A stretch of 25,431 nucleotides of DNA from a virus (taxonomy: Duplodnaviria > Caudoviricetes): positions 1-25,431 of IMG/VR virus record IMGVR_UViG_3300032329_000193. One strand, 5' to 3'. Shown here one piece after another: positions 1 through 25,431 of the stretch. Under the pieces are notes generated by a model that was not told where the DNA came from, ran no database searches, and saw only the letters and a program-made list of their open reading frames with translations. The stretch's first letter is position 1. Every line of letters starts with the position of its first letter. The position numbers and the translations under genes are program-made.

Positions 1-122
1 GGATCGGCGTGGTGAAGCGTTAAAGTGCGTACCAAGTAGACCACCCGAGAAAGGGGGGTGAAATCGATTCTAGGGGCATTCTCGCTCCAAATTTAGCGTT
101 CTAGATTTTACGTGGTTTAAGA

Positions 123-141
123 TAGGACATGCAATGTCCGA
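123..141. promoter_or_regulatory. Operator-like palindrome, copy 1 (TAGGACA-TGCAA-TGTCCGA)
   Basis: Inverted repeat with 5-nt spacer; recurs at 348-366 and 818-836. Confidence 0.6.
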
Positions 142-143
142 GG

Positions 144-175
144 GTGAAATTAGTTCACACATGTGAAGTATTCAC
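144..175. repeat. Alternating GTGAA/TTCAC half-site array
   Basis: GTGAA 144-148, TTCAC 154-158, GTGAA 163-167, TTCAC 171-175, giving three overlapping inverted repeats. Confidence 0.5.
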
Positions 176-347
176 AATAGGAGTCCGAAAACAGGAGTGA
201 GAGAGTGGACAAGTGGAGGCACGAAAAGTTTTTGGGAGCGGGTGCGAGAGCCAGAACCAACTGCATCACCTTCCCCAGTATCTTTTTGATGCACCAAGGC
301 AGTCCCTATGCATTTATGACCATGCAAACACGTGTCAAGCATAAACG

Positions 348-366
348 TAGGACACGCTATGTCCTA
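348..366. promoter_or_regulatory. Operator-like palindrome, copy 2 (perfect TAGGACA-CGCTA-TGTCCTA)
   Basis: Perfect 7-bp inverted repeat ending 66 nt upstream of the terS ATG. Confidence 0.65.
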
Positions 367-432
367 TGCGATTCCTCGAGGAGAATCTTGACCGATTCGG
401 GAGTGGGATTACATGCGTGATCACCAACCCAT

Positions 433-1131
433 ATGCCGAAGAAAACTGCTCAGAATGTTGAAGCCCCCGAGGAGAATCGGATCGCACTGGTGGCGAAAGA
501 ATGTGAGGGGGCGAGGCTGGCATGCGGTACACGAGCGAAACCCACTCCGCAACTCGCTGAGAGCTTTGCGAAACTCATGGAGCTGGGAATGCCGATGAGC
601 CATGCGTGCAATCTCCTCCGAGTGAGTGAGACGAGCGTGCAGAAGTGGAGGACGTTATTCCCCGAGTGGCAAGAGGCCATAGATCGAGGGCGTGCGTTAT
701 TCGTGCAGGAGCACCTTAGTGGCATCAATGAAGTCGCTAAAAAAACGTGGCAAGCTCGAGCGTGGCTTCTCGAGCGGTGTCAACCGAAGTACTTCTCGAG
801 AGCACAAGAGATAGCCATAGGACATACCATGTCCCAAGCTCTGGGTGCTGAAGTTTTATCCAGACTAGCCGATGAAGAACCAGACAAAACTATCACCCTC
901 TCCTCTGAGCAGAATAGTATCGGAGAAACTATTTCAGCTGGGGAAGGCGGTGAACGATCCATCCTTCTCTCAAAAGATTCTCCAGATCACCAGAATTCAG
1001 AAATCACAGAATCGGATCATTTAGCCCCCCCCACCACCCCCCCTCCCCCCGCCACCACTACAGTATCCCCCCCTTCGAAAAAAATTTCATATAAAAAGAA
1101 GCCCCTCACCTCTACAGAGAGCCAGCCCTAG
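433..1131 (+). CDS. terS: Terminase small subunit (HTH-containing)
   Basis: HTH-like GMPMSHACNLLRVSETSVQKW and WQARAWLLERxxPxxF motif typical of this TerS class; directly upstream of terL; low-complexity C-terminus. Confidence 0.8.
   Translation: MPKKTAQNVEAPEENRIALVAKECEGARLACGTRAKPTPQLAESFAKLMELGMPMSHACNLLRVSETSVQKWRTLFPEWQEAIDRGRALFVQEHLSGINEVAKKTWQARAWLLERCQPKYFSRAQEIAIGHTMSQALGAEVLSRLADEEPDKTITLSSEQNSIGETISAGEGGERSILLSKDSPDHQNSEITESDHLAPPTTPPPPATTTVSPPSKKISYKKKPLTSTESQP
818..836. promoter_or_regulatory. Operator-like palindrome, copy 3, inside terS (TAGGACA-TACCA-TGTCCCA)
   Basis: Same half-sites and 5-nt spacer as copies 1 and 2. Confidence 0.5.
1025..1084. repeat. Four long C-runs followed by an A-tract (G-quadruplex-capable on the minus strand)
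   Basis: C8 1025-1032, C7 1037-1043, C6 1045-1050, C7 1067-1073, A7 1078-1084. Confidence 0.6.
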
Positions 1132-1137
1132 AATACC

Positions 1138-2568
1138 ATGGCTGTACAGAAGCGAGCCGTAAGCACTGGGCCAGCCCCCGCAATCGACTACAGTCTTTTC
1201 CGCAAGAGCCCTTCTGCATTCTCAGAGCACTTCCTTAAGCTTCAACAATACGATTGGCAAAAGAAGGTGCTGGATGACTTGGCATCTTTTAACCGAGTCG
1301 CACTTAAGGCTGCCAACGGCTCTGGTAAGACCAGCATGGTGGCTGCTCCGTTAGTTGTATGGTGGTGCGCCAGATTCCCAAGAAGCCAAGTGGTTACCAC
1401 CGCAGGCGTGTTTAGACAAGTACGTGATCAGTTGTGGCAACAAATCCACCAATGGGGGAGCGTGTTAAATGGGTGGGCTATTAACGCTTCTGATTTAGCA
1501 GCTCCCAACGGATCAAAGGCGATTGGATTCAGTACTGACGAACCCACTCGATTCGAGGGGTGGCACAATGACCGACTCCTTATGATATTTGACGAAGCTA
1601 AATCTATCCCAGATGGGATATGGCACGCAGCAGAGCGTTGCCAGCCAACATCTTGGCTGGCCATGAGTAGTACTGGAAACATCGACACAAGATTCGCAAA
1701 GTGCTTCTTAAACCCTACCAGCAAGTGGCTTAAACACAGCGTCACTGCTTACGACTGCAAGCATCTCGTAGATCGTGGCTCTTACATCCAAGACCAGATT
1801 GATGAGTATGGAGCAGATCACCCTCTAGTACGCAGCATGATCTTTTCAGAGTTCTTGGCTGGGGATGAGGGTGACACTGTTCTTAATATGAGCAAGCTAC
1901 GTGATCTAAAAGACAAGCCACCGAAAGCACTTAAAGACACTCCCCTCGCATTTATCGACTGGGGAGGTGGCGGTGACGAAACAGTGATAGCGGTGCGTAA
2001 TGGCAACAAGGTACTGCCTTTGATTGCTTGGGTGGCTAAGGACACCATGAGCACTGTAGGCAGAGCTATGACTGAGCTTAAGAAGCTTGGAGTGCCTAAA
2101 GATGGAGTGTGGGCTGACGATGGTGGATTGGGTAGGCCGATGAATGATCGAATGGCCGAGAACGGCTGGAGCGTGCATAGGTTCAACTTCGGAGCAAAAG
2201 CACGCAATCCAGCCTATATGCACAGAGGGGCTGAGGTTTGGTGGGAGCTTGCGAGGCTGGTTGAAAAGAAGGAAGTCATCCTTCCAGACGATGAGCTGCT
2301 TAACACTCAGCTAGTCACAAGAAGGGTGAGGGTGAATTCAGCTGGAAAGCTTGGATTGGAGCCAAAAGACGAAATGCGGAAACGTGGAGCGTCCAGCCCA
2401 GATCGAGCCGATGCGGTGGCTGGAGTATGCGGAGCCGTTCCCATGGGAGGAGTGTTGACTGAATTCGAAACAGACAGTACATCCGTGCGTAGCAATGAGT
2501 ACTTCCCACAACAAGAGGTGGAACGTGAGTTCTACGCTGACTGTGGAATCTTTGCAGGAGGTGAATAA
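1138..2568 (+). CDS. terL: Terminase large subunit
   Basis: Walker A AANGSGKT, Walker B LLMIFDEA, coupling motif AMSSTG, RNase H-like nuclease FIDWGGGGDE and SPDRADA. Confidence 0.95.
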   Translation: MAVQKRAVSTGPAPAIDYSLFRKSPSAFSEHFLKLQQYDWQKKVLDDLASFNRVALKAANGSGKTSMVAAPLVVWWCARFPRSQVVTTAGVFRQVRDQLWQQIHQWGSVLNGWAINASDLAAPNGSKAIGFSTDEPTRFEGWHNDRLLMIFDEAKSIPDGIWHAAERCQPTSWLAMSSTGNIDTRFAKCFLNPTSKWLKHSVTAYDCKHLVDRGSYIQDQIDEYGADHPLVRSMIFSEFLAGDEGDTVLNMSKLRDLKDKPPKALKDTPLAFIDWGGGGDETVIAVRNGNKVLPLIAWVAKDTMSTVGRAMTELKKLGVPKDGVWADDGGLGRPMNDRMAENGWSVHRFNFGAKARNPAYMHRGAEVWWELARLVEKKEVILPDDELLNTQLVTRRVRVNSAGKLGLEPKDEMRKRGASSPDRADAVAGVCGAVPMGGVLTEFETDSTSVRSNEYFPQQEVEREFYADCGIFAGGE

Positions 2569-2736
2569 ATGAATAGTTGGAAAACTACTGTGGCTGGAAT
2601 TCTATCAATCGTGGTGGCTCTCGCTAACGCTGGGCTCACCTTTTTGAAAACTGGATCGGTTCCAGAGATTGGCACGCTTATCGCTGCCATCACTGCTGGC
2701 GTGGGACTGATCCTCGCCAAAGACGCTGTCAAATAA
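2569..2736 (+). CDS. Small two-TM holin-like protein, 55 aa (not in the ORF track)
   Basis: Own translation MNSWKTTVAGILSIVVALANAGLTFLKTGSVPEIGTLIAAITAGVGLILAKDAVK; GGAGGT Shine-Dalgarno at 2557-2562; exactly fills the gap between the terL stop and the next ORF; two hydrophobic segments. Confidence 0.75.
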   Translation: MNSWKTTVAGILSIVVALANAGLTFLKTGSVPEIGTLIAAITAGVGLILAKDAVK

Positions 2737-2931
2737 GTGATCAGCGCAATCATCGGCATACTCAGTGCGATATTCAGCATCCTTGAAAAACTTATCCCAA
2801 ATCGTTCTGAAAAGAACATTAGGGACATTGTAAGTGAAGCTGAAAAGAATCGTTCTGCTGTTAGCTGGTGGATTGCTAATGGCGGGTTGCGCCACGACTC
2901 AGACGAGAGTTGTGACGAGCCGAAACGCTGA
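2737..2931 (+). CDS. Putative i-spanin (Rz-like)
   Basis: Hydrophobic N-terminus MISAIIGILSAIFSIL followed by a charged helix and one C-terminal Cys; overlapped out of frame by a lipoprotein ORF. Confidence 0.55.
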   Translation: MISAIIGILSAIFSILEKLIPNRSEKNIRDIVSEAEKNRSAVSWWIANGGLRHDSDESCDEPKR

Positions 2932-3052
2932 AAGGCTAATGGAAAGACCAGATGCAGAGAGTGCAAGAAAAGCTGCACCCATGTGGTGCAAAGACGCACT
3001 CAACACAATCATCGACCTAGAAACTCAAATCAAACTGAATAACATTAAATGA
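2834..3052 (+). CDS. Putative o-spanin (Rz1-like lipoprotein)
   Basis: Signal peptide MKLKRIVLLLAGGLLMAG-C with lipobox Cys; starts inside the preceding ORF in the +1 frame; second Cys in MWCKD. Confidence 0.7.
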   Translation: MKLKRIVLLLAGGLLMAGCATTQTRVVTSRNAERLMERPDAESARKAAPMWCKDALNTIIDLETQIKLNNIK

Positions 3053-4887
3053 AAGAACGTAACGAACTTTTCACAGCACTGATCGGAGACATTCGTGCTC
3101 GCACTGGTTGGGAGGAACGACAGAGACTTTGGTACGAGATGCGTCATGGTGGACTTAGGCGTAAGCGCCGTTTGCCTTGGCAGGCCGACCTACATTATCC
3201 ACTAAGTGATAGTATCGTCTCGAAACTAAAGCCTTTTTATTATCAGCAGATTTACGGCAACGAGCTGATTGCCACATTTACAGAGACCAGCCCATATGCA
3301 GACGAGAAGCTTTCTCGTGCGGTGAGTATCTGGTTTGATTACCACTTAAAACAAAAGAGCAATATCGAGCTAGAGATTCTCACTTGCATCGATCACCTTC
3401 TCACAAGCGGTCTTGGATATTTGAAAACCAGCTTTGACCCCGAGACTGGTTCGGTTCGCTTTGATGCGGTTGATCCAATCCACGTAATCTTACCCTACTA
3501 CTCCGATGACATGCGGAATGTGGAGCGCATAGCACACGTGATGCACATGAGCCATGATGCCTACAAAGGTAACTCGCTATACAACCAAGAAATTCTTGAG
3601 CAGATCGTTGGCCGACAAGCTGACGGAGCTAAGCTCACTACTTACGAGGATGTGAAGCTTCGGCGTGAAGGAATCACTGTTGGAATGGATAAAGACCAAG
3701 TCGTGGTGTGGGAAGTTTACGAGCGTGATCCAAAGAAGAACACGATCTACGTTCACACGTTTTCACCAGTTGCGCCAGAGCTTGATGTGCGACCCACGTT
3801 TGAGCTCCCCTTCTCACACGGACAAGTCCCATTCGTTCCGTTTGTGATGGAGGTAAAGGATAAGGGCGTTTATTCAAGCCGTGGTATTTGCGAGGTGGTG
3901 GCTCCTTTCGAGAGCTACCTCTGCAAGCTGATGAATGAAAAGGCAGATGCCATCACTCTTTATAATCGTCCAATGTTCCGCAGTGAGCAGGACATTCCCA
4001 ACTCGAACAATCTTCGATTCGGGCCTGCCACAGTCCTCCCAGTCGGGGTGGCCCCAGTACCAATGCCTCAGCCTCCGATCAGTTTTGATCAAGAGATGAT
4101 AAACCAGCGAATGATCGCCGAGTATCTGGTGGCCATGCCCGATTTTGGGATGGGACAACAACAGAGTTCAAAGAATGCTCGTACTGCAACTGAAATTTCT
4201 CAGATCGGGGCACTCATGGGACAAAGCACCGATCTTCGTGCTCGGGTATTTAGGTTGTCTCTTGCACAAGTTTATCGGCAGGCGTGGGCAATTCTTTGTC
4301 AATTTGCCAAGAAGGACTTGGTTTTCATGTTTAATGGCAAGTTTGGAATTCTTCCAGAAAAGGCTCTGGAGGCCGAGTATTCTGTGATGCCAAGCGGAAG
4401 TGCTGACGGAGTTAACAAAGCAGTTCAGTTCCAGAAGGCTGTGGCACGAATGCAAATGTTCGCCAACAACCCCACGGTTGACCAAGTGGGTCTTATCCGT
4501 TCCGTTCTTGAGCAGGATGACCCATCTCTAGCCAACAAGCTTATTGTGGACAACGGAGCCAAGGCTCTCACCGAAGGTGAAGAGCAGGCCATGGAGAATC
4601 TTGTGATGGAGAGCGGAGTGCCAGCAGCAGTGGACGGAAACGATGACCACATGGTGCACATCCAGACTTTGGTTGGAAGGGTGCAGCAAGTGCAGGCTTC
4701 TGGCGGTGGTAATCCGCAGGCTCAACAACTTTACGCTCAGCACTTAGAGCAACATTTACAGGCTCTAGGACAGCGTGATAAAAACGCAGAAAGAGCTATT
4801 AGGAAGCAACTTGCACAGATGAGTCAAGCCATGGCTCAGCAGCAAGCTCAACAACAAGGACAACAGCCTGCTCCTCAGCAGGCGTAA
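3049..4887 (+). CDS. Portal protein (podovirus-type)
   Basis: 612 aa between terL and scaffold/capsid; FSHGQVPFVPF...YSSRGI and ARTATEI motifs; Gln-rich C-terminal tail. Confidence 0.88.
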   Translation: MKERNELFTALIGDIRARTGWEERQRLWYEMRHGGLRRKRRLPWQADLHYPLSDSIVSKLKPFYYQQIYGNELIATFTETSPYADEKLSRAVSIWFDYHLKQKSNIELEILTCIDHLLTSGLGYLKTSFDPETGSVRFDAVDPIHVILPYYSDDMRNVERIAHVMHMSHDAYKGNSLYNQEILEQIVGRQADGAKLTTYEDVKLRREGITVGMDKDQVVVWEVYERDPKKNTIYVHTFSPVAPELDVRPTFELPFSHGQVPFVPFVMEVKDKGVYSSRGICEVVAPFESYLCKLMNEKADAITLYNRPMFRSEQDIPNSNNLRFGPATVLPVGVAPVPMPQPPISFDQEMINQRMIAEYLVAMPDFGMGQQQSSKNARTATEISQIGALMGQSTDLRARVFRLSLAQVYRQAWAILCQFAKKDLVFMFNGKFGILPEKALEAEYSVMPSGSADGVNKAVQFQKAVARMQMFANNPTVDQVGLIRSVLEQDDPSLANKLIVDNGAKALTEGEEQAMENLVMESGVPAAVDGNDDHMVHIQTLVGRVQQVQASGGGNPQAQQLYAQHLEQHLQALGQRDKNAERAIRKQLAQMSQAMAQQQAQQQGQQPAPQQA

Positions 4888-4892
4888 CAATT

Positions 4893-5246
4893 ATGCGTGC
4901 AATTAAAAATATGTTGCAGTCACTCAAGCTAGCATTACATCTGCTGCGATATGTTAAGAGCGGAGGCAAGCCAACTTGGGACGATGCAGACGCAACAGAG
5001 TACTCAAGATTCATGGACAGCTACGCAGGAAAAAAGCTGTGGGTTTTGCTCAACCAAATGCTCGAGCAGCGAGCCGTTCACGCTTGTAGCGGAGGAGGTG
5101 GTTCTTTCGCCTCTGGCAAAATCGCAGGGTTCAGAGAGGCAATAGCCGTCTTGGAATTTATGCGTATGTCAAATCAGAACGAAGACTTTTCCTCGGGAGA
5201 TGAGACTGGGGTCGGCTCGTCTCTAATTGAAAGGTATAGACCCTAA
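4893..5246 (+). CDS. Hypothetical protein in the conserved slot between portal and scaffold
   Basis: 117 aa; FMDSYAGKKL and GKIAGFREAI helix resemble the small post-portal proteins of podoviruses. Confidence 0.7.
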   Translation: MRAIKNMLQSLKLALHLLRYVKSGGKPTWDDADATEYSRFMDSYAGKKLWVLLNQMLEQRAVHACSGGGGSFASGKIAGFREAIAVLEFMRMSNQNEDFSSGDETGVGSSLIERYRP

Positions 5247-5274
5247 ACTTCGGGAGGGATAACCCGCAAACCCT

Positions 5275-6315
5275 ATGGAACAAGGCACCGAAAATACGAC
5301 ACCAGTGGACGCTGGGGTCACACAAGAATCTGGGGAGATCACGGAAGCTCAGCTTCGTGAGATGCTCGCCGAGATGGACGGAATTAAAACTCCGAAAGTC
5401 GAGGAAGTAGCTCAAGAAGCCAAGCCCGAAGAGCCCAAGGCGCAAACCCAAATCGCCGATGGGGATTCGAGTGCAGCCGATAAGTCCGAGCAAAATAAAG
5501 AAAAAGCAACCACCCCTACACCAGACGTGCAGGACAAAGTGGAAGCAAAAGAAACGAAGGAACTCCCCAAGGACAAAGGGGGCGCATCAGAATCCGTAGA
5601 CAAAACGGATTCCAAGTTTGCAAAAGACAATGCTCGCCTTTCCGAAAGCTGGAAAAAGCTTGAGGAAGAAAAGGCAGTTGTACGGAGGCAGGCTGAGGAG
5701 ATTAGGATCGCTAAAGAGAAAGCCGAAGAAGCAGCCATTAAAGCTGCTGGTGGTAATTCTCAATATAGCGCCGAAGAGCTCCGCAAGTTTGCCAAAGACT
5801 GGGATTACGAAGGCAAAGACGATCTAGCTAAAGAAGCAAGGCGTATGGCCGACCAAGTCGAGCGTGCCAATGAGATGAAGAAAGAGCGTGATGATCGCAA
5901 GATGAGGGAGATCAATGACATTCGCCAGAGCACAGCTCGGCAAGTGCTTGATCAGAACCCAGAGCTTAAAGATCAGAACAGCACTCTCTATAAAGCAGTG
6001 GCAGGCATTGCAAACTCGGAGGATCAGTCCATCCGTGATTTCATTAACAATCACCCCAATGGATTAATTTATGCAGCCCAGATCGCAAAGATGCAGATCG
6101 CTGCGGAATCTGCTGCGTCCCTCAAGTCAGAGGTGGAGAAACTTCAAAAAGAAAATGCCGATTTCAAGAAGCGCTTGAGCGTTGGCTCTTCCAGTCCATC
6201 TAAACCCTCACAAGGCAAAAAGTCCTTTGAGAAGATGGACGGAAAAGAGCAAGAGGATTTCCTCAACAAGCTCGTGCGTGACTATGACAACGGCGTACTA
6301 ACAGGAGTTATATAA
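5275..6315 (+). CDS. Capsid scaffolding protein
   Basis: Highly charged, coiled-coil-rich 346 aa with a disordered acidic N-terminus and short C-terminal helix; immediately upstream of the capsid gene. Confidence 0.8.
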   Translation: MEQGTENTTPVDAGVTQESGEITEAQLREMLAEMDGIKTPKVEEVAQEAKPEEPKAQTQIADGDSSAADKSEQNKEKATTPTPDVQDKVEAKETKELPKDKGGASESVDKTDSKFAKDNARLSESWKKLEEEKAVVRRQAEEIRIAKEKAEEAAIKAAGGNSQYSAEELRKFAKDWDYEGKDDLAKEARRMADQVERANEMKKERDDRKMREINDIRQSTARQVLDQNPELKDQNSTLYKAVAGIANSEDQSIRDFINNHPNGLIYAAQIAKMQIAAESAASLKSEVEKLQKENADFKKRLSVGSSSPSKPSQGKKSFEKMDGKEQEDFLNKLVRDYDNGVLTGVI

Positions 6316-6319
6316 TTTT

Positions 6320-7372
6320 ATGGCAGACATGAAAATTGGCTCTGGCGGTGGTTCTACTAACCCAGCTTCGCTCGGTAGCTATTTCCAGCCAGTTCTAAAT
6401 AAGCAGTTGATTGACCGCATCTCAGAAACCCTCAAACTTAACGAGCTCGCTCAGCAAGTTGATCTTCCGAAGAACCTCGGCGCAAAAAGCGTCAAGTTCT
6501 TCCAGTTCGATGTTGCTCCCGATGCAACGAAAGTTCAAACCCTCAGCGAAGGAGTTGCTCCTTCTAGTTCCACCTATCGTGAACTCGGCCTAAACACTGT
6601 TTCGGTTGATTTGGCGCAGTATGGTGAAATCCTCACAGTTTCCGACCTCCTCTCGGCGACCAGCTTGCTGGACGTTTTGAAAGAAGGAGTGAAGGTTCTT
6701 GGGCAGGATGCAGCCTTGAAAGCTGACAACATCAGTCGTGACGCTCTCGTCACTGGCACCGACATCCAAGGCAATGGCGCTGCGAAGCGTTATGCTGGTG
6801 GAAGCGGAACTGGCAATACTACATTCGCCAACATCAAGGCAGCCACAGTTGCGAACTCATTCATCAGCTCGACTGATCTGCTCGATGCAGTGACTCAGCT
6901 GAAAGCCAACAAAGCCAATCCGTTCAACGGAAAATTCACCGCTATCGTGCCTCCGCAAGTTAGCCGTGACATGTTCCGTGATACCGATTTCCTCAACAAC
7001 ATCTGGTATGGTGGGGAAAAAGGAGTCGGAAGCATTGTAAAAGGCGAGATCGGGACTTTTTACGGAGTCCGTATTGTGGAAGCAAGTAACCCCTTCATCG
7101 AAGCGTCTGACGCTGCGTCCGAAGGAACCTTCGCTTCTGGTGGCAATATCTTCAGCACCTTGGTGCTCGGTGAGAATGCCTTCGGAGTTGTGAAGCTCGC
7201 TGGCGATTCGCCCATGTCACCCAAGGTGACTGTGCTGACTGCGCCCGATAAGAGCGACATCTTGAATCAGTCTATCAAGGCTGGTTACAAGTGCTACTAC
7301 GCTGCGAAGCTGTTGAACGGCAAGCGTGCTGTGGTGGTCAAGTCCAAGTCTCGTTTCGTTAACGCCTCCTAA
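6320..7372 (+). CDS. Major capsid protein (HK97 fold, N4-gp56-like)
   Basis: LPKNLGAKSVKF, LSEGVAP, LAQYGE, GEIGTFYGVRIVE, LGENAFG and DILNQ...GYK motifs characteristic of N4-gp56-family capsid proteins. Confidence 0.92.
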   Translation: MADMKIGSGGGSTNPASLGSYFQPVLNKQLIDRISETLKLNELAQQVDLPKNLGAKSVKFFQFDVAPDATKVQTLSEGVAPSSSTYRELGLNTVSVDLAQYGEILTVSDLLSATSLLDVLKEGVKVLGQDAALKADNISRDALVTGTDIQGNGAAKRYAGGSGTGNTTFANIKAATVANSFISSTDLLDAVTQLKANKANPFNGKFTAIVPPQVSRDMFRDTDFLNNIWYGGEKGVGSIVKGEIGTFYGVRIVEASNPFIEASDAASEGTFASGGNIFSTLVLGENAFGVVKLAGDSPMSPKVTVLTAPDKSDILNQSIKAGYKCYYAAKLLNGKRAVVVKSKSRFVNAS

Positions 7373-7376
7373 GTTA

Positions 7377-7754
7377 ATGGGTGGGGGATTAATCATCGTG
7401 GTTGGTGATGGATCGGGGGGAGGAGCTCGCAAGAGCTCTTCCCCCTCCCCTACTTCAAAAGGAAAGGAACATATGGACAAGATGAAAGCAATGGCTCAAG
7501 AGGAGGCTCAAGAGACTCCCGAAGAGCAGAAGGCTGAAAAATCATTCACGATTCCAGCATCTATGGTGCCCGAGGGTGCCGAGGTTGGAAGCATGCTGAG
7601 GATTGAAGGCCAAATCAAAAGCGTTGATGGCGATACCGCCACTCTCGAATGCGAGAAGTATGAAGAAATCGCAAACGATGGGAACGAGCCCTCCGAAGAG
7701 GATGCTCGTGCTTACGCAAAACAAATGGACGATGAAATGGGGTACGCTGACTAA
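7377..7754 (+). CDS. Acidic hypothetical protein (alternative start at 7473)
   Basis: In-frame ATG 4 nt after the capsid stop; second in-frame ATG at 7473 has an AGGAAAGGA SD; small beta domain EVGSMLRIEGQIKSVDGDTATL. Confidence 0.65.
   Translation: MGGGLIIVVGDGSGGGARKSSSPSPTSKGKEHMDKMKAMAQEEAQETPEEQKAEKSFTIPASMVPEGAEVGSMLRIEGQIKSVDGDTATLECEKYEEIANDGNEPSEEDARAYAKQMDDEMGYAD
7415..7446 (+). terminator. Strong GC-rich hairpin downstream of the capsid gene (terminator-like or mRNA-stabilising)
   Basis: GGGGGGAGGAGCTC-GCAA-GAGCTCTTCCCCCT: 14-bp stem with two G-U pairs and a GNRA tetraloop; no U-tract follows. Confidence 0.5.
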
Positions 7755-7994
7755 ATGCCAATCTACACCTACCAGACTCCAAAGGGCCCAGTAGACGAGA
7801 TTCGCAACGTGGAGGATCGGGACAAAGGGGAGTTTCCCCGCACTCTCACATCCATCTACGTACCAAACGGAGCTCAAGACCCTAACTCAGCGGAAGCTGG
7901 AGCTAAGCGGTACTATCGGGAAACGGAGTTGAAAGGTGAGAAAGTAAGTAGTCACTACACCAAGAATCAAATCAAAAGTATTTGGGGGATATAA
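7755..7994 (+). CDS. Hypothetical protein with FmdB-like MPIYTY N-terminus
   Basis: 79 aa; abuts the previous stop (TAA-ATG); lacks the CxxC pairs of FmdB zinc ribbons. Confidence 0.7.
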   Translation: MPIYTYQTPKGPVDEIRNVEDRDKGEFPRTLTSIYVPNGAQDPNSAEAGAKRYYRETELKGEKVSSHYTKNQIKSIWGI

Positions 7995-7997
7995 TTT

Positions 7998-8264
7998 ATG
8001 CCTAATTTAATGGATATTGATCAAGATACGAGTTTATCAGTAGGACAGAACGGAGCTCGCTATGTGAGCACGCTGGCAACTTCAATCACTGGAGTCTTTG
8101 GCGCAATTCAAGCTACTGAAGATGCGGTATTCACATCCATCACGGCTTCTAATTGGACTGGAGATTCTCCTGCGAATTTGAAATTGCCTGCTGGAGCATC
8201 CATCTTTGGCGAGTTTACTGCTTTCACTCTTACGAGTGGAAAAGTTCTTGCTTACAATAAATAA
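7998..8264 (+). CDS. Small beta-rich virion protein, probable head-spike base or decoration protein
   Basis: 88 aa, Thr/Ala/Gly-rich, LPAGASIFG...GKVLAY; located between the capsid cluster and an LGxxLGL-leader protein. Confidence 0.6.
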   Translation: MPNLMDIDQDTSLSVGQNGARYVSTLATSITGVFGAIQATEDAVFTSITASNWTGDSPANLKLPAGASIFGEFTAFTLTSGKVLAYNK

Positions 8265-8280
8265 GCCAAGGGCTTACTAG

Positions 8281-9105
8281 ATGAGACTAGGTAATAGCCT
8301 TGGGCTATCTTCTGGTGGTAGCACCAAGTCTGTCGTGCGTACTCCTTCCGTGTTTACGTACTCGGATGCATCCACAAGCACAAGTGATGACTGGGCTCTA
8401 AGTTCGTCTAGTTATGACTCAACAAAGGATTTGACTGGGATTAGCTTCGGCACATGCGTGACCGATATTCTTACAGATGCATTTCAGAACAGAGGTTCAC
8501 TAACTTCTATTTCTTTCCAGTCTGGAGCTAGAATTAAAAGCATAGGTCAAACTGCTTTTATTGGATGCACCGAGATGACATCGTTTCCGCTGCCAAACAG
8601 CTTGGAGGTTATTCATGATAATGCGTTTGCATATTGCTCTAAACTTGCAACGGCAAACGCTCAAGCCGCCAGCCAGTTAAAGACTATTGGAATTGGTGCG
8701 TTTCAACGTACTGGATTAACCACTTTTAACATTAGGGGGAACGTCACAAAAGTGGATCACTACGCTTTCTATAACTGCACATCTCTGGCTTCAATAGGAG
8801 GAAATCCAGCATCTCTTACAACTATTGGTGACTGGGCGCTCTCGGGATGTACTTCGCTTACAACAATCAATATCCCATCGGCTGTTACAAGAGTTGGATA
8901 TAGGGCGTTTACCGATAGCCGAAACCTTGCAACAATCTATTTCTTTGGAGAGAAGCCAATCCTTAGTTACCCACCAGACGGCTCTAGCGATATTGCAGAC
9001 CTAGCTAGCGGAACCAGCGCAAACGTATCCTACTGCACTGTTAGAACAAGCTGGAGCGGAACTACTACTTTTGGTGGTAGGCCAGCATCTTCTAGAGTTT
9101 GCTAG
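8281..9105 (+). CDS. BspA-type (LRR_5) leucine-rich repeat protein, possible head fibre
   Basis: Repeats such as IKSIGQTAFIGCTEMTSFPLP, LEVIHDNAFAYCSKL, LTTIGDWALSGCTSLTTINIPSAVTRVGYRAF; N-terminal MRLGNSLGLS. Confidence 0.85.
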   Translation: MRLGNSLGLSSGGSTKSVVRTPSVFTYSDASTSTSDDWALSSSSYDSTKDLTGISFGTCVTDILTDAFQNRGSLTSISFQSGARIKSIGQTAFIGCTEMTSFPLPNSLEVIHDNAFAYCSKLATANAQAASQLKTIGIGAFQRTGLTTFNIRGNVTKVDHYAFYNCTSLASIGGNPASLTTIGDWALSGCTSLTTINIPSAVTRVGYRAFTDSRNLATIYFFGEKPILSYPPDGSSDIADLASGTSANVSYCTVRTSWSGTTTFGGRPASSRVC

Positions 9106-9112
9106 TATTTTT

Positions 9113-9358
9113 ATGAATGATGATTACGGAGATCGGAAGGCTTTGCTTGATGTGCGTGAACGTGTAATTCGCATAGAAGAAAGACAGAAGGGAGTAATTG
9201 ATATGATGCAGCTAAGCCTTAGTCGATATGCCGACCTTCATAATCGTGTCTCTTCACTTGAAATGACTAGACATAGAGTATGGGGAATGCTTGCCGTAGC
9301 TGGACTTGGTTTTACAATGCTATGGGAAGTGATTAAACAGAGGTTTTTTAAGGAGTAA
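9113..9358 (+). CDS. Coiled-coil protein with C-terminal TM helix (XhlA/holin-like), 81 aa
   Basis: ATG at 9113 is in frame with the 9071 ORF and avoids overlap with the LRR gene; VRERVIRIEERQ coiled coil then VWGMLAVAGLGFTMLWEVI. Confidence 0.65.
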   Translation: MNDDYGDRKALLDVRERVIRIEERQKGVIDMMQLSLSRYADLHNRVSSLEMTRHRVWGMLAVAGLGFTMLWEVIKQRFFKE

Positions 9359-9360
9359 TT

Positions 9361-11703
9361 ATGCCAGATATTTCCACACAACAAACATTTGCTAATGGTG
9401 ACTTGGTAACTGCCGATTCTCTTAATAACATATTGGGAGCATCATCCATTCTTCCAGAACTTGTTTCCAACAAGCCAAACAAAACAGATGTGGATGGGGC
9501 AGCAGATTTTGCTCTTATATATGACAGCGGTACTCAAACGCTTAAAAAGGCTTCTGTGACTAACATGAGAAATGCCACTGGAAGCGTTTCTTCATTAACA
9601 GTATCTGGAAAGATTACTGCGTCTGGAGGGGTTGATGGGGCGCTAACTGGAAACGTGACTGGAAACGTGACTGGCAACTTAACTGGAAATGTGACTGGCA
9701 ATGCATCCACGGCAACAGCCCTAGCCACTGGTAGAACTATTGCTCTAACTGGTGACGTTACATATACTTCTCCAGCTTTTAATGGTTCCTCAAATGTGAC
9801 CGCAGCAGCCACGCTGGCAAATACGGCTGTCACTGCTGGAACGTATGGTGGCACATCTGCTCTGACTCAAATCACTGTTGATTCAAAAGGCAGAATTACT
9901 AGCGCATCTAACGCAACTCCAGCCGACAACTTGATTACCAGTGGTATGCTTGCCACATTGAGCCCAAGTCCAGCTGGCTCATACGGAGGGGCTACAACCA
10001 TTCCAGCTATTGCTGTGAATGCGAAGGGGCAGATAACATCTGTGACTCCGACTGCTGTAAATGTTACGCAAGCTGACGGAGCTATCATAACAGCAAAGAT
10101 TGCCGATTCAGCGGTTACAAGCGTAAAGATTGCAGATGGAGCAGTCGAGACTGCTAAGCTTGCATCTGGAGCTGTAACCACAGTAAAGATTGGTGACGGA
10201 CAAGTAACTGGGACAAAGCTTGAGACAGTGACTGGGCTAACAGCAGGCACTTATGGTGGCGCATCTGTATCTCCGACAATAGCGGTTGATGCGAAAGGTC
10301 GCATTACATCAATATCAACGGAAGCAACAGTTGTAACATCCCCAAGGACAAGGGCCGTCATGTTCCCAGAAGTGCTTGGTGGTTGTTCTGGTGCTGGAAA
10401 TTATATCAACAACAAAGCAATGTTTGTTGATAGTTTTAACTTTGTCCGTAGTTCTGGATTAAATAATGTTGGAAGTCTTGGCTGGGGGCAGGATGCGCTG
10501 ACAACCGACACTCCGTATTTTATGTATTCACCAGTACCGCTAGCAACTGGTGATACAATAAAAAAGATTTACATGAATCAGTTTGGGGCATTTGTTTTAT
10601 CTACAAATGGTAAGCTTTACGGAACTGGTCAGAATGCAACTTATGGTTCTCTAGGAATTGGAGTTGCTGCTGATAGATTTGCATTTACACAAATTACAGC
10701 GCTGAGCTCATTTACTATTGTTGATTTTTCATGCGAGCAATCTACTAATGGCGCAAATTATCATTGCTTGGCAGTTACAAGCACTGGAGCTCTTTATTCT
10801 TGGGGTTACAATTTGCAGGGCCGACTAGGACTTGGTGATGCTGTAACGAGACTTACGCCAACCCTAGTAAGCGGTGGAGACATAGCTGGTAAAACAATAA
10901 AGAGATGCTTTGCCCTTAGTTGCACATCATTTGTTATTGATTCAAATAATGATTTTTATGCATGTGGATTTAATACTACTGGATGCCTAGGACTTGGAGA
11001 CTTAGTTGATAGAAATGTTTTTAGGCAAGTGCCGTCCTTAAAGGCTAATGAGATTTACTCTAATAATGGGTCTCTCACTGATGGGTATCAGATACATACT
11101 ACATATGTTTTATATAATGGTAATGTTTGGTCTACTGGGTACAACGGATTCGGAGAACTTGGAATCGGTAGTCAAGTATCCAAAAGCAGCTTCCAGCCAA
11201 TAACTGCTTTGTCTGGAGTTACTAAAATATCATCTAGCGAGGCTTACAATACTGGAAGCTCAGCTGCTGCTATTTTAACAAACGGAACTGTTAAAGTATG
11301 GGGCAGCAATAATCATGGTCAGCTCGGACTGGGATCGACCATAGATCAGCTTACTCCAGTTGCTTTGGGAGCTGGAACATATAAAGACGTTCAATTCAAC
11401 GGCGCAAGGGCTCAAGGATGCACCATATGTCTTTTACACACAGATGGAACAATGTATTCAGCTGGCTACGCACCAAGACTTATTGGAGATGGCTATACTG
11501 CTCAGAGGACTGCAATTAGTCCAGCCATGCAAACAAATGGACTTAAGTTCAAAGACTTCCGTCTTTTTGGAACAGCTGCAAATGCATTGATTCTTGCAAT
11601 AGACACGGAAGGATCGCTTTGGAGCTGGGGCTACAATGGAAATAACGTACTTGGTGTCGGTGGTGGAGCAAACGTGACGCTTCCGCAGAGAGTTATTCTC
11701 TAA
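9361..11703 (+). CDS. Tail fibre / receptor-binding protein with C-terminal RCC1/BLIP-II repeats
   Basis: AAGGAG SD; N-terminal anchor TFANGDLVTADSLN; TGNV repeats; three GxYGG...VxxKGxITS fibre repeats; DGAVxTxKIA repeats; RCC1 units such as GALYSWGYNLQGRLGLGD and GTVKVWGSNNHGQLGLG. Confidence 0.85.
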   Translation: MPDISTQQTFANGDLVTADSLNNILGASSILPELVSNKPNKTDVDGAADFALIYDSGTQTLKKASVTNMRNATGSVSSLTVSGKITASGGVDGALTGNVTGNVTGNLTGNVTGNASTATALATGRTIALTGDVTYTSPAFNGSSNVTAAATLANTAVTAGTYGGTSALTQITVDSKGRITSASNATPADNLITSGMLATLSPSPAGSYGGATTIPAIAVNAKGQITSVTPTAVNVTQADGAIITAKIADSAVTSVKIADGAVETAKLASGAVTTVKIGDGQVTGTKLETVTGLTAGTYGGASVSPTIAVDAKGRITSISTEATVVTSPRTRAVMFPEVLGGCSGAGNYINNKAMFVDSFNFVRSSGLNNVGSLGWGQDALTTDTPYFMYSPVPLATGDTIKKIYMNQFGAFVLSTNGKLYGTGQNATYGSLGIGVAADRFAFTQITALSSFTIVDFSCEQSTNGANYHCLAVTSTGALYSWGYNLQGRLGLGDAVTRLTPTLVSGGDIAGKTIKRCFALSCTSFVIDSNNDFYACGFNTTGCLGLGDLVDRNVFRQVPSLKANEIYSNNGSLTDGYQIHTTYVLYNGNVWSTGYNGFGELGIGSQVSKSSFQPITALSGVTKISSSEAYNTGSSAAAILTNGTVKVWGSNNHGQLGLGSTIDQLTPVALGAGTYKDVQFNGARAQGCTICLLHTDGTMYSAGYAPRLIGDGYTAQRTAISPAMQTNGLKFKDFRLFGTAANALILAIDTEGSLWSWGYNGNNVLGVGGGANVTLPQRVIL
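9646..9705 (+). repeat. Five 12-bp tandem repeats encoding (TGNV)n
   Basis: ACTGGAAACGTG x2, ACTGGCAACTTA, ACTGGAAATGTG, ACTGGCAATGCA. Confidence 0.9.
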
Positions 11704-11709
11704 TATCAC

Positions 11710-12429
11710 ATGAATTTGTCGTCAATGGCATCGTTTGTCTGCAATAAGGTAGGCAGAACTGATACACCTAGCATTGAGTCCTGCAAAGGATTTCTCGGCA
11801 GGAGATACGAGCTAATATGGGATAGCCAGCTTTGGAAAGACTCCATGACCACAGTAACTGTGGCTGTTGCAGCTGGACAGCAAGACGTTCAGCTTGGAAC
11901 AGACATTGACAGGGTGGTTGCAGTTCGATGCGACACTACTGGGCTAACGCCAGTACAGCAGGAAGCTGTATACTACATTGATCCGACTCTTTTTGATAAG
12001 TATGGAACACCAGCATCTTACGTAATTATGCCAGCTTCCACTACTGGGGGCGCAATTATACGCCTTGTCACTAGGCCATCCAAGGCAACCACAATAACTG
12101 TGCTTGGTAAACGCAAGGTTACATGCGTTAACCCAAGTGGAATCCTTCTGAATAGATCGTTGTCAGATTACACGGACTCACCCTATCTTAGGGGAATAGA
12201 TCATAGTCTTTTGGCTTTTGCTGAGGGTGATATGCTAACAAGAGAAAGACAATATGGGAAAGCTCAGCTTGTTTATTCAGAGGCATCTTCGACTTTAAGG
12301 ATAGCGTACAACCTAGAAATGGGCCAGCAGGCCAGCGAAGTCCAAGTATCACCAACTCATGGTGGAGAGTGGGGTCGTGATGACTGGGAGCTTGGTACAG
12401 CACTTCAAAAGAGCGACATAGGCTTGTAA
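11710..12429 (+). CDS. Head-tail adaptor protein (P22 gp4 / T7 gp11 position)
   Basis: 239 aa; helical termini around a beta insert (GTPASY...IRLVTRP); precedes the nozzle-like gene. Confidence 0.7.
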   Translation: MNLSSMASFVCNKVGRTDTPSIESCKGFLGRRYELIWDSQLWKDSMTTVTVAVAAGQQDVQLGTDIDRVVAVRCDTTGLTPVQQEAVYYIDPTLFDKYGTPASYVIMPASTTGGAIIRLVTRPSKATTITVLGKRKVTCVNPSGILLNRSLSDYTDSPYLRGIDHSLLAFAEGDMLTRERQYGKAQLVYSEASSTLRIAYNLEMGQQASEVQVSPTHGGEWGRDDWELGTALQKSDIGL

Positions 12430-12430
12430 C

Positions 12431-14092
12431 ATGCCAGTACTGGACAATACCCAGTCTGATGATCAGCTGTTATTCGAGGTTGAAGCCTCGTTTGATGGTG
12501 GAACGGATTCAAGGAATCTTCCTAGGTTATTAGGTCAAGGCCAATGTGCCGAGATGATTAACATTGATACTGCTGTTGACGGCACAGCTGTAACACGAAG
12601 AGGCACGGCAATTTGGGGTAGTTCTTTTTCTGGGTCTCCAGCTGGAACTTATCCAATTACTGGGATGGGCTTTTATAATACAAATGAAAGAACAGACTTA
12701 ATTGTTGCACGAAATGGATATTTGTATGTTAAAAGCACTACTGAGGCAAATGTTGCTTGGACTAGAATAAACTACGAATCAACCAACTTTGCATTCTCAA
12801 ACAATGTGCAGCCAGTATACTTCACAATGCTTGAGGGAAAAATGTTTTTCTCTAATGGAACTGGCGTACTGAAGTGGATAGAGCCACTTGCTGGAACTGC
12901 CAGTGGACTTGTTATTAAAGACTGCCCACAACAAGTTTTTGGGGTTTCGCCAAATACTACCACTTTACCAGCGCCATCTAACTTGATATTTCTAACTACA
13001 CACCTAGGAAGGATTTTTGCAGTCGATAATACATATCCAGATACGATCAGAGTTTCAAGCGTTCTTAGCGCATCTGGAACCATGTCTTGGAATTCAGTGG
13101 ACAGTTTAACCCTATCTGGCCTTAAGGGAATCTCGGATGGAGATGCGATTACTGGCATTGCGTCATGGACTGGGACTAGGCTGGTTGTTTTCAAGAGACA
13201 CTCCACATTCGTGGTTGATTGCGATGGTGATACCACGTATTGGTCTGTCCAAAACATTGACGAGAACGTGGGTTGCGCTTCACACAGGTCTATTGCACGA
13301 GTTGGATCAGATGTTTTTTGGTTGTCGGACGCTGGGGTTCGCACCCTAGTAAGAACTCTTGCTGGTACAGAGAATCAGATAAGCGAGCCACTAAGCAAGC
13401 CAATACAGCCACTAATAGGAGACATATATAAAGCAAGTATTGAAAGTGCTTCAGCCATATTTTTCGAGAACAGATACATCTTATCGCTTCCAAGCAAGCC
13501 AGACGCAAGCTCACGTTTTTCTATTGTATATAATACTTTGACTAGGAATTGGACTGGCAAATGGATTGGCATGGATGGGCTATGTCATGTTAGGTATACA
13601 AACGAATTTATTGATAGCATATTTATTGGGATGCCAAACGGAACTGTGATGAGATGGCTTGGTGGGCAATCAGAATCAAATGAGTATTACAACTCATATT
13701 ACGATGCAACAGTTCCAGTTTACGCAAGTCTAACTACGAGAGAATACTCATTTGGAGATTATGTTACCAAAAAATCACCATTTTCATTTGAAGTCGAGTT
13801 CCTTGAGTCATCATCCGTTGCAGATGTTTACTTGATTATGGACGGAGGATCAAAGGTTGCTGTTGTCACAGCTGCAACAGCTGCAAGCGGAATAGCTATT
13901 CCATTTATTTTGGATTCTACAAGTAGGCTTGGCACATCAAATTACAAAAGAATTGGTTTTACTCTTATAGGTAAGCCCCAGTTTAAGGGCATTCAGTTCT
14001 ACGTGGCTGCAAGAGGATCATCGCCAAAGATGGGCCTAATTTCATTGGCAATTTCTGCCTATAAAGATAACTACATACCAGTTCAATCGTGA
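12431..14092 (+). CDS. Tail nozzle / stabilization protein (P22 gp10 / T7 gp12-like beta-propeller)
   Basis: SFDGG...NID...TRRGT N-terminus; GDAITGI, LVVFKRHS and NVGCASHRSIARVGSDVFWLSDAGV motifs. Confidence 0.8.
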   Translation: MPVLDNTQSDDQLLFEVEASFDGGTDSRNLPRLLGQGQCAEMINIDTAVDGTAVTRRGTAIWGSSFSGSPAGTYPITGMGFYNTNERTDLIVARNGYLYVKSTTEANVAWTRINYESTNFAFSNNVQPVYFTMLEGKMFFSNGTGVLKWIEPLAGTASGLVIKDCPQQVFGVSPNTTTLPAPSNLIFLTTHLGRIFAVDNTYPDTIRVSSVLSASGTMSWNSVDSLTLSGLKGISDGDAITGIASWTGTRLVVFKRHSTFVVDCDGDTTYWSVQNIDENVGCASHRSIARVGSDVFWLSDAGVRTLVRTLAGTENQISEPLSKPIQPLIGDIYKASIESASAIFFENRYILSLPSKPDASSRFSIVYNTLTRNWTGKWIGMDGLCHVRYTNEFIDSIFIGMPNGTVMRWLGGQSESNEYYNSYYDATVPVYASLTTREYSFGDYVTKKSPFSFEVEFLESSSVADVYLIMDGGSKVAVVTAATAASGIAIPFILDSTSRLGTSNYKRIGFTLIGKPQFKGIQFYVAARGSSPKMGLISLAISAYKDNYIPVQS

Positions 14093-14508
14093 TGACAACT
14101 AGGGAAATAGCTGACTTTGTATGGCTAAGATGGCCACCATTTCGTGTCGATAACATCATCGATATCATTGAGTGGTATGGCGCAAACAAACTTCTTGGAG
14201 TTGTCACAGATAAGGGTGCCATCCAAGCCGTTGCAATGATTCGTATAGTTAACTCAAAAGAAGAAGGTCTCGAGCATTACAAGCATGACCCAGACGGAAA
14301 TATGATATGGGTGGACTTGATTGCATCGGATACAAAAATTTCCACGGCAGCCTTGGTCGCAATGCTGTTTGAAAACTGGGGCAAGAAACAATATGTTGGA
14401 TTTCAGAAAAGCTTGAGGAGCACGTTTACACACGTATTCCCTAGTCGCTTGCTGGATAAAGTGTTACAAAGAAGCGTAACAGCTGGACTTGTAACTCATA
14501 GGAGCTAA
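14092..14508 (+). CDS. Hypothetical protein, possibly degenerate GNAT fold (T7 gp13-like slot)
   Basis: TGATG stop/start overlap with the nozzle gene; alpha/beta pattern with MIWVDLIAS strand; lies between nozzle and internal proteins. Confidence 0.6.
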   Translation: MTTREIADFVWLRWPPFRVDNIIDIIEWYGANKLLGVVTDKGAIQAVAMIRIVNSKEEGLEHYKHDPDGNMIWVDLIASDTKISTAALVAMLFENWGKKQYVGFQKSLRSTFTHVFPSRLLDKVLQRSVTAGLVTHRS

Positions 14509-14511
14509 ATT

Positions 14512-16017
14512 ATGTCAGTGCAATTAACTAGTCATGGAGTCAATTCACCTCTTTGGAGGGCTGCATCAAGCGTGCTAAACGGAGGCGGTTCCCCGCCCTC
14601 TGCTCCACCTCCCCCTCCCCCGCCAGATTACGCAGCCTCAAGTAGGGCTGGAATTCTTACTGACGTTGACTCTCTTGCTACACGAAAGTCTATTGAGAAT
14701 GCTGCTATTTATGGGGGGTCTGCTAAAAATTACGGAGTTATAGAGCAGGACGGAAAGTACTATCAGAAATACGATGAAGATGGTAAGGCTCTAAAAAAGC
14801 CGAAGGAAATAACAAAGGAGGAAGCCTTCTCTACGTTCACCGCAGAGAACTCAACCATTGGCGCATCAGAAAAGCTCGCAGACTTCCAGAGAGCGGGGAT
14901 GGATAAGAACGCTGCGTTTGGCCTAGAGCTAGCCGATAAGTATGGCGCTAAATACGTAGACCAAGCCAAAGAATTAATGGAGAGGCTTGACCCAGAGGGC
15001 ACTGCTAATCGCAAGGAGCTCGCTGATGCGGTAAACAACAAGCTCGAGACAGTCAAGGGAGATGGGCCTGCACTTGAGGAAGTCAAGGCTGCTGCTGCCA
15101 TGGAGAAGGTTGGCAACGCAAAAGACCAAGAGAAGGTGGATGACATTGCTGCTCTGAAGCGTGGAGACGTTAATGACGGAGGCGGTAATACGCAGGCCGT
15201 CAGATCAAGACTTGAGCAGGATATTCTCGATAACCTCAAGAACGGAGAGAACTTAAGCCCAAACCAGATTAAGCAAATCGAGGAGCAGACTCGTTCTGCA
15301 CAAGTTGCCAGAGGCAATGCCACTGGTAACGCTGCTACGGCAGCCGAGATTGCATCTAAATACGACCTCGGAACTAGGATGGGACAGCAAAGAAGGGGTG
15401 AGGCCATGGGCTTGCTTACTTCTGGCCAAAGCACATACGACACAGCCAGCAAGCTTAGGCAGGAGGACAATGCCCTTACTCAGCAAGACTTGCAGAACAA
15501 GCTTGTTACCACATCTCAGCGCAATAGTTCTGCTCAGATTGATTACTCCAATTTGCTTAACTCCGTTTCGCAGAGAAATACGGCCACTCAGCAAGATTAC
15601 GCAAACGCAATAACACAAAACCAAGCAAATAACCAAATTAAGCAGCAGGGCTTCGCTAATTCCCTCACAGCCATTGGTCAGCGTAACTCTGCCGAGCAGC
15701 AGAGGGTGGCAAATATGTCGTCTTATGCTGGATTGGCTCCAGTTGGGGCTATTGCATCACAGACTCAAGGTGCTCAAGCGTCACCAGTATGGACTGGCCA
15801 GCCAGCTCAAATGATGAATTTGCTTAATGTGAACGGAAACGCTGGAAACGATGCAGCTAAGTTTGCTTTAGGAGTTTTTGATACACAAAGCAGGAACTAT
15901 GCCAGCTTGTTGAACTACAACGCATCCACATACGCAACTAATCAACAATATAACAGCCCAATGTCTTGGGTGAATACGATTGGTGGTGCTGTGGGTAACG
16001 TAGCAAAGATGTGGTAA
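14512..16017 (+). CDS. Internal virion / DNA-ejection (pilot-like) protein
   Basis: GGAG SD; GGGSPPSAPPPPPPPDY near the N-terminus; ARGNATG motif; Gln/Asn/Ala-rich helical repeats; Gly-rich amphipathic C-terminus. Confidence 0.7.
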   Translation: MSVQLTSHGVNSPLWRAASSVLNGGGSPPSAPPPPPPPDYAASSRAGILTDVDSLATRKSIENAAIYGGSAKNYGVIEQDGKYYQKYDEDGKALKKPKEITKEEAFSTFTAENSTIGASEKLADFQRAGMDKNAAFGLELADKYGAKYVDQAKELMERLDPEGTANRKELADAVNNKLETVKGDGPALEEVKAAAAMEKVGNAKDQEKVDDIAALKRGDVNDGGGNTQAVRSRLEQDILDNLKNGENLSPNQIKQIEEQTRSAQVARGNATGNAATAAEIASKYDLGTRMGQQRRGEAMGLLTSGQSTYDTASKLRQEDNALTQQDLQNKLVTTSQRNSSAQIDYSNLLNSVSQRNTATQQDYANAITQNQANNQIKQQGFANSLTAIGQRNSAEQQRVANMSSYAGLAPVGAIASQTQGAQASPVWTGQPAQMMNLLNVNGNAGNDAAKFALGVFDTQSRNYASLLNYNASTYATNQQYNSPMSWVNTIGGAVGNVAKMW

Positions 16018-16027
16018 AGGAGTTTTT

Positions 16028-17077
16028 ATGGGAATGATTAGAGATTTACTAGGAATTCAAACTGCTGACGAGCAAGCTCGCACCGAGTATTATAAAGGAA
16101 AGGGCGCAACCGAAAGAGCTCTTGCCGAGGCAAAGATGAATGAAATGGCTCGCAAGGGGCGTGGTGAGTACACGATGGACGAGCTGGCAGATATTCGTGC
16201 AAAGGGAGCCGAGACGGAGCTCAAGCAAGCGAACATTAAGAAGATTGAGCAGGAGGCTTCTGATCTTGGATACAAAAACTCTGATGACTACAGAAGGAGT
16301 TTAGCCGAAAGGGCTGTGTCAGATAAAATGAAGGTTGATGCCGAGGCAGCAAAGATTACGGCAGATGCTCAAGATCAACAGCTCCGCACGGAAAATATGA
16401 GGAAGGATCGTGAAAGAGTTGAAGACGCAGTGTATATGCAAAGCGAACTCGGTAAATCAAAGGCAGAAGAAGCATCAAGAAATGCAATGCTTAAGTCTGC
16501 TCTTCAGAAAGACCCTCAAAACCAACAGCTATTTGTTGAGGCTGCTGCATCTGATGCTCGCCTAAACACTATTGGAGAAACCATGCGTCATCATCAAAAT
16601 GTGGCGATGATTTCCATGGGCAATCAGCAACAATACCAGTCTGCCGTGCCTCAGTACTTTGCCTCACAATTCGGATACAAGGACAATGATGGGGCAAAGC
16701 AGGCCAGTGAGCAGCAGTTTAAGCAGAATTATTTTGAAGTTGAGACAACCACTGGAGGTGGAACTACTGGTGAGCCACAGAATAAAGTTAAAGCCTTCCT
16801 TCCTATCGACCGCTTGCAGAACTTTGCTGGAGGCATGCCAAATGGTGCGATGGGCGCTCAAGCTCAAGCTGATTCAATCGACTATATGAAAAATGCATTT
16901 CCGAGCGGGAACGTGCAGTATCCGCTTGGTCAGAATACGCCCGATCCAATTCAGCAAGCAAACTACGTTGCGTCTGGTGGAAGTACTATGTTTACTCCAG
17001 AACCAACGCAGGCTCCCGCTCAAAAGAAATGGGTATTTGATCCTACAACTGGTGGCATGAAACCGCAGAACCCCTAA
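16028..17077 (+). CDS. Internal virion protein (helical, putative ejection protein)
   Basis: AAGGAG SD; 349 aa charged coiled coil; C-terminal WVFDPTTG; lies between the pilot and the giant protein. Confidence 0.65.
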   Translation: MGMIRDLLGIQTADEQARTEYYKGKGATERALAEAKMNEMARKGRGEYTMDELADIRAKGAETELKQANIKKIEQEASDLGYKNSDDYRRSLAERAVSDKMKVDAEAAKITADAQDQQLRTENMRKDRERVEDAVYMQSELGKSKAEEASRNAMLKSALQKDPQNQQLFVEAAASDARLNTIGETMRHHQNVAMISMGNQQQYQSAVPQYFASQFGYKDNDGAKQASEQQFKQNYFEVETTTGGGTTGEPQNKVKAFLPIDRLQNFAGGMPNGAMGAQAQADSIDYMKNAFPSGNVQYPLGQNTPDPIQQANYVASGGSTMFTPEPTQAPAQKKWVFDPTTGGMKPQNP

Positions 17078-17083
17078 CGAGCC

Positions 17084-20000
17084 GTGGCTCAGTTAGTCAA
17101 AACTCCTTGGGGGGAGCTGGAATTCCCCGATGACATGTCTCAAGAGCAGATGGAATCTGCTATTAAGAACACTAAAGAATTCCAAGCTCAATCGCCTCAA
17201 GCAGAAGCTGCTCAGCCAGCGCCTCAGCTGACTCAAGAGGATCAAGCCCCTCAACAGACAGTAGTTCAAGAGCCTCCACCTCCGACTAAGAGCTTGCTTA
17301 GCGATGAAGAGAGGAATGCCATAACAAGCGCTGGGCAAGAGGTTCCGATGCTGGAAGCCGAGAAGGGCTCCACTGGATTGCTTGGACTTGGAAAGTATTT
17401 TGCACGAGAAATCCCAGCTGGACTCATGGATATGGGGTCGGCAGTCCAAAAAGCTTTTGGATATAATGATCTAGATAATTTGAGGGTGCAGCAGAAAGCC
17501 CTCGAGTTCATTGATGACAGAAAGAAGAAGGGTCTAACCACAACTGACGAGGACATTGATAATTTCTATGCTGGGTACAAAAACACTCAGCAGGAAACAG
17601 CAGAGAGCATTCGTGCTGCCCTACCAGTCGATGAGTCCGTAAAGAAGTCCACTGCTGGACAAGTTACAAAGTTTGTTGCCGACACTGGCACAATGGTTGG
17701 AGCTGGCATCGCAACTGGGGGTGCCTCGGCAATCCCCACGAATGTTGGATTCCTAACGAAGTGGGCGTATGAGGATGCAAAAAGCAAGGGAGCAACAGAG
17801 CAAGCAGCTAGACAAGCTGCCTATGCATACGCTCCGCTTGCGCTCGTTCCTCAGACAGCCCTTACCGAATCGCTTGCTGCTAGATTTATTAAGCCACTAG
17901 CACCCTACGTTGGTAAGGGGCTCACACTTGGGCAGGCAAAGAATGAAATACTAAAGTCCGTTGGAAGAGGTGCGTTGCAAGGTGGGACAGTGATGGGCAT
18001 TCAACAGACTGAGCTAAATGCCCTCATGCGAATGATGGACATTGATCCAGATAGACCACTGACAGAGGGAGTTGCTAACTCAATAGGCATAGGTGCGCTA
18101 GGTAGTGGTCTAATTTCTGGAACTGGTACGGCATTTAACGCTGGAGCGACTATGGCTAGTCCAGAGAACAAAGCCTATAACCTAGCCAACCGAGTCACTG
18201 AGCAAGCCAAGCAAGCCAACCTTAATACAGACGCTCTCCGCAGGGCAGCTGGAATTCCAGATGGATCGACTGTCGAAAAGATGAGCACCAAGTATGCTCA
18301 AAACGAAGCTGGTCAGAATTCCACTGAAATCACCTACATCACGCCAGAGGGAAGGCGCATCACGCTGAAGGTTACTGGAGATAGCACTCCTACAGTCACC
18401 GCCAATCCTCTTCTTCTCGAAGCTCCGAAGCCACAGACCAACACTGGGCAGGGTGAACCAGTGCCAGTCGGCACTCAGACAACTCAAAGAATCAATCGTG
18501 AGACACGTCAGATTGAGTCAACCGAAAGCCTAGTGAACGGCCCAGTTTTATTTACGCCCCCTCCCCTAAACGCTGGGGATAATGTGCGTCTTGACCTAAA
18601 GAGCCCAGTCGGTGGCAAGACCACGTTTATTGAGGGAGAGGTGCTGCCAGACAAGTCGGGAGTGAGGATCAGCTATATCCCAGACGAGCTTGCTGGAGAT
18701 ATTGCACAGCTTGAAGGCACCACCACAGCCACTGGCCAGCCGTCCAAGATGCCCAAGATTGGTGACGTGGTACCCATGAGCGTGGCCGAAAGGAACTTTA
18801 GGCTTGCTGGGTATAGGGCCGATTCAGCTTGGTACAGTAACATGGCTGAGCCTCGCAAAAACTTCCCGCAAACGCAGTCCACTCAGACAGATCAACCAGC
18901 AGAACGTCCAGTTACTCAAGCTCAGTCTAACGCTATAACTCTTGAGGCTGCCAAGCAGAGTAAGCTTCCTCAGCAAGCTCCAAAGGGACAGCCTTCTGCC
19001 CCCTACTTCCCTACCGCTCCAGACAGATCGCAAGCTGGCACGCCCCCAGTCGAGAAGAAGAAGGAACCAGCTTTCCCACGCAGGAAACCAGAGATTGGCA
19101 GGAAGAAAGCTGAGAAGGAGGGCAAGCCTTACTTCCCTTCTGCCCCAGATCGCATGCAATACTCCGAGCGTGGCGTACCCACGCAAGAGCAGAAGTCTTA
19201 CGCCTCAAGGATGGGGCAAGCACTGCTCACCGCTCTTCGCAGGATTGCACCCAAAGGCGCAGCCGAGTTGGAAATTTTCCTTGGCCCAAAGCCAGAGGGA
19301 TATTCTGACAATGCAGTGGCAGCCTACGATCCTCGCAGGGCGATGATATGGCTCTCAGATCGGATCGCCACATTCAAACAGCAAGTTGGTGAATTCACCC
19401 ACGAAGCTGGACACGTTTTCTGGGACACCATCCCCGATAACGTAAAGAGGGCTTTCGCCGAGCTATACGCAGCCGAGATGCGTACAAAGACTGGCCCTCT
19501 ATTCAATTCTAACGGCAACATAAAAGACGGAATCTCCCCACGTATTGCCTCTGGCCAACAGCTCGAAACATCAGTGGCTCCTTGGGACACAGTGGGTCTG
19601 CGTGAGTGGTTTGCTGAGCGCATCATGGTTGAGAATGCGGATTGGGCCATGGGTAAAGCCACGACTGAAGGAATTGTCGGGCGCACTGCTGGAGTATTTA
19701 GAGATGTTTTGAGGAGAATTAGCGGAGCACTCGGACAAGGCGATGCAATGAACAACGCCTTCAAGGACTGGGCAAATCTTGGCCCTAGATATGGAATCAA
19801 GCCAGAGCTTGGCGAGCCAGCGAGCCCGAATGTGGCCACACGCCTAGTTCCTCGTGGATCAGTTCAAGAATCAACAAGACAAAACAAGAGCGAGGAATAC
19901 GAAAGAATAGAAGAGGCAGCTGATAGCCAAAGAGGAAGGCCAGAGTCGGTGATGATGGACGTAACGATGAAGTTAAAAGAGGAAACGGCATCATCTCCTG

Positions 20001-23000
20001 TATTGATAGACTTGCTCGAGCATATTGGAGACCTCTCCAATAGAGCACAAAAAGAGAATGCTATTGGTAATGTGGATGAGAAGTTATATAAGGTTGAGAA
20101 ATACAAGAGTAATGGTTGGGGAACATTAAGGCAGGCAATCGAACAAGGATATAGGGAGAATGCTGAATACAGAGTTCTGAAGTCAGTACCAGAGCTAAAC
20201 GAGTTGCGGAATAAAGTTGGGCAGCCAGATGGGCCAAGGGGATTGTTCGAAGTTTACGAGAGAGTCAGAAATGAGCATGGCGACAAGATCAACGAGGAGA
20301 TTGAAAGATCAAAATTAGTCGCAAGGCAGGAGCTGCTGAAATACGTTGAAGCTCACGAGAAGTATAATAAGCCAGTAACAAAGCTAGGGATGCTCGGGAA
20401 GGAGGCTGCCATCGCACTTGGTAAGCAAGATTTTCCAAGACTAGAAGCTGTTGTTTCTGAAATGAGGAAGTGGGTTGACGAATATAATGTGTCAACCCAA
20501 CAGAAAAGAAGCGAGATGTTCACTGAATCTGCACAAGAATCCACTCGTGGGAAGGAAGAGGTAAAGGCCGAGCTTCCGAGGGGAGTTATTAATGATGCTG
20601 TAAAAATCGCCAAGGGGGAGCTTGAATCGGAAGACAGAAGGTTCCACGAAAACTTCTTTACTGATGTTTGGCCAAGAATAATAAAGGACTTGGGGCAGAA
20701 AACGCTTAAGCCAACTGCCTCTAATATAGAAAAGCTAACTGGCCAAGCCGTATCTGACGTGCTGTCCTTTGTCTCTAGGAATCCAGATTTCGCAAACTAT
20801 TACTCGAAAGATATTGTTCAAGTTGAGAAGTATCTCGAAAGGGCATTCCCAGAGGTGCGTGAAAACCCAGAGCTCAAGACGGCATTCAAAATGTTTGCTG
20901 CTCTCACGTCTCCAGACACATCCCTTGAATCCAACATGGGCGAAGCTACAGACGTGTTCTCTCTTTGGCTGAAAGATAGGAACCTTGACTCAATAAAGAT
21001 GGGCGAAAACGAGGGTGGCAAGCTAGTAATTACGGAAAGTCCATTCAGCCTACTTGGTTCTTCAAACGCAAATAAAGCAAGAGCTGTAAAGAATCTGGCG
21101 AAAATGATTAATGAGAATGGGGCAGCAAAGACAGCCGAGATTATGGCCAGCCCTAGGACGCAAAGGGAGCTAAACAAGCTTAGGGGAGAGCTTGGATATA
21201 AGTCTGGGATCAAGGGGCCAGCCACAAAACAAGTTGTGATGGAGGCGACTGGCCAAGACGTTCAGATACCATCAGCATACATATTCGGCCCAAAGGTGGG
21301 GTCGTACCTAATGAATTGGCTTGGTGATTCTAGGTTCACAACAATAGATATTTGGGAATCAAGATTTTCTAGGTCGTATTTCCCAGATTTTTTCAATAAA
21401 GTTGTCGGGGTAGACCCAAAGACCAAGGAGCCAATTTACAATACTGGACTATCGGAGGGTGAGGAGCGTGCGGTATTCGCCAACTTTGCAACAATCTTTA
21501 ATAAGAACTTTGAAAAAAGAACTGGATTAAAACTCCCTGCTAGCGCCCTTCAAGCGCTTAGGTGGTTTTACATAATTGACGCAACTGGCAACGCTGGTTA
21601 TAAAGGAGCACAATCAAATGAAGCAAGTTCGGAATACACAAGAAGAGCCCTCGTTAAACGAGACAGACTTAATGAGTCTGATAAGGAAGATTGGAGACGA
21701 GTCGCTAACGGAAGCGAAAAACCAATTCTTCTCCAACAATTCACAGGTGAAATCGCTTATCGAGAAGGGTCTGGCGAAGGACGAGCAGGAAGCCTCTCAG
21801 ATGCTCAAAGACTTTATGATGTAAGAGAACTGACTCCAGAGGAGTTCGTTCAGACGGCAAGCAAGAACAAGTCAGAAGCCAAATTTGGAACCTCGGTAGA
21901 CGTACTTAGCCCAGAGCAATACAAAGACTACGACCTAGTCCAAGCCTCGGTGGGTGGAGAGACTGCCACAGTGTCGGTATCAAAGAGCGGAGAGATTGGT
22001 TCTGTTACCAAATCCCAGAATGCGCCATCCACCCTTATTCGCACAGCGATGGACGCTGCCCTTCATTATCGTGGCGGGAAAGATATATGGCTTAATGGCT
22101 TCAACACAATTCTCCCAGAGCTGTATTCGGATTACGGATTTAGACCAGTAGCCAAGCTTAAGTTTAATGATGAGTATAGGCCAGAAGGATGGGACTATAA
22201 GGCTTACTCTAAGTACAACAATGGAAGGCCAGACGTTGTTTTCATGCGATATACTGGAGACTTCTCTGGGGACTATAAGGCCGAGCTTGAGAATGCTCCA
22301 TACAAGGAGTCCTATGAATCGGCATCAGAGTTGGCCAGCGGTAAGCCTCAAATGTCCGAGCGTGGTCAGCAAGAGTTCCGCAATAACTTCGATGACGATG
22401 CCTATACCAAGACCCTTGGTATGCATCCAGCCGAAGTGCACGAGATGGCTGGAGCAGTAGCCAACCTAGTGAATAGCGCTTATGAAGGGCGTGTAGACCC
22501 AGCTGCGTTACGAGTCAGCACTGGCAAGCTACGAAGGCTTCTGGTGGATAAGTTTGCCGACTTTAAGGATTTCAAGAAGCTTATCGAGAAGCGTGGTTCC
22601 CTGCTCCCAGAAAGCTCTGACTTCCACACGCAGGAACAGAACATGCATGGGATCATTGGTGCAAAGCTTGAAGCTTTATACGATGCTCACGAGACAATCA
22701 TCGGCACGCTAAAGGACTTGGGCCTCAACCAGACCATCGATGCTGTGGTTGGTGGGCAGAACGTGAACATGGGAATGATCGATCTGTACATGTATGCTCG
22801 TCATGCACCCGAGCGCAACGCTCGGATATTTAAGCTTAGCGAGGGGAAGAGCACGTTTGGCAGCGGAATGACAGACTCAGAGGCTGCCACGATCCTAGCC
22901 AAGCTATCCCCTTATGAAGCCAAGCTCTCGGCTGTGGCAAGAATGGTATATGACCTAAATAGGACAAAGCTCCGAATGATGGAGAATGCTGGCCTTATCT

Positions 23001-25210
23001 CTTCCGAAGCTCGGCAGGCAATCGAAACAAGATACCCGAACTACTGCCCCCTTATCGGGAAGGCTGGAGCCACAGAGGAAGAACAGTTCTCGCAGGACAC
23101 TGGGATTGGGGCTGGCATGACCATGATTGGAAGAGACATCAAGCCAGCTAAAGGACGATACACTGCGTCAGCAAACATATTGGCCAACGCATTCCACCTA
23201 CAGCAGAGGGCTGTGGTGCGTTCCGAGCGTAATATCACACTCAAGGCTTTGGCCAAGCTTGCTGGAGAGTTCACCGATAACGGACTTGTTGAGAAAGTGG
23301 TTGAGCTTAGGGCAAACGAAAACACGCTCACCCCAGAGATCGTTGTCTATAAAGAGAACGGCCAAACCAAGTATCTACGCCTGCTAGATGATGACCTCAT
23401 TAAATCATTTAAGCAGTCTAGGGGTCAGCTGGATCAGATATTCAGTTTCTTAGGGAGGGGCACAAGACTGATGGCATCAATGGCCACCACTTATAACCCT
23501 GCATTCGCAGTTCCCAACCTTGTCCGTGACTTTCAGACAGCCATTTTCAATATGAGCAGTACCGAGATCGCTGGACTGGAGAAAGATTTTGCACTCAAGA
23601 TGCCATCTGCAATGAAGGCTGTGTGGCACTCCGAAAGCCAAGCCTTTAGGAGCGGTAAGTGGAACAAGGTGGTGAGTCCTCAAGTGGCCGAGGCCATGAA
23701 GTACTATAAGGAATTTAGGGAAAACGGCGGTCAAATGATATTCATGGGACTGCGTGATGCTGAGTACTATCAGAAGAAAATGGATAGGCTCATGCCGAGA
23801 AATAGGAATGCAATCGAAGTGGCTGGCGAGGTTGGACAGAAGTTTATTCTTGGGCCATACAAAGAATTCCTTGAGCACATAAACTCAAGCCTAGAAAACG
23901 CCACCCGCTTGAGCGCATACATGACGGCTAGGGAGCGTGGCTTATCCCCCCAGAAGGCAGCCAACCTTTCACGCAACCTAACTGTGAACTTCACCCAAAG
24001 GGGGCAGCTCACAGCCCTTAATCAAATCTACATGTTCTTCAATGCCTCTCTCGCTGGCAGTGCTCGCATGGTTGAGACCATTTCATCTAGCCCTCGTGGA
24101 AGAGCTTTTGCGGGATCGATTGTGCTTGCTGGTTTCTTCCAGAGGCTTGCCTCTCGCTACCTATCTGATGAGGACGAGAATGGGATCAAGGAAGTGGATA
24201 AGGTGCCAGCCTACCAGCTCTCAACCAACATGGTGCAAGCCATTCCAAACGTGCCCAACTGGATTAAGATGCCCCTCGCCTACGGAGCGAATGTGTTCTG
24301 GTACTTGGGCACACAGATGGCAGACATGCTCCCGAGGGAATATGGGGGCATGGGCAAGAGTCCATTGAAGGCCACTGGCGAGTTCGTGAAGGCTGCTATG
24401 AATGCCTTCAATCCTATCGGAGGTGGAGCGGAGATAGTAAACTCCATAACCCCATCAGTTGCTCAGCCATTCGTTGACATCTCGATTAACAAGAACTTCG
24501 CTGGCCAGCCAATCTACCCAACGGATAATCCCTTTGACGCTTCTCCCGATCCATATGCGTTTAGGACTTGGAGTAATCCTAACCCAGCAATCGCAGGGAT
24601 AGTGCAATCGATAGCAAGGTTTAGCGGTGGCAATGAGATTCGCCCCAGCCTAGCCGAGGATGCGCTGAGCACATTTGGCATGGGTGCCTTCGCAAGCCCA
24701 GAGTCGGTTGAGTACTTGTTCAAGAGCGTATTCAGTGGCCCCTATTCAATCTATAACGACTTGTCTAAAACATTCCACGGCCTTTCCACCAGCCAAGGCA
24801 TCGACCCAAATAACCTCCCCATTGTTCGTAGGTTTATTGGCGCTCCCAGCGATAGGTCTGACAGCGTCTTGTTTAAGGAAGCTTGGCAGAATATCTCCAC
24901 AGCTAGGGATGAGCTGAAGCTCTATATGAAGAACGGAGATAGGAAGAATGCTGATCGAGTGAGAGCTGAGTATCCTGCCGAGCTCGCTTGCTATGACCAG
25001 TTCAGCCGAATCAACTACCAGCTCAAAAGCCTCCGCACCCAAGCCAAGTCCTACAAGAGCAAGGGCGACACCGAGGGAGAGCTTCGTGTGCAGAAGATGA
25101 TCCGAGAAACACAGACGCAAGCGCTTGGCCAGTACAAGAAGGCTGTTGATCGCATGGGTTCTAAGGCTGGAGATAAAGCATCAGACCAAGTAAAGAGCCT
25201 TTTCTATTGA
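17084..25210 (+). CDS. Large polyvalent internal virion protein, 2708 aa (zincin peptidase, HhH-GPD-like, GNAT-like and LPD38-like domains)
   Basis: GTG start; EFPDDMS N-terminal motif; Gly-rich hydrophobic segments; HEAGH...REWFAE; GPK-x17-D; LYSDYGF; C-terminal NLVRD, ENATRL, TVNFTQRG, MFFNAS, NKNFAGQPI and SPESVEY motifs typical of LPD38-containing proteins. Confidence 0.85.
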   Translation: MAQLVKTPWGELEFPDDMSQEQMESAIKNTKEFQAQSPQAEAAQPAPQLTQEDQAPQQTVVQEPPPPTKSLLSDEERNAITSAGQEVPMLEAEKGSTGLLGLGKYFAREIPAGLMDMGSAVQKAFGYNDLDNLRVQQKALEFIDDRKKKGLTTTDEDIDNFYAGYKNTQQETAESIRAALPVDESVKKSTAGQVTKFVADTGTMVGAGIATGGASAIPTNVGFLTKWAYEDAKSKGATEQAARQAAYAYAPLALVPQTALTESLAARFIKPLAPYVGKGLTLGQAKNEILKSVGRGALQGGTVMGIQQTELNALMRMMDIDPDRPLTEGVANSIGIGALGSGLISGTGTAFNAGATMASPENKAYNLANRVTEQAKQANLNTDALRRAAGIPDGSTVEKMSTKYAQNEAGQNSTEITYITPEGRRITLKVTGDSTPTVTANPLLLEAPKPQTNTGQGEPVPVGTQTTQRINRETRQIESTESLVNGPVLFTPPPLNAGDNVRLDLKSPVGGKTTFIEGEVLPDKSGVRISYIPDELAGDIAQLEGTTTATGQPSKMPKIGDVVPMSVAERNFRLAGYRADSAWYSNMAEPRKNFPQTQSTQTDQPAERPVTQAQSNAITLEAAKQSKLPQQAPKGQPSAPYFPTAPDRSQAGTPPVEKKKEPAFPRRKPEIGRKKAEKEGKPYFPSAPDRMQYSERGVPTQEQKSYASRMGQALLTALRRIAPKGAAELEIFLGPKPEGYSDNAVAAYDPRRAMIWLSDRIATFKQQVGEFTHEAGHVFWDTIPDNVKRAFAELYAAEMRTKTGPLFNSNGNIKDGISPRIASGQQLETSVAPWDTVGLREWFAERIMVENADWAMGKATTEGIVGRTAGVFRDVLRRISGALGQGDAMNNAFKDWANLGPRYGIKPELGEPASPNVATRLVPRGSVQESTRQNKSEEYERIEEAADSQRGRPESVMMDVTMKLKEETASSPVLIDLLEHIGDLSNRAQKENAIGNVDEKLYKVEKYKSNGWGTLRQAIEQGYRENAEYRVLKSVPELNELRNKVGQPDGPRGLFEVYERVRNEHGDKINEEIERSKLVARQELLKYVEAHEKYNKPVTKLGMLGKEAAIALGKQDFPRLEAVVSEMRKWVDEYNVSTQQKRSEMFTESAQESTRGKEEVKAELPRGVINDAVKIAKGELESEDRRFHENFFTDVWPRIIKDLGQKTLKPTASNIEKLTGQAVSDVLSFVSRNPDFANYYSKDIVQVEKYLERAFPEVRENPELKTAFKMFAALTSPDTSLESNMGEATDVFSLWLKDRNLDSIKMGENEGGKLVITESPFSLLGSSNANKARAVKNLAKMINENGAAKTAEIMASPRTQRELNKLRGELGYKSGIKGPATKQVVMEATGQDVQIPSAYIFGPKVGSYLMNWLGDSRFTTIDIWESRFSRSYFPDFFNKVVGVDPKTKEPIYNTGLSEGEERAVFANFATIFNKNFEKRTGLKLPASALQALRWFYIIDATGNAGYKGAQSNEASSEYTRRALVKRDRLNESDKEDWRRVANGSEKPILLQQFTGEIAYREGSGEGRAGSLSDAQRLYDVRELTPEEFVQTASKNKSEAKFGTSVDVLSPEQYKDYDLVQASVGGETATVSVSKSGEIGSVTKSQNAPSTLIRTAMDAALHYRGGKDIWLNGFNTILPELYSDYGFRPVAKLKFNDEYRPEGWDYKAYSKYNNGRPDVVFMRYTGDFSGDYKAELENAPYKESYESASELASGKPQMSERGQQEFRNNFDDDAYTKTLGMHPAEVHEMAGAVANLVNSAYEGRVDPAALRVSTGKLRRLLVDKFADFKDFKKLIEKRGSLLPESSDFHTQEQNMHGIIGAKLEALYDAHETIIGTLKDLGLNQTIDAVVGGQNVNMGMIDLYMYARHAPERNARIFKLSEGKSTFGSGMTDSEAATILAKLSPYEAKLSAVARMVYDLNRTKLRMMENAGLISSEARQAIETRYPNYCPLIGKAGATEEEQFSQDTGIGAGMTMIGRDIKPAKGRYTASANILANAFHLQQRAVVRSERNITLKALAKLAGEFTDNGLVEKVVELRANENTLTPEIVVYKENGQTKYLRLLDDDLIKSFKQSRGQLDQIFSFLGRGTRLMASMATTYNPAFAVPNLVRDFQTAIFNMSSTEIAGLEKDFALKMPSAMKAVWHSESQAFRSGKWNKVVSPQVAEAMKYYKEFRENGGQMIFMGLRDAEYYQKKMDRLMPRNRNAIEVAGEVGQKFILGPYKEFLEHINSSLENATRLSAYMTARERGLSPQKAANLSRNLTVNFTQRGQLTALNQIYMFFNASLAGSARMVETISSSPRGRAFAGSIVLAGFFQRLASRYLSDEDENGIKEVDKVPAYQLSTNMVQAIPNVPNWIKMPLAYGANVFWYLGTQMADMLPREYGGMGKSPLKATGEFVKAAMNAFNPIGGGAEIVNSITPSVAQPFVDISINKNFAGQPIYPTDNPFDASPDPYAFRTWSNPNPAIAGIVQSIARFSGGNEIRPSLAEDALSTFGMGAFASPESVEYLFKSVFSGPYSIYNDLSKTFHGLSTSQGIDPNNLPIVRRFIGAPSDRSDSVLFKEAWQNISTARDELKLYMKNGDRKNADRVRAEYPAELACYDQFSRINYQLKSLRTQAKSYKSKGDTEGELRVQKMIRETQTQALGQYKKAVDRMGSKAGDKASDQVKSLFY

Positions 25211-25242
25211 CCTTTGTGCGTAACAACGCATCCTAGTTACTT

Positions 25243-25431
25243 ATGGGATGGCTCGACAATACCATCGGAAGAGGCATCACGAAGAAGAAATCGCCTGCTA
25301 AAAAGCCAGTTGCCTCAGCCCCACAACCCAAGCCTGCGCCAATAGTTTTAGCCCCAGTTGCGGTTGACGCAGTGGAGCTACTCACCCAAGAAGGCATCGA
25401 TGCCATCATTGATTTTGAGGTGGGCGGTGGA
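25243..25431 (+). CDS. Probable muramidase-type endolysin, 5' part (truncated by window end; not in the ORF track)
   Basis: Own translation MGWLDNTIGRGITKKKSPAKKPVASAPQPKPAPIVLAPVAVDAVELLTQEGIDAIIDFEVGGG; TQEGIDAIIDFE matches the helix plus catalytic Glu of lysozyme-like (GH24/pesticin-type) enzymes. Confidence 0.6.
   Translation, partial: MGWLDNTIGRGITKKKSPAKKPVASAPQPKPAPIVLAPVAVDAVELLTQEGIDAIIDFEVGGG

Follow-up and report, generated by a model that had tools for sequence, protein, structure and literature searches.

A predicted OGG-like HhH-fold N-glycosylase domain within a large polyvalent phage protein

Glycosylases of the HhH superfamily, which includes AGOG and QNG1, have a two-lobe, all-helical fold. 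In the 8-oxoguanine glycosylases, whose base-recognition residue classes are described in PMC3397491, a Gln/Asp-x3-Phe/Trp pair serves as guanine-edge reader and stacking residue, and a His or Trp stands at Asp+2. QNG1 employs the same Lys/Asp and D-x3-W residues on Q-5'MP, and carries insertions that block DNA. According to a preprint (bioRxiv 10.1101/2025.10.29.685425), Dag1 degrades phage DNA that carries modified G; it requires K118, D184 and W188, and D132 also plays a part. Glycosylases are already known as bacterial anti-phage weapons; the literature searched here yielded no example of a phage that packages such an enzyme to inject it.

Here we analyzed a window of 25,431 nucleotides, the whole stretch taken from IMGVR_UViG_3300032329_000193, in which the final gene of the virion module encodes a large polyvalent protein. 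Its features, with nucleotide positions in the window, are the following:

17084..25210, + strand: large polyvalent protein of 2,708 aa, one unbroken ORF, with LPD38 and PHROG matches
19400..19414, + strand: HEAGH zincin-type metallopeptidase motif, aa 773-777, from sequence
19871..20533, + strand: inserted module of ~220 aa, aa 930-1150, missing in most close relatives
20585..21676, + strand: predicted OGG-like HhH-fold N-glycosylase domain, aa 1168-1531, of a divergent DUF7178 clade, from AF2, structure alignment and hhalign
20801..20812, + strand: Y1240-x-x-D1243, residues of an N-terminal helix, from conservation
20909..20935, + strand: S1276-P-x-T...N1284, loop after helix 96-107, from conservation
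21293..21295, + strand: K1404, predicted catalytic or positioning Lys, located where the second HhH helix (H236-245) begins and aligned with the Ogg1-type G-x-K
21347..21364, + strand: D1422-x-W1424-x-x-R1427, predicted catalytic Asp, OGG-type Trp and Arg at Asp+5, from conservation and PMC3397491
21551..21565, + strand: Q1490-x3-W1494 on helix 319-336, from conservation, the ends of OGG1 alignments and published work
21797..22369, + strand: alpha/beta domain, aa 1572-1762, adjoining the glycosylase domain, AF2 pLDDT 85.4
24191..24826, + strand: LPD38 domain, aa 2370-2581, from the LPD38 match

The carrier is a large multidomain protein that lies amid virion genes and combines an LPD38 match (E 2.2e-20) with PHROG 14770/616/10691 over aa ~1807-2669, which places it among the phage large polyvalent proteins. 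The preliminary description had called it a virion ejection protein. Its polyvalent class and its position in the virion module agree with this, and homologues alone suggest that it is packaged as an internal virion protein: the LPD38 protein of phi24B (gp47) was detected in virions by proteomics, according to a preprint, which shows packaging of the homologue only, and the accessible part of the OANV1 paper reports no mass spectrometry. The HEAGH motif is possibly the processing module of the polyprotein, in line with the role of MPTase domains in polyvalent proteins outlined by Iyer et al. 2017 (PMC5512222); a Pfam search of this region gave no match. Among 117 carriers, the ~220-aa insert was present only in the window protein and P0007; it is not in G001, and had no match in Pfam or the ESM Atlas. 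The alpha/beta domain has a strand and helix order that we take to resemble that of GNAT acetyltransferases, and directly follows the glycosylase domain in 15 of the 69 non-redundant carriers. Its sequence matches to TAL-repeat PDB entries were dismissed as an artefact of summed weak repeat matches.

The AF2 model of aa 1168-1531 reached a pLDDT of 92.8 and was compared to 48,161 PDB chains with VIA-align. The top 23 chains were all HhH-fold glycosylases or relatives (Z 6.3-10.7, a range to be read with caution since values below ~13 may be generic for helical folds with this tool), and the first unrelated chain followed at Z 5.2. Thermotoga Ogg2 (3n0u) was the best match (Z 10.7, rmsd 4.4, 202 of 209 residues aligned), tied by QNG1 (Z 10.4, rmsd 3.9, 222 aligned); lower values were obtained for AADT gp46/PUGT (Z 8.1), endonuclease III (Z 7.9, rmsd 3.8, 176 aligned), AGOG (Z 6.9-7.3), ROS1 (Z 7.2) and bacterial and eukaryotic OGG1 (Z 6.4-6.8). 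Foldseek, in contrast, gave 0 matches in the PDB at E<=0.001. The part that matches solved structures spans model residues 48-340 (nt 20726-21604), and K237 and D255, in model numbering, start helices 236-245 and 256-263; a hairpin (138-151) and helices 193-222 are insertions. Thus, the HhH-type glycosylase fold suggested earlier is borne out by one of the two structure searches, and on the predicted two-lobe, all-helical model we regard it as almost certain. Sequence comparisons were silent: PDB searches with the domain and two profiles returned nothing relevant, designed TPR matches being noise, and Pfam, PHROGs and NCBIfam provided no family name for the window's domain.

All glycosylase-domain motifs lie in frame within the unbroken ORF, as first described: AALTSPDTSLESN begins at nt 20897 (aa 1272), IFGPKVG...TIDIW at nt 21281 and ALQALRW at nt 21545. 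K1404 is encoded by AAG at 21293 and D1422 by GAT at 21347, 18 residues further on. Conservation was counted over the 150 best profile-search hits, obtained without a peptide pattern, with the covered hits as denominators. K1404, D1422 and W1424 were kept in 150/150 of these hits and R1427 in 147/150; Q1490 and W1494 were each present in 148/148, Y1240 in 140/140, Asp or Glu at D1243 in 137/140, S1276 in 145/145 and N1284 in 141/145. The Lys and Asp were also retained in all 37 homologues from a word search. In alignment A3, invariant columns comprised 1 of the 30 Lys and 2 of the 18 Asp of the query; A3 loci were retrieved with patterns that included the Lys or the Asp, and the rows outside the respective pattern had Lys in 10/10 and Asp in 21/21 cases. 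Conservation in the best hits and homologues indicates that the intact Lys/Asp pair proposed at the outset exceeds chance.

The only cysteines of the entire protein are C1988 and C2636. The domain itself has none, as is the case for 48 of the 50 aligned domains, and thus carries no Fe-S cluster, as had been noted. The loop S1276-P-x-T...N1284 would sit at the DNA-wedge loop position of HhH glycosylases, and its position 1278 is variable (Q/N/S/G/A in the profile-search hits). D1243 may read the N7 edge of the base; it would fall on Gln31 of Pa-AGOG only if the alignment of model residue 48 to residue 3 of 1xqp is gapless, and it is not retained at the corresponding position in two stand-alone forms.

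The preliminary description had drawn its comparison with endonuclease III. The record of E. coli Nth (K-12) indeed displays LLSAQATD and a Lys...Asp pair 18 residues apart, and the likeness extends to the fold and to Arg at Asp+5 (DTHIFR in Nth). However, the domain lacks the 4Fe-4S cysteines, carries D-x-W (150/150 best hits) where Nth has D-T-H, and does not conserve the wedge-loop Gln of SAQAT; E. coli Nth was not matched when profiles were compared, and hhalign of A3 with single Nth or single Ogg1-type proteins gave no signal. The domain also departs from canonical HhH-GPD proteins: the L-P-G-V-G-x-K hairpin is degenerate, its first Gly being replaced (I/A/M/V at position 1400) and Gly-x-Gly absent, no Pro precedes the Asp, and none of 50 domain members had an HhH-GPD-type Pfam or NCBIfam match. 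We thus do not file it in the narrow HhH-GPD family. AGOG likewise departs from the canonical hairpin features.

Closer analogues are the 8-oxoguanine glycosylases and QNG1. With Ogg2, OGG1 and AGOG the domain shares the two-lobe fold, the Lys/Asp pair, the absence of an Fe-S cluster and a Q/D-x3-W/F pocket, in which Q1490 and W1494 match OGG1 Gln315/Phe319, Ogg2 Asp194/Trp198 and AGOG Asp218/Trp222. W1424, at Asp+2, is of the type of CacOgg Trp243 and hOGG1 His270, and R1427 recalls Nth and MutY-like proteins as well as the R/K found at +5 in Ogg1-type enzymes. These equivalences were drawn from motifs and alignment end-points; several OGG1 alignments end with model residue 331 on chain residue 323, which would put 323/327 on 315/319 if gapless. 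By sequence pattern, each base-recognition residue class of QNG1, and of the OGG enzymes as given in PMC3397491, has an invariant counterpart. In a profile comparison with 14 Ogg1-type proteins, the K...D-x-W...R segment gave the best local match, although a weak one (P 0.026). The domain differs from 8-oxoguanine glycosylases in its identity of 7-14%, its degenerate hairpin and its viral, likely virion-borne nature. It has no OGG1 A-domain (Gly42) and, being internal, lacks the free C-terminal Lys of Ogg2, so that the N7-H sensors of these enzymes cannot exist as such. As in QNG1/DUF2419, a Lys/Asp pair is combined with a D-x3-W-type pair (QNG1 D298/W302; Dag1 D184/W188) and with insertions near the HhH motif, but the K-D spacing is 18 instead of 32 (QNG1 K199/D231), and the C-terminal carboxylate that QNG1 requires is missing from an internal domain unless it is cut out.

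On sequence comparison, the domain is a divergent relative of DUF7178 (PF23802) and belongs to a DUF7178-like clade; hhalign to stand-alone DUF7178 proteins gave a probability of 96.6% (E 6.5e-10), and the ESM Atlas assigned DUF7178 at 0.96-0.97, with low recognition value. At the Pfam gathering cut-off the window domain had no match while relatives in L061, L074 and L080 passed, and 30 of 50 clade members matched PF23802 at E<=0.1. The stand-alone members, found only by way of a divergent member, are gp76 of mycobacteriophage MK4 and gp115 of Kumao, which are already annotated 'glycosylase' or 'N-glycosylase', so the family is not an unknown one. They share the series WY, SP...N, PK...N-x-LG...T-x-D-x-W-x-x-R and QA-x-x-W with the window domain, which has large insertions (~360 aa versus ~195 aa). 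Their genes sit near the genome end (third from it in MK4, second in Kumao), pointing to early timing; in such mycobacteriophages this is the place of the first early operon.

The family comprises 3,189 clusters at 50% identity, and 131 of the 150 best profile-search hits have at least 1,000 aa. Searches for proteins of near-domain length (182-704 aa) gave 8 and 7 proteins, probably fragments in view of their short contigs (1.5-4.6 kb where given). A single-sequence locus search with the domain and tblastn against GenBank phages found none, and PF23802 was found in 0 of 151 Verrucomicrobiota genomes, where the positive control gave nothing either. In a search of the open literature, 'DUF7178' occurred in 0 papers, and none of the titles listed dealt with the module. 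Thus, while the DUF7178 family and the stand-alone annotations are known, we found no paper describing a module of the window type.

Two alleles of the domain, 55-58% identical, occur within proteins whose remainder is 85-100% identical, and such swapping among near-identical phages fits conflict better than housekeeping repair. The alpha/beta domain, 80-82% identical between the two allele groups, is partly swapped along with the glycosylase domain. The pocket is unchanged between alleles (19/20 key positions) and constant across hosts, namely Verrucomicrobiota (4/4 cellular-genome hits), Octadecabacter and Limnohabitans, in keeping with a ubiquitous substrate. Next to the domain, carriers have ART-PolyVal, kinase, RadC, ddrB-ParB and LPD22/23 modules, the first four of which are conflict effectors.

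Regarding carrier DNA, none of 47 records had QueC, and none of the 18 near-complete carriers among them had QueC, FolE or ThyA-like genes. CGCG, CCGG, CCWGG and GGWCC are all missing from the window and G001, with 38 and 77 CGCG and 36 and 76 CCGG sites expected, respectively. No word listed as most avoided in the 23 sequence sets of carriers was missing from every set, and both alleles avoid the same sites; avoidance is thus explained by host restriction, and no self-avoided target motif common to all carriers was seen among the listed words. Missing modification genes and site avoidance together indicate that carrier DNA is probably unmodified, which disfavors the modification of the phage's own DNA entertained in the preliminary description and implies that an altered base in this DNA must be damage or host-made. 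A dGTP diphosphohydrolase-like gene was rejected as a general partner, since it occurred in 1/18 carriers, with a match below the cut-off.

We favor, with a probability of roughly 0.4, a co-injected glycosylase that excises altered guanine from the entering phage genome. On the predicted model the domain is very probably an active N-glycosylase; its substrate is probably DNA, and a guanine-type base its rather likely target. The domain would travel in the virion and enter the cell along with the genome, and the HExxH peptidase may release it from the polyprotein. Q1490 would read, and W1494 stack on, the guanine-type base, after which D1422 and K1404 would cleave the N-glycosidic bond, whether or not they also act as an AP lyase. 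The target would be the phage's own DNA, most likely oxidised (8-oxoG/FapyG) or else bearing a host-made guanine lesion, and host base-excision repair would then mend it prior to transcription or replication. Such self-repair is compatible with the integrases of 7 of the 18 near-complete carriers. The degenerate hairpin, the lack of a significant Foldseek match, the non-retention of D1243 in stand-alone forms, the conflict-effector neighbours and allele swapping speak against it, as does the fact that hosts already own HhH glycosylases (4/4 genomes; Ogg1-type in 13/61). Ogg2 was found in 0 of 201 Verrucomicrobiota genomes.

The structural tie with QNG1, a free-nucleotide hydrolase, also counts against excision from the phage genome, and raises the unlikely alternative that, at entry, the domain blunts defence or translation by hydrolysing a guanine-type nucleotide (an alarmone or immune signal, for example ppGpp or a cyclic G-containing oligonucleotide) or by taking queuine off tRNA. 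Through catalysis, even a small number of injected molecules could exhaust a signal, and the insertions, which in QNG1 block DNA, and degenerate hairpin fit; however, Arg at Asp+5, the SP-x-T...N loop and the extent of the Ogg2 alignment fit DNA glycosylases, as does, weakly, the net charge (median +5 over 69 domains, 46 of them positive). We judge similarly unlikely a reversed Dag-like weapon that excises 7-deaza or otherwise modified guanine from co-infecting phage DNA, or strips off a modified-guanine self-mark of the host. The residues on which Dag1 depends, in the preprint cited above, together with the conflict-type context and allele swapping, accord with this, and carriers without QueC and FolE would be immune. 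QueC is uncommon in phages generally, so that its absence says little; a rare target, moreover, poorly explains 3,189 clusters with a constant pocket, and a virion-borne enzyme would meet a competitor only on co-infection.

Attack on host DNA, one of the roles first proposed, appears improbable. A glycosylase acting on a non-guanine base, either of the ROS1/DEMETER 5mC type or a sequence-specific restriction glycosylase, which the phage would escape by lacking sites, fits the ROS1 match and the complete absence of several cytosine-methylase and restriction-type sites from the window and G001, but the pocket pattern is of the guanine type, avoidance has its explanation in host restriction, and the integrases weaken it. 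Removal of ADP-ribosylated guanine, marked by host DarT-type toxins or by an ART-PolyVal module of the same protein (mark-and-excise), is still less probable. ART-PolyVal occurs in 19 of the 69 non-redundant carriers of the domain, often <=50 residues away, but the other 50, including the window protein, have no ART match, for which reason an obligate ART-glycosylase pair was rejected. Known guanine ADP-ribosylation is at N2, the edge read by a Gln315-type residue. Least probable of all is that the domain acts after entry as an AADT-like transferase on the DNA of its own phage, or serves as a scaffold that binds DNA without catalysis: the AADT gp46/PUGT match is set against the missing ThyA-like hydroxymethylase of a linked 5hmU pathway, no AADT Pfam match in 50 members and the unprotected DNA implied by site avoidance, and the invariant Lys and Asp argue against an idle role.

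Compared to excision from the phage's own genome, a wider proposal is as tentative: thousands of aquatic podoviruses may inject a guanine-directed excision enzyme as a swappable counter-defence module that strips defence-made marks off the incoming genome, destroys rival G-modified DNA or hydrolyses a guanine immune signal. The module is numerous, its active site is invariant and the domain compact and confidently modelled, and it can be tested directly in cultured carriers such as OANV1 (gp16) and Limnohabitans phage DC33 (gp45), as can stand-alone forms in M. smegmatis phages. Its substrate would reveal either phage genome repair on entry or a counter to an unrecognised guanine-based defence, would assign DUF7178 a function, and might give a new modified-guanine reagent.

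The carrier resembles described large polyvalent proteins (Iyer et al. 2017, PMC5512222; phi24B gp47) in its LPD38 domain, HExxH peptidase, late virion genes and shuffled effector modules, whereas the main text of PMC5512222 mentions 'glycosylase' 0 times and 'HhH' once, in another context. The window domain is embedded in a virion-module polyprotein and its stand-alone relatives are free genes at the genome end, so that DUF7178 may represent a single family delivered in two ways, in the virion or by immediate-early expression. As described in the Dag preprint, Dag1 and Dag2 similarly have the HhH fold, use Lys, Asp and D-x3-W on modified guanine, and show a mobile, conflict-type distribution; those are host-encoded defence systems, whereas the window module is phage-encoded, and may be the phage-side mirror of Dag/Brig.

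The window, whose 25.4-kb record has an estimated completeness of 66%, carries on its + strand a podovirus-type virion module, in which the scaffold, portal and nozzle labels are based partly on gene order:

First in order, + strand: small terminase, then large terminase
Next, + strand: portal-like protein of 612 aa
Next, + strand: probable scaffold, then major capsid protein
Next, + strand: fibre with RCC1 repeats
Next, + strand: SU10-type adaptor, then nozzle-like protein of 553 aa
Next, + strand: ORFs of 139, 501 and 349 aa
17084-25210, + strand: large polyvalent ORF of 2,708 aa, after the 349-aa ORF
aa 773 of the large protein: HEAGH motif, read from the sequence
aa 2370-2581 of the large protein: LPD38 domain (E 2.2e-20)
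19871-20533, + strand: inserted module of about 220 aa, seen only in the window and in carrier protein P0007 among 117 carriers
21797-22369, + strand: conserved alpha/beta domain directly downstream of the glycosylase, motif FxTxLPxxYxxxGF...W...G.PDVV
25240-25431, + strand: start of a gene cut by the record end, whose counterpart in the relative G001 gives a weak match of the pesticin/lysozyme type (E 5e-4)

The HEAGH motif and LPD38 together place the 2,708-aa protein among the phage polyvalent proteins as PMC5512222 defines them. A preprint on phi24B reports an LPD38 protein among those found in virions and proposes that it acts in ejection; for PTXU04, another LPD38 protein is reported to be essential. 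We infer that the 2,708-aa protein is packaged in the virion. G001, a complete relative of 42.3 kb, is collinear with the window, has the lysozyme-like gene next in order and encodes an integrase. The domain profile matched cellular genomes at four loci (L093-L096), all in Verrucomicrobiota, which points to hosts of the close clade in that phylum.

The tail-fibre region of the window (8281-11703), with a BspA-type LRR protein and the RCC1-repeat fibre, is wholly different from that of G001 (L085 13699-18809), which holds other proteins. G001 also encodes, on L086, an AAA_5 ATPase with a DUF2201 metallopeptidase/vWA partner (8706-11150, +), a 2OG-Fe(II) oxygenase (14264-14812, -) and a weak dATP/dGTP diphosphohydrolase-like ORF (17991-18263, -).

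The motifs and coordinates that the preliminary description gave for the domain were all confirmed in the sequence, and E. coli Nth does carry the motif and Lys/Asp spacing with which it had been compared. The Lys/Asp pair said to be intact is indeed so: a search of 1.84 billion representatives that used no peptide pattern gave 3,189 clusters with E<=0.001 (2,087 at 1e-10 and 498 at 1e-30), and K1404, D1422 and W1424 were present in all of the best 150 matches, and R1427 in 147. The invariant set extends beyond K and D, and includes, among covered positions in the same best 150, Q1490 and W1494 (148/148 each), Y1240 (140/140) and S1276 (145/145). Both K1404 and D1422 were also found in 37/37 word-search homologues and in 50/50 rows of alignment A3 (the query and 49 loci non-redundant at 85%, drawn from 80 fetched loci of which 79 were scored); rows in which the residue was not imposed by the fetch pattern gave 10/10 for K and 21/21 for D. 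Judged from these sequences, conservation is far beyond chance, and the domain is a real, well-conserved feature.

The AlphaFold2 model of the domain (pLDDT 92.8, pTM 0.89) was compared with known structures. A HhH-GPD fold had been proposed, and VIA-align supports a HhH-type glycosylase fold; Foldseek gave no PDB match at E<=0.001, its highest probabilities being OGG1, QNG1 and AADT. With VIA-align over 48,161 representative chains, HhH glycosylases or relatives occupied the first 23 ranks, led by Thermotoga Ogg (Z 10.7, rmsd 4.4, 202 aligned) and including QNG1 (10.4 and 9.2), MagIII (8.9), NTHL1 (8.7), AADT (8.1), Nth (7.9), AGOG (7.3), ROS1 (7.2) and OGG1 (6.8); the first unrelated chain had Z 5.2. 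AADT belongs to the HhH glycosylase fold. QNG1 is placed in this fold by PMC9881137. The clean sorting of chains argues for a predicted HhH-glycosylase-type fold, the Z values being middling for a helical protein. Among viral models, the best structural matches fell within large proteins, most of them polyvalent, with 13 matches at E<=0.001.

The ESM Atlas related the domain to DUF7178 (0.97; the recognition value is low), and Pfam DUF7178 matched 30/50 members at E<=0.1 and not the window's own domain. A divergent member reaches stand-alone mycobacteriophage proteins of 191-203 aa annotated 'glycosylase' or 'N-glycosylase/DNA lyase', so that the glycosylase label is already in use among annotators. 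Two of these are full DUF7178 members sharing all motifs with the domain (hhalign probability against A3 96.6%); their genes are third and second from the genome end, which we take to be the first early operon. Fold, DUF and protein class are known, and their combination was not found described: our literature search returned no report of the domain as a module of virion polyproteins, and the word 'glycosylase' is absent from the body text of the 2017 catalogue (PMC5512222), whose supplements could list the domain unnamed.

ORFs of at least 1,200 aa hold the domain in 77/79 scored viral loci, the two shorter ORFs running off the locus, and 131 of the best 150 representatives (of 3,189 clusters) have at least 1,000 aa. 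Among the carriers, the podovirus OANV1 (gp16, L082 14485-23445; source paper PMC9239159) and Limnohabitans phage DC33 have been cultured, and both have K, D and Q-x3-W intact. Companion modules vary among 17 scanned proteins (ART-PolyVal, kinase plus GNAT, helicase, RadC, ddrB-ParB, LPD22/23/38). The alpha/beta domain lies just 3' of the glycosylase in 15/69 carriers and has no Pfam match; we take its topology to be GNAT-like. The insert of about 220 aa, without a match in Pfam or Atlas, is 85% identical between the window and P0007, where it is paired with the other glycosylase allele. Among nine close relatives the domain occurs as two alleles, 55-58% identical, in proteins whose peptidase region (88-100%) and C-terminal part (85-100%) are otherwise similar; 19/20 key positions are common to both, which indicates cassette exchange with a constant pocket. 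That this pocket is constant across hosts of several phyla suggests a ubiquitous substrate.

Normal guanine as target would be impossible without self-harm, and the carriers' sequences give no sign that they modify their own DNA. QueC was found in 0/47 carrier records (18 near-complete), and FolE and ThyA-like genes in 0/18 near-complete carriers, with positive search controls, which disfavours the suggestion that the domain modifies phage DNA. CGCG, CCGG, CCWGG, GGWCC and CGWCG are wholly absent from the window and G001, as expected for DNA exposed to restriction, which implies hosts with many restriction systems. Both alleles share this avoidance, and every listed word occurs in at least one of the 23 sequence sets, so what is avoided is not a target site of the glycosylase itself. 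CGATCG and CTGCAG are also absent from G001; near absence is seen for GCCGC and ACCGT.

The reading we favour, at a probability of roughly 0.4, is that the domain would enter the cell along with the phage genome, perhaps be released by the HExxH peptidase, flip a guanine that has been altered, to 8-oxoG/FapyG or by a host-made lesion, into the Q/W pocket and cut the N-glycosidic bond through D1422/K1404, the remaining repair being done by the host. Several points weigh against this excision: the module context is of the effector type, the alleles are swapped, the hairpin is degenerate, QNG1 ties in the structure ranking, and the hosts have repair enzymes of their own. Action as a nucleotide or tRNA glycosidase is rather unlikely, and a Dag-like attack on G-modified foreign DNA is unlikely as well. 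Attack on host DNA via another base is improbable, integrases in 7/18 near-complete carriers speaking against wholesale destruction. Removal of ADP-ribosyl-G is very improbable; ART, its possible companion, is found in 19/69 non-redundant carriers and not in the window's own protein. A transferase or idle scaffold is the least probable of all.

Excision of an altered guanine draws on the likeness of the pocket to known glycosylases. In PMC3397491, 8-oxoG has its N1 bonded by a Gln/Asp, with the Phe/Trp at +4 from that residue stacking on the base (hOGG1 315/319, CacOgg 278/282, MjaOgg2 194/198, AGOG 218/222), with His/Trp at catalytic Asp +2 (hOGG1 268/270; counterparts CacOgg Trp243, MjaOgg2 His148); QNG1 employs D298/W302 (PMC9881137) and Dag1 requires K118, D184 and W188 (bioRxiv 10.1101/2025.10.29.685425). 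The Q1490-x3-W1494 and D1422-x-W1424 of the domain follow the same pattern as these OGG-type, QNG1 and Dag1 residues. Several OGG1 structure alignments stop at model 331, equal to chain 323, so that 323/327 would fall on 315/319 if gapless. Verrucomicrobiota Ogg1-type proteins carry G-x-K...D-x-W-I-x-R/K and Q-Q-x-L-F, and the best, though weak (P 0.026), profile match of the domain to Ogg1-type proteins lies on the K...D-x-W segment. Because of this pattern and this match, the pocket most likely takes a guanine-type base. The sensors by which OGG1 and Ogg2 tell 8-oxoG from G cannot exist as such in the domain; D1243 might stand at the position of AGOG Gln31, but stand-alone forms do not keep it there. 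The hairpin of the domain, without the first Gly, deviates from the canonical HhH motif, and that of AGOG is likewise non-canonical.
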